A DNA stretch of 64,000 nucleotides, taken from assembly GCA_964106915.2 (NCBI GenBank), contig OZ066921.1. One strand, 5' to 3'. Within the stretch, counting starts at the first letter, position 1. The number at the start of each line of letters is the position of its first letter. The notes beneath the pieces are model-generated. The model saw only the letters and a list, made by a program, of their open reading frames with translations, was not told where the DNA came from and searched no databases. Of the stretch, positions 1 through 64,000 are shown piece by piece. This DNA is from Podarcis gaigeae (lineage: Eukaryota). Position numbers and translations under genes: made by a program.

Positions 1-997
1 AATATAGAAATATTCCTCTAGGTAGCCTCTGCCCCTCCTAAGCTGCCAGCCTGTTCAGCTCAACGGCAGGATTCCTGGCCCCTGAGGAAGGCGTCCCCAA
101 AGGCAGGACCCGACGACCACGGCTAGCTGGGGCACGGCTTCCATGGGTAGTTTGGGCCGGCACTTCTCAGAACCCAAAACAAAGGTCTGGGCGAAAGACG
201 CACTTGGCACCATCCACCGCAAACCCCCGGACATTTGGTCTTCACCACCACCACCACCCTCCCCGCGGAGACGACTCGGTTTGTTATGAGGAAACAGCAA
301 AAAAGAAAAAAAGGAAAAAGGCGCAGTTGCAAATATTTAGATAAGTGCAGAACGACGACTCCTCAGCACTAAGCCAGCAAGGCACAGGGGGCCGGCCCCA
401 GGGTGGAGTGGACTGGGGCGCGGGGGGGGGGACTCCTGCTTGCAACTCTCCGGGTGCCCCCTACCTAGGCAGGAGAGCGCTGGGCCGAGGGCGCTCGGGG
501 GCTCCGGTGACATGTCGGCAGGCAGCGTGCCTGGGCACCGCCTCCGGAGCAGGGGGTAGGGGCTGCCTCCCCGGGAAGCGCGGCGAGGAGGCCGGCGGAG
601 GGGAGCCGCGGCGGCGGGCGGGCATCGCAGCCATTTCCCGGCCACCCTCTTCGCTGCCCTATCGATTATGCAGATGGGCCGATCAATCTACCCTCTGCCG
701 AGCCGAGCGCCGAGGCACTCCTGCCTGCCAAGGCGAGGCAAAGCGGAGAGGCAGCCCGCCCGCCCGCCGGACTCTCCTCCGCGCCTCGCCGCTGACCGAC
801 GGCCAGCCCAGCCCGGGCAGCTCATTCTTCTCCTCGTGGGCCGCCTCTCTCTCCTGCCTGCTTGCGATCGGTCGGAAACACCTGCGAGGGCGAGGGACAC
901 AAAGTTTGCCGGGGGGGCCCCGATCCAGGCGGGGGGCTGGCCGAGCCAGCCCCATGCAAAGCAGCCCAGGCGGGGCGGCGGAAAAGTTGCCACTTAC

Positions 998-1440
998 GCG
1001 GCTGGCGGCGGCGTCCTCCCTCCTTCCTCCTCTTCTTCTTCGTCTCCCCCTCCTGCTGCTGCTCCGGCGAGGCGGTTAATCCCGGGAGAAGGCGGCGGCG
1101 GCGGGGCTACAGATCCCATGAAGGCTGCAGGATCGGCGCGCTCCGAGGAGGAGCCCGGGGTGGCGGTGACGGGACGAGGCGGCGACCGGAGCAGGAGCGA
1201 CGGGGGCCAGAGCCAGGCGGGAGCCGCTTCCACTTGCGTCGCCGGCGCTGCTGCTGCTGCTGCCGTCGCCGCTGCTGCCCAGCAGCAGCAGCAGCATCGT
1301 TCTCGGGAGCGGGCGGGCGCCCCCCGGAGCGAGCGAGCGAGCAGAGGAAGGAAGAAGCGGGGCGGGCGAGCGAGCGAGCGGGGGGCCCGGACAGGCGAGC
1401 GGACGAGAGCCGGGCTGGCGGGGCGGCCGGAGCAGGAAGC
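998..1440 (-). other. Probable first exon (5'UTR and/or N-terminal coding) of an unidentified gene transcribed leftwards; TSS approximate
   Basis: Consensus splice donor on the minus strand (CCGC|GTAAGTG; exon ends at 998). It lies downstream of a CCAAT/NRF1/YY1-like cluster, and the exon body has 5'UTR-typical GCC, CAG and GAG runs. Minus-strand ATGs at 1297 and 1119. Confidence 0.6.
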
Positions 1441-1610
1441 GCCCGCGCTCAGATCTGCTGATTGGGGAGAAAAAAAAACTCTTTGGATCTTTATTCTGCT
1501 AATTAGTTTCCTGCAAAAAATGGCTGATTAGTGCAGTGCGCATGTGCCTCATTACCCAGGCACGACGGGAAGGGCTAATTAGCCACCTTCTGGATCAATA
1601 AGATTCAGCC
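1433..1610 (-). promoter_or_regulatory. Core/proximal promoter motif cluster
   Basis: CTGATTGG (NF-Y CCAATCAG on minus, 1458-1465), AAAATGGC (YY1-like, 1517-1524), TGCGCATGTGC (NRF1-like, 1537-1547), GCTAATTAG twice (1498 and 1574), ATCAATA (~1594) and CAGGAAG (ETS-like, 1433). Confidence 0.6.
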
Positions 1611-4600
1611 CAGGCGGCGGCGGGGGAGGGAGCGCGCGAGCGAAGCAGGGGAGGGGGGGTGGCGGCGGCGGCGAGGAGGAGAGAGGGGGAGGAGGCGCGG
1701 GAGGGAGCGGGCAAGTGAGGAGGGAGATAGGAGGGGGGCCGGCGGGGCAGCCAGGAGGGCCAGAGGGAGGAGAAAAGGAGGAAGCTCTCCCAAACCGGGA
1801 GGGGGGAAGGCGGAGAGAGGGAACGGGGACCAGTCCGGGCCGCTACCCCCCCCCCCGCATTCCATCGGGCTCCTCGGCCGCAGGGCCGCCTCCTCGTCCC
1901 CTCCCCCGCGGTGGGACGGGGCTGCAGCGGCGGCGGCGGGAAGTTGCCGAGAAAGTTGCTGCTCGGCGGGAGGAGCCCAACTTGGCCGCGGCCCCGATCC
2001 TCTGCCCCCGAGTTGGCCGGCTTTGCTCGTCTCGGGCTTCGGGTGTGCCGTCGCCGCAGGAGGAAGCAGCTGCATTCCTGCGTTCCCCACCAAAGGTCGC
2101 TTCTTCGCGGCCCCCGTAACGGGCTGCGCCGTTTCCTCGTGCCCCGCTGAGTCGCTTCGGCCAGCCGCTGGGTTTGGAGCCTTTGGAGGAAGCTTCCTCC
2201 CCGCCTCACCACCCAAGTTCTTTCCCCCCGGAATGGCCGAAGAAGTCGGCAAAGGCGGCTGGCGTGGAAGTACGGGAGCCGCTGGAGCGGAGATCTTCTG
2301 CCCTCCGCCGCACTTTGATTCCCTTTTCGGAAGGGCGCCGTTCTGCCTCCCCTTCCAGCTTCCTGCATTTCTGCTGGGGTGGCGAGGCCGGCTCTGGACA
2401 TGTTTGTTTGCTCAAAGACAACCGGTAAACGGGGACTGCCGAATTGATACAGGCACGCATCCTTCAGCGGCTTTTTCCTTTGGGGTTGGGTGGCTTTTTA
2501 GAACGTGTCGCAGCGAATGCACCGAACGAGCGGAGCTTTCTCGGTATTTTAGATGCTAGCTAACAGATTAAAACTGTACGTATTTAATTCGAGACATTCT
2601 GCAACCACTATTCGTGTGTATGTAATAACAAGTATGCATAATGGTGAATGTATCCGTAGGAGGCGTGCGGAGGTGCCGTGTCTGCCTTGCAGATATTTAT
2701 GTGACCGCTTTCGGGTACTTGGTACCCACACGTTTGTTTTCTCTTTGTTTTAGTTTGATGGCAAAATGTTTTTTTAAAAAAATAATTAATTTTTCTAGAA
2801 ATGAGAGTGCTGGACGCTCCTGAGTGCATTTTTTCAGTTTGTCAACTATAGTTTGTGCCCCTCATCCCTGGGGAAGGAAATCCAAATTGATGATCAATCT
2901 GTGTAGCAGGAATGCCTCCTACTACTCTTGGCATTTGAGCTCTGCAGAAAAGCGACAGGGATGGGGGCCAAACCAAAGTGCTTGGGTTTCTACTAAGGAA
3001 GCGAGAGAACATCTGGGGAGGTGTAGGGTGTTTAATTTTGCTGCAAATAGTGTCTTATCCAGAGATCATGGGCACCTCTTCCACCCCCAGTTTGTCTGTA
3101 TGTGCCTCAGCCCAGCTAGCTGGCTTGTGTACTGCAGTCCTTCCATCTCCTTTCACATGTGGATTCTATCAGTGTAAACATGCCAAAGCACATCTGTCTG
3201 TACAATTAATACGATGATCCAAGCATCATTCTTTAATTGGCTTTCTCAGCTGTTCGCCCCCCCCCCCCTTGTAGTCTTGTTCCGCTCTGATTTCCAGATC
3301 TAAGTTACCCTAAATAGAAGGCTGCTTTTACCACTAAGGCAGAAGAAGGGTTAATATGCAGTAGCAAAAGAGTGGTGTGCTCTGGGGCATTTTTAGCTGC
3401 CTCTGGAAAAGGTGTAGGGGAGATAATCAAAACCTGGCTAACTATGGGCTTAAGCTTTGGCAGGTGCCAGAAGTAGAGGTGGAAGAACAGCTCTGACTTC
3501 TAGGCAGGATGGAAGAAATTGGAAGCTTTCTTCTTCCTAACGCAGAAGAGAACAAAATTGCCCAAAATGATATGGGCTCAATAGTATCTCAGAGATCAAA
3601 TAGAGGTGCTTGATACAGCTTGTGAACTGCTGTATTTTTTGAAGTTTTTGCCAGATGGGTATTAATTAAAAAATACTCTTATTAATAGAGAAATGTTCCT
3701 GGGTGAGCAGACAGCTCACTATAACTGCTGTGAACAACTGAACACATACATTCAGAGAAAATGTGGTGTTAACACTGGAAAAAGGCACATTGTAAGACCC
3801 CCCCCCCAATTAAATATTTACCTAAAGAAAAATACAAGAAATGACAAACTTTTCTTTTGTGAAATGGCTACATAGGTAGGAGCACCTTGTGAAAACCAGC
3901 AAGTTTATTTAGCTTTTTTTGTCTCTTAAGACAAAAGTGCTGGAAATAGAAAAGGTGAGGTGGGGATTCTTGCTGTAAGGCATTTGGTCTGCCAAGCACT
4001 GATTTGGCTGAATATACCGTAGTCCCCCTCTGTAAACTGAAGTAGGAGATCCATAACAGTCCCAAACATGGATGAGACTGACTCATCACTCTAAACTGAG
4101 TTATACAAAGAGATCAAATGGTAAAAATTGAAGTAACTTGTGGAATAAAAGCTATTGGAAATGCTGCAATGTTGTGCTATTTTCGGATGTAGGACTGCTC
4201 CCCCCCCCCCCCGCACCTGAATTAAACTGGGGAGGGGTACACTTAAGCCAGAGGTTACAGGATTGAAAGTTCTATTAGCTCAACTTGCCTGTTGCCTTGA
4301 GCCATGGTAAAGTTATACTGCCTTGGGGTCAATGGACTTGAGCTTCTTTTCTAAGATGTAACCTTCCTTGCTGAAAGACACCTCAGGGTATGTACAGTAA
4401 TTTTGTTGTTGCTGCTTGAAAATGTAGCAAAGGAGCGAGAATGCAGCTTGCAAAAGTAAACACATCTAATGCTGTGAAAATGTGGGTCAACTTAGATGTA
4501 TGGCCACTAAGCTAGCAATATATTACTTCTGTATAAAGTTCCTAACAGTTGCTGCTAAACAAATGTTAGGCATGGTACTAGTAAACTATTTGAAGGTACC

Positions 4601-6391
4601 GTATTTATCAGAATTCGCATTCTGTCTGCTCCTTCGCAATGGATATGTGCAATCAACACCTAATACCAGGAGTATGCAGCCTTCTCAGCATTTCTTTTCC
4701 TAATTTAGCTGCACAGTCTATAAATGCTTTGATTGTATTTTGATTTGGAAATTTTCTTGTTTGAACAAAATCAACTCCACAGCACAGGGGAGGAAAAGGA
4801 AATGGCTGCTGTTAAATAAGTAGAGCTGATGTATTAATGTGAGGGCTTCACAGATCAGAAACTCTTGAGGGCTGCTTCCCTCTACATGGCAAGTCAAAGC
4901 AGCCTCTGGGGCTGAGATGCAGAAATGACACTGGGATCTTAAGAGGGGAGCCGGAGAGATGGACTGTTGCAAAGCTCCTCAAACCAGAAGGCTGATTTAT
5001 ATCAGCAAGTGTGTTATTGCTTAAAGGGTTGTGACTCGGGATCTGCCTTTTTGTACAGAAAGACAGCAGAAGATCTGTTTACATTTCTTCTCGAGAGAAG
5101 TTTTCTCTAGCCTCTTCAAAGAGACTTTTTTCTTCATGAACACCCTATCCTCCCCACCCCCCTGCACATAGTATCATAGTCAATTAGAATGGGTGGCTAT
5201 CAGTGAATTAAGTTACACCTCACCTTTCTATATCATACTGTACAGAGGCAGCAATCGGGTATTGTTTCTAGTCTATTATCCTTGTTATACTAACATTTGT
5301 TACTAACAGACCTTGTATGACAGCCGACAATACAATGGAACTATTTTATATTTAATGTGACATTTTTAATTGTTGGAGAAAAAACTTTAATCAGTATATT
5401 TGCTAAATTCTTTCTTATTCAAAGTCTTTGCTTATACACAGCTTTAGTTGATACTGTCTGATTATTATATTGATGTCAACTTAAAATTTATCCCAATAAG
5501 GACAGTTACTAAGAGTTTGCACTGTTTGTTTAAGGAAAATTAAGTAAATATGAATTTAAATTAAAACCTAGGATTGAATTATAGGCTGAAGGTGCAGTCT
5601 CCCTTCTCCAGTACCATTCATAGAACTTGATTTGGTAAACCTATCAAATGATATTTTAAAAGAGTCCTTCTCTGCTTAAATCTACCTTCAAAACCACAGC
5701 CTCACACACAAGACATCCTATAAATATTTAAAGGAGTTAGATCCCTGGGTATATTTGCCTGCCTGCCTGTCCTTGTATGTAACTGGGAAATACCTGGTTT
5801 ATTGCTTTTCTGCATGAAAACCTGAACCATTAAAAAAATTACACATATGTATTGCTATGGGGAAGCTCTTAATAGCCACTCTTTTCATTACCTGACATGC
5901 AGATACCTAGCTGCACAAAATCATGCATCCTAGCTTTTGATAGATGCAATACTGCAGGTACCTTGCTCATGATCATATATGTTAATCTCTCTCTGGAGCC
6001 TTATTTCTAAAGCTCAAATTAAATGAGGCCAAGAATTGCTTTAATATAGTTTTGCTAGATACACAACCCATTGGACAAACATTAAACTTGGTGAATATTT
6101 ATTTATTGTAGTCTGAGGAAGTATATGTGCAAGTCTTCTTGTCTGCAAACAGAACCCCTTATTTTTCAGGGGGATGAGTAATAATGTTTACAAAAGTGGC
6201 TTACAGAGACCCAGATTCTCCAACAATTCCTCCGATCAACTGAGACCTGGATGGCAGTGGCATCTTCTCAGCTTTTTGAGTGCCAATGCCAAGAATTCTG
6301 CAGGTGCCAAGCTTTGAGATGCCCCCCTACCCACAGCAGTTTTATGAAAGTCTGTGTCAGTACTGGACAGCTTCCCGTCTGTCTTTGAATG

Positions 6392-6395
<4 letters not shown>

Positions 6396-6428
<33 letters not shown>
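6396..6428. repeat. (TG)n microsatellite
   Basis: About 16 perfect TG units. Confidence 0.97.
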
Positions 6429-6429
<1 letters not shown>

Positions 6430-7504
6430 GCTACTTTTTTCACCAGGTGCCTTAGCTGAAAGGTAAGCCTAACTGGTCTGTAGTCCGGTGCTATGGTCTG
6501 GACAGTGCTGAACCTGGCTTTCCTTTTGTCTTGGCTGTTAAAGAAGTAGTACTACCTATTTCCTTCTTTCCCAACCAAAGCTGTTCTGCAGTTTTCTAGT
6601 GGAACAGCTAGAGATTTTGGAATGGTGAACTAATGATTACTAGTCTGAATATTTCCCCCCATATCTCTATAAAGTCTCAATCCTGCAAACACCATACACA
6701 CACTAACCCTTATAGAGCTAAAAGGTATGAGTCCAGAGATACCCCTGTTACCTGGCATAGTATGCTCTTGCTGCCAGGCTGAGAAAATGGTGAAGGAAGA
6801 AGGTAAGAGGTCCTCTCAAAAAAGCAAAAAGTCTGAAGTCTTTAACCGTTCCTCCTCTCCTAAAAGAGAGCCAATGCTGCAGGAAAACATTTGCTCATCG
6901 TGCTGCTTAAGCCAGCACACTTGAATGATATTCTTCCGGGAAGTGCTTACTGCTAGCTGGAGCTGTGCTGTGTGTTCACTGTATCCTATCAGTATCCACC
7001 AATCCATTGCGAGTGCCTTCAGAGCTGTCTGTTAAGATAGTTCAAAAGCCTGCTTTTCCCAATAGGGGTTGGAGAGTGTGTGTACAAGTGCTTTCTGGGA
7101 TAGCCTGGCATTACTGTTCTAGTTTCTTCAAAGAGAGTAAGAAATAAACTATTTTGTTGTTGTTTCTTTCTGCCCATTTGTTCAAGAGGCAAATACTGCT
7201 CTTCCCAGTTTCTGGCTTAAAAAAATCCTGTGCTAGTGTGTGTCCCTACAGAAGACAGAACCAGGAGCACCATTCCATCTTTCCTTTGCCGCCAACTTGT
7301 AGATCTGTATTAATTTGTCTTGACATAGATTTCAGACATCAGAATCCTGAGTGCATTTCTTAATTAAAATATGAATAATGGCAATTGAAGGTGCCACAAT
7401 GTGAAAGAGTCAACTAAGCTTCAGTCCACTGAGGGTAAATTAGAGGTACCCATGACAGCTCTAAGGCAGATAGGGGGTTGGAGTGGAATGTACCTCTGTA
7501 AACT

Positions 7505-7950
7505 ATTACTAGGCTAAGTTCAAGGTGTTGGTTTTGGTATATAAAGTCCTTTACAGCATGGGACCAGGATACCTGAAATATTATACCCTGTATATACCCA
7601 ATCACTGTGATCTGTGGGTGAGGACCTTCTGCAGACCCCAGCTTATGGGATGCCTTCCCCAGAGAGGTTTGCCTGGCACCAACACTCCATGATTTTTTAG
7701 TTGTAGGTGAAGAAGCCCTTCCTGTTGTCACAGGACTTTTAATGACAATCTATCAGGTGCTCTAATTTTTCCACCAAGCTCTCTTTTGCTGTGTTTGATG
7801 CCATGTTTAAATTGTTTTGGCTACTGTGTTTTGTTGGTTTTAGGTTTTTTTTGTTTAGCTCCCTGCTTTGTAAATTTTCTTTATTAAATATTAAAAGTGT
7901 TATTTTATTGTAAATTCTATTTTGGTATTTTATTGTCTATGTAAGCTACA
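7505..7950 (+). mobile_element. Decayed L2 LINE 3' fragment
   Basis: GGCTAAGTTCAAGGTGTTGGTTTTGGTATATAAAGTCCTTTACAGCATGGGACCAGGATACCTGAA (the L2 'FKVLVLxYKAL..LGP.YL' region), then a T-rich 3'UTR. Similar text occurs in the L2 copies at 18070-18120 (minus) and 29610-29675. Confidence 0.65.
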
Positions 7951-10789
7951 CATGAAATGAAAAGCACATATAATGGGTGTTCCATAAATAAATATATTTT
8001 TTTAAAAAAATACATGCATATATATATATATATATATATCTCCTTACCATAGAAGCAGAAGTTAGTAATAGCCTACAATTTTCTATGGACATTGCACTAA
8101 CCTCCTTTGCATCACTAGACATATGCATATTTATTACTTTAAAATTTTATTTAGGACATATACTGAATTTCTCATTCAAAAGCCAGTGTGGGCATTTGTA
8201 GGTCCTATTCTCTTCAACAGACTCTTATGTTCAAAGTAGACTGCAATCCTAATGTGGGAGTTATCAAGGTAGCTTAACGCCCTTATCTGAGCTTGAGCTA
8301 TCAGCATAAGTGAGACCGGAGGAACAAATGATATTTCCATCTGTTTCCTGGTTGTTTTTAATTGTGTCCAATGGTAGGGGAAATAGTGGGTTGGTGGGAG
8401 TTTAAACATACTCTGAAGCATGTTTAAATCTCCCAATTTGAGGGTATGGTAGGGGAGTGGGAGGGTTTAGAATCCTCTGGATCTCAGCCACTTCCCAGAA
8501 ATCCTCCCCTTTAAAAACTCTTATGACATCAAGTAGGCTAGAGCTTCAGAGGAGCCATCAGCACTGGAGAGGAAGGCTCTGACATCAAAGGGCCTCCCAA
8601 GAATCAGAAATGCACACTTTTCATTATTAGGTGAATTTTATGCAGGTTTATGCAGTGGGGTCCTGCAATTCTGCAACCTGACTGTCCCTCAGTTGTTATA
8701 TTCCTCCTATACATTACAGGCAAGTTACATGAAGAGTGAGATCTTCATACTTTTCACTGCCTGAGCCTATGACAAGCACCTACTCCGAGCAGCTGCATGT
8801 GTTGCTGGTCCTCTAGGCTTGGGTCTTCTGCCCGTGGTTGACAGGAAAGGCTGGATGACTCGGCAGCCAGCATCAGGGTAGTGGTGAGACAGCAATGGCA
8901 TCTTGTCTAACTGGACTTGCAGGGTAAGAGGGCCATCAGGTTTTCACACTAAGCATCAAGAGAGCAGCACTCACAGAAGCAAGCTACTAAGCTTCAGCCA
9001 CACTTGTTTTCATTCTGCAAAATAGAATCTGTCTGCTTGGAGTGTTTATAATGGGATAGCAACACACAGGCATCAGGATCTGCTACATGGGATGTCTATT
9101 CCTCTTGTTTGAATGGTGATAAGAAAAAGTGCCCAGAGGGGGCAGGAAAAGCAAATGCTTTTGGCTCCCAGTCACACTGGAAAAAGGGGGATGGAATGGT
9201 AAAGGGAACCCTGGTGTAGCCCTTAAGTCTCTCAGTGGAGAGAGAGGAACAATCTACTTGAAACTCTGACTGAATCTTTCTGAACAGTGAGGTCTCCCAG
9301 CTGAGTCTGCATGAGTAAGCGTCTGCCAGAATCACAGGATTGGCTGAGCTTTATGTGAAGGCTTTGCTGAAAGGCTTGTTAAGGAAGCACTGCTGACCAG
9401 GCCATCCAATTGCATCACGCTTCAGAAACGAAATGTGCTGCAGCTGGGAATCACAAGTTGGTGGCTTCCGGCAACAGAGGGATAAAATAACCAACTCTTT
9501 CCCACCCTTGGGGCCTGTGCCTCAGAGAATCTCCTGCACTTCCACCCAGCAGCTAGAGCCAATCTAGTAAGGAAAATGAAAGCACTTTCTCCTGCAGGCT
9601 GTGTGAAGTGGGTTGGAGGGTCAGTTACATCAACTTTCCCCAAAATAAAAAATGCAATTATTTATTAATTTATGAATGGCCTTTGGCAAGTGTCAAGGTA
9701 ATTTACAAACAAAAACAGCTAACTATAATTGCAATTTAAAAACAGTATAAAATGAACATCTAGGGCAGAGATTTTTTTTCATCCAGTGGATGTTAGTCTC
9801 ATATTGCTTTTGTTATGTATCCTGTGGTGTGGAGTTTGAGCCTGGCAGTGTCTAAGATGCTGCAAGATTCTTCACATGCAAAGGTTCTGTGTTTCCACTG
9901 AAATCCAAGGAAGCACAGGAAACACATTTGGTTTACTAGCACACACTCTCCCATTAACCCAGTCCTCTACTAGTTCACAATACTGGACTACGCGGTACAG
10001 CAAGCCACCTCTCCATGATGTACCCAATAGCACTGGTGACTTAAGCTGCAGTCCTTTACTCACTTGAATACTGTAAATGCTGTTGAATTCAACAGGGCTT
10101 ACTTCTAAGTAGAATTGCACTATAAACCAGTGGGTTTTGAAAATACTGAGGTGACAGTAAAATGGCAAAATGAAGAAGTGGGTGCTTGCTGGGGCCTCTA
10201 GCATAAGGTGCATTAACAATTGTGGCTCTGGGGACCTGGAATCGTCCTGTTCTCAAGTTGTATTGAACAAGCACCTTTATCTCAAAATGCTCTGGGTTTC
10301 AGGAAAAGTGCTTTTAGCAGCCCTCCAAGCTCTTGAGTTCCCTGGCTTGAAAGTATCTCCTCTTTTCCCTCAGCCTCCTCTTTGGGGAAAACTGCTAAGA
10401 GTGTTTAGTTACAAGTATGGACCTACCCAGCAACACACTTACTCCCTCCCTTCATCTTGCCTAGCAAAGAATTAAAATGCAAATCAGAATTAACGGGTCA
10501 CATTTAAAAGAGAGGAGTCTTCATATCTGATTTTTTGTTTACTTGGGCTTTTAATTTTGCATGTGAATTGGGACCCCTACAAACTGGCATTTTCTTGCTG
10601 GTGTATTCTGCAACATGTCATCCAAACAATAATAGTGTATTAGTGATGGATATATACTAGGCATCTGCACATAATTCTACTTTATTTGTAGAATTTGTAG
10701 AATGCTTCCCCAATGTTACTGTGTTATTGCCATCTGGAGGGGAACTCTTGTATTATAGTTCACACTATGTCCTTTCAAATATATTTATA

Positions 10790-10908
10790 GGAGGGGAGTT
10801 ATTGGGTTTTTTGTTCTTGTTTTTATTATGTATTTTGTGTTCTCATTTTGTATTTTTATATTGTGAACCACCTTGTGATCTTCAAATGCAGGGTGATATA
10901 CAAATTTG

Positions 10909-10953
<45 letters not shown>
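10790..10953 (+). mobile_element. LINE (L2-type) 3' terminus with (TAA)n tail
   Basis: T-rich UTR, then TGTGAACCACCTTGTGATC...GGGTGATATACAAAT, followed by about 14 TAA units (10911-10953). Confidence 0.6.
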
Positions 10954-10954
<1 letters not shown>

Positions 10955-12639
10955 TAGCACAACAAAAGCAGGTCATAAAACCCCTGGAACATTTGTGGTA
11001 TGAAAAGGTACTGGATTTCAGTAGGAAGCCATAGGACATGCACCTATTCCAAACAAAGCAGTATGATCACCCTGAACCATTTGAAGGTGCAAACAGTATT
11101 GAAAGCCAGGTTGCATGTAACAGCCCCAATATTATTATGAATGCACAATTTAAAACATATGTATATCACCTCCTCCTTGCAGATTGCTCTTCTTGCTCCC
11201 CACGTCTGCACATACAAATTCCTGCTGACCAAGATCATTGTCCATAAGGCTTTCCTGCACTAAGTTATTAGTGTGGCTGCCCCTCAGTATTGACTATCTG
11301 CATGTGCAAAAGGATAAATCACTTCAGGTCTCAAAGGCTTCCTTTATCACACAAGCCATTCCTTGCGCAATAAAGAAAATCCTATACCTCATCTCTTGCA
11401 CACAGTGATGCACATCTTCTTTCAGCATGATACATCTGTTGTGGGCTTGTTGGATTTCTACAGTATTCAGATGGTAATACTTTGTACCTGAGGTGAAATG
11501 GGGCCCTTCTCCAGAACAAGAGCATTTTCACTGCTGATGTGACTGTTCCCTGCAGGCAGTGCAGGGGGACTTCTAGACCCCAGAGGAAGTGAGGGAAATC
11601 CTAGCAGGTCCAGAATATGGAAGGAACCACCCATGTAGGTACCTTAGTTTTTCAAAGGGTCATTTATCCTGGGAACCATGTGGCAAGGTTTAGAGCTAGC
11701 ACTGGAAGCTTTCCCTGGGCACTTGGGCCCACAGCCAAAACATGCAGCTTAAAGGAAATGTAAAAGACACAAGAACCTAAAACTGTTTATTTTAACTCTC
11801 AGAAAGGCAGGGAGATGCTGGTGCCTCTGGATACTGCTGGCAGCCTAAGAAGTCAGATTCTTGGGGGAAAGGTTATAGCAGCTCATTAGAGTGCCTAATA
11901 AAACTGTCTACAGATGTTCACTGCCCATCCTGATACTCTTTGAAAGAATAGGACCTGAGTAGGTCCCAGATAAACCTGAATAGCATTTCATCACTCATGC
12001 AGCATTCCTTAGAACTGCACTAACAGAATCACCATGATTACAGGGCCCAGCAAGCATCCTGCTATGTGCTGACTGAATGCCACCTGAAAATATTGGTAGA
12101 AAGATGGTGGAATGTTGGTGGTCATTAGTCATTACATCCAATATCAGTGGGGCTTGTGAAACCCATCTTGCACACACACTGCCAACATGAAGAGGTACAC
12201 CTTGTCTTTGTGCTCCATACATCTACCCCAAAGCAATATAGCTAGGACTACAACTTCCTATCACTGCTGGATACCCACAAGGAAACATATAGTGCAATCA
12301 ATGTTAATCCTGAAGGCAATACATTGGTTGGTATGGAAGGAAGAGGCAGACAACACTAGAAAGGGTAGGAGGTTTCAAGAGGGACAAACAAGGTTACCGG
12401 TATATGGTGAGAGATAATTCAACTGTTGTACACCCATTTATCTCCATCATTAAACTACAACCTAGGCTTATATGCGTGGGCTCTATATGAAACAGAGCTG
12501 AGTCAGCTGAAAGCAAAAGGTGGCAGATCCCTAGAGGAAAACCAGCAGGAACTAGGGTGTATACAGTTTAAGACAAATCTGCCCTAAAAGGATAATGAGG
12601 GTGAAATTGTTTATGATGGCTCAAATGTGGAGAGGCACC

Positions 12640-13830
12640 CTATAGGTGTTTATAGGCTAATACAATAAGTTTCTGAGCCATGGTGAGTGAGCTGGAGTGC
12701 TTGGTCTTAGAGGAGAGCAGAAATATAGTGAGCATAATGGAAGTCTGGTGGAAGGGAGAAAACCAGTGGGACACGGTTATCTTCAAATACAAATTCTATA
12801 GGAAGGACAGAAAGGGTGTGCTGAAGGTAGTGTTGCTCTTAATGTCAAAGAGGTCATATGAATTCAGCACACTAGAAATCCCAAAAGGGATGGACTCCTC
12901 CACAAAATCACTGTGAATGGTAATACCAGGCTTCAAAAGTAGTTTAGTACTGAGGATGTACTACTGTGCCCCCAATAAAAATGCCTAGGATTAACTTGAG
13001 GTGGAGCATGACACCAATGAGAAAGCCAAAAGAGGAAGTGCTGTAGTAATGGGTGGCTTCTATTATCTTCACATAGATTAGATGCATGACTGTTCGAGTA
13101 ACTACAAAGAAGGAAAATTTCTAGATACCCCAAAATACTGTGTCCTAGAACAGTTGGTCATGGAACCAGCCAGCCAGACAGTAACTCTGGTCTTAATCCT
13201 AAGTGGCACCCAGGATTTGATGTGAGATGCAAGTGGTATTGAATTGGTTTGGAACACTGATTATAATACTCTCAAATTCAACAAACAGTGGTACCTCTGG
13301 TTACAAACTTAATTCGTTCCGGACGTCCGTTCTTAACCTGAAACCGTTCTTAACCTGCGGTACAACTTTAGCTAATGGGGCCTCCTGCTGCCGCTGTGCC
13401 GCCGGCGCACAATTTCTGGTCTCATCCTGAGGTAAAGTTCTTAACCCGAGGTACTGCTTCCAAGTTAGCGGAGTCTGTAATCCAAAGTGTTTATAACCCA
13501 AGGTGTTTGTAACCCGAGGTACCACTGTATGTTTAAGTGGAAAACTGCTGAGAAAATCCAACACCATCACATTTGACTTCAAAAGAGGTGCATCTGAAAA
13601 ATGAGGTGACTGTTAGAAAGGAATTTGAAAGAGAAAGTCAAATGGATTAAGTATCTCCAAAATATCTGGAGGTTATTCTCAATAATAGAAGCTCAGCTAG
13701 AATGTATAATACATTCAGGAAAAGTAACACTAAGGCCAAGAGGATGCCAGTTTGGTTAATGAGCCAAATCAAGAAAGCTCTTAGAGATAAGATTGCTTCC
13801 TTCAGAAAATGGAAACCTTGTCCAAATGGG
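12640..13830 (+). mobile_element. Decayed CR1 LINE, ORF2 endonuclease region (interrupted by a MITE)
   Basis: The ORF at 12680 reads ELECLVLEE..IVSI.E.WW.GENQWDTVI..YKFYRKDR, a typical CR1 APE N-terminus. Later motifs read SNTITFDFKRG and KRMPVWL..KKA. Confidence 0.85.
13286..13527. mobile_element. Tc1/mariner (Tigger-like) MITE nested in CR1
   Basis: TIRs CAGTGGTACCTCTGGTTACAAAC ... GTTTGTAACCCGAGGTACCACTG. TA follows the right end (AA at the left). CpGs are retained. Confidence 0.9.
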
Positions 13831-14059
13831 GAAACATACACACCCCTTTTCATCCAACTTGTTCTCACCAATCCCTGCCTAGTTGTTATGCTCTTCCAAA
13901 ATCAAATCAGAGACAATAGGTATTTTCCCACTCACCAACCTGGCAATCATTAGTAGTAACGCTACCTAAGTTATTGGGGATGGAAGACAGGCCAGAAGGG
14001 GAGACAAAGTACAAGTATGGCCCCATCTCATCACCTGATGTCTCTGTCCACTACCATAG

Positions 14060-14625
14060 CACCCTCTGCTGATAACACCAAGTCATACAAGGTGATTAAA
14101 ACATATCCCCAAGCTGGGTGAATGGGCATTAAATGGCAAGTGTGTTTCAATGTAAGCAAGTGTAAAATGATAGAAATTGGGGTAAGAAAAATCCTACTTT
14201 CATATATACTATTCAGGTCTTAACCGACAGTGACAACAAATTGTAATGTCGTGACGAATAGCTGAATGACATTGTATGCAGCAGCTGTGAAACAGACAAA
14301 TTCCATGTTGGGAATCATTAAGAAAGGAATCAAAATAAAACTGTCAATATCTACGGTGCAGCAACTCTTGAAATACTGTGTACAGTTCTGGACACTATGC
14401 CTCAATGATGTTGCAGAGCTGCAAACAGCAAGAAAATGATCAGTGGCTTGGAGCAATTCTTATTTGAGGAAAGGTTACAATATCTAAGACTTTAGAAGAA
14501 AGGTAAGTAATAGGGGGCATAATGGATGTGTAAAATTAGGAATGGATTTCTTATAAGATTAGAACTCAGTGCCACCCAATGAAGCTGAAGATTCAAGATG
14601 CACAAAAGGGCATCTTCACACACTG
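14060..14625 (+). mobile_element. Decayed CR1 LINE, RT C-terminal fragment
   Basis: GCTGATAACACCAAG (degenerate ADDTK) and TGGCAA..TTCAATGTAAGCAAGTGTAAAATG (WQ.FNVSKCK.M), followed by CR1-type MLGIIK and YCVQFW codons. Confidence 0.8.
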
Positions 14626-14834
14626 AGTATTGTGGGCCCAATTTTATGGAAATTCCAGCAGAGGGTGGATGGGTCCCTTTCCTGTTGAGTATGTGACACC
14701 TAATGAAGACTTTTTGTTCCATTGGGTATTTTAACTGAATTCTGTTGCTGGGGACCACAAGTGGGGGCGGGGGTGGGAATGCTATTGTGTTCATGTCCTA
14801 CTTGTGGATTTCCCATAGGGATTTGTCCTCATGG

Positions 14835-14970
14835 CTATATTGTTGCCTATGGGAAGTTCACAAGCAGGACATAAGCGCAATAGCATTCTCTCACTTGTGA
14901 TCCCCAGCAACTGATGTTCAGAGGCATACTTTGATATAGATAGCATATAGCCATCATGATTAGTAAAAAG
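14835..14970 (-). mobile_element. CR1 3'UTR fragment
   Basis: Reverse complement resembles the CR1 3' end at 28150-28290. Confidence 0.55.
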
Positions 14971-17729
14971 ACCTAGCACTATGGTCCCATCTTCATTTTA
15001 ACGACTTGTTATCGACAAAGAGACAGAGTGGCAATCCTCCCTAACTGTGAAAATGACAGAGTTCATGTTTCAGTCTGTTCTACCCTAACACCTCTTCTGA
15101 AGATTTTTCATGAATTTAATTGTGGGAGGGGTGGATAAATGTGAAATGGTGGCTCACGGTATTATGAGAGTTACTGCTTTAGAAAATTTGATGATTTATT
15201 TACTTATGTATTAGTAATTGTATTTTACTGATTTGTTAGGTGTTGTTAAGGATTATGTTATTTTGTGGATTTCTCTCTCTCTCTACCTGTTGTAAACCAT
15301 CTTTTGACTCATGGAAAGGGTGGTATAAATAACTAACAATATGTATGAAAATGTTATGCCGTCCTTCTATTAAAATGACAATGGTGGTGGATGGGATACA
15401 ATACATTAAAAACTCAGCAGGAAAAAATGAAAATTGCACCATGTGCTTCCTACCTGTTGGTGTCTCTTGCACTTCCTTTCTAGGCTCTTCTTTTCATGCG
15501 TCTTTGAGATCCAGATGGTAGTAAGGAGGCCCAGAGTCACCAAGTGGGCACAAACAGTTTGATTCTGCAGATTAATTGACTCTTTGGTGAATTTCTGTAT
15601 GAATTTTTTCACACCAATCCCTTTACTGTTTCATAGCATCTTTTGGTTCTGTCTAATAAATCAAAGATGAAGAAATAATTTCTGCATCTGATTGTCCAGC
15701 TGATGGATGAAGCACAGAGTCTGCGATTGAACTCCTCTCCAGGTAGGTCCTTGGTAAGGACTCTTCCATCCTAAAATAAGAGAAGACTACATTGGCTCCT
15801 TGAGATGGGAACTAAACACAGCTCATAAGTTTTTTTACAATCCAGCTCCCTACCTACAGTATATGTTTCAACCCACTGAGAATATAATATACTGCCATTC
15901 CATGACCCCTACTACCATATAACTTTATTTCTAATGTGTCTTAGATTATCCAGGGATGGATATATGTATAATACTTGAGACCAGTGCATTCCCTGTGAAA
16001 AAATATTTCTCTGAAAGGACATACAATGGGAGCCAGCTAGTGCAGCACCCAGGAAGAAGATATTGATGGGGTTTAACAGCATGCAGAATATGGAAAGAAG
16101 AGTCTAAAAGTCAATAGAGCATGTTTTGTGCTCCAGCACTGTAGGAAGGAAGCAGTTGTAGGCAAGAACCTCAGTAATCTGAAAGCATTGCATAATTTGC
16201 AAAATCTGAATTAAAGGACCAATGATTCAGAATTTTATTCCATTTTATGAAATACTGAATGAAAGGTAAGTTTTGGTGCCATAAGTGTTAAGTGTCTGAT
16301 TCTTCCAGTTAGGATGCATGCAAAAAAATCCCTGCTAATGTTATTATTAGCAAAGCCACTCATCTCCTTACCAGGTTGTGGCCCAGATAAGCCACCCTTT
16401 TGCGCCTCCTGGAGCCCCTCAGCCTAGTTTATAGCCCTTCTGCTACTTCTTACTTGAGACATCCAATAACTGTCTCCTCTTATTAGCAGTTTTTTTCAAT
16501 AAGGACTCAGCTATCGACAGGCTGCAACTTGAAAAATACAGCCCAACTGTCCCTGGAAGAGCATCTGAGGACTGCTCAGCTTTTAAGGTCTCATTGCATA
16601 AAAGCTGAAGTGAGTTCTTACCCTTCTAATCTTTGTCCCCTATTCCAGCACTGCAGGGATGGTCCACACTGCCTTGTGGGCATAGTTCAGGCTGGGTTAA
16701 TTAAGCATATTGAGCCAATAACCTTCCATGTTAGGATAGTGATATTCATAATTTAATGTATTGCTGCTGAAACATTAGCCTGTCAACAAATGGCACCATG
16801 CCACAGAAGTCTTAGTGCTGACCACCTTTCAGTAAAATGAGTGTATTGTTAAAGCAGGCATAAATCATTTATGGTTATGGCTCTATTGTCAAACTGTACA
16901 TGCAAATAAGCAGTAACTTGGGTAATTTATTTTGCCTTTTGGAGATTATTTTCATGATTTTATTATCCCATTTTATGATTCATAGGCACTGGCCAAATGC
17001 CATTTTGTGCCTTTTCAGTGCTTTGCTGCTATTCTGTTAGTCATCTTCAAAACAAGAGGGAATCTGGCATCAGCACTGTCACAGTCCCACCAGCTTCCAG
17101 CACGGTTGGTGGAAATCCAAGCATCTTATTGTGGATACACCATTCCATTCAAAATACAGGAAAACAGTTGACAAGGCTTTATTGGAAAGGATGGTGAATG
17201 GAAGAAGTTTTAGATTGGAAACCTCTTTGGCTAGAGACCTGTCAAACCTGTTCTTTGTACAGCCCTATGTTTATGATATTTAAACACAAACAGCAACATA
17301 GATGGGGTGTTCTACAAGCTTTCAGCCCACCAGCTGATGAATGGATTCATGTATAGACCAGGAATGAAACCTCAATTGGCTTTTGGAGCACTCTGGCAAT
17401 TAGCTGCAAGATTGCTGATGTTTCTTCTTCTTCTTCTTTTTAATTAATCCTGCTCTTCAGCCAAAAAAGGATCTGGAGCAGCTAATGGAACACATGAGGG
17501 AATGCACAGGATTCAGAATATGAAAATAAGCAACAGCAGCACTAAGCAGGCATCACAGCATCCAGGAAGGGAAACTGCAGCTGATCATTTTCAGCAGAGG
17601 TTGAAGATTGTGGTAAATCTGTACATAGGATAGAAGACTTGAAATGTTCTGTGTCCTGATGCTTACATAGCATCTGAAGTCACCCTTGTAAGATATTGTG
17701 GTACTTTTCTTGTCATTTATTTCTTTTGT

Positions 17730-19750
17730 TTATTTAAACAATTTATATACCACTTAATCACAGTAATCTCAAGTGGTATACAGGAAACCAAATACAATAA
17801 GACTAAAATGAGTTAAAACAATAAAATCAGAATTTAATTTAAAATAGTCTTCTTAAAATTTAATTTAAAAAGTATTCAGTAAACACTGGGAGTTCAACAG
17901 GAAGGGGGCCTGTGTGACCTCAACTGAAAGGAAGTTTCATAAAATTAGCCCACTATACTGAATGGGCAGTTCCTTGTGGATACAATCTGTGCATCTGAGC
18001 CATGGGGGACCACCAACAGTGACTACCCCAAATACTTCAGTAATCAAACAGGAATATGAAGAATCAGGCAATCCCTCAGGTATCCTGGAGCCAAGCTGTT
18101 ATGGGCCTTGTAAATAAGAACAATGAACGTGGCTGGGTAGCATACAGGCACCAGAGTTATGTGTTGGCAATAGTCTGTCCCAATCAACATGTCTAACTGA
18201 AGCATTTTGCATAAGCTAGAGCCTCCAGACCAGGTCCAAGGGTAGCCCCACATAGAGCACATAGCAATAACAGAGTCCTGAGTGAATCATAGCAGTCAGA
18301 CTATTCCTGTCCGAGAATGGTTATAGTTGGCATACCAGCCATAGCTAGTAAAAGGCGCTTCTAGTCACTGAGGCTACCTTGATCTTCCAGCAACAAGGAT
18401 GGATTCAGGATAATTCCCCAACTCTGAACATGTTTTTCAGAGGGAGTGCAAACCTATATAGAACAGGTAACTGGCCTATCTCCTAGACGTGGGGACCACC
18501 AATCCTCCATCTTTCTGTCTTCCCAGGGTTCAAGCTCAGCTTACTGGATCTCAACTCCACAACTGTGCCCAGACAATGGTCCAGATTTTGCACAGTATTT
18601 CTTGACTCATATGTTATGGAGAAGTAGAGCTGTGTGTCATCTTTGTACTGATGACACTTTGCCTCCCAACTCCAAAAGAGTGCACCCTGTGGCTTCATAA
18701 AGATGTTGAACAAAAATTTGAAATAGATGATAGACACATGATAGAAAGAAAGAACTGCATTGAGAACAAGATTGCACGCAGTGGTACACTGTAGTGCAAA
18801 GACCATTAAACCAAAAAAGCTATCTTCTAATGCTACTCATTGGAAACACCTTGTAGATAGCAGTAGAACAACAGTAGAAAAATGCCCCTGATACCCAACC
18901 CACAGAGCCAGTCCATAAGTATACTATGGGTAGTGGTATCAAAGCAGACAAGAGATTAGGCAGAAGCAGAGAGGCACTTCTCCTGTCCCACTCTCGATTC
19001 AGGTCATTTATCAAGGCAACCAAGACTGAGTCAGTCCCAAAACTGCACCTGAATCCAGACTGAAACAGATCTAGATAATTCATATCCTCCAGGAGCTCCT
19101 GCAACTGCTCAGCCAGCATTCTTGTCACCACCTTCCCCAAAAAGGGGTATTTGTAACCAGGAAGTAGTAGTTATATACAATGGAATCTGGGGTGAGCTTC
19201 TTCAGGAGTGGACACACTACCACCAGTTTAAAGGCAGTAGGCATCACACTGTGTTGTAAAGAATGTGTTCACCATACCCTGGAAACATCCAGCCAACCTC
19301 ATTCCCCACGACTAACTTTCACCAGCCAAGATGGGCAGGGGTCAAGAGAGCAAGAAGCCAGTTGCATCATTATAAGAGTCATGTCCACATCATCATAAAC
19401 TGAAATTGATCCCTCAGAGCATAGGAAGGCACTGCATTGGACACCTCAGCTGGAACACCAATGACAGTGGCATTGAAGGCACTATGAAGCTAAGTTACTT
19501 TATCCTCAAAGTGTAGTGCAAATTGATCACAGCATGCTGCTGAGTGCTCCAGAGACCCATCCACTACTTCTGGTACAACTAGCCTACAGAACACCTGAAA
19601 CAACTCTGCTGGATGGTTCTCTGAGGATACAATGGAGGTAGAAAAGTAATTCTTCTTTACCACCTTTACTGCTGCTTGGTAGGCAGAGTTATGTAACCTA
19701 ACAAGCATTCGGTCATCTTTGGACTGAGTTTTCCACTACCTGTGTACTTG
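17730..19750 (-). mobile_element. Decayed L2 LINE (RT domain and 3' end), with a ~100-bp interruption near 18715-18810
   Basis: Minus ORFs give GKVV.RM.AEQLQELL..MNYLD.FQSGFR..FGTD..LVAL.NDL..EWDR.SASLL and CHQY(K)DDTQLYFS (degenerate YADD). The 3' end is near 17730. Confidence 0.9.
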
Positions 19751-20919
19751 GGAAAGGGTGGTGAAATTGGGTGCATAACCTCATTGGAAATAAAAAGTTT
19801 GTCCTTATCTGCCACCATGAAATTCTCTGTAGCATTCTCAGGGTATCTACTCACTTGGAAACCTCTCAGTTTAGGAGGTACTAGACTGATGAAGTCGGAA
19901 TGAACTTCCCTCTACTCACTAATGTGCATCTGATTAACTTATATAAACTATTAGATGCATGATCCTAACATATTTTCCATGAGCTGCTGATTCCATCAAT
20001 ATCAGTATAATAAATATCATTCACTTTAAATAGTTATTGTATTCTTGTGTTGGATAACTCATATATTGTAATAATCTCTTGTGTTATGCTGATTTTAAAA
20101 AATGCTGCTTTGCAAACCTCTTGCAATAATTCCATGGCCCCTCAAGGCGTCCACAGCTCACTGGCTGGAAACCACTGAACTAAAGAATACAGATATTAGT
20201 GGTGTTGCCAGAAGATTCCCCAAGCCACTGGATAAAGTCCATATCCACTGCTGAGGAGGTTCAGGGTGACTATCCAATTTGAGGATCAGTGAGATCTAAG
20301 CACACAGCCATTCAGGATATGGTTCAGCATTATAATTACCTCATCACCTTTTCCCAAGCTATTGAATTAAGCCTAATCTTTCTGGGCAGGGCAGGACTGT
20401 TTAATTTCACCAATAAGAAGGGACAGTTATTCACTGCAAGTCGAAGAGAGAATGAAAGGAACAAGAAAAGCAAATTATATAAGCTCACTGTGAGTACAAT
20501 AAATTTTAGAAATTAGGACTGTTTCACACAGGCAAACATTGGTTTGTCACTTAGGCTACAAACATAACAGGGAGCTGCAGCCAATCCTGATTAATGTACC
20601 TGTTATGATACACATGCTTGTCACAGTAACTTTTTGTATCATTATGTGGTACACTTAAAGCATCTTAGATGCACACCTTAAGAAATGTCACCTGTGTTGT
20701 AGATCTTGCACAAGTTGTCACATTGATCATCATGCGCTATAAAGATCAACATTCCCAAAATAAATTTTTGACCTATTGCTCAATAATGTATCTTATGCAA
20801 TTCAAAATGTTTCTGGTGATGATCCACTGAACCTTAGAAAACCTTAGACTGAACATAGAAAAGGCTTAGAGCCAAAGCCAGGGTTATTCACTTTAAAACT
20901 GCTCTCGTGGTCTGGAGAG

Positions 20920-21035
20920 TGTCTCAGGCAGCAGGTGCCAGGAGAGATCTCCATGCCAAAGACTCTGGAGAGCCACTGCCACCCACAGGAGACAGTCCTG
21001 GGCTAGACAGATAACATCATATACTGCATTGGATT
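20920..21035 (+). mobile_element. 3' half of a tRNA-derived SINE (same family as 25290 and 45820)
   Basis: GCAGGTG..GGAGAGATCTC..CTGGAGAGCCACTGCC..GACAGTCCTGGGCTAGA, shared with the other copies in the window. Confidence 0.5.
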
Positions 21036-22527
21036 TCAAGGCAGAAGAAAGGTGGGGTAAAAATGAAAGAAAGGACTGTCTGGGAGGGACCACAGATCTC
21101 CTTTGCCAACTATGACTACATTTTGTGCTGCACAGCCAAAAGCAGGAGCAACTATTACTCTCTTAGCTACAGCTACAAGAGAGTTAAAGCTGAGGTTTCT
21201 AAATTGCTCTCTTGAGGTCTTATTACTTGTTGATTAGCTCCTTTTGGGGACTGCATCAAACCTTCTACAATAATAAACACTCCCTTCATTGGGAATTCTG
21301 TAACAACCTCAGCTGCCCTGCAGCCCTCTGTCCTCGCCTGGAAAAGGCAGCAACATATGTGAGAATTGCTTCCCCTTTTGGGTTGTGAGTTCTGGAAGTG
21401 GGTGGACATACTGATCTGTGGAATATTTAACAAGCTTATTGAGAGCAGATATACAAGTGTCAGGTTTGTATACTTTAATATTTAACTTCTCAATCCTAAA
21501 AGTCTAAGCAGAAACAAAAGTGGTCTGTGTACCTGTGGGAAAGCATTTAAGGTAGCTTGGTCCTTGGCTGCTGTCAAAAACAAGCTGCTCTTTGACAAAC
21601 CAAGTTCCGCACTTGTGTGATGCTGGTCTTGAGCAGCATCACCCCTCTGCTCTAGTTAATTAGTGTTAAAGTGCCAAGTACAAGGACAAGAAGCAATTCT
21701 GGAGAATACTGTGGATGTGGGTCAGAAAAGATGAGCAGAACTGGTAGGAGGTCCTACCCTGAAGATTTCTAAGTAAAATTTGGCCTTCAGCTTGGCAAAA
21801 GCCAAAGCCATGCCATTGAAAACTAATTGTTTTGCCGAGATGACTTATGCCATTATTTGGATTACACTTACAATTCTAAAAGAAAGGGGAAGGAAATACA
21901 GAATCTCAAGCACAGGGGACATTGTTCTCCGTTTCTGATATCTGTGTTTTTCTCCAAAACAGGGCACGGGGCCTCCCTAAAATCCTCTGTAATGAATTAG
22001 CCTGAAGTTATCTCAAGTCATTGCCTCAAAAGAGCCAGCTACCTGTTGGAAGAGAGGTCTGATCGATGCGAACTAAAGCAGCCGTGCGTGAGCTGTTACA
22101 CAGTGGTTAGTATTGATCAGAGCTAAAGGCTGCCGATAGGAATGTAGAGGGAACTGACAGGCGGAGAAGAGGAAAGGAGGAAACTGCCTTCGCTGGTGGC
22201 AGTCATACAGAGGAAAGCCGATAAAAAGTCAATTCCACTTAAGTTAATAGCTGCTAACTAAATATTTTGGGGGGCAGAGCCTTCCCTCTGTTCCGGAAGT
22301 GAGACATCAAGCAAGAGCTGGGCTTCGACAGATGAGATCACAGAAAGAGTTGTGATGGCCAGTTGAGCAGAATGAGAAATACGTTGGCTCCACACAATCT
22401 GCTGTTGCGTATATCAGAGGGAAGAAGCAGAAAGGTAGCAAACAGCATGGGACCATGGGCATCTGCAGGATTTTTTCTGGGATGGAAGGCACAAAGTAAA
22501 GAATCCAGAGTAATAAAATGCGCACAG

Positions 22528-22552
22528 ACACACACACACACACACACACACA
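22528..22552. repeat. (CA)n microsatellite
   Basis: About 12 CA units. Confidence 0.95.
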
Positions 22553-23291
22553 GAGCAAGAGAGCTGATCTACCTTTTCTTAAAGTTCTGGCGATTGAGCA
22601 ATGGTGAGACCCAAACAGATATGATCTCTGAGAAACAAGCATTCCAGTCTACCCCTCAGTTGTTTTTCATTTAGTAGACCCACTTTGCTTCTACAGATAG
22701 ACCTGGAATCCAGATATATTTCCATCTATGACTAAGACACTTTATTATTTTGCTGCCTTTTTTTTTTTTTACTCTCTCCAGCCCCTACTGTTGCTACAAG
22801 TAAGTTCTCAGCTATGCCCCCTGCATTTCCCTAAAAAACTCAACACATATCCCAGGATCAGCAGTGGACTACACAGTTTTGGCATACACTATTCTAACTC
22901 CCTACAGCAAAATGGGGAGCAGGGGGTGGACTCACTGGGCTACTTTGCAGGGCTGGCATAACCTGTGCTCTCTCAGCCATCACTCCATGCCCTGCAATAT
23001 GGATATAATAATAAAGGGCTTTGTCTGCATTGGAACTGGCTGGGTAATTTTTTTAATGTTCACAAACTCCTGGGAGGAGGGGGAGAATTATCTTTTTTAT
23101 ATGAATAATACTCAAATTAATAAAGATAAAAATGCCCATCTTTGCTGCGATGTTCTGTTTTGGGGTATCTTTTGCCCAATCACAGCTACATTAACATCCT
23201 TGATACCTGAATTGTTTTCTGTTGAGCAGCAAACATTTCTCTCCCAGAGAGGACTAGCAGAAAAAGGGGAAACTGCCTCCACAAATAAACC

Positions 23292-23403
23292 CAGGCATAG
23301 GCAAACTCGGCCCTCCAGATCATCCCTGACCACTCGTCCTGTTAGCTAGGGATGATGGGAGTTGTAGTCCCCAAACATCTGGCGGGCCTTTTGCCTATGC
23401 CTG
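23292..23403. mobile_element. hAT-type palindromic MITE (internally deleted)
   Basis: Perfect 14-bp TIRs CAGGCATAGGCAAA / TTTGCCTATGCCTG and a perfect 8-bp TSD AATAAACC (23284-23291 and 23404-23411). Confidence 0.9.
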
Positions 23404-23448
23404 AATAAACCTATGCATGGAGTTCCCTCTTCCAGGCAAAGACACAGG

Positions 23449-23765
23449 AAAGGCTGGCAACATTAACCCTGCGATGTGGGAATCCCTTGCAGACGACAGC
23501 AGCGCCTGGAGACAAGTCATGTATCCACGGCAGTGACCAGAGGAGAAATGACTGCTGGGAGGAGCACAGAGAGAATAAATGCCATGGTGCACCTGTGACA
23601 GTGAAACTGGATGCCTTTATCTGCCCCAGCTGCAATAAACTATGTCTCTCCTGTACTGGTCACTACAGCCACAATAAGTGCTATAATTCTCCAACAATTT
23701 GACCTTACCCCCAAATGGTGCACTCTTCCATTGTCTCTCAAGACGGATGGATGCCAACAACAAAA
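23449..23765 (+). mobile_element. RTE-clade LINE 3' fragment (non-BovB), C-terminal zinc finger and (CAA)n tail
   Basis: Translates as AFICPSCNKLCLSCTGHYSHNKC (degenerate CxxC..SRIGLxSH zinc finger) and ends GGATGCCAACAACAA. A second copy lies on the minus strand at 43137. Confidence 0.8.
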
Positions 23766-25289
23766 ACACTTGGGTTTGTCCCTTGAAATTCTCAGTCAAT
23801 GCAAGAGTGAGCATGAATGGAGAAAACAGCATTTGATTAAGATTAGGGTGATGAGGGTGAATTAGGAACGAAGTGGTAGCCCTTTAAAATTTTTTAAGGT
23901 GTGGTGCATCTGAGGTGTGGTTCAAGTGAGGAAGAAGCTCACTAAGCAGAGATGAAACTTGCATATCCCAGGGGCAGTGGAAGAAGCAAATGAGGCACTG
24001 TGGAAGGAGTATAATTTGGCCACAAAGAGTAGCACAGATATTGCTGCACAGTTCTAACATTTAACTTGCAAGCCTGTAAAAGTAAAATTTTGCTACAGAA
24101 TATCAGGGATAAAACCAGGAATCAAATTGTGTTTTGTATAGAATGTATATAATTTACACATTATATACACATTTAAGCATTCATCATCACATTTTCTCCC
24201 CCTTCTCCCCTATTGGGAACTGATCTTCTTACATGCACTGGAAAATGAAAATGGACATATTCAGGTTTCTTCCCAATTAGTTAATTGCTGGGTTCTTCTG
24301 TAATCTGCACTTGCTGAAGTCTCTCTTCTGACTTGAGTAAAGTTTACTTTTCTTTCTTTCTCTCTTTTTGTCACACACAAAAGATTTCTATTAAGTGGAC
24401 AGTTTTACAGAATTAGGTGTTGAAACTGAACATAGGCATTGATGATGCAGACTTGGGAAACTTGGATCCTGATTCCAAAGACTAGGAATAGTGTGGGGAT
24501 CTTTTACAGCCATATGCTTTCTCAGACTCTGGGTGGAAGATTCATGACTGTATCAAGCTCCTGGTTTTAAATCGTCTCAGTCACTCTTGGGTCTGCTACT
24601 ACTGCTTCCTTAATGGGTCTTGCTGAACTCAATTGTATGCTTAACCAGTGTGACTGACAGAAATCCAATGCTGACCACTTCATTATGTGGTGACCTTGCC
24701 CCTCTTTCCTTCTGTCTTTCTAATTCCCCATCCTGGGCAGTGCCCCCTTCCTAATGAGAACTCATTCAAGGTCAAGACCTTCAAGCCTTCACTTTTGGGT
24801 GCAAAGTTCTACTGTATCCCAAGAGAAATTCTGCCACTGGAAATCAGCACTTTGAAGTGCAATCTTCCCCAGATAAGTTTGGTACAGTTTGGGTGGGATT
24901 CTATTTCACCAATTAATCGCTCATGATCCATCTGCACCCCAATAGGCATGTCTGCTACTGTTTCTCTGTAGAAAGAAAACCTTCTTAGACAAATCTTTTT
25001 TAAAAAAGTAATACTGAAATAGATGCCATACCTCTGTGGTAGATCAAAAGTGGTTCAACCAGTCTCATGGGAAGTGTCTACACTGATTATCAATATAAAT
25101 AACATAATAAAAATAGTAAAAGAAACACTAAATAAAAATTGTAAATCACTTGTAGCCTCTCAAATATTCCCAGGTCTTTCTGTACCTGTTCCTTAGAACA
25201 CTTAAAAAAAACAAACGCTGTGAGGGAGCATAACTTACTAGCAGAGCAGTTATTTTACATGTAGAAGATGGTCCAGGACGTCACCAGTT

Positions 25290-25430
25290 AAAAAGATAGC
25301 AGGTGATGGGAAAGGCCTCTCTCTGCCTGAAATGACAACCCTGGAGAGCTGCTGCCAATCAGAATAGAAAATACTGGGATAGATGGACAAAGAGTCTCAG
25401 TGTGGCCGTAGAAGGCACACTGCCTTTTTC
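25290..25430 (+). mobile_element. 3' half of a tRNA-derived SINE
   Basis: GCAGGTGATGGGAAAGGCCTCT..CCCTGGAGAGCTGCTGCCAATCAG..AATACTGGGATAGATGGAC. Confidence 0.6.
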
Positions 25431-25516
25431 TGCATTTCCTCCAAGCAGCCTTAACAAAAGGCAGTTGCATACCACATAGTCAACAGTGCTCACTAATCAC
25501 AAGAGAACATCTAGGG

Positions 25517-25652
25517 CAGGGTTCCCCAAACTTGGGTCTCCAGCTTTCTTGGGACTATAATTCCCACCATCCGTAGCTAGCAGGACCAATGGTCAGGGAT
25601 GATGGGAATTGTAGTCCAAAAACAGCTGGAGACCCAAATTTGGGAAATCCTG
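25517..25652. mobile_element. hAT-type palindromic MITE
   Basis: Whole element is an imperfect inverted repeat (CAGGGTTCCCCAAACTTGGGTCTCCAGCT ... AGCTGGAGACCCAAATTTGGGAAATCCTG). Flanks ATCTAGGG / ATTTAGGA match at 6/8. Related to the element at 23292. Confidence 0.85.
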
Positions 25653-25879
25653 ATTTAGGAGATGGGAGTAAGGGAAATTATTCCAGATCTCCACAAATGC
25701 AATAACAATTTTAACCCTAACCCAAAGCAATGGCATGAGTGCAAAGATGAAAAATGAGGGAACATTTGGTCAGATTTGTATTTCCAGTTTATCTGGTCAA
25801 AAGCACCTTGGTGTGTCTCCTTCATGTCCTTCTTCCTTATTTTGATTTTTCCTTTTTAGGGTGGTGGTGGTTGTTTTGA

Positions 25880-26066
25880 AGTTACTATTTGTTTCCAACA
25901 TTTCCTCCAAGGAGCTCAAGCATACATGGTTTCCCCCCTTCACAACCACCCTGTGAGATAAGTAAAACTGAGAGACAATGACTGGACCAAGGTCACCTGC
26001 TGAGTTTCATGGTTTAATGTGGATTTGAACCCTGGTGTCCAAGATCTCAGTCCAAAACTAACAACT
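25880..26066 (-). mobile_element. MIR/CORE-like tRNA-derived SINE
   Basis: CACAACCACCCTGTGAG..AAACTGAGAGAC..TGACTGGACCAAGGTCAC..GGATTTGAACCCTGG (reverse-complemented B box and CORE). A second copy is at 55560-55980. Confidence 0.7.
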
Positions 26067-27860
26067 ATTTTTTTAAAATGTAATTAAAATATTAAATAAA
26101 AAAATACTGTAATACCTAAACAAATAATCAGAGGGGGGGTAGCCAGGTTTTGGCCACAGGTGAAGCTTCCAGAAGGGTGCCATTGAGGCTCCCAGCCTGT
26201 GTGTGTACACAAATACATACATGGGGGGTGTGTGTACAAAACTGGGTCTTTGACCCAGGTGAAATAATCATTTGCCCCTGAAAATAATCAACAGGTTACT
26301 CCTGAGGCTAAGGGTCCAAATAGTCTCTTTAAAGAAATATGATGTCCACACTCCCTGTCCGTTTAACCACAGGAGTTGCACAACCCTCCTTTTCTCAAGT
26401 AGCAGAAGTGCTGACTATCTGAAACTAACCACAAAGAGAGAAAGGAAGAGAGAGACACACACATACCTATGTGCTCACGCACACAAAAAGCAAACATGAT
26501 CTGTGATCAATATCTTTACAAGTCTGAAGGAATCCTAGCTCCCAAAGGGTTAATCCAGAGAAGCAAAGCCATCAGACTGTTTAGTGAGCTAATGCTTTTA
26601 TTGATGGGAAATGCCTTTCTGGCTCCAGGAGAGAAAGCTCCATACAGGTTGCAAGGATACAGCCTGGGAAAGGGGGAAATCACAGAGGCCTGGCACCAAA
26701 GGATCTACGTGCAAGGCTTTTTCACCACCACTTTCAAGAGCAGGCACTCAAAGTAACCAAGCCACCCAAGAGCTACTCCAGTCATGAGATCATCCACATT
26801 AAACAGCTTCAGGGTAAGGCACCCTAGTTATTGCCTCAAATGCCAAGCAAATCTTAGCCTGAAAATCCCATATAAAGAAGGTCCTGCTCAGATGGCTTAA
26901 TCTCCTGTTCATGTTTTTTTACAAAATGTACAGAGCATTCCTTTTTAAAACTATCCAGTGCCTGCTGGTTGTGATATGTGGCCTTAAAAATGTTACCAGT
27001 TTGCTTCAAATGATCGGCATCTATCTAGTAGACTATCTGTGGTCACTGCCAGGGTCAGGGATCAAGGTGTAGTAGTCTGCTAATAAAGTGTAAGCTAATG
27101 TTGTTGTCAAATTGCTGGAGTAAACAGACAGTGCCCACTTCCCACTGATGAACTTCCTCTGGGGTTGGGGATATTGGCTTTATTGGAAAACTGCCAGTTG
27201 CAGAAGTGATGGAAGTGGCTGGTAGCAGAAAAAGACATCTTGATTTTGTAAAAAGATGAGTTCTGTAGTTGATAACCATCTGAAAAGCAGTTCATTGACT
27301 GACTGTACAATGACATTTATTAACGATCTCAGGGCATGACCAGGTGTGGGTTTGGTCAGTGCCTGGAAGACAGCCTGTCTAAGAACCCCTTATTCGACAC
27401 TTTTAGTTCCCTTCTATTAGGGAGCTGGGATATAAATCCAACAAATAAACATAAATGAATAAATGATTGGTTACTCCTCATATAAAGAATCTCAAGATCT
27501 GCATCACCACTATTACCACTTGGCTGAATAGCTAGCTATTTTATTACTTTACTGCATTTTTATTCTATCTTTCTTCCAAGGTGCTTCCCTCTGTCCAAGG
27601 TATCCTGAACCCAATAAATAGTCATATTGTTGACAAAATCCTCACAGTTACTTCCAACTCTACAATTCTATAAAAAACTGAGGTGTATGGCCATATGCAT
27701 TGATGGTTTTACCTGTTGCTGTCCAGAGAGCTTTTGAACTTATGTATGGTCTGACAGCATGCATTCTATTGGGTGGAGGGTGGATTATTTAAGACAATCT
27801 GCTACCCACTGGTAGCTACGGAACTACTGATGAATTCCCCAATCTTATTAATGTCAGAAG

Positions 27861-27895
27861 GATCCTGTCGGTAAAGGTAAAGGTAAGATCCTGTC
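27861..27895 (-). mobile_element. Tail-only retroposon insertion, (ACCTTT)n of Sauria SINE type, with 9-bp TSD
   Basis: GATCCTGTC + GGTAAAGGTAAAGGTAA + GATCCTGTC. Confidence 0.65.
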
Positions 27896-28049
27896 TACAA
27901 TCCATAAGGCAGGGCATTTACAAAGCTTTTAAGGGCAGAACTTCTGAAGGGCACCTAGAAGACATGGCTTGGCTGGATATCACTTTAATTAATGTTCCAA
28001 AGTTGGGGAGCTTTCCGGATGAGATCTCTCCACAGAGCACATACTTAAA

Positions 28050-28342
28050 TTATGGAATTTACTTCCAGAAGAAGTAATGATGGCCAGTAACCTGGATGAC
28101 TTTAATAGTGGGTTAGACAAATTCACTGAGGATAAGGCTATCAACAGTTACTAGCCATGATAACTATGTTCAACCTCCACTGTCAGAGGCAGTATGCATC
28201 TGCATGCCAGTTGCTGAAAACCAGAGGAGGGGAGAATGCTGCTGTGCCCAGGTCCTGCTTTTTTGCTTCCCACTGACACCTGGTTGGCCACCGTGAGAAC
28301 AGAATGCTGCACTAGACGAATCGTTGGCATGATCCAGGAGGC
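28050..28342 (+). mobile_element. CR1 LINE 3' end
   Basis: TATGGAATTTACTTCCAGAAGAAGTA..GGGTTAGACAAATTCA (WN.LPEEV..GLDKF), then a 3'UTR ending GGCTCTTCTTATG. Confidence 0.8.
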
Positions 28343-28569
28343 TCTTCTTATGTATATCTTTAACATCACAGAGTGACTAAGTGGATGAATAGTCCCTGCC
28401 TGTATTTAATCTTACCCCATGTTGTGGGATGAGGTTCAGCTGACACAATCTGATGACATGTACAAGGTGCAGTAATACACCCAGCCTCACGTCCTGTGAA
28501 TCCCTGCCCCAGACTGCTGAAGAAATCAAGCCAGCAGGGTATGGTCAGTTGGATCCAGAATGTGATTAA

Positions 28570-30062
28570 TGTGTGTTTGTGCAAGAGGGTGGTCCCCACT
28601 GCCTTTCAAAAAGCAGCAGTATGGACAGACTAAAGAAGCCCATTCTGGACCCATTGGTTTGTGATAGTTACTGCCCAGTCCCAAATACTCTGTTTTTGAT
28701 TAACGCAATTGAGAGGAGGGTGGTGGGGCAACTACAGACACCCTTGGATGATACTGATTGCATACATGCATTCCATTTCTAGTTCAGGCCTAGTTTTGGG
28801 ACTGAATCAGCCTTGGTTACCCTGATGGATTGCCTTCATTGAAAGAGAGTCAATGATAATATTACTTTGCTCTTCCTCTTCTCTCTGGCTTTTGTTACTA
28901 TTGACCGTGGTATCATTTTGGGCCGGCTATTAGGGAAACTGTTTTACAGTGGTTCTTTTTCTATCTCCAGGGTTGGCTCCATATTATATAATTGGAGAAG
29001 TGTTTGTCAGTCCTGACAGTTATGCTACGCGGTTTTGCAGGGCACGATTTTATCCCCAATGCTTTTTAACATTTATACAAAGCTGTTGGGAGCAGTAATG
29101 AAGGTATTTGGAGCATTGTGTCATTAGTGTGCTGATGACACGCATCTCTTCAACTCTATTTTTCCATATTGAAGCTAGTGTAACTGTGCAGAAACTGGAC
29201 TGGACAGGCCAATAAAAGGAGCTTGAATCTACAGAAACTCTGTGGGTAAGCAGTTCCTGGGCCCAGGAAATATGTCAGCTGCTTGTTCTGGATGGGGTTG
29301 CACTCTCTCTAAAGGGGCAGGTACATAGCAGGGGGATGCTCTTTGATCTACCTCTATCACTGGAGGCCCGAGTAGTTTCAGCAGCTACAAGCACCTTCTT
29401 TCTGCTTTGGTTGCTGTGACAGCTACATCTGTTCCTGGATAAGGATAGCTGACCAACGATATTCCAGGCATTGGTAACCTCCAGATTGAATTACTGCAAT
29501 GTGCTCTATGTGCGGCTTCTCTTAAGGTGGTCCTGAAGCTACAACTAGCGTAGTTATACAGAGATGCCCTACTGACAAAAAGGTACACTGGCTGTAGATA
29601 CGCTAGCAGGCTAAGTTTAAGGTCTTGCTATTGAGGTACAAAGCCCTAAACAATTTAGGACCAGATTACCTCTGAGGATTTGCTACCTTCTATAGCCCAG
29701 TCCAGTCACTTTTGATCCTCAGCGGAGACACTCCTAGAAGTACAGTATGCTCCTGAATGTCCTCTTATGTCCACTGAGACCAAAGCTTTTAGAGTGGAAG
29801 CACCTTCCTTTTGGCATGCACTCCCAGTGAATATCAAGCAGGCATTTAGGCTCCTGCTTAAAACTCTTCTTTTTACCCATTCCCTGAGGGGTATCTGCAT
29901 TAGTACATTTAGTTATGTTGATGTACTAATATGATCTATGATATATTCTATGTTAGTTTTGTTGATATAATTTTATTATTGTTGATTATTGTTGATTTTA
30001 TGTTATTCATTGCCATGCTTTTTTAAAAATGGAATTTTTATACAAATAAATAATTTAAATAA
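28570..30062 (+). mobile_element. Decayed L2 LINE (RT domain to 3' end)
   Basis: LKKP.LDP...SY.PV.N..FL...IER.V.GQLQ..LDDTD; GCTGATGACACGCA (ADDT) at ~29131; T-rich UTR and AAATAAATAA tail. Confidence 0.9.
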
Positions 30063-31698
30063 ACCACATGACAAATATGCCTGGTGTGGACAATAAGGGC
30101 CCATGCCAATATAAAATGGTGATCTCTGTGCCAGTGTCTGCCAGAGAACTAAAAACCCAAAGGGTCTCCATGGAACCCAACAGTGTTGTAAAGGCAGAAA
30201 AGAATCTCATCAACAGATGAACATCATATGACACAAATGATCTATTTGAAGAGGAACAGCTCCAGGAGCAGAATCAGATGCCTCCCTGTTCACCACCTAG
30301 AACAGGCTTCAGTTGGTATTTAGTTGCTTTTCAGAATTGTTCTAATACTCACTTAGTGCCAGCAGTTAACTGACAAAGATGTAGAAATGAAGCACCATCT
30401 TAAGTCTTGCTCGCATTTTTCTTCTTGTTATTTGCATATTCAAGGTCTAGATGCCTGGCTGTCAGAGATGGTGACAGTTGTGGGGGCTTGCTAGCTTTAT
30501 CAAGGGGGATTATTTCAACCCAAATTATTCTGCATTGTAAATGTTTAAATCTACATTAAACCCTGATTAATTCATGAAACAGCCTGATAGTGTATTTACT
30601 AGAAGGAAAAAAAATCAAATTATTATGGCCAATTCCCAACCAAAGTAGCCTTTAAAATGCTGTATTCTGAGCTTTGGCTAACAAAAATGTTTTTTAAATT
30701 ATGCTTCATTTTGGAAAAGCTCTCTTTAATTTCATAGGCAATCTGAATCCTTCAGCACTTTTGCACAACACAACAGGAATTAATAAAGTAGATAAATCCT
30801 AAATAAATCTGGATTTGGGTTAACTGTGTCTTGAGATTTAGAACACTGTAGGAAAATGAAAAGGGGCGGAGGCAGGTCTACCCCTAAAAGCTGCCTGTGC
30901 ATGAAGAAGGGATGTGCTGAGGAGGAGGGTGGGGGTTGGGGATCCAGTTGAGCTGGGTAATCAAAGAGCTTATCATGGTAGTTCTGAGGAGATGTTCAAA
31001 GATCTTGTCTGGCCACAGGCTTGGTAAAGTCACATCAAATGCAGTTCTCAAAGAACATTATAGGGGAGCTTGGTTTGTGAGATTTGTTGCAGCAAGCTAG
31101 TTGGACTACACTAACTCAGAGTCCTGTCACAGGCAAATCTGGCTTCTTTCAAACCATTTTGGAAATGAAGTTCTGGCTCCAAACAATAAGCAAAAACAGC
31201 TTTGCAAAAAGGCAACTCAGGTCTTTCTAGATCCCTGCAAGCAATCCACTCCTCAGAAAAAGAAAAAGAAAACATTTGGGGAACACCCTTGGATTTGCTA
31301 TATTGGATTCAGAGAAGATTGTTTAAGCAGAGTTCTGTGGTATGATGCTTTCCTGACTCCTCTTCCACCCCCACGCTCCAGCATCTCCTACACTCCCTCT
31401 GAATGCAATAGGGTGCAGGAGCTGCAGTAGGCTTGGGAAATTGGACAAAGACAGTAAGACTGTTTTTCTATTCATACAAGATAACTCTGGATCCAACCAT
31501 TTGATACTCTATGCCAGCCTATCACCTTTCCTTTTTACATGAAGAGGAAGAAAATGGAAGTGACTAAAGAGGTGAAGAGTATTCTCATTGTAGAGTGTAC
31601 CACACACAACCATCTGTCATGGAGAGTTAGGCATCTATCTTCACATATTCATTCATTAAGAGAAAAATATTATAAGAGCATATAAAACATTTCAAGAC

Positions 31699-31829
31699 TT
31701 TTTTCCAGAAAAGAACTCACCAGAACTCAGTTCTGGCACCTCTCTGGTGGGTGCCATTGCCATTCTAAGAGAATGAGGGAGATGTTCATGGTGAGTTCCA
31801 TCACCTATTTTTCTAGGAAAATGGCACTG
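31699..31829. mobile_element. hAT-type MITE, left tip eroded
   Basis: 8-bp direct repeat TTCAAGAC at 31691-31698 and 31830-31837. Right end reads ...AAAATGGCACTG. Confidence 0.7.
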
Positions 31830-33468
31830 TTCAAGACTGTTTATGACACTTGGAAAATTAACCCTGCAAATAACTAGATCTATTTGTCTGGATTTTAGAC
31901 TGCTGTAAATGTTTTTGAAACTTACTCATCCCTCTCAGCTTCCTCTTGAAGAAATGGAGCAGATGTGCACTGCTTGAGTGCTGAGTCTTACAAATGACCA
32001 ATAGAACTATTCTCCCTGAGACTGGAATGACCAGAATGACATAATGACCAGAGCAAGGACTAAGAAGTAAGAAGACAGGGCAAAAATGTACTCATAAATT
32101 TATGTTTTTTGGCACCAATGTCTAAAGTTTACACTGCAATCATATCATTCCCTCAACAGCAAGCCACACATAAGAAGAAATTTGCCACCAACATAAATCA
32201 AAATTCAGCTGTGTCTGGAACATTCAGTTTTCAACATACAAGACAAACTCTGACCTGTGTCCAAGTTCAAGAAATAATAACATTCCACAAGCCAGCTATT
32301 AAAACTATTTATCACATCAGGATAAAATGCACAGACAAGAAATTACAAGGTAACAATTTTTGATCATTGTTTTATGTGTCCCTATCCAAAAATGCATAAA
32401 TGGTTCTTCCTCACACAAAGAAAAAACCTTTACCTACAGTACATGTTACTTAGACCAATTAGTGCAAAGCTCTGTAACCAGCCAAAACACAGCAGCAATG
32501 TTTATTTTCCTAAAAATGCATGGCAACCCCCCAAATTTTGAGAAAGCTTATTTGTCAGTCTGTGCTATGGGGCATTCCTGGCCCCTCCAGCCTTGTGAGC
32601 AGCATGAAGGACTGAATTTAAGTGTAAGAGAAACCAGGTGCATAAACCTAAGAGAATGTCACTAACATCAAAATAAATGAGTTTGTTCATTTTCAGTTTT
32701 AAGTGTGTGGTTTGCTTCTTTTTACTAACACCCCTATTGTAGTACTATTATTGTTATAATTTTAAAAGAGTAACTTGATATCTGATGAGGCTGGGAGAGA
32801 AACAGGTTTTCCAAATACGAATGAGGAAAATGTGTTTGGTATCTCAGACTCAATACAGGGATTTGATGATGCAGCATCTCATTTTCCTTGCCCATTTTAT
32901 TAGGCACAGCAGCAACACTGACTGTGTAGTACTTGCATTCACAAGAGCTCTGCCTATCCAGTAGAGCTCCCATATAGCTTAGGACAGACGAAGGAATGTT
33001 CAGGGCAGTGGCAGAAGGCTATTCATAGTGGCACAGAGGATGGCCATAAACTTTCCCAAGCTAACTCCTAGCTCTCCCCATGGAATAGACTTCTCCATTC
33101 ACCCAGTGACTTAGACAATCTTTCTTCCAGAATGGCCTGTTGAATGTTAATCTTTTCTGTCCATGTTTTCCATGTGATTAAACCATTTCCTAAACAAAAC
33201 ATTACTATTTATTTTTTGTATCCTCTGTTCACCAATAAATATAGTTCAAAACCCAGTAGAATTTGGGAAATCATATTTTGTCTGTTTATGACAGATAGGA
33301 CTGCAATGTTGATATCTAAATGCCATCCCAGAGTTTCTCATTGCTGCCAAGTTGGTGTGTGTTAGCCAAGAGCAATCACTGTCAGGGAAATCTTATATAC
33401 ACCCATTACCACAAGGGGAGAGGGGGATTACACCACAGCCTGTGGAATGGCTACCATATCCTATACAT

Positions 33469-33686
33469 CAGGGGTGGCCAACTTCCAAGAGACTGTGATC
33501 TACTCACAGAGTTAAAAGCTGGCAGTGATCTACCCCCTTTATGGGGGTTTGGGTCAAAGTTGTTGAGTTTTTTCAGGGAGGAGGTAAAATGTTGAGCTTT
33601 TTTTAGGGGAGCCACAGTTCTTCAGCTTCTTTGGGGGGAGCCAGTGATCTACCGGTATATCACGATCTACCTGCTGGACATGCCTG
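33469..33686. mobile_element. hAT (Charlie-like) MITE
   Basis: Ends CAGGGGTGGCCAAC / CTGGACATGCCTG, internal GATCTAC repeats, and a perfect 8-bp TSD CTATACAT (33461-33468 and 33687-33694). Confidence 0.88.
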
Positions 33687-34257
33687 CTATACATGCTTAG
33701 GCCAGAGGAAAGGGGGAGAAGGCACACCACTCAGAAAATTTTCAAACTGAGTACAAATGGTGAACATTAACAAAACACACCAATTGGGGATTATGCTGGC
33801 AACAATGTCTAGGAATTCAATTCAATTCAATGTCTAGGAATTTAAAATGACTCCTGCTGGTATGCCCAGCAGAAAACCAAGCTATATCAGGGCAAAGGAG
33901 TTTCCAGAGCTCAAACCCACACCAAAAAGACCACAGCAGTTCCTTAGCCCCTCAGTCACAGCATGGACATTGGCCCAAGCAAGCGCAGATTAATAGTTTC
34001 CACAGCAAGGTGACAAGGCAAAAGCCAGCACCTTGAAAGAAAATCAAGGTGTGGGTTCAGAACCACAGGCCATGTTTCCACAGCTAAGTTGTTGCAGCAA
34101 GGCCCTGCAACAACTGGCTAAGTTTTATAGCAGAGCTAGGTGTTCATTTTCTGGAGTCCCTAGCATTGAATACAGGCTACAAACTGATGCTAGGCAAGAT
34201 GGGGCCCCCTCTACACCAAGGAGAAGGATGGGAACCAACCAGTCATTTTGGACACAC

Positions 34258-34805
34258 GAGAATGTAACAATAGCCTTGCTGGATCAGGCCAGTGGCTCAT
34301 CTAGCCCAGCATCCTATTCTCACAGTGGCCAAACAATAGCACTCTCCCCTCCTGCAGTTTTTAGCAACTGGAATTTGGGATCATACAGCCTCTGACTATG
34401 GAGGCAGAGCGCAGCTATCATGGCTAGTAGTCATTGATCATCTTATCCTCCATGAATTTGTCTAATCCAGTCTTAAAGACATTCAGGTTGATGGCCATCA
34501 CTACCTCTTGTGGAAGCTCATTCCATAATTTAACTATGTGCTATATGTCCTGGATCCTCCAACATTCAGCTTCAATAATTGCCCATGAATTTTAGTGTTA
34601 TGGGTGAGGGAGAAATATTTTTCTCTATCACTTACTATATCCTGCATAATTTTATAAATTTCTATCATGTCACCCCTTATTCACCTTTTCTCCAAACAAA
34701 AAAGTCCCAAATCTGTAACCTTGCCTCATAGGGAAGTTGCCCCATCCCCTTGATCATTTTGGCTGCCTTTTTCTGGATCTTTTCCTACTCTACAATACCC
34801 TTTTT
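34258..34805 (-). mobile_element. CR1 LINE 3' fragment
   Basis: Reverse complement of the CR1 3' end seen at 28050-28342 (GGATCAGGCCAGTGGCTCATCTAGCCCAGCATCCT; TTATCCTCCATGAATTTGTCTAATCC). Confidence 0.8.
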
Positions 34806-35446
34806 TACCATCCCTTGCTCTGGCAACTCATGTGTCCTCCCCCCACCCCTGCTATTTTGCAAGATGGGCCAGCTCTGTCCCCCATCCCCAGTGTGCAGCC
34901 TATGCTTACAGCTCAGCTTCTGCCTCTCCTCTCCATGGAGAGAGGGGGGAGAGACTGCAGTGACTGAGTATACTCATCCCTTCCCCCTAAACCCTTTGTG
35001 TGTGCATCCACTTGTTGACTACAGGCATCCAAAAGGTGCTTCTGTAAGGCAAAGGTGTTCCTGAGTTTACCCAATCATGGCAATGTTTAAGCAAAAAGCT
35101 TGGCCTTTCCAGGAGTCAGAAACTTCAGAAACAGGTGCAGCAGCCTTACTCTGAAGCAAGTGTTTCCCCTTTCTTGCTTACCAGTAAGAGGTGCTCTATC
35201 CAGGCACCAGGCCCATACAGGGGAGTGAGCAGCCAAGTACACTTGCCCTGTGCCTCAATGAGCTAAACTGGCTGGGGGGGCCCCACCAGAAACTGGCTGC
35301 TTTTTTGTTTGAGTTTATAACTTTATTCCAACAAGAGTCCTGCCCTGGGCCTCAGACAAGCTCTGTATGTGCCTGCTTGGCGCTCCAGTTGTTGGAGATT
35401 GAGGGTTGTTATTGTATGTTTGTGTCCGGAGTCCCAAGATGATGTA

Positions 35447-36004
35447 CTATATTTTTCGCCCTATAGGACGCATCGGCCCATAGGACGCACCTATTTTTTG
35501 GGGGGGGAAAGATAAAAAATTATCCCCCCCCCCCCAGCCGCGGGGGAAGCCCGAGCTTTTAAAAACGCACCTACCGTAGTTTTTAGAGGAGAAAAGGATA
35601 TCTGCCCGAAGCGCGGGGTGCTCTGCTTCAGTGCACCGCATGCTCCAGGCAGCAGGCTGCTATCCGCAGCCTAGAGAGCCCTGGGAAACTCCCACAGGGC
35701 TCCCAGGCTGCAGATATCTTCCCGAAGCGCGGGGCGCTCTGCTTCAGTGCGCCCTGTGCTCCGGGCGGCAGGCTGCGGATATCTTCCCGAAGTGCGGGGC
35801 GCTCTGCTTCAGAGCACCCAGCACTCTGGGCAGCAGGCTGCGGATATCTTCCCAAAGCATGGGGCGCTCTGCTTCAGAGCGCCCAGCGCTCCGGGCGGCA
35901 GGCTGCTATCCGCAGCCTAGGGAGCCCTGCGGGAACTCCCGCGGGCTCCCCAGGCTACCTGATAGCTTCATGAAGCCTGGAGAGCGAGAGGGGTCGGTGC
36001 GCAC
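35447..36004. mobile_element. Left half of a non-autonomous Tc1/pogo(Tc2)-like DNA transposon with an internal GC-rich hairpin array; right half missing
   Basis: TA + CTATATTTTTCGCCCTATAGGACGCATCGGCCCATAGGACGCACC aligns with the reverse complement of the right end of the element at 55026-55284. No matching right TIR was found. Confidence 0.8.
35596..35965. repeat. Modular tandem hairpin array A-B-A-A-A-B
   Basis: The 65-bp unit A (GATATCTTCCCGAAGCGCGGGGCGCTCTGCTTCAGAGCGCCC..GCTCCGGGCGGCAGGCTGC) starts at ~35597, 35713, 35778 and 35843. The ~55-bp unit B (TATCCGCAGCCTAG.GAGCCCTG..GGGCTCCC.AGGCT) starts at 35661 and 35907. Both units are self-complementary. Confidence 0.92.
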
Positions 36005-36376
36005 CAGATCTTGGAAGTCGCAGTGCTGAGCGAGCTTCCGCAGTTCAGCTAGAAATGCAGATACAGACTCCCCAGCACGCTGCTGCCTCTTATGAAACTC
36101 CATCCGCCGGGCCATCTTGGTCTCAGTAGGCGCCAAATGGCTTGTTAGGCAGGCAAGAATATCTTTGAGAGATGTCTCACTTAGCTTCGCTGGAGCAAGC
36201 AATGCCTTGGCCAGCGTGAAGATCTCAGGCCCACAGTAGCTCAGGAATGTGGCCCTTCTTTTGCTGGCATCAGTGATCCCTTGAGCCTCTGCGAAGAACT
36301 CGAAGCGTTCGACGTAGTCTTCCCACATGTTGGGCTCTGATGGCTGGAAGGGCTCCAATACCCTTGGACTCTCCAT
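35906..36376 (-). CDS. Gypsy/Ty3 gag N-terminal (capsid) ORF of ~124 aa, read through into ~32 aa of MITE-derived sequence (156 aa in total)
   Basis: LEPF.P....WEDYVERFEFF..AQGI.D..KRRATFLSYCG...F and the MHR-like RQQRAGESVSAFLAELRKLAQHCDF are typical of Gypsy gag. The ATG is in good Kozak context (ACAATGG) and the frame has no stops. Expression is unknown. Confidence 0.8.
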   Translation of the reverse strand: MESPRVLEPFQPSEPNMWEDYVERFEFFAEAQGITDASKRRATFLSYCGPEIFTLAKALLAPAKLSETSLKDILACLTSHLAPTETKMARRMEFHKRQQRAGESVSAFLAELRKLAQHCDFQDLVRTDPSRSPGFMKLSGSLGSPREFPQGSLGCG

Positions 36377-36481
36377 TGTCCTGTGGGCAGGGTCGTCTTC
36401 TCAGCTGGCCAGTGAGTCTTGTTCTTAGCTACAATCCGGACTCTGAGGCAGGGCTGCGTTAACCGCTCCTCAGCATTCCGG

Positions 36482-36499
36482 ATCCCATCCTCGTCGCCA
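36482..36499 (-). other. Primer-binding site complementary to the tRNA-Ser(GCU) 3' end
   Basis: Minus strand reads TGGCGACGAGGATGGGAT. The plus strand ATCCCATCCTCGTCGCCA matches the last 18 nt of vertebrate tRNA-Ser(GCU) including CCA. It lies 2 nt from the LTR end. Confidence 0.9.
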
Positions 36500-36501
36500 G
36501 T

Positions 36502-36850
36502 TGTTGTGACGTGGGGTTTGTGATTTCAGCTCTCTTGACATAATATGCTGGAGACAGTTCTCTAGTAACACTTCTTTATTAAAGCAAACAAGACTGGGGC
36601 CTGAGGAGGGGAGAGCTACATTTATAGGGAGAGGGAACTAACTAGAAAGGATACATTTTGGAGGGAACAATCTCAGGCAATCACAGTCCTGTCTTTTGGA
36701 GGAAACCAATAAGACAGAGGATCCAAATACAGCAGCTTAAATGAACCAATAGTAGCTGTACCCTCTGGAACCAAAAGGCAGTTACTTTACCCTAATGCAA
36801 TACAGACAATAATAATACAGATATAAAATCCTTTGACTCAATACACAACA
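36502..36850 (-). mobile_element. Gypsy 5' LTR (349 bp)
   Basis: Bounded by the inverted repeat TGTTGTG...CACAACA (TG...CA). Minus-strand TATAAA (~36621-36626) is followed by AATAAA (~36575-36580), with two CCAAT boxes (~36706, ~36746). It abuts the PBS. Confidence 0.9.
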
Positions 36851-37644
36851 GTATCTGCTACAGTTCTAGGAAGAGAAAAGTTAGCAATGTGCTCAGGTTC
36901 CTATGAGTGTTATGAAGACAGGTTGCATTGTGCTAAGTGTTTCACTGTATGCAAAGGGCCATTTCTCCCAGATTTCCATTATCAAAGTTCCCCATTGAGA
37001 GAACTAAGTGTGCATTATGGGTGAGCAATATCTGGTTTTCAGCATCATGATGTATCAGCAGCTAAACATTGCAATATTCCACCATATCACAACGTCTGAA
37101 ATTAGAGATCAGGCATGAGGATGAGGGAAGGAGCATTCACGGAGATCGTGCAGATGGGGTGTGTGCAGATCAGGCGTGGGGATGTGGGAAGGAGCAGTCA
37201 TGGAGATCAAGTGAGTGTCCACTGTGGCTACTGCTGCTTTCCTGCTGACTGAGAAAAGCTGCTCTGCCTCAGTGCCAGGGGAAGGTAGTGCCACAGTGCC
37301 TTCAAGTGAGGAAAGGCAACTCAGATCAGCAGTGATGGCCGTGCCTCTCCATCAGCGTGAGGGAAGGCAGCTCAGATAAGCATGGTTATTGGCTGAGATC
37401 ACTGTGCAATATCGGTGGTGCCATGAAATTGGCTGCCCTGCCCTCCCTCATGTGAATAGCAAGTAGTGATATATTGCTGCATATTGCCAGGTCAAAATCA
37501 TTATCGCAGTGTGATTTCAAAACTGATTTTGGCTAATATATTGAAAAATCGCATAGTGCTAGAGTGCATGATAGGAGGCCCGAGTTTTGACCTCAATCCT
37601 ATGCAACTATTGTCTAAACTGTGGTCTCTCACTGTGGAGTTAGT

Positions 37645-38256
37645 GGGTTGTATCCAATGTTAGTCTAACTCAAAGGAGACCTATTGAAATTGATGGATGT
37701 GACAAAGGGCTCATCCACACTTAACCTCTGTCCTGTGCTTTCTAGGCACATGTCTGTGCTTTCCTGGTCTGTGTCCAAGTGCTCTCCCCACCCCCCACCA
37801 CCTCTTTCACAAGGAAAACCCACTCTTTCATGCTGAAGTGGAACAAATGGCAATTCAGTGGAATAGTGCTAGCGTTTAAAAGGGCACTTAAAAATGGAGC
37901 TTTAAAGTGTGGGCCTGTGCCTAGAAACATGACACAAAAGCAAGTCTGGATGATCCCTAACTTAAGTGCATTAATTTCAATGGGTTTATTCTAAGTGCTT
38001 GTCCACACTTCCTCTTGTCCCACTGCTTCCCGCACTATTTAGCATTCAACTTGAGCAAGCGGCAATTCAGGTTTTCTCCAGATGGACGTTTGCTCCAATT
38101 TAGCATTAAAAGGTGGGTTTTCTCTGGGGAAGGGAGCAGGGCAAGGAGAAAACTGCTTGGACCCATGCCTAGAAAGTGCAGGTCAAACCACTTGGAGCCA
38201 CACTTTCTAGGCACAGGACAAGTGGAAGTATGGATGAGCCCTTAGTTGGATGAACC

Positions 38257-38257
<1 letters not shown>
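37645..38257. mobile_element. Short palindromic repeat split by two PIF/Harbinger-like MITEs (37707-37957 and 37995-38241)
   Basis: Host ends GGGTTGTATCCAA / TTGGATGAACCC; an intact relative is at 50872-50979. Insert TIRs are GGGCTCATCCACACTT / AAGTCTGGATGATCCC and GTGCTTGTCCACACTTCC / GGAAGTATGGATGAGCCC, flanked by TAA/TTA-like triplets. Confidence 0.7.

Positions 38258-38311
<54 letters not shown>
38258..38311. repeat. (ATT)n microsatellite
   Basis: About 18 perfect units. Confidence 0.97.
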
Positions 38312-38312
<1 letters not shown>

Positions 38313-39399
38313 TGGCAGAAGTGGTAGGCTGTTGCTGTGAGGAGTTGAAGTTACACCATATCTGCTCTGTTTCAGACATTCTGCCAATATTTAGTTATGA
38401 AAAAGGGGGAACCAATAACTAATAAGGATAGGATAACTGGAAATACGCAGAAGGAGATTGAGGACAGGTAGACAAGAGCAAATGTAAAAATAGCGAACAC
38501 TGCCAGGGCTCCTTCCCTGCCTGTAGTGATAGTTATAAAAGCAGCTCAAGGTCTATAGGTTAATAGAGAATGTATTAAGTCACAAAACTCTAGGGCTGAA
38601 GAGATGTGATGTTTCTCCTAATCCAACTTGCTTCTCTGAATCAAGATTTAATTTATTGACATATAGCAACAAAGTTCATTTCAAAATACTGAGATATCTC
38701 TGCAAATTGGCACATGGCATAGTAAGTGGTGAGAGGCAGATCCCTACAATTAAGAAATGCACAAGAAAAGGCTATTTTACCTGGACCCTCCTCTACTGGT
38801 GATATTACCATTGGTGATGTTACCTGGGGTTACAGCACAAAGCTGACCTCAGCTGTTTGGAATCTATTAAATTCCTACTTTTGCAGGCCCTTATCAGGCA
38901 GCCATCCAGAGGCACACACAACTCCTGCTATTAACCCTGATCTCTATGTTAGTTCCCTTTTGCCCATATTCTGCCGCATTCCCTACCCATTGTGGAGTCT
39001 CAGCATCTCTTAAAAGCATCTCTCTGCAGCGATGCCTGCCTTCTGGCCATTACACATTTCCTTGTCTTCCCAGCACCAAACATAAAGGAACACCTGTCTT
39101 TGGCCAGGGTAGTTGACTTGATAGGTGCAGTGTAATGGAGGACTACCCCCTATTGCAGAGACTGATAACATGGCTGGCCCTGGAATAAAAATGGCATCCC
39201 AGTAGCCAAATAAAAGGGCAGGGTATGTTCACTTATTCCTGTGCCCTGAATGACTCTATGTAAAATGGAGTGCACTATATGGTGAAGTTATTCAGTTTTA
39301 CTAAATACCTGCACAAAGCAATGTGTATCTAGTCAAAATTCTGCCTGCCACTGCTATGACAGAGATCGCCTACCTCAAGTACTACTACTAAAATGAGGC

Positions 39400-39549
39400 T
39401 GCATTTTAAGCTGTATTTTAATTGTTTGTTTGTTTGTTTGTTATTGTTTCTTCTATTACGTTTTATTGTAATTCATATTTGGTGTTAGCTGCCCTGAGCC
39501 CGGCCCTGGCCGGGGAGGGTGGGGTATAAATAAAAATTTATTATTATTA
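39400..39549 (+). mobile_element. L2-type LINE 3' terminus with (TTA)n tail
   Basis: TTAGCTGCCCTGAGCCCGGCCCTGGCCGGGGAGGGTGGGGTATAAATAAAAATTTATTATTATTA. Confidence 0.65.
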
Positions 39550-40542
39550 AGTAGCAGAAGCTTGCAATATATAAATCATCTTTCAAGGTGCTCCTGAGTA
39601 AGATGGAAAAGCCTATCTTATTTCTCCTCTTTTTTAATCACCTCAAATCACCTCAAAATAATTGGTCCTCGAGCTGCTGCAACCCCTGCATTAACATGAT
39701 CCTTTTCAATTATTATACAAAAAAATAACAAGAAAGAGATATTTGGAAATCTATCCATTATCTGGTTGCATTCTCCATATGGCCATAACAACAGAGAGAG
39801 AAAGAAAAAAATCTGCCATTTGTCCCCCAAACCACATATTTAATCCATGTGCTTATGTCAAACTTAATTACAGCACATTTGGCATAAAATAACAATCCAC
39901 ATCCTTGGAGAGGAGAATTTAAGTAGTTAATACGTGTGATTGAGTGAAATTGCTTTGCTGAATGTTTATGGGAAATTTAAGATGGATGAAATGTGATGAT
40001 ATTTTAACCATGTAGATGCCAGTTCTGGGTTTGAAATCTGCATTTTTCCTGCCATAACTCCAGTTTTGGTTAAACTACCCAGCAATTGTGTCCTTAACAG
40101 CAGAATAACATGTAGAAATGAAAAAGATGACATATACTCCATCTCTACATGATAGGATGCAGTTTAAAACTTTGCAACCTCCAGAACAGACATCATATTT
40201 TTAGCACTTTAAGAACTTGTGCTTGAGCCTGCTTTTCCCTTCTCCCTCTCATCACTTTTCCCTTTTGTGTCATGTCTGTATAGCATGTGAGCCTGAGGGC
40301 AGGGACCATCTTAGCACAGATTTAGGTCAGGCTTGTAAGTCTCTGAGAACCCTTTTGGATAAAAGATGGGGAATAAATGCCTAAATAAATATATCCATGG
40401 TTACTGTTGCACCCAGAACACTCAGTATGAAGGTCGCCTTAAAAACATCTTCAGAGGGTTCATTAGATCTTAATACTGACAACCTGCTGATTGAACTATC
40501 AAAGACCAGGCTGCGTGGAGGAGCTACACATAGCCTTGATGT

Positions 40543-40682
40543 GGACAATAATGGTATTGTTTGTTTTTTTGTATCTATGCATATATGCATGAAGTGCTTT
40601 TTTTCATTGGGGACAATAATGGTATTGTTTGTTTTTTTGTATCTATGCATATATGCATGAAGTGCTTTTTTTCTTTGGGGAC
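40543..40682. repeat. ~68-bp tandem duplication including the left end of a MITE
   Basis: GGACAATAATGGTATTGTTTG...GAAGTGCTTTTTTTC.TTGG occurs twice (40543 and 40611). Confidence 0.95.
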
Positions 40683-40805
40683 GTAGGGGTACGCATACCC
40701 CTAAACATTTTGTGAATCTAAGTTTGGCCCCACTGAGGGGCAGTATTTCAATATGAGTAGGAAAATTAGAGTACCCCTAAACATTTTTTTAGAAAAAAAG
40801 CAATG
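40660..40805. mobile_element. hAT-type MITE
   Basis: Ends (C>A)AGTGCTTTTTTTCT / AGAAAAAAAGCAATG, an internal repeat TACCCCTAAACATTTT, and TSD TATGCATG / TATGTATG (7/8). Confidence 0.8.
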
Positions 40806-41230
40806 TATGTATGTATGTATGTATGTATTTCCCACCATTTCCCCCTGATGGGGCTCAAGGTGACTTACAGATAAAAACAAGAACTGCTAAAAACATAGAA
40901 ACATCAATAATTAAAACACAATTAAACACTGATAGAAACTACAGGCATACATAAAATCTGTTTAAAACATACCAGTAATTACAATAAAAACAGCACAAGC
41001 CCTCTCATTAAAAGCAGTCAATTCTCATTAAAAGCAGTCAATTCCCTGTTGGAACAAGAAAGACTTCACTTGCCAGTGGAAGAACAGCAAGGAGGGAGCC
41101 AGTCTAGCTTTTTTAGAGAGGGAGTTTCAAAGTCTGGGAGTAACCACTGAGAAGGGAGATGGGCTTCCCCTGAATACTGTATCTCAAAACCCAGGTAGTT
41201 TCATGAGGGAATATGGTCTTTCATATTCCT
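40806..41230 (-). mobile_element. L2-type LINE 3' fragment with (TATG)n at its tail
   Basis: TATTTCCCACC..GGGCTCAAGGTGACTTACA followed by an A-rich block, then GGAGGGAGCCAGTCTAGC..GGGAGTTTCAAAGTCTGGGAG..CACTGAGAAGG. Contains a 20-bp tandem duplication at 41003-41042. Confidence 0.65.
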
Positions 41231-43136
41231 GAACGTATTTTATCAAGCATTTTTATCAATAATCCCCTCATTTATTCTCTAATACATGAACAGGACCTAA
41301 TGGCTATAAAGCAGGGGGTACAGATCTTGGAAAGCTATAATGTGTCCCATGAAATGAAGATCCCCGTCCATATACAAGCACACATGAGCAACCAAGAGAA
41401 GCTTCTTAACCACCTTAAATGTGAGTGGGAACATTTTGCACCCACACTAACATTTTGTACTGCACATGAAAGGGAATTGTGCTATGCCTTGCATTGCTTG
41501 ATATCAACCCAGGACCATCAGTCAATAATGGCTCACACCATAATAGTGCATGACAAATTACAGGGGCAGTCATATGAGAAATCTGTTTGGTTTGATAGAA
41601 AGATCTACTAATAATGAGGGACTAAAGCTTAATTATTTGCTTCTTGCCTTGTTACCTAAAAGTTGAAAGTTAAACACCTAATCCCTGTCAGCCTTTCATT
41701 GATTATGGAGACAGAAATCATATCTGTTATCATATTGGATTCCTATTTCAGTCAGGAAGTTTGATGCCCTCTCCCATCTTACTCTGAGTAGTTAGTCCCT
41801 CTTCCCATGTCCACTGGAAATAACTGTCTCCTCTGCTAGATCTGAGATTCCAGACAGAACTTTCCCATGCCACCATCCCTCAAAATAGCCTGTGTTCCTC
41901 AGTATTTATAGCAGCAAGACTCTGCTGGGCTGATTTGTTTGGATTTCCACTGTTTTTGTGTTTAACTCACCCCTCACCCATGGGCAATTTCTTCAGGCTG
42001 TTACTGATGGGATATGTTTGGGTGGCAGAGACAGCATTCAAGATGGTAGCTGCGCAGAAAAGGCATGGGCTGCAGAGAGAGAGGGTGGGGCAGAGGTTTT
42101 GTAAGTAGCTGGGACAATGAGAACAAGGCAGGCAGTATGCCAAGCATGGGATGGCTGCCAAAACACAGATCATTAGCTTGGGCCAGCTATAAGCAAGGAA
42201 ATGAGAAACATATGTGGGAGAGCAAGGTTAGGAGTGAGGGCCTGTGGGTCAGTGACAGTCGTACGAAAACGTTTCCCTTGTTCTTCAGCTGCAGCCTGAC
42301 AGTGTCAAATGCCATTCTGGTAGCCTTGATTTCTCATGGTGCTCAAGCTTGTTTTGGCCTGATATGGTTTTTTGTTTCTCTTTCACTGATGGGAGCTTTT
42401 GGGAGGAGGAAGGGAACAGACAAGGAAGCCTTTCCCCTCCCCCACCCCGGCTATGGGAAAAAGCAGTGTTTTGTATACTGCTCCCAAAATTCCTAACACT
42501 TTTCTGAATAGCGGCTTTAAATCCCAACTGCCCTGGGAAGAAAGGGCGGAGTTCTCAAGTAGGTCTTGGTGTTCTTTCTTAAATGTAACTAGCTGCACCT
42601 CATTACCCGATACTGAAGGCCTTTTGTGCTTTTGCAGAGCTGTGCTACCTGAAAGCTGACATGCCGCAGCTTGTAGTATCTACTTTTATTTTATGATGCT
42701 AACTGTTTGGTTTTGACATCTTTTAACTATTCTCTATGTAGACTTCAAGTTAAGTTGTTTGCAAATAATTTTGATTTTCTCCCAAGTTTGCTGATCCATC
42801 AGTCAGCGAAACTTAGTGAACTGTCTACAGCTCCAGCATCTCTCGTTTTTCACTCATGAAGAGTTTACAGACAACAACTTATAGAAATTTTCCCACCTTT
42901 TCCCAATCATAGCACAGAGGGAGGTGAAACAGTATCTGGATATGGGAAGAGCTCTGGTTGACATGCAAGTTCCATTTTTTAATATTCTGGGATGTGTGGT
43001 GAGGTGTTGTTTGTTGTATTTATTTATGTTCCTTTGGGTGTTATGGTTTTATGTCTCATTTTTTATTTAAATTGTTTTTGTACTTATTCATTGTAAGTTG
43101 CCTAGTTAACCTTATGTTATCTATGTTGCATGTATA

Positions 43137-43511
43137 TTGGCATCCATCTGCCCAAGAGATAACAGATGAGTGTGCCATTGGGAGTAAAGTCAAACCGTCT
43201 GAGAGTTACAGTGCCTGCTGTGGCTGTAGAGACCAATACAGGAAAGACATATTTTATTGCAGCTGGGGCATATGAAGGCATCCAGTTTTGCTGTTACAGA
43301 TGTACCATGGACTTTATTTTCTCTGAGCCCCTCCCTGCGATCATTTTTCCTCTGGTCACGGATGTGGATACACAACCTGTCTGTCTCCAGGCACTGCTGT
43401 CAATTGCAAGGGATTCCCACACGGCGGGTTTAATGCTGCCAACCTACATGTCACATTTGCAGACACCTTTATAACGCAGAGTTGGTCTGCCAACAGGCCT
43501 GGTGCCTGCCA
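43137..43511 (-). mobile_element. RTE-clade LINE 3' fragment (same family as 23449)
   Basis: Minus ORFs read GTRPVGRPTLRYKGVCKCDM and AFICPSCNKICLSCIGLYSHSRHC. Confidence 0.85.
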
Positions 43512-43833
43512 CATGCTTGAGGTGGTAGGTGGTTTTGTCTATCTGAGCTCCACCATAACCAGCGACCTTTTCATTGATTCTGAGCTGTACAATCGTATTG
43601 GTAAGGCAGCTATAGCAATGGCCTCTCCAAAAGGGTATGGGAGAATGTGATGCTAACAACCAATACCAAGATGAAGGTCTACCAGGTTTGTGTGTTGAGC
43701 ATGCTCCTTTATGGAAGTGAGTCATGGGCAGCTTACACCTGCCAGTAGCAATGCCTCAATGCCTTCCATACGTGCTGTGTCAGGAATATTTTGGGTACTA
43801 CATAGCAGGAAACTAATGTCATAAGTAAATCAC

Positions 43834-43866
43834 AATTAATTAATTAATTAATTAATTAATTAATTA
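43834..43866. repeat. (AATT)n self-complementary microsatellite
   Basis: About 8 AATT units. Confidence 0.95.
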
Positions 43867-43925
43867 TTCTTATTCACATTCACACCTGGGAGTGCATGAT
43901 AAGTTTTAGGGTGGAGTAAGAAAGG

Positions 43926-44466
43926 GACAGCAGTCATGAAATTAAAAGACGCCTGCTTCTTGGGAGAAAAGCAATGACAACATCTTAAAAAGCAGAGACA
44001 TCACCTTCCCAACAAAGGTCCATATAGTAAAAGCTATGGTTTTCCCAGTAGTGATGTATGGAAGTGAGAGCTGGCTGATCGCCAAAGAATTGATGCTTCT
44101 GAATTATGGTGCTGGAGGAGACTCTTGAGAGTCCCATGGACTGCAAGAAGATCAAACCTCTCTATTCTTAAGGAAATCAGCCCTGAGTGCTCACTGGAAG
44201 GACAAATCGTGAAGCTGAGGCTCCAATACTTTGGCCACCTCATGAGAAGAGAAGACTCCCTGGAAAAGACCCTGATGTTGGGAAAGATTGAGGGCACAAG
44301 GAGAAGGGGACGACAGAAGATGAGATGGTTGGACAGTGTTCTTGAAGCTACCAGCATGAGTTTGACCAAACTGCGGGAGGCAGTGGAAGAAAGACAGGAG
44401 TGCCTGACGTGCTCTGGTCCATGGGGTCATGAAGAATCGGACACGACTAAACGACTAAACAACAAA
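43926..44466 (+). mobile_element. RTE-BovB LINE 3' fragment
   Basis: HEIKRRLLLGRKAMT, then RVPWTARRSNLSILKEISPECSLEG..LRLQYFGHLMRREDSLEKTLMLGKIEG.RRRGRQ.MRWLD. The 3' end reads CGGACACGACTAAACGACTAAACAACAA. Confidence 0.95.
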
Positions 44467-44518
44467 GAAAGGGAATCTATTCCAAATATTATTTTCTAAT
44501 GAAAGTTTAAAATACTTT

Positions 44519-44744
44519 AAAAAGGTAAAAGGACCGCTGACCATTAGGTCCAGTCGTGACTGACTCTGGGATTGCAGCACTCATCTCGCTTTATTGGCTA
44601 AGGGAGCCGGCGTACAGCTTCCGAGTCATGTGGCCAGCATGACTAAGCCGCTTCTGGCAAATCAGAGCAGCGCATGGAAACGCTGTTTACCTTCCTGTCA
44701 GAGCAGTACCTATTTATCTACTTGCACTTTGACATGCTTTCAAA
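44519..44744 (-). mobile_element. Sauria SINE, 5'-truncated
   Basis: Plus strand AAAGGTAAAAGGACC..CCATTAGGTCCAGTCGTGACTGACTCTGGG..GTCATGTGGCCAGCATGAC..TACCTATTTATCTACTTGCAC, which is the reverse complement of the Sauria SINE body and (ACCTTT) tail. Confidence 0.9.
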
Positions 44745-45819
44745 CAAAAGCTGGCTGCAATTCTGACTTGACACTGTAACAAGAATCCGAGGAAGTATTC
44801 TAGAGAAAGCAGGTGCCATACAGAACATGAAAATATCCAGTTACACTGGCCATTGCATAACAGAAAAATACATTTCCTGTTGGTCCTACAGCTGCCTACC
44901 TTCCTCCCTGTGAGCAGGGAACCAGCATGGGCTAAGGAAGAGCTGCTTGAGCTGAATGACTATACAACCCCATCTTATGCAGAAGCACCCATAGATGGCG
45001 CCTCTCATCCTATCCCAAGACAAGCAACAGTGCAGTTTAGGCATGTGTGGTGGTGGACCACACTGAGACAGTAACATTACTGAGACAGTAACAATCTTTT
45101 GGAGGTTCTAATAACAACACCTATTTGAGTCCTCACCCAACTCAAATTTGTCTCAGGAGTAGGTCAACTAATTGTTTCTTAATCTGCTTCCAAGGCAGAA
45201 ATTTTCTGGATTTCAACTCTCCTTAGGATTCCAGGGTATGGGCACTTGTGCTCCCTGGAAACTCTGGCCATAGTCACAACTCTTGTCCAGTTTTCCTTTG
45301 GCCACTGTTGGTCTCTTCAGGAAATGGTAGCAAACGCTCCCCTGCCTGGATGTCAACTCTCTTTATATTCCCTAAGGCTTTCAGGCCTTTAGGTAGCCCT
45401 TGGGAAGATGAGGAGAAAGGCTGCTCCAGAATTCTCACAGGCCACTAAGAGTCTCTGCAGGAGTCAATAAGCTGAACTCCCAGGCCTGAACTCTTTCCAG
45501 CAACATGAAAGATGTAGTGGCAAATACATCTAATGCCTAAAGTGTCAATTGAAATATATATCTGTCTGTTTCCTGCATACTGTGAAAGGCTGTCAGCCTT
45601 GAGAAAAAAGTTATGTGCAGTTTAGATATTCATCCATGCATCACTGTAAAAAAAAATAAAAATCTGAAGAGTCAATGCTATAATGCAGTAAACTCTGTAA
45701 ATAAATCTCAAGGTTCCACCCACATCTGCAGAAGTCTGTAAGTTTATCTGATAGCCATTCCTATCAGTTTTTCTTTTTTTAAAAGGTCACTTGATAGCAC
45801 TTCCTTTCATATAAAGACA

Positions 45820-46015
45820 CTGCCTTATAACAGGTCTGTCTGTCTACTCTGACTTGCAGTGGCTATCCACAATGGTCTCCTTGGGCAGAAAGAGGTAATT
45901 TCCACAGCCTGCTACCTAATCCCTTTTTAAACTAGAGATGACAATCAGGATGTTGAACCTGGGGGCCTCTGCATGCAAAGGAGCTGCTTTAGCACTCAGC
46001 TATATGTGCTTCCTC
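45820..46015 (-). mobile_element. tRNA-derived SINE (tRNA-Ala-like head)
   Basis: Minus head reads ATAGCTGAGTGCTAAAGCAGCTCCTTTGCATGCAGAGGCCCCCAGGTTCAA (A box, TGC loop, B box). The body is related to the copy at 25290. Confidence 0.6.
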
Positions 46016-47929
46016 CCCAAAGACGTAAATGGAAAATATTTTTTGCAGAACCATCTATGTATCAGGAACAACTCTCCTTGCTGCACTACTAAATGTTTCC
46101 CAGGAACCTTCAAAATCTTTTCTTTTTAAAAACTTTTTTTTAGAAATTTATAACCACAATGTAAATAATAAATAATTCCTAGATTGACAAGGAAAGACGA
46201 AAAGAAAAGGAATAACCTGTCAGCAACCCATAATCAATTAATACATTTTTTTACAGGTGGTCATTCACCCATATCACAAAGGCTTCAGCTTCTCATCACA
46301 TATATTCACCTTACATTGACTATACAACCATTGAGATAAGCCAGAAGGACATGACATGAAAATGTCTAGAATTCAGTGGCACGCAGTGTACTCACAGTCA
46401 GATACATTGTGTTTCTACATTCTAAATTAAACCAAGCAGCTATCTGTGATTTCAATATATTCTACGTGTAATCATCATTTTAATCAAATTGAGCCCCATT
46501 ACTCATTTTCCAGAGATCCTGCCTTTTTCATTTCTTTTTTGGAAGAAAGTGAGATCTGTTTTTTTTAAAACAAAACAATAAAATACATTTAAATTGACAC
46601 CCACAAGCAAGAAAACTATGAGCTACCCAGGAAAAGGATGAACGCCTCCCCTCAAAGGTTCAGGTACAGCCAAAGACAAGGATTTTCCCATGGAATACTG
46701 TTTTGATGGCTCATAGATGAGCTGCTCTTCTCCAGCTCTTGGTAAACACACCTTCTCCCATGCTTGATCTCTGCCACAAGAGGTAGTATGATGCAAACAA
46801 AGAATAAACCATAACTGGGTTTTTTTGGCTGACAATGGTGGTGTGATCATGGTTGCTCTTTGTTAATTTCTTGTGAGTTTGGTCGCACCCACACCATACT
46901 TACATACCACTAACAGACATGGCTTCCTCCAAAGAATCCTGGGGACTGAAAAGAATTGTTAGGAGATCCCCACAGAGCTACAATTCCCAATGGATGGATG
47001 GATACCATGCAGATCCAGTAATTTTTAAAATTTTAATTTGACAGTAAGGCTTAGAATTTCATCTATTGTCACCACTATTTGCCTCAGTTTTTCAGATTCT
47101 GTTCCTGAAGAACTCAGGCACAAGTATCATCCTTCTTAAGCACATCTTTAATTCACTTGTCATCCAACAATCCAACTAACTCCTTAGATGGTTTCCTGCT
47201 TCTAATATATGTTAAAAAATATTATTGTTAGTCTTATGTTTTCAGAGATGCGCTCCGCATTTATTAATATTGTGTACCCCTTATTATCTGCTTGCATTTA
47301 TTTTGCCAAAATTTGAGTTGGTTTTGGAAATGTATTTTGTTTTGTTTTTGGTTTTTTGCTGTTCATCTGCGTTATATTCTTGTATTTTTATTGTCAGACC
47401 TTCTTATGAATTATCAGTGGATTCTTTAATTTTATTGTTTCATTATTAATATGAGATGCTTTCATTAGTTCATTTTTATATAACTATTTAATTTTTTATG
47501 TTTTGTAACTCTTGGTGAATTATGTAAACCATTTTGATGTGAGCTGCCATGAGCATAATTTACTATGGAAAGGTAGCATACAAATAAATGATGATTTATA
47601 AGCTTTTTTCCGCAGGTGGCTTTGAGTGACAGATTGCTAAGCCCAGCCAACGGTAAATGGCCATGTACTTCAGGAAGCAACACTAAGACCGTTTGGGCAA
47701 ATGGGAGGAGGGCTGCCACAGTGCTAACTACTACAATGCAAGCTTTGCTGGATTTGCACCCCTCTCAGGCAAGACAGTATCAGAGAGTGTGTCTCAGAGA
47801 GGAAACCTGGCTTTTTCACCCGGATGTGCAGGAAGACTAGAGACACCAGGCAATACAAAAGTGACAGACTGGGCTTTGGCACACCAAGTGGTAGATAAAT
47901 GATTTTAAATAAATAAATTTTAAAGGGCA

Positions 47930-48210
47930 GAGTTGTGCCACAGCCTTTACTAGCTTTCTTGAGTCAGTATCCACTTTTTCCACACTATACATAATTTTAC
48001 ACATAATTTATCATATCCCCACTTGCTCGCCTTTTCTCTAAACACAAGTATTGTAACCTTTCCTCATAGGGCATTCAATCATGTTGGTTGCCCCTTTCCC
48101 AGTGTTATGATATCCATTTTGAAGTGCAGTGACTGGAAGTGAACACAGAAGCCCGTGTGGTCACACTAACAGGTATGTATAACGGCATTATGATATTGGC
48201 AGTTTTATTT
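47930..48210 (-). mobile_element. Decayed CR1 fragment
   Basis: TTGTAACCTTTCCTCATAGGG and GGCATTATGATATTGGCAGTTTTATTTTCA, similar to the CR1 minus-strand copy at 34.7 kb. Confidence 0.55.
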
Positions 48211-48689
48211 TCACATCACTTTTCTCAAATAAACTTTCCAAACCACATGGACTTTTCCAGTCCATTGGTCTTAAAAAGGAATTTATCTGAATGCCTCACA
48301 TGCAACTCCACAGATGCTAAGCTACACCTTTGTGTTCTAATAATGTTCCAGAAAGTTTTGTTAAGTTGTTTGTCTTCTGAGCTCCTTTAATACTTACATT
48401 TAATATTTCTAGTGCTGGGATTAAGGGATGGTTGTCAGGTAACATTAGTAAACCTCCCAAACAGTCAGATAGCCCATAAGGTTTGGGGCCAGAATTAGCC
48501 TGTGGTGCATCTATCAGGATTATTTCTGGGCAAACCCTTGCAGAAGGGGGCCTGCCACTATGAAAAATTATCCTCCCTTCTCCAAATCCATCATAGATAG
48601 GGACATCCACTGGTCCTTGAGCTAGAGTTGCCAACTGACCGCCCCCAAGCAACAACAGTCCAGCCAACTCCTATACCTTTATTAGAAAG

Positions 48690-49665
48690 GTACAGTCAGA
48701 AAGTTCTTCCTGATGTTTAATCAGAATCTCCTTTCTTGTAACTTGAATCTATTGGTTGGAGTCATACCCTCTGGAGCAGCAAAAATCAAGCTTGCTCCAT
48801 CTTCCATGTGACAGCCCTTCTCTCATTCTTTTCTTTTCCAGACTAAACATACCCAACTCCCTCAGCCATTCCTCATAAGACTTGGTTTCCAGACCCTTGT
48901 TCATCTTGGTCACCCTCCTCTGCACACATTCCAGCTTGTCAATATCCTTCTTAAACTGTGGTGCCTAGAACTGGACACAATATTCCAGGTGTGGTTTGAC
49001 CAAGGCAGAATAGAAAGGTTCTATGACTTCCCTTGATCTGGACACTAGACTTCTATTGATGCAGCCTAGAATAGCATTAGCTTTCTTTGCAGGGGCATCA
49101 CACTGTTGATTCATGTTACGTTTGTGGTCTACTAAGACTCCTAGATCCTTTTCACATATACAAGACAGGTGTCCCCCATCCTATATTTGTGCAGCTGGTT
49201 CTTTCTGCCTAAGTGTAGAACCTTACATTTGTCCCTATTGAAATTCATTTTATTAGTTTGGGCCCAGTTCTCCAACCTGTTAAGGTCATTTTGAATCCCG
49301 ATTCTGTCTTCTGTGGCATTATCTACCCCTCCCAGTTTGGTGCCATCTGCAAATTGGATGAGCATCCAAGTTGTTTATAAAGACATTCAGCAACAACAGG
49401 CCAAAGACAGAACCCTGTGGTACCCCACTTATCACTTTTTTCAGGATGACAGGGAACCATTACTGAGCACTATTTGGGTTTGGTCAGTCAACCAGTCAAC
49501 CAGCTACAAATCCACCTAACAGTAACCTCATCCAGCTTCTCCACAGGAATATCATGGAGCACCTTGTAAAAAGCATATGTCCACAGCCTTCCCTTGATCC
49601 ACCAAACTTGTAACTATCAAAAAAGGAAATGAGATCTGTCAGGCAGGACTTGTTTTGGAGAAACG
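48690..49665 (-). mobile_element. CR1 LINE RT region (different subfamily), internally deleted
   Basis: Minus ORFs read LIQFADGTKLGG..EDRIGIQNDLNRLENWAQTNKMNFNRDKCKVLHLGRKNQLHKYRMG and NKSCLTDLISFFD. Confidence 0.93.
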
Positions 49666-49989
49666 ATGGAGATTTGCTTAACAAGATCTGTATACCACTT
49701 AACTGTGAATAAAACATATAAGTGGTTTACAAAGACTATAAAATATACATTAAAATTTAAAGCAAGCTTATAAAAAATCAACATGTATAAAATCAAAAAT
49801 AAAAAAGGTCCTTCAGATTACCATTCCCTTGCCCCAAACAGAAAAAAATACTAGACTATATATTCATAAATTAATCTATTAAACTACAAATAAGCTCCAT
49901 TGGACACAATTTATACTTTAAAGTCAATGTCACTGAAGTCCATATAATTTACTGTTAGTCCCAGAATAAGTGTTTAGGAGTGTAGTCTT

Positions 49990-50195
49990 GGGACACATTC
50001 ACACTGTACATTTAAAGTGCTATAATACCTATTTAAACATTCATGGCTTCCCCAAAGAATTTTGGGAGCTGTAGTTTAAGAGAGTTGTGCTGAGAGTTGT
50101 TCAGAGGCCCCTATTCCCCTCCCAGAGCTAGAATTCCCAGAGTTCTATGTGAAGAGAGATTGATTGTTAAACCTGTCTGGAAATTGTAACTCTGA
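49990..50195. repeat. Unclassified squamate interspersed repeat (related fragment at ~46885-47010)
   Basis: CATGGCTTCCCAAAGAATTTTGGGAGCTG..CAGAGCTAGAATTCCCA is shared with CATGGCTTCCTCCAAAGAATCCTGGG..CAGAGCTACAATTCCCA at 46918. Confidence 0.6.
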
Positions 50196-50871
50196 AATGG
50201 GGAGCCTATTCTGCATGCCCAGATTAGAGTCCTAAATCTGGCATGTGAAGCAGGCTCCCCACTCAACATGGTGGAGCCAGCAGGGGATGAAATAGTGAGG
50301 GCAGGACTAGGGAGCACAGACCTACTATGCCCCTCATGCAACAGCTATCACCTAAGCTACTAACTGAATGGGACTTTTGTAATTCAAGAAAAATAAAGAG
50401 ATGTTCTGAAGACTCTTTCATACACTTATATTTCTGTAGGAGGGAGAAGGGATGTGATTGCAACTTCTGGTACAAGTTGTGACATTAAAAGATTATGGAA
50501 AGCTAGTAGACACAAGGCCAAGTAAAATTAACTCAGAATTCTATGCAGAATCTGGATGCTTCAGAAGCCCAACTGGCTTCAGCTTGAAGTCAGGCATGTA
50601 ATGTTGCTGGCCCCATACTGTGGAATACTCTTCTAGCAAAGGTTTAGCAGGGATTCTCACTGCTGTTTTTCAGGCATCTCTTGAAGACCTTTTTATGGTG
50701 ACAGTCCTGTTCTGTTGTTTACATTTTTTTGAGATGAGTCAGTCATTTTAATGATTTTTTAATATTGTTTTTATGGTATTTTATTTTTTATTGTACTTGC
50801 ATATTTTGTTGTACACTGCCTTGATATTTATATGAGGGGTGCTCTCTAGAAATATTTTTTAAAGAAGGAAA

Positions 50872-50979
50872 GGGTTGTATTCAATGCTAGTCCAACTCAG
50901 AGTAGACCCACTGAAGTTAAAGGACATGATTAATTTCATTAATATCAATGGGTCTACTCTGAGTAGTTAGCTACAATCC
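50872..50979. mobile_element. Short palindromic MITE-like repeat
   Basis: Perfect 16-bp stem ACTCAGAGTAGACCCA (50895-50910) / TGGGTCTACTCTGAGT (50949-50964). Ends GGGTTGTA / TACAATCC. Confidence 0.75.
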
Positions 50980-51935
50980 AAAGAAACTAAGGAAGGGACT
51001 GCCAAGCTGCTTGTGAAAAAGATGAGAATAAATAGGGGTTTTTTAAGTTTTTAAAAGCAGCAAAATATTTCTCTTTCACACAAAAACTCACACACTTCCA
51101 CATTTTTATCAGAATTCTGTCAGTTCTAAAACTGACATTTTCCTTTTCTGATCACTTCTGAGATAGTGGCATGGGAATCTTTTTTATTTATTTCTTACAC
51201 CGATGAAAACAGCAGATCATTCCACAGAGAAACAGCAAGGACAGTTGAAGTCCTAATCCCTGACCTGCCTTGCCCTTTCCTAACTAGCTATTGACATTGA
51301 ACTTAAAAAGCTGCAGTGCTGCAGTGAGATAATGACTTCTGTTTCTTCTCAGTGGAAAAATGGGAAGTAGGCCAGGCTGGGCTGGGAGACCTCAGAAATG
51401 GTGCTCTCAAGGAACTGGTATATTTTAAGTCTCCTGATGCCTGAAAACTGTTTAGCAAAAGAAGGTATGGCAAAAAGCAAAGCAAAACTGAACATACACA
51501 ACAATGATTCTTAGAATGCTTCTTGAAGGGCAGAATAATCCTATCTAAGTCATACATATAAATGTCCCTGGATCTCAATTTACTCCAGTAGTGAACTGGA
51601 GCCAGGAACAATTGCCCAGGAGATCTCATGGCCTCTAAATTCAGCAGCGATAGAAGCAGTTGAAGAAGACCCCAATCATATCTCATGAAGAAGGAGGCAG
51701 AGTCACCTAACTCTAAATCTGGGAGTGGCTGCCCAAACCTTTAGAAGAGGGATCTGAATGTGATATTTGCTCTTACTGGCCCCCACCCCCACCCTGGAGA
51801 AGGCAAAAGACACAATCTGAGGACACTCAGCAGCAGCACAATTCAATCCCTGTGCCACTTTAGGAGGTGGGGAAGGGGCTCTGGCTGACATCAGATTTTA
51901 CTTGAGGAAATAAGGGTTCAGTGGAGCCCATACCT

Positions 51936-52575
51936 TGGTGGTTTTCAACCTGTGTGTCGTGGCACCCTGGGGTGCCTTTAATGGTGGTCAGGGGTGCTGT
52001 GGGCAACAATGGCCTCTTTCCCTCTTTCCTTCCCTCCCTCCTCTGATGCCCTCTTGCATCTCTGCCTCTCAAAGGCTTGCACAGCTGTTTGTTGCAGCAG
52101 CCTTGACTATAAGCTCCAAAGGCGGGTACTGCCTTTCTTGTGCTTGCTGTGTGCAAGGCCTGCCTGGGAGCTAAGTGCCCGGTGCTGAAGGGGAGACTTT
52201 CCGCCATGCAGGCCCAGCAGCGCCCACTGCTGCCATTGCTGGCCTCACGTTCACCTTTGGCCAATCTCTGTTGGGCCACCAAGGCTGGGGACATCCTCTT
52301 CCCAGGTTCCTGTGGGGTAGCATGAGGTGGCAACTCTCTTGGGGGGTGACGGGTGGCTCAGAGACCAGGGGCGGTGGTGGCGGCTGCCCAGAGGACTCCC
52401 AAGGAGAGGGTAGAGGAGAGGAGTCTGAGGGAACACTCCACAAGGGAGGGTGTTCCAAAAACAGTGAGAGGCTGCCAGCTCTGCAGGCAAGGGGTGACAC
52501 AACTGGGCTTCTGAGCCACAGAAAGAATGCAATTGGTCAAGGAAGCCATGGACTAAAAAAGGTTGAAAACCTCCG
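51936..52575. mobile_element. Non-autonomous hAT element (640 bp, GC-rich interior)
   Basis: Degenerate TIRs TGGTGGTTTTCAACCT / AGGTTGAAAACCTCCG, with TSD CCATACCT / CCATAGCT (7/8). Confidence 0.8.
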
Positions 52576-55025
52576 CCATAGCTGGTTCAGCTTCTGCTAT
52601 CCCTAGGAACTGTCCCAGGTCCTGCAGGACTTCAGTCTGACCAGCTGTCTGCCCGATTCTGCTTCCTATTACCACACACTGATGCCTGCCTGTCTGTCAA
52701 GAAGAGTTTCTGCCTATGCAGCAAGCAGCAAACTCAGTAAATGGGTAGAACTACATGAAGACCAGACACACCAGCAAAGAAGCCTCCAAGGATCACTTGT
52801 CAACAGTCAAGTCCCATTGTGTTTAGCTCTACACCTACACACAGGCTTTGCATGAGAGTTCCAGTAAGGAAGAAAACAGTGCCAGTATTTGAGTTTCCTA
52901 TCCAAATGAACAATCATTTGGATTGACAGATATTTGTAACCCTCATCCTCACACTGTCGGTCCATTCCCTAGAAAAAGAAAGCCAGCCACTGAAAGACTG
53001 TTCCATTACCAGAACCTTCCATTCATCTTTCTGATTAGCATAATTCATAAAAAGAGTAAAGGGAAAGAATCTTCTTTAGTGGATATTTAATCAGTGTTCT
53101 ATGAGCTTCATAAGCAACCTCTTTAAGACACCAGAAAATGAAACAAGACATATTTCTGGGGCTGTCAGCAGGTAGATCCACTGATTTTGCAGTAAGTAAT
53201 CTCTATGGGAGGAAGCTCTTGGCTCTGATGTCTGTGTTGAACATTCTGTGGCTCCCCCCAGCCGCACCCGGGCAGGTCTCTTCAGTGGGAGAGGAGGCGG
53301 TGATGATATTGCTTCTAACAACCAGACTGAAGTGTAGCCTGAGGCGATCTTCCAAAGCCCCCTCCAAACAGCCTCTAATTAATTTTTATCCTGCTACTCC
53401 AATGAGTCCCAGGAGGGCAACAACCAAAACAAAAAAATCCTCTCATTTGCTCATTCAGAAAAGCTTTGACGGCAGTTCTTCAAGACTGTAGAGCTCTAAA
53501 GAGAAAAATGGCACTGAAGTTTTGCAGCTGGATTTTCCTCCAGTTCCTGTTTTTTGTTCAAAGAAATAGTTCTGTTGTTTCTGGTGAACAGGTCAGAGTG
53601 TATTTCTCTTCAGATACTTAGAAACACTTTATGAATCCTTCTATACATGTAAGGAATTGAGTCACAAGCTTGGATTCTGCAATGCCACCCATCCAACCCA
53701 AAAAACTTTAGGAGCACTTGGGCAGAAGCACAAACAAGGGTACAGTCTGGCTGAGGCCCACTTCACAGATAGAACAGAAATGGTGACACTGTTCATGGAC
53801 TTTACCATATCAGACTGTAGGTGTGAGGGACCACAGAATGGATTGATCAATGTTCAATATATATATAATTCAGAGACTATTTAGTTCTCTGACATTTAAG
53901 GTTGCTCCAATTCTTCTTACTTTTAAGACGTTCTTCCTGATATGCAGATCTGCAAAGGAGATCAGTTTTTCTCTTCCTGGAAATCCCTCCCCCCTTTTTT
54001 ATATTTGAAAGCAGTGGTCTTATCTAACCTTAAATGTTTTTCTGCAAGTGGAACAAACTCTCTATGTCCAACTTCTCTCCACTTTTCCAGGAATCTAATC
54101 CCTTCATATTTATTCTTATTTTCTTCTGAGACTTGCTTGAATAATCTGAAGACTGAAGTGCAGCTGTCCTTTGAATTGACTGTCTGTGTTGATCTTTGGA
54201 AGGGTTAAAGTGAGTGGATGGTTTTGCATTGAGCCTCAAAATAGGCCTTGCTTTTCATTTTGTTCTGTCCATTTCTATTATCTACATTCTACAAATTCTT
54301 CCTAATATGTCTACCTCCCCAGCATGGCTAGCTGGGTGGATCTGAATGCTGGTGATCATTCACAACAATCATGGAGTGATGAAAGAAGGCAGTAGATGCC
54401 CAATCCCAGAATACATGGAGACAGAAATCCATTTCATTACCTCATTATAGAAAAGCAAACGACAAGTCAGTGCAGAATTAAGTAGAGGCTGCTATATTCT
54501 TAAGGGAAAGCAAAGAGTTTCATGAGCCCAAGAGAGGCAGTATCACACCTGCTTCGCACCTCTCCTGTATTTCAATTTCTTCCCTGACCAGTGGGGATAA
54601 TTTTGTAACATTACACCAGAACATCTTCCTTTCTATTTGACAAAATGAAACAGAGTCCTCAGGATTTTCCCACCCATTGCTCTCTTGGCTACTCTGCTGC
54701 AGTACTATTTCATTACTTATTGATTTTTCAACATGCTGTCTGCGTGGCTGTAATTTACACAGGTTCTGATGGCCCTTAGCAATTCTTAACACCTCAAGGT
54801 GAGGTCACGGAGTTCATCTAAGACAGTAAATGTAGACAACTAGAGTTTCAAGAAAGGATGACAAATTGGCAAACTTGGTAGCCAAATAGGAGTTGCTGCT
54901 AGCCCAAGGCAGGCCACATACTGAATTATCACTGGATTAAGACAAGAAATGAAGCAAGTTTGCACCTTGGTGTTACTATCCTATGTAGCCAAGAATGATT
55001 GGGAAAGCAACTGAGGAAGTAAATA

Positions 55026-55284
55026 CTGTATTTTTTTCTCTATAAGGCTCACTTTTTCCCTCCTAAAAAGTAAGGGGAAATGTGTGTGCGTCTTATGGAG
55101 CGAATGCAGGCTGCACAGCTATCACAGAAGCCAGAACAGCAAGAGGGATTGCTGCTTTCACTGTGCAGCAATCCCTCTTGCTGTTCTGGCTTCTGAGATT
55201 CAGAATATTTTTTTTCTTGTTTTCCTCCTCCAAAAACTAGGTGTGTCTTGTGGTCTGATGCGTCTTATAGAGCGAAAAATACAG
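55026..55284. mobile_element. Tc1/pogo(Tc2)-like MITE with a central perfect hairpin
   Basis: TA-CTGTATTTTTTTCTCTATAAG ... CTTATAGAGCGAAAAATACAG-TA. A 31-bp perfect inverted repeat lies at 55125-55195. Confidence 0.9.
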
Positions 55285-55559
55285 TAAATAGGCAGAACAA
55301 GTTCTAAAGGGCTTCAATTACAGAAGTACAGATGATATCCAAGCTTTAGGATAAAGGTCTTGATTGTAAGAACAGTTCAAAAATTGATCCAATTAGCAAG
55401 AGTGGCAGCAAGGGTGTGGGTGGACTCTTCCTAGCTGCATGTCTTTTATGCAGAGGCTGGGCTGGCATCTATCTGTTGGGTATTTCCTGCATCAACCAAG
55501 ATGTCCTGCAATACCCTCTCAAGTACTTATGACTCTATAAAAACAATTTATTTGTGCAT

Positions 55560-55980
55560 TGTTATTACATTTATATCCTAGGGTTGCCACACATTTGGAA
55601 TTTTCCAATCATTACTGGGATTCGGCCATTGGAAACATTGGGCAGAAATTACTTAAATGTACATGAAAATCTGGACTTTTGTGTCCAGATTTTCACTTTT
55701 TGAAATATGTCAACCCTATTATATCCTATCTTTCCTCAAGGTAACATACATGGTTTCCCCTTTCCATGTTTTCTTCACAACCACCCTGTCAGGTAGGTTA
55801 GGGTGAGAGACAGTGACTGACCCAAGGTTACCCAGTGCGTTTCATGGCTGAGAAGAGATTTGAACCCTGGTATCTCATGTCTTTGTCTAGCAGGCTAACC
55901 ATAATAATAATCATAATAATTTATTTATACCCCACCCACCTGGCTGGGTTTCCCCAGCCATTACATCACACTGGCTCTCA
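55560..55980 (-). mobile_element. MIR/CORE-like SINE carrying two nested insertions
   Basis: Body matches 25880-26066. It is interrupted by a hAT MITE (55579-55718) and by a short LINE-tail fragment (~55901-55960). Confidence 0.75.
55579..55718. mobile_element. hAT MITE
   Basis: TIRs TAGGGTTGCCA / TGTCAACCCTA, a perfect 8-bp TSD TTATATCC (55571-55578 and 55719-55726), and a 13-bp internal stem at 55664-55695. Confidence 0.9.
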
Positions 55981-56680
55981 CAAGTTGTATACCTTGAATA
56001 AACAAAATAATATAACTTGTTCCTAGTATAGAAGGACTAGTTCAGAAGAACAAAGAATGAAGCTTTGTCACACTTTAAAAACTTACAAATGTATTGTGAC
56101 AGAATGATTTCGTTGCTTTATTTGCTGCTACAGGCTAGCCTGGTTACCTTATTCCCTCCAGGATTGTCAAAATGTGTGGATCCAGAAAGTTGAGAAGAAG
56201 AAAGTATAAGCTGAGTCTGACAGAATTCAGAAGGGAAGGCTGTGGGAGAGTGAGCACGTATGCATGCCTGACACCTTAAGGTGCAGTATGGCAACTGGAG
56301 CAAGTCACTAGACCCATAGCTATGACTGGGGAACACCCCTGCAGGAAGAGAGGAAGGTGTGTGATAATGTATTATCCCATCGCCTCCAGTCTGAAGCCAG
56401 AAATGCAGGACCAACCTGGGTGAGCATAGAATGCTGAGATAGGCTTCTACAAATAACAAGCACTCCTAAGCTAGATATGCCTTGAAAATGTCTTGTATTT
56501 TTGCTCAATGACATTTCTTTCTTTCCCTTTAAGCATAGTTTTAAAATTTTCAAGCATCCAAAATTAATTGCAAAATATGCCACATTTGACCATGAAAATG
56601 ACCTTATGGGTCAGAGCTCCATTTGAACATGTGTTGTACACTCCTCACCACCAAGTATACAAACAGAGGCTCAAAGGTGT

Positions 56681-56826
56681 CTGGGATAGCTCAGTTGGTA
56701 AAGCATGAGATTCTTAATCTCAGGGGCATGGGTTTGAGTCCGTTAGGTAAAAGATTCCCGCATTGCTGCATTGTTGGACTAGTTTACTTTCATGGTCCCT
56801 TCCAGCCTTACACTTCTATGATTCTA
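56681..56826 (+). mobile_element. tRNA-Lys(CUU)-derived SINE with a CR1-like tail
   Basis: GGATAGCTCAGTTGGTAAAGCATGAGATTCTTAATCTCAGGG..TGGGTTTGAGTCC resembles tRNA-Lys-CTT. It is followed by GTTGGACTAG..GGTCCCTTCCAGCC..TTCTATGATTCTA, a CR1-type 3' end. Confidence 0.85.
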
Positions 56827-59800
56827 CGAAAGTGACACACTGACACATGTGCAGCCCAATCCTATGCATATTTACATAGAAGAAAGTTTCATCATTTGCC
56901 TTGTTGGTTTACCATGAACAAGCCTTTCCTGTCTGTTTGTCTCCTTCCTTCTAGAATGTGGAAGAAACAGACCACTCTCACATCCAAACCAAGGGTTGTG
57001 GGTTTATCTTCCAGCAAGTTATGATCTGCAACCAAGGTTTAATTTTGGCATACTGATTATGATTTGTTAGAAGCAAAAAAAACCCAAAAAAAAACAAACA
57101 AACAACTATGGTGTTTGAACATAATGCTAAGTTAGAGGTCTTGGTGTGTTTCTTTCATGTGCTAGCAGGGAGGAAACAAAGAAACCAGAAATCAATCATG
57201 GTTTACCATGAAATGCACACTGGGCCACTTGGTGCAATCGGGCTTACTCCCAAATAACTGTATATGCCTTAAAATAACATGCTAGCAATAAAATTGTCAT
57301 GGTACACACACATTCTAAGCCTAACAATAAGGTTCTAGTAGTCATTGCATGAAGAAAGTAAATGTTATCATTCTCACATTAAAAGGAAGTTAATTATATT
57401 CATACTCAATTACTGGCAGCATTTTGACATACTTGAATCCAAACTACATTTTCAGTGCTGCACAATTTTGATAGGGCAACACTAACATTTCTTGACATTT
57501 TAATTTTTGCTGAGCCACCAAGGTACAATGCTTTGACTGTTCATTTCATTTCACATATATATTTATTTATTTATACATTCATTATGACTTGTGATATTCA
57601 AGTTTGTGTGAATAATACCAGGAAAAGATACTATTCTAAAAATCAATATGCTGAAAGTGCTGTTTTAGGGCTGCTGTAGTTGTTTGTTGTTTTTCTGAGT
57701 TATTCCTATTGACCTGAGTTCAAAAACAAGGTATTGATTTATAAAGTACCTTCAGTAAATAAATGCACATTCTTTCAGCTAACCCTAGTAACTAGTCACA
57801 TACTGAACAGGGCTTCAGCTCAGCTTACTGGTTGTGTTCAGAGTTCACTCTAAAAGCCACCAGACTCTGGGAAATAAAGGATAACCAAGAGAGAGTATCA
57901 TTACTTGTGAAGTAATAGTTTTGGGGCACCAGTATTTTTGGTCTATAAGAGGCGTGTGGGGGATTGTAAAACACCATTAGTAACAGATAGTGACTGATAT
58001 TGGCCATAGGTAATATAATGATGCCTTCAGACAACTAAACAGCCTGTATTTATTTCTCAGTTTAGCTGCTGGTCACTAGAAAGTATGGAACCCCCCACCC
58101 CACCCCGTCTAGGCATCTTCTTTCTCTTTGGTACCACACCATTTCTTCAAGTCTTCAGGTCAAATTCCTGTTAAGCCTAATGCTTCAGGACTGCAGCAGC
58201 CATGCTATTTATCAGTCATGGATTATATAGTCCACATCAGGCCTACAAGATGTCAAGCCTTCTCTCAGTCATTCTTCTGTGACCTAGGAGTAAAATAGGT
58301 GATAGTACTTCATATGGGAACATGAATGGCTCTTCTGGTAACATATTCTGCCCCCTACCTCATCTTTTGTACAATTTTATATTATTGCACATTAATGTTT
58401 GGTGTCCATTTGTGGATTATGATTAGATGCACTCACACTGACCAGCAGGGTGTGCTCTCAGAGCAAAGCCAGCTATTCCTTGGCTCCAGATTAAATGAAG
58501 CAGACCCTCTGAAATTTCAGTGCCCTCCAAAGGGTAGGTGGAACGCTTTCAAATTCCCTCCTACAATAGCTCACTAAATGGCAATAATATATAACAAGTA
58601 ATTCCAACAAATTTATTTATTTACAGTATGAACAGGCTGCCCTAAAACAAGGTCTCACAACAAGAAATAATACCATTTAAAATTCAGTAACAATGGGGAA
58701 AAACAGCAAAATTTTTGAAGTGTTTCCCCCCTCAAAGGTAAATTATTTGTCAGAGACTACAGACTTGTTTAGATGGTGTGCCTCATTATATGTAGTATAC
58801 TGCCCTCCCTAATCCCCAATGAGAAAATCTGAATTAATAAAATGCTACTCAGCTGAGTGGCTCAGCTTATTTCCACATATTTCCAAATCAAGATGTTTCA
58901 AAATCCAGTAACTGATATAGAGAAAGCTTCAAATATCCCCTAAAATGAATCTTATCTTTATTTTATCCACATCAATTACTTTTTTGAAATCCATTTGCAT
59001 TTGAACAATGTTCCAGAGTGCTTGGTGCTACTGCGGTGTCCAACCAGACATTTGTTGATTTGGTGAGGTATACAAATAACAATAATTAAATAAATATATA
59101 TGAACATTGGCTTGACAAGTTGTCTCAAATCTCCATTTCCAACTAGCTTTCAGATGCTCTTTCTTCTGCTTTAAAAGTTTCAGTTTTGCATTATTATTAA
59201 GTAATTAATCACTTTAAACAGTGAGGTCCCAAGCAATATTAAAACAACCATAACCTAAAGATAATCACACACTAAAACATTTTTAACTCCCCTGCACACC
59301 ACTGTACAAAATGAAGGAAGGAGCTATGAGGAAGCCTTCCCCAGGCTAATCTCCACTTCCAACACTACCAGGTTTCTTGTTGCTTTCTTTTTGGCTCCCT
59401 CTCTAAATCCCCAGCAGATGCAAATATCCACTCTCACTGCATATTGTGCTGCTTCATAAATCCAAGCCTTCACAAGCAGTTGCCACTAGCCTTTTTGTTC
59501 AGTCAGGGAATTGTGCTTGTTCCAGCTCTGTGCTGAGCAGGACCTGACTTGCCAGCTACGCTGGATGTGTCTATCAGGGTATTAGGGCAACCACTGTGCA
59601 CCTATAGCAAGAAGGTGCTCTGCCAGATTCCACACACACCCTTGTTTAGATTGGGTGAATCTAATCAGATAAGCCATCCAAGAACAGAACTATCACACTT
59701 GTGTTCAAATGCCACATCCTACTTTGTGGTGTTCCAGGAACAGTTTGTCAGGGCACCTGGCCTCCTCATGCTGGGACTACATCAAATGTCCCTATATTAT

Positions 59801-60222
59801 GCACTATCTCCCTCAAGCCCTCATGTGCACTGATGCTGGGGAAGGAAGAAAATAATGAAATGAGACTTTGCTTCGGTTTCATAGGTAATACTGTAGCCAT
59901 CCACCTCTCTCCCCTGAGGTGTAAGTGGGTCCAGCAGCCCTTGGCTAGATGAGTCCTATCGATCTAAGAGGCTCTGTGTCATTTCCAGGGGATTTGCTAA
60001 AGAAGCTACTTATGTCCCTTTTTCATTTTCACCAACTCATTACCAGCTGCTTCTGCCTTGTGTATTTCAGCAACACCTGCAGGAATGAAGCCCGCTCCCA
60101 GTCCTTTTTATCCAATTTTGATTCAGATACCCTTAATTAAAAGCAAGACAACAGTTCGCTTGACAATTGGCAGGGAAAGCTGGAGTCAGCTCACACTGGC
60201 ATATGAGACTGGGGAAGAGGAG

Positions 60223-60278
<56 letters not shown>

Positions 60279-60280
60279 TC
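60223..60280. repeat. (CTTT)n microsatellite
   Basis: About 14 perfect units. Confidence 0.97.
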
Positions 60281-61629
60281 CCCTGCTCCCAGGTTCCCAG
60301 TTCCAGATTAAGCAACTGATCCCTGGCTTAACTTTTAAATTAAGACTATTGTAAATTTTGGAACTTGAGAAGCGAGAGGACCCCCATGAACCTTGCAAAT
60401 ATCAAGTGCCTCTTGATATTGGTTACTTTCCAAAGGTAGCTGCTAGGTTACAATGTGCTATGGGAATGAAAAGGGCCCACTATGTCCACCCTGTAGGATT
60501 TCAGTCAATACACATAATATTATCAGACTTTGACAGGATTAAAGATTGCTTCTTTTTCAGCCTGAAAATACAGCAGTTTCAGCCAGGCACAGAAGATGCC
60601 ACCTTGTCTTCCTTAAGGAAGACAGGAAACCTAAGTACTGGATGGAAGACTGAAAAGCCCTTTTCAGTGGCTTCCCTGGCAGTGAGCATACCTTTCCATC
60701 AAGTACTTTCCAAATGGCTAGTTTTAAACAGTTTACAAGAGCTGCTCAGATGGATGTTATTGGCATCTTTTCTTTTACTGGTAACTTTTCTTGATGCAGC
60801 AAAGATTTCACCTGGATTTCTAGCTGCTTTACCTTGTCTAAAAGGTAGAAATGAAATGCCATTTTGTACAGTTTACAGGTCAAAACTACTAACAGAGAAG
60901 AATTGTCAAGATTTTCCACATTTCTAGGAAGTTCCCGAGAAAAGACAGGTTCTCTCTTTACACACATGCAACATAGCTGAACACAGCTGAGGAAATATGG
61001 GTGGCTCTGACAAGAAAAAAGTGTGTGATTCAGTTTAAGCAACACTTCAAAATACGTATAAATACTGAATTAATACACTGCTGGTGAGGTTTGATCTAAG
61101 ACTGCAATTTGCATTGGACAGCCTGCCTGTGTGTAATGCCTTCATAAGAGTTTTATCTGAGAGAAGGGCACAAAAGCACCTTATCACCACTCCAAATGCA
61201 GGCTTTTGCCCTTCCTTGCTTGCTTGGTGTTTGTAGAGACATTTGAAGAAGTCTTAAAGTTCTGTTGGTTATAATGTGCTTTCCATTAATTAATTTTAAT
61301 GAAAGATTATTCAATACCATTTTCATTTATTTATCATCTTCATTTATACTCCACAGAAATAGGTTCATTCGGGGTGTAAAGAGACTTATGTTTATTAACA
61401 GAGGCATGGCAGGCAGAAATTCAACAAATGAAGCATAGTGATGCACGGTAGAGGAATACACACTTCACCTTTAGAATGTCTGACTAACATGCAACTATAG
61501 CGTCCTTGTCAGGAGGAGAGGTGACCATCCCAAAGGCTTTTGCAAGTTAAATTTTAAACTCATAATATACAACTACAAATCCAAGTAGTCACATACACAC
61601 CCACATCAAATTCCTGCAAGCAGCTGAAT

Positions 61630-62527
61630 ATATTTATTTACTCATATATTTAAATGTTTCCATTCTGCCCTTCAATCATATATTTGTAGGGCAAATTAAA
61701 ATAGCTTGTAAATCACAATAAAACAGTAATAAAGTAACAAGTGACAACTGTAAAAGGTGGTATTAAAAATAACCAGACCAGAAATAAAAATATATCAAAG
61801 GTTAAAAACCTGTGAAAATAAGAATGCCTTTGCCTAGTGCATTAAAGCACAGATGTCAAGTTAGTCTGCATGAGGAGAGAATTTCACAAGCATAGTGCCA
61901 CAACCCAAAAGGCCCTCTTGCCCATAGCCACCTTCCGCACTTGAGGCAAGTTTTAGCGTATGTAAAGCTGATAAAGAGGAAGGCGTAACATTGACGTCCA
62001 TGTCCGAGGCCATATACGGTTCTGAAGCTAGTCCGACAAGAAGTTAGCAAAGCTATCTGGCACAATGTGTTTCTAACACTTGTTCCCAGTTAGTAGCTGA
62101 CAGTAGCTGTGTTTTGAACTAACCGCAGTTTCCACACAGTCTTCAAAGGCACCCCATACTCACTGCAGTAGTCTTAACTGGAAATTACCAGAACATGGGT
62201 ATCTGTAGCCAAGCTCTTTCTCTCCAGGATCACAGCTCATGTATCAGCCTTGGCTGGTAAAAGGCCCTCTTGTGCCACTTAGATCTCTAGCAACAGAGCT
62301 GGAGCAATCCCTAACTGCAAATCTAATCCTTTAGCGGGAGCGATCTGGAACCTAATTCAGGACAGGTTGGATATAATACCACTTCCATGGACAGTACCCA
62401 CCACCAGTACTTCCATCTCATAAAGACTAAGTTTCCTGGTCCATTGCTGCCTTGAGGCAACGAGTCAGCATTTCTATTGCTTCATCTGAATCTGATATAA
62501 AGGAGAGCTAGAGCTGAAGGTCATCTC
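61630..62527 (-). mobile_element. Decayed L2 LINE 3' part
   Basis: Minus strand AGATGACCTTCAGCTCTA (DDLQL) at ~62510-62526, CAGTAGTCTTAACTGGAAATTACC (the 'VISRLDYC' region), and an A-rich UTR with a TATTTATTT tail. Confidence 0.7.
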
Positions 62528-62540
62528 TAGTTATGACTGA

Positions 62541-62750
62541 GGGCTTGTCCACACCTCCACTTGTCTTGCTGCTTTCTCCCAGGAAAACCTGCTGTTTACT
62601 GATGAATCAGAACAAATGTCAATAGGTTTTTCTGTGGATTGACATTTGTTCTGATTCAGTGGTATACTGTGGGTTTTTCCAGGGAAAACAGCAGGACAAA
62701 TGAAAAACCGCTTTTACCTGTGCCTAGAAAGCACAGGATAAGTGGAAAAC
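62541..62750. mobile_element. PIF/Harbinger-like palindromic MITE (family of 37707 and 37995)
   Basis: Starts GGGCTTGTCCACACCTCCACTTGTC and shares TGCCTAGAAAG and AGGA.AAGTGGAA with the 37.7-38.2 kb elements. It has a long internal hairpin. Confidence 0.7.
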
Positions 62751-64000
62751 ATCTCAGACTCGGCAGCAAAACTGTGGAGATGCCTTGAGTGTCAAAACTG
62801 CAGATAATCTCACTCAAAAAATTCCTGTAGATGTTAAAACCTTCTGGGTTCTCATGGAATAGACGTCATGGAGTTAAGCAGAACTCACTCAGCACTATGA
62901 AACAGAGTGAGCCCTCCAGATAAGAGTAGAAACATTGAAGAACCATGCCCCAACTCCCAAACCAGAAACCCTATCTGGAAGGATACTTAGCTGAATCCAC
63001 AGAGAGCCTGGAGCAGGGGTGACCAAGCAGCCATGGGTGCCATGGCACTTGTAAATATCTTCATTGGTGCTCCCAGGCAGGAACCCTGTATTATGGGCTT
63101 TCATTTTTTAGCAAATAAGTCTCTAGCCCTCCTAGAGAGAGGAAAAAGTTATGAAGCACAATGTGCAGGTACTCTTCTAAGCAGTTCCTGTGAAATGAAC
63201 TTGGCTAACTGCTTCAGTGATTTTAGTTTATGCATGAAGTCAGAGGTGTGATTCATAAATAAGTTGTTTAGACACCAGGTAACAGGAATCCCTGGGGTCC
63301 TAAAGAACTACTGCTTTCCCCTCCACTTTAGTACTTCTGTCTTTTCTACTCCTTGCATTCACCCATTTGCTGCTCTATTTGTTTTGATTTGCTGTTTGCC
63401 AGTCACATTATCTCCTCATACACCCCTAAAATTGAGGAGCTAGTAGATGACATTCAGCCTCAGGCTTCCCACTAACCTGGGCCAGTATGGTTCAACTACT
63501 ACTATGGTGAGGTTTTAAATGTATTTTGTGTGTATTTTCCATGTATTTTTATTCTTTTTCATTCCTTAAAAACTCAGACTTGCCAACCAGCATTAAGTAT
63601 GTATTTTTATTTGTGACTATATATGAAATATGGCTGGCTATAGTAATTCAAAATTATTCCTCAATTCATCTATCTTTTAATTTCCAGCTCTACAACAATA
63701 CCCCAGCAAGAAACAAAGTTACAACCAGTGCCTGTAAAAGAAGATTTCCCACCAAAAATATTCAGATAACAAAAAATAAATAAATAGTTTTTTATGCATT
63801 TAAACCATTTAATGTTATCCTCTCTTTTCTTTTTCTCCTGTTTTAGAGTTGGCAGCCATTTTGTGTAACACTTCTGGCAGGAGCCATTTTCTTACTGGAG
63901 CTATTTTCTGAGTGGTGCCTTCTCAAAACTCCAAATGTGCCCCTAGACCCCAAAATGTTGGTGATCATTGGCCTGAAGAATAAGTAGGGTCACATTCCCC

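Follow-up and report, generated by a model that had tools for sequence, protein, structure and literature searches.

A recent, truncated Ty3/Gypsy gag fragment inside an older hairpin MITE of Podarcis gaigeae, probably without function

The K02A2.6-like elements of lacertid lizards are members of Ty3/Gypsy (Metaviridae) and include XP_060130523.1 from Zootoca vivipara as well as numerous predictions from Podarcis. They feature a short LTR, a primer-binding site (PBS), and a single gag–pol ORF with the order PR-RT-RH-IN and no env match. The locus described here lies in a 64,000-nucleotide stretch of Podarcis gaigeae DNA, hereafter the window, and shares with this family the short LTR and the PBS as well as the start codon and 114–119 of the first 124 Gag residues. 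However, the copy in the window ends at gag codon 124, without nucleocapsid, pol, PPT, and 3′ LTR. The second component of the locus is a MITE. The Tc2-related, non-autonomous Tc1/mariner families TcMar-N4, N6, and N13 of Anolis are non-coding, high in copy number, and feature a TA target site and a CYGTAT start; PMC3014272 tabulates anole families with such sites and termini, one of them Tc2-related. The MITE in the window agrees with these families in all four respects—the start being CpG-decayed here—but its TIR differs past the first 6–7 bases, it carries a central hairpin and a 65-bp GC array, and one of its ends is lost.

Capsids of Ty3/Gypsy origin have been domesticated as half-capsids (RTL8, LDOC1) and as full capsids (Arc, PNMA, PEG10). 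Most of these genes date back at least 100 million years; they have orthologues in different species and evolve under purifying selection (PMC10516033). The capsid fold is shared with the family of the window copy—dArc is the best match—and the window product resembles RTL8 and LDOC1 in keeping an N-lobe, to which a foreign tail is attached. In contrast to the domesticated genes, the window copy is nearly identical to a multicopy family and absent in the sister taxon. The yeast restriction factor DRT2, derived from Ty1′ Gag, is likewise a Gag fragment from a resident active family; it has a capsid C-terminal domain, is transcribed, and restricts (PMC10951436, in part), whereas the window copy has a broken C-lobe and is known from sequence alone. 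Truncated LTR pieces with short microhomology and lost target DNA also result when reverse-transcription products mediate break repair (Ono et al. 2015) and when integration is aberrant and one-ended. The piece in the window differs from such products by having one precise LTR terminus and both ends on landmarks of the MITE.

The locus is probably a recent, single-locus, neutral remnant of a truncated Ty3/Gypsy element, functionless and located at the edge of an older MITE, to which it is joined at a hairpin; an ordinary broken insertion is most likely, rather than a new gene. The two element families may well carry names elsewhere. Contigs from 4 of the 24 listed sequencing runs were compared with the window over 34700–37600: X1 and X2, which are two samples from two studies of one species (organism A); X4 (organism B); and the RNA run X23 (organism E). 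Of about 13,700 contig pieces, the comparison covers 24; it further covers 24 loose ends out of 1231 and 40 variant rows out of 183.

The Gypsy part of the locus is read on the minus strand. The 5′ LTR (36502–36850) has a length of 349 bp, is bounded by TG and CA with a 7-bp terminal inverted repeat, and is almost CpG-free (observed/expected 0.07). A TATAAA motif is located at 36621–36626 and an AATAAA motif at 36575–36580. The sequence-only reading had listed TG..CA, CCAAT, TATA, and AATAAA as an intact promoter: The termini, TATAAA, and AATAAA stand, whereas CCAAT is absent on the sense strand and occurs only as two inverted boxes (36706–36750; ATTGG at 36750 and 36710). The promoter is, as a list of motifs, a putative one, and the LTR may fire as any young LTR of its family would. 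The PBS (36482–36499) comprises 18 nt, begins 2 nt past the LTR, and is presumably a match to tRNA-Ser. It is followed by a leader of 105 nt (36377–36481) and by the gag start codon at 36376, whose context (A in position −3, G in position +4) is strong; the 18-nt length of the PBS, the leader, and the start context had been described correctly. Two further ATGs, at 36488 and 36476, lie ahead of the gag ATG and open a short uORF, which begins within the PBS (36488–36459).

The ORF (35906–36376) encodes 156 residues and is composed of two parts. The first 124 codons (36004–36376) are the 5′ part of gag and contain, by homology and structure models, the capsid N-lobe with four helices and the first two helices of the C-lobe, including an MHR-like stretch. 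The following 32 codons are read through into MITE sequence up to the stop codon at 35906 (35906–36003). This division had been proposed earlier and holds, since residues 1–124 align to the Gag of the family. The first AATAAA past the ORF is located at 35322–35327; a transcript reading through to this signal could end there and would measure about 1.3 kb. An LTR with TG..CA termini followed by a PBS marks the piece as a Ty3/Gypsy remnant. The 3′ side of the element is gone, and with it any target-site duplication: A scan of the 64-kb window gave neither a second LTR nor a pol ORF of at least 110 aa, as the sequence-only reading had stated.

The gag is in its best matches 92 to 96% identical to a multicopy lacertid Ty3/Gypsy family that is K02A2.6-like and, by its features, Mag-type. 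Because it is this close to a family with intact gag–pol copies, the gag in the window is not a diverged host gene. Homologue searches matched 4 of 30 and 10 of 548 candidates, and 13 of these 14 matches come from lacertids (Podarcis, Zootoca) or a Logan contig. The residue counts given above hold for 32 of 198 proteins compared, which align ungapped from the same start methionine. An intact single-ORF gag–pol relative of 1358 aa, with matches to zinc knuckle, protease, RT, RNase H, and integrase and no env match, heads a cluster of 67 members (40 members read, 15 listed). In the relative P0014, which is 92% identical, pol has the order PR-RT-RH-IN; pol is absent from the window copy. The wider gag family comprises 5735 representatives at E values up to 0.001. 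Searches for the DNA around relatives gave 116 pattern matches in metagenome contigs, 0 of them confirmed, and 3 in viral contigs, again with 0 confirmed; a pattern scan with the hairpin arm of the MITE gave 0 matches. The Mag lineage is characterized by a Ser or Leu PBS, short LTRs, 5-bp duplications, a length of about 5 kb, and often a single ORF; among the Mag elements tabulated in PMC3286476, the PBS is most often of the Ser type. The features of the family are consistent with this lineage, although such traits are not unique to Mag and the Ser assignment of the PBS is presumptive. A description of the Podarcis Gypsy family was not found, by title or opening of the abstract, in the literature searched, which excludes most subscription journals. 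The accessible parts of PMC10058329, PMC3587641, and PMC2774666 hold neither a family name nor a Mag-defining test, and none of the titles listed for the PBS motif was relevant.

The MITE belongs to the Tc1/mariner superfamily and is Tc2-like. Its surviving end (35445–35500, minus strand) features a TA target site at 35445–35446, a TIR with a CYGTAT-type terminus from 35447, and two subterminal direct repeats; it was identified by alignment and is present with its flank in X1 and X4, and other copies read TA-CCG at this place. The end at 35447 aligns with the right end of a complete MITE of 259 bp at 55026–55284. This element is flanked by TA at either side and follows the same plan, its paired ends enclosing a central hairpin with about 30 bp per arm (z −12.9). 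The TIRs are, hence, paired in this related copy, whereas one end is missing at the locus itself. Internal to the MITE is a GC-rich array of self-complementary units of about 65 bp (35596–35950; z −8.7). Next to the array, one arm and the center (36000/36001) of the central hairpin are retained (35971–36005), within which a perfect palindrome of 10 bp spans 35996–36005. The TA-C at 36851–36853 (minus strand), directly before the LTR, could be the remnant of the lost MITE end, namely the TA target site and the first base of the TIR—a post hoc assignment, with TAC occurring at about 1% per position in the flanks. In other copies, the end motif is placed directly beside the hairpin, and therefore the lost part of the MITE may measure only about 130 to 150 bp. 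For the same reason, a reading of the whole MITE as a mirror-image foldback was rejected. A heptamer resembling an excision footprint lies inside the MITE at 35572–35578 and is apparently common to other copies of the subfamily, as paralogous contigs span it without gaps. Heptamers of the form TA-CNG-TA occur 17 times in 1–64000, compared with 7.3 expected, and 0 of 100 shuffles reach 17; the sites include 4015, 4393, 4597, 5236, 10069, and 35572, and 2 of the 17 are the ends of the intact MITE. This excess suggests frequent past excision by this transposase family. Excision footprints of lizard mariner MITEs were not found in the literature searched.

The junction between gag and MITE features a microhomology of 2 bp at 36004–36005: Contigs of the gag family fit down to 36004, and those of the MITE family up to 36005. 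In all four runs, MITE copies extend beyond 36005 into a second arm that mirrors the retained one. Because this continuation is centered at 36000/36001, the join is located 5 bp past the tip of the hairpin. The sequence-only reading had overlooked this position at the hairpin center as well as the order of events. The junction 36004/36005 itself is spanned by none of the 24 contig pieces listed of about 13,700 and is known from the assembly of the window alone. Insertion of the MITE into gag was considered and rejected: The join carries neither a TIR nor a TA, and the MITE predates the LTR. Literature on deletion at palindromes or MITE hairpins with microhomology gave, by title, nothing on such a case.

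The order of events can be read from the comparison of two carriers with one relative. In X1 and X2, one contig extends from the unique flank 26–27 bases into the LTR with 0 differences; this is shorter than the 31 bases required by the bridging rule and about the expected reach of a unique contig into a repeat. The depth of this contig is 40.5 in X1 and 10.8 in X2, compared with 36.6 and 11.1 for the other flank. Since the flank-to-LTR contig is unbroken, an empty allele seems to be absent from both runs. Both carriers thus look homozygous for the insertion, a state compatible with fixation through either drift or selection. In X4, a contig of 434 bases fits 37260–36851 and then continues with 24 unmatched letters, and the LTR is absent there. 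That this contig stops about 24 bases past 36851, as if entering a repeat, would fit a MITE end at this point, again by a post hoc argument. X4 nevertheless carries the MITE end with its flank (2 differences and 2 gaps in 143) and the array (2 differences in 148). In four orthologous pieces with a total of 1039 bp, X4 and the window differ by 9 substitutions, a divergence of about 1%. Because X4 has the MITE without the LTR, the MITE is older than the split, and the Gypsy piece is younger or still polymorphic. Hence, the MITE came first and the Gypsy piece second. Orthology in related species, as expected of a domesticated gene, was not found, the LTR being missing at the site of organism B (one relative).

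The gag family itself is abundant. A gag contig has a depth of 4030 in X1 (single-copy 34–41), 1258 in X2 (8–11), and 197–228 in X4 (9–20); as a measure of rough multiplicity and not of copy count, this corresponds to about 100, 115, and 10 to 20 times single-copy depth. The roughly 100-fold depth in organism A compared with the 10- to 20-fold depth in organism B may indicate that this Gypsy family has recently expanded in a species-specific burst. The summed LTR depth in X1 is 16 to 48 times the gag depth, which, although summed depth is not a copy number, suggests many solo LTRs in organism A. The array is, in contrast to the gag, represented by a contig with 0 differences at single-copy depth (38.9 in X1 and 7.5 in X2). 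The earlier description of the locus as a recent deletion-type product is supported by the young multicopy gag, the single-copy surroundings, the absence of the LTR in a close relative, and the microhomology at the join.

The capsid was modeled for the protein of the family (alignment of 67 sequences) and for the window product (68 sequences). The family model comprises nine helices (residues 15–31, 37–47, 50–60, 70–81, 87–96, 105–116, 124–135, 139–147, and 153–176) in a two-lobed capsid fold, with four fold matches at E values up to 0.001, among them the dArc1 capsid at 1.3e-4. In the model of the window product, helices 1–6 are kept at high confidence—the pLDDT exceeds 90 over most of residues 11–110—and the three helices at 124–176 are lost. 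The tail has a pLDDT of 51–57 over residues 131–156. This product matches the two-lobed fold weakly: No fold match was obtained at E values up to 0.001, the best being dArc1 at 0.04. On the profile side, Pfam reports PNMA at 1.3e-5 and a weak Retrotrans_gag. The CA-CTD of Ty3 has five helices, and its C-terminus is required for assembly (PMC6525542, in part). As modeled, the product could not build a capsid C-lobe, and it is without nucleocapsid; it is most likely silent or degraded. The proposal that the ORF is raw material for a capsid-like gene is, hence, not borne out, with three of five C-lobe helices gone and a low-confidence tail of chance length. Only 4 of 32 tail residues match the continuation of the family protein. 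An open tail is not unusual—when the arm was shuffled 20,000 times, 47% of the shuffles kept a frame open over at least 32 codons, and the three real frames of the arm stop after 11, 15, and 31 codons—and the 32-codon tail was therefore rejected as a sign of selection.

Compared with the deep gag contig of X1, the window copy has five differences over 335 bp. For three of the five, both letters are present among family copies in X2. At codons 16 and 17, all listed depth of X1 and X2 carries the other letter, and the residues of the window copy at these codons are common to 0 of 32 family proteins; these changes look private. Both alter an amino acid, and two changes are too few for dN/dS. This pattern is the look of a young, unselected copy. 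No RNA data set containing the stretch was listed. In the RNA run X23, of which about 12% was read and whose organism E may lack the locus, the depth is 0 for the gag at 36058–36445 and for the unique flank at 34797–35281.

The locus could have arisen by several routes. The site was first occupied by the Tc2-like MITE, flanked by TA and equipped with its central hairpin and GC array, as seen in X4. After the split from the close relative, as two samples compared with one show, a copy of the abundant, env-less Ty3/Gypsy family came to rest at the far end of the MITE with a precise LTR start. Gag codon 125 onward, pol, the 3′ LTR, the far end of the MITE, and one hairpin arm would then have been lost, including about 4 kb of the element, presumably because the DNA broke at a hairpin or cruciform tip and was joined via the 2 bp of microhomology. 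Palindromes are break-prone fragile sites (PMC7999016, in part). Normal integration followed by deletion is the route we prefer, although we hold it to be about evenly balanced between right and wrong. It requires two coincidences: The LTR starts 1 bp inside the MITE end, and the break is located at most 5 bp from the hairpin center, each with a post hoc frequency of about 1 to 2%. Exactly these landmarks, TA-C on one side of the Gypsy piece and the hairpin center on the other, favor a patch made in a single step, with the same end product, in which a transposase cut at the MITE end and a break at the hairpin tip left a gap and repair captured a piece of Gypsy cDNA to fill it. Frequent cutting by the transposase is suggested by the excess of footprint-like heptamers (17 compared with 7.3 expected), and truncated LTR-element cDNA is captured at breaks with 2-bp microhomologies in mouse (PMC4516963, in part). 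However, the LTR begins exactly at TG, as integrase leaves it; the contig of the relative stops matching at 36851, and a microhomology on the LTR side has no sequence support. Deletion of ordinary insertions is, moreover, far commoner than cDNA patching, and we regard the patch as unlikely. The exact LTR start would also be obtained if integrase joined the 5′ LTR end only and host repair fused the resected other end to the hairpin tip with deletion of target DNA. Aberrant HIV and ASLV proviruses likewise combine a normal end with a truncated one that shows short homology, and flanking DNA is deleted (PMC5041404), but these cases required drugs, mutant integrase, or mutated ends. Such one-ended integration would need a resection of about 4 kb, as estimated from the 1358-aa ORF, and equals a later deletion in its outcome, without the intermediate allele; it is quite improbable. 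Finally, the carriers may have a full element beside a whole MITE, the middle being missing from the assembly of the window or from the individual sequenced. No listed piece spans the junction, both outer joins look alike with a full element, the best-matching run has just 0.61 of the sampled words, and hairpins disturb sequencing. On the other hand, a 2-bp join of two unrelated repeats is atypical for repeat collapse, and a short contig enclosed by two high-copy repeats would be expected to go unlisted or to be discarded; an artefact or private deletion is rather improbable.

Two further explanations assign the locus a role or a mobility of its own. The hairpin break might have made, in one step, an LTR-driven capsid gene with an N-lobe only, homozygous in one lizard species and dominant-negative on a recently expanded Gypsy family; we consider this scenario very improbable. 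As incipient domestication, it would have the LTR drive a Gag reduced to the N-lobe, which would be built into particles of the family it stems from and poison them. The frame is open, the start context is strong, and the N-lobe is well folded in the model; the insertion is apparently homozygous in two of two carriers of the species with the deepest gag signal; and half-capsid regulators (PMC10516033, in part) as well as Gag-derived restriction factors (PMC10951436, in part) are known. Truncation alone is compatible with function, because the N-lobe-only capsid genes LDOC1 and RTL8 have been domesticated. However, an open frame is expected in so young a copy, the locus is absent from a relative about 1% diverged, and of private changes there are just two, each of them non-synonymous. 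In the carrier species, the abundance of the family is raised rather than lowered; yeast DRT2 works via the C-lobe, which is broken here; and the exact 156-aa protein is absent from a collection of 15 billion catalogued sequences. Domestication is, hence, disfavored by age, distribution, and the lack of any sign of expression rather than by architecture, and would come as a great surprise. A composite mobile family, in which LTR-gag and the MITE end are amplified as a unit, had also been put forward. Anole non-autonomous DNA transposons often carry cargo from other elements (PMC3014272, in part), and the locus has TA-C on one side and a TIR on the other. Because the adjacent array is single-copy, this explanation is disfavored: Array and both flanks are at single-copy depth, by which dispersed copies of the junction were, indirectly, judged absent. 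In addition, the MITE of the relative at the same site lacks the LTR, no homologue found carries the MITE-derived tail, and one TIR is missing. A composite family is thus hardly credible.

As a broken insertion, the locus is of low importance as things stand; vertebrate genomes commonly contain truncated LTR elements that are nested in other repeats. It has modest value as a dated, species-limited case of a retroelement fragment with each of its two ends on a landmark of a hairpin MITE, and it hints that abundant MITEs of this kind are fragile sites that leave many footprints. If the fragment were expressed and selected, it would provide a rare view of the onset of gag domestication in a reptile, with the ancestral empty site available. 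The dominant-negative scenario, if true, would amount to an RTL8-like regulator caught at birth, the uninserted site still being present in the sister taxon.

The LTR points toward a CpG island at about 1–2500, 34 kb away, which carries promoter-like sequence. From a donor-like GTAAGT on the minus strand near 997, one or more transcripts seem to exit the window on its left side. A crude exon scan of the window gave 36 candidates and no convincing host exon, and the idea that the LTR acts as an alternative promoter for a host gene found no support; the same holds for interference with the host promoter. A minus-strand frame of 143 aa at 44068–44499 resembles what we take to be the end of an RTE/Bov-B-type reverse transcriptase. 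The flanks at 35282–35446 and 37028–37600 contain further dispersed repeats, as judged by high summed depth and many joints. Two more inverted pairs of dispersed repeats, with about 79% identity, are located at 23451–23757 and 43137–43445 and at 28036–28240 and 34338–34542.
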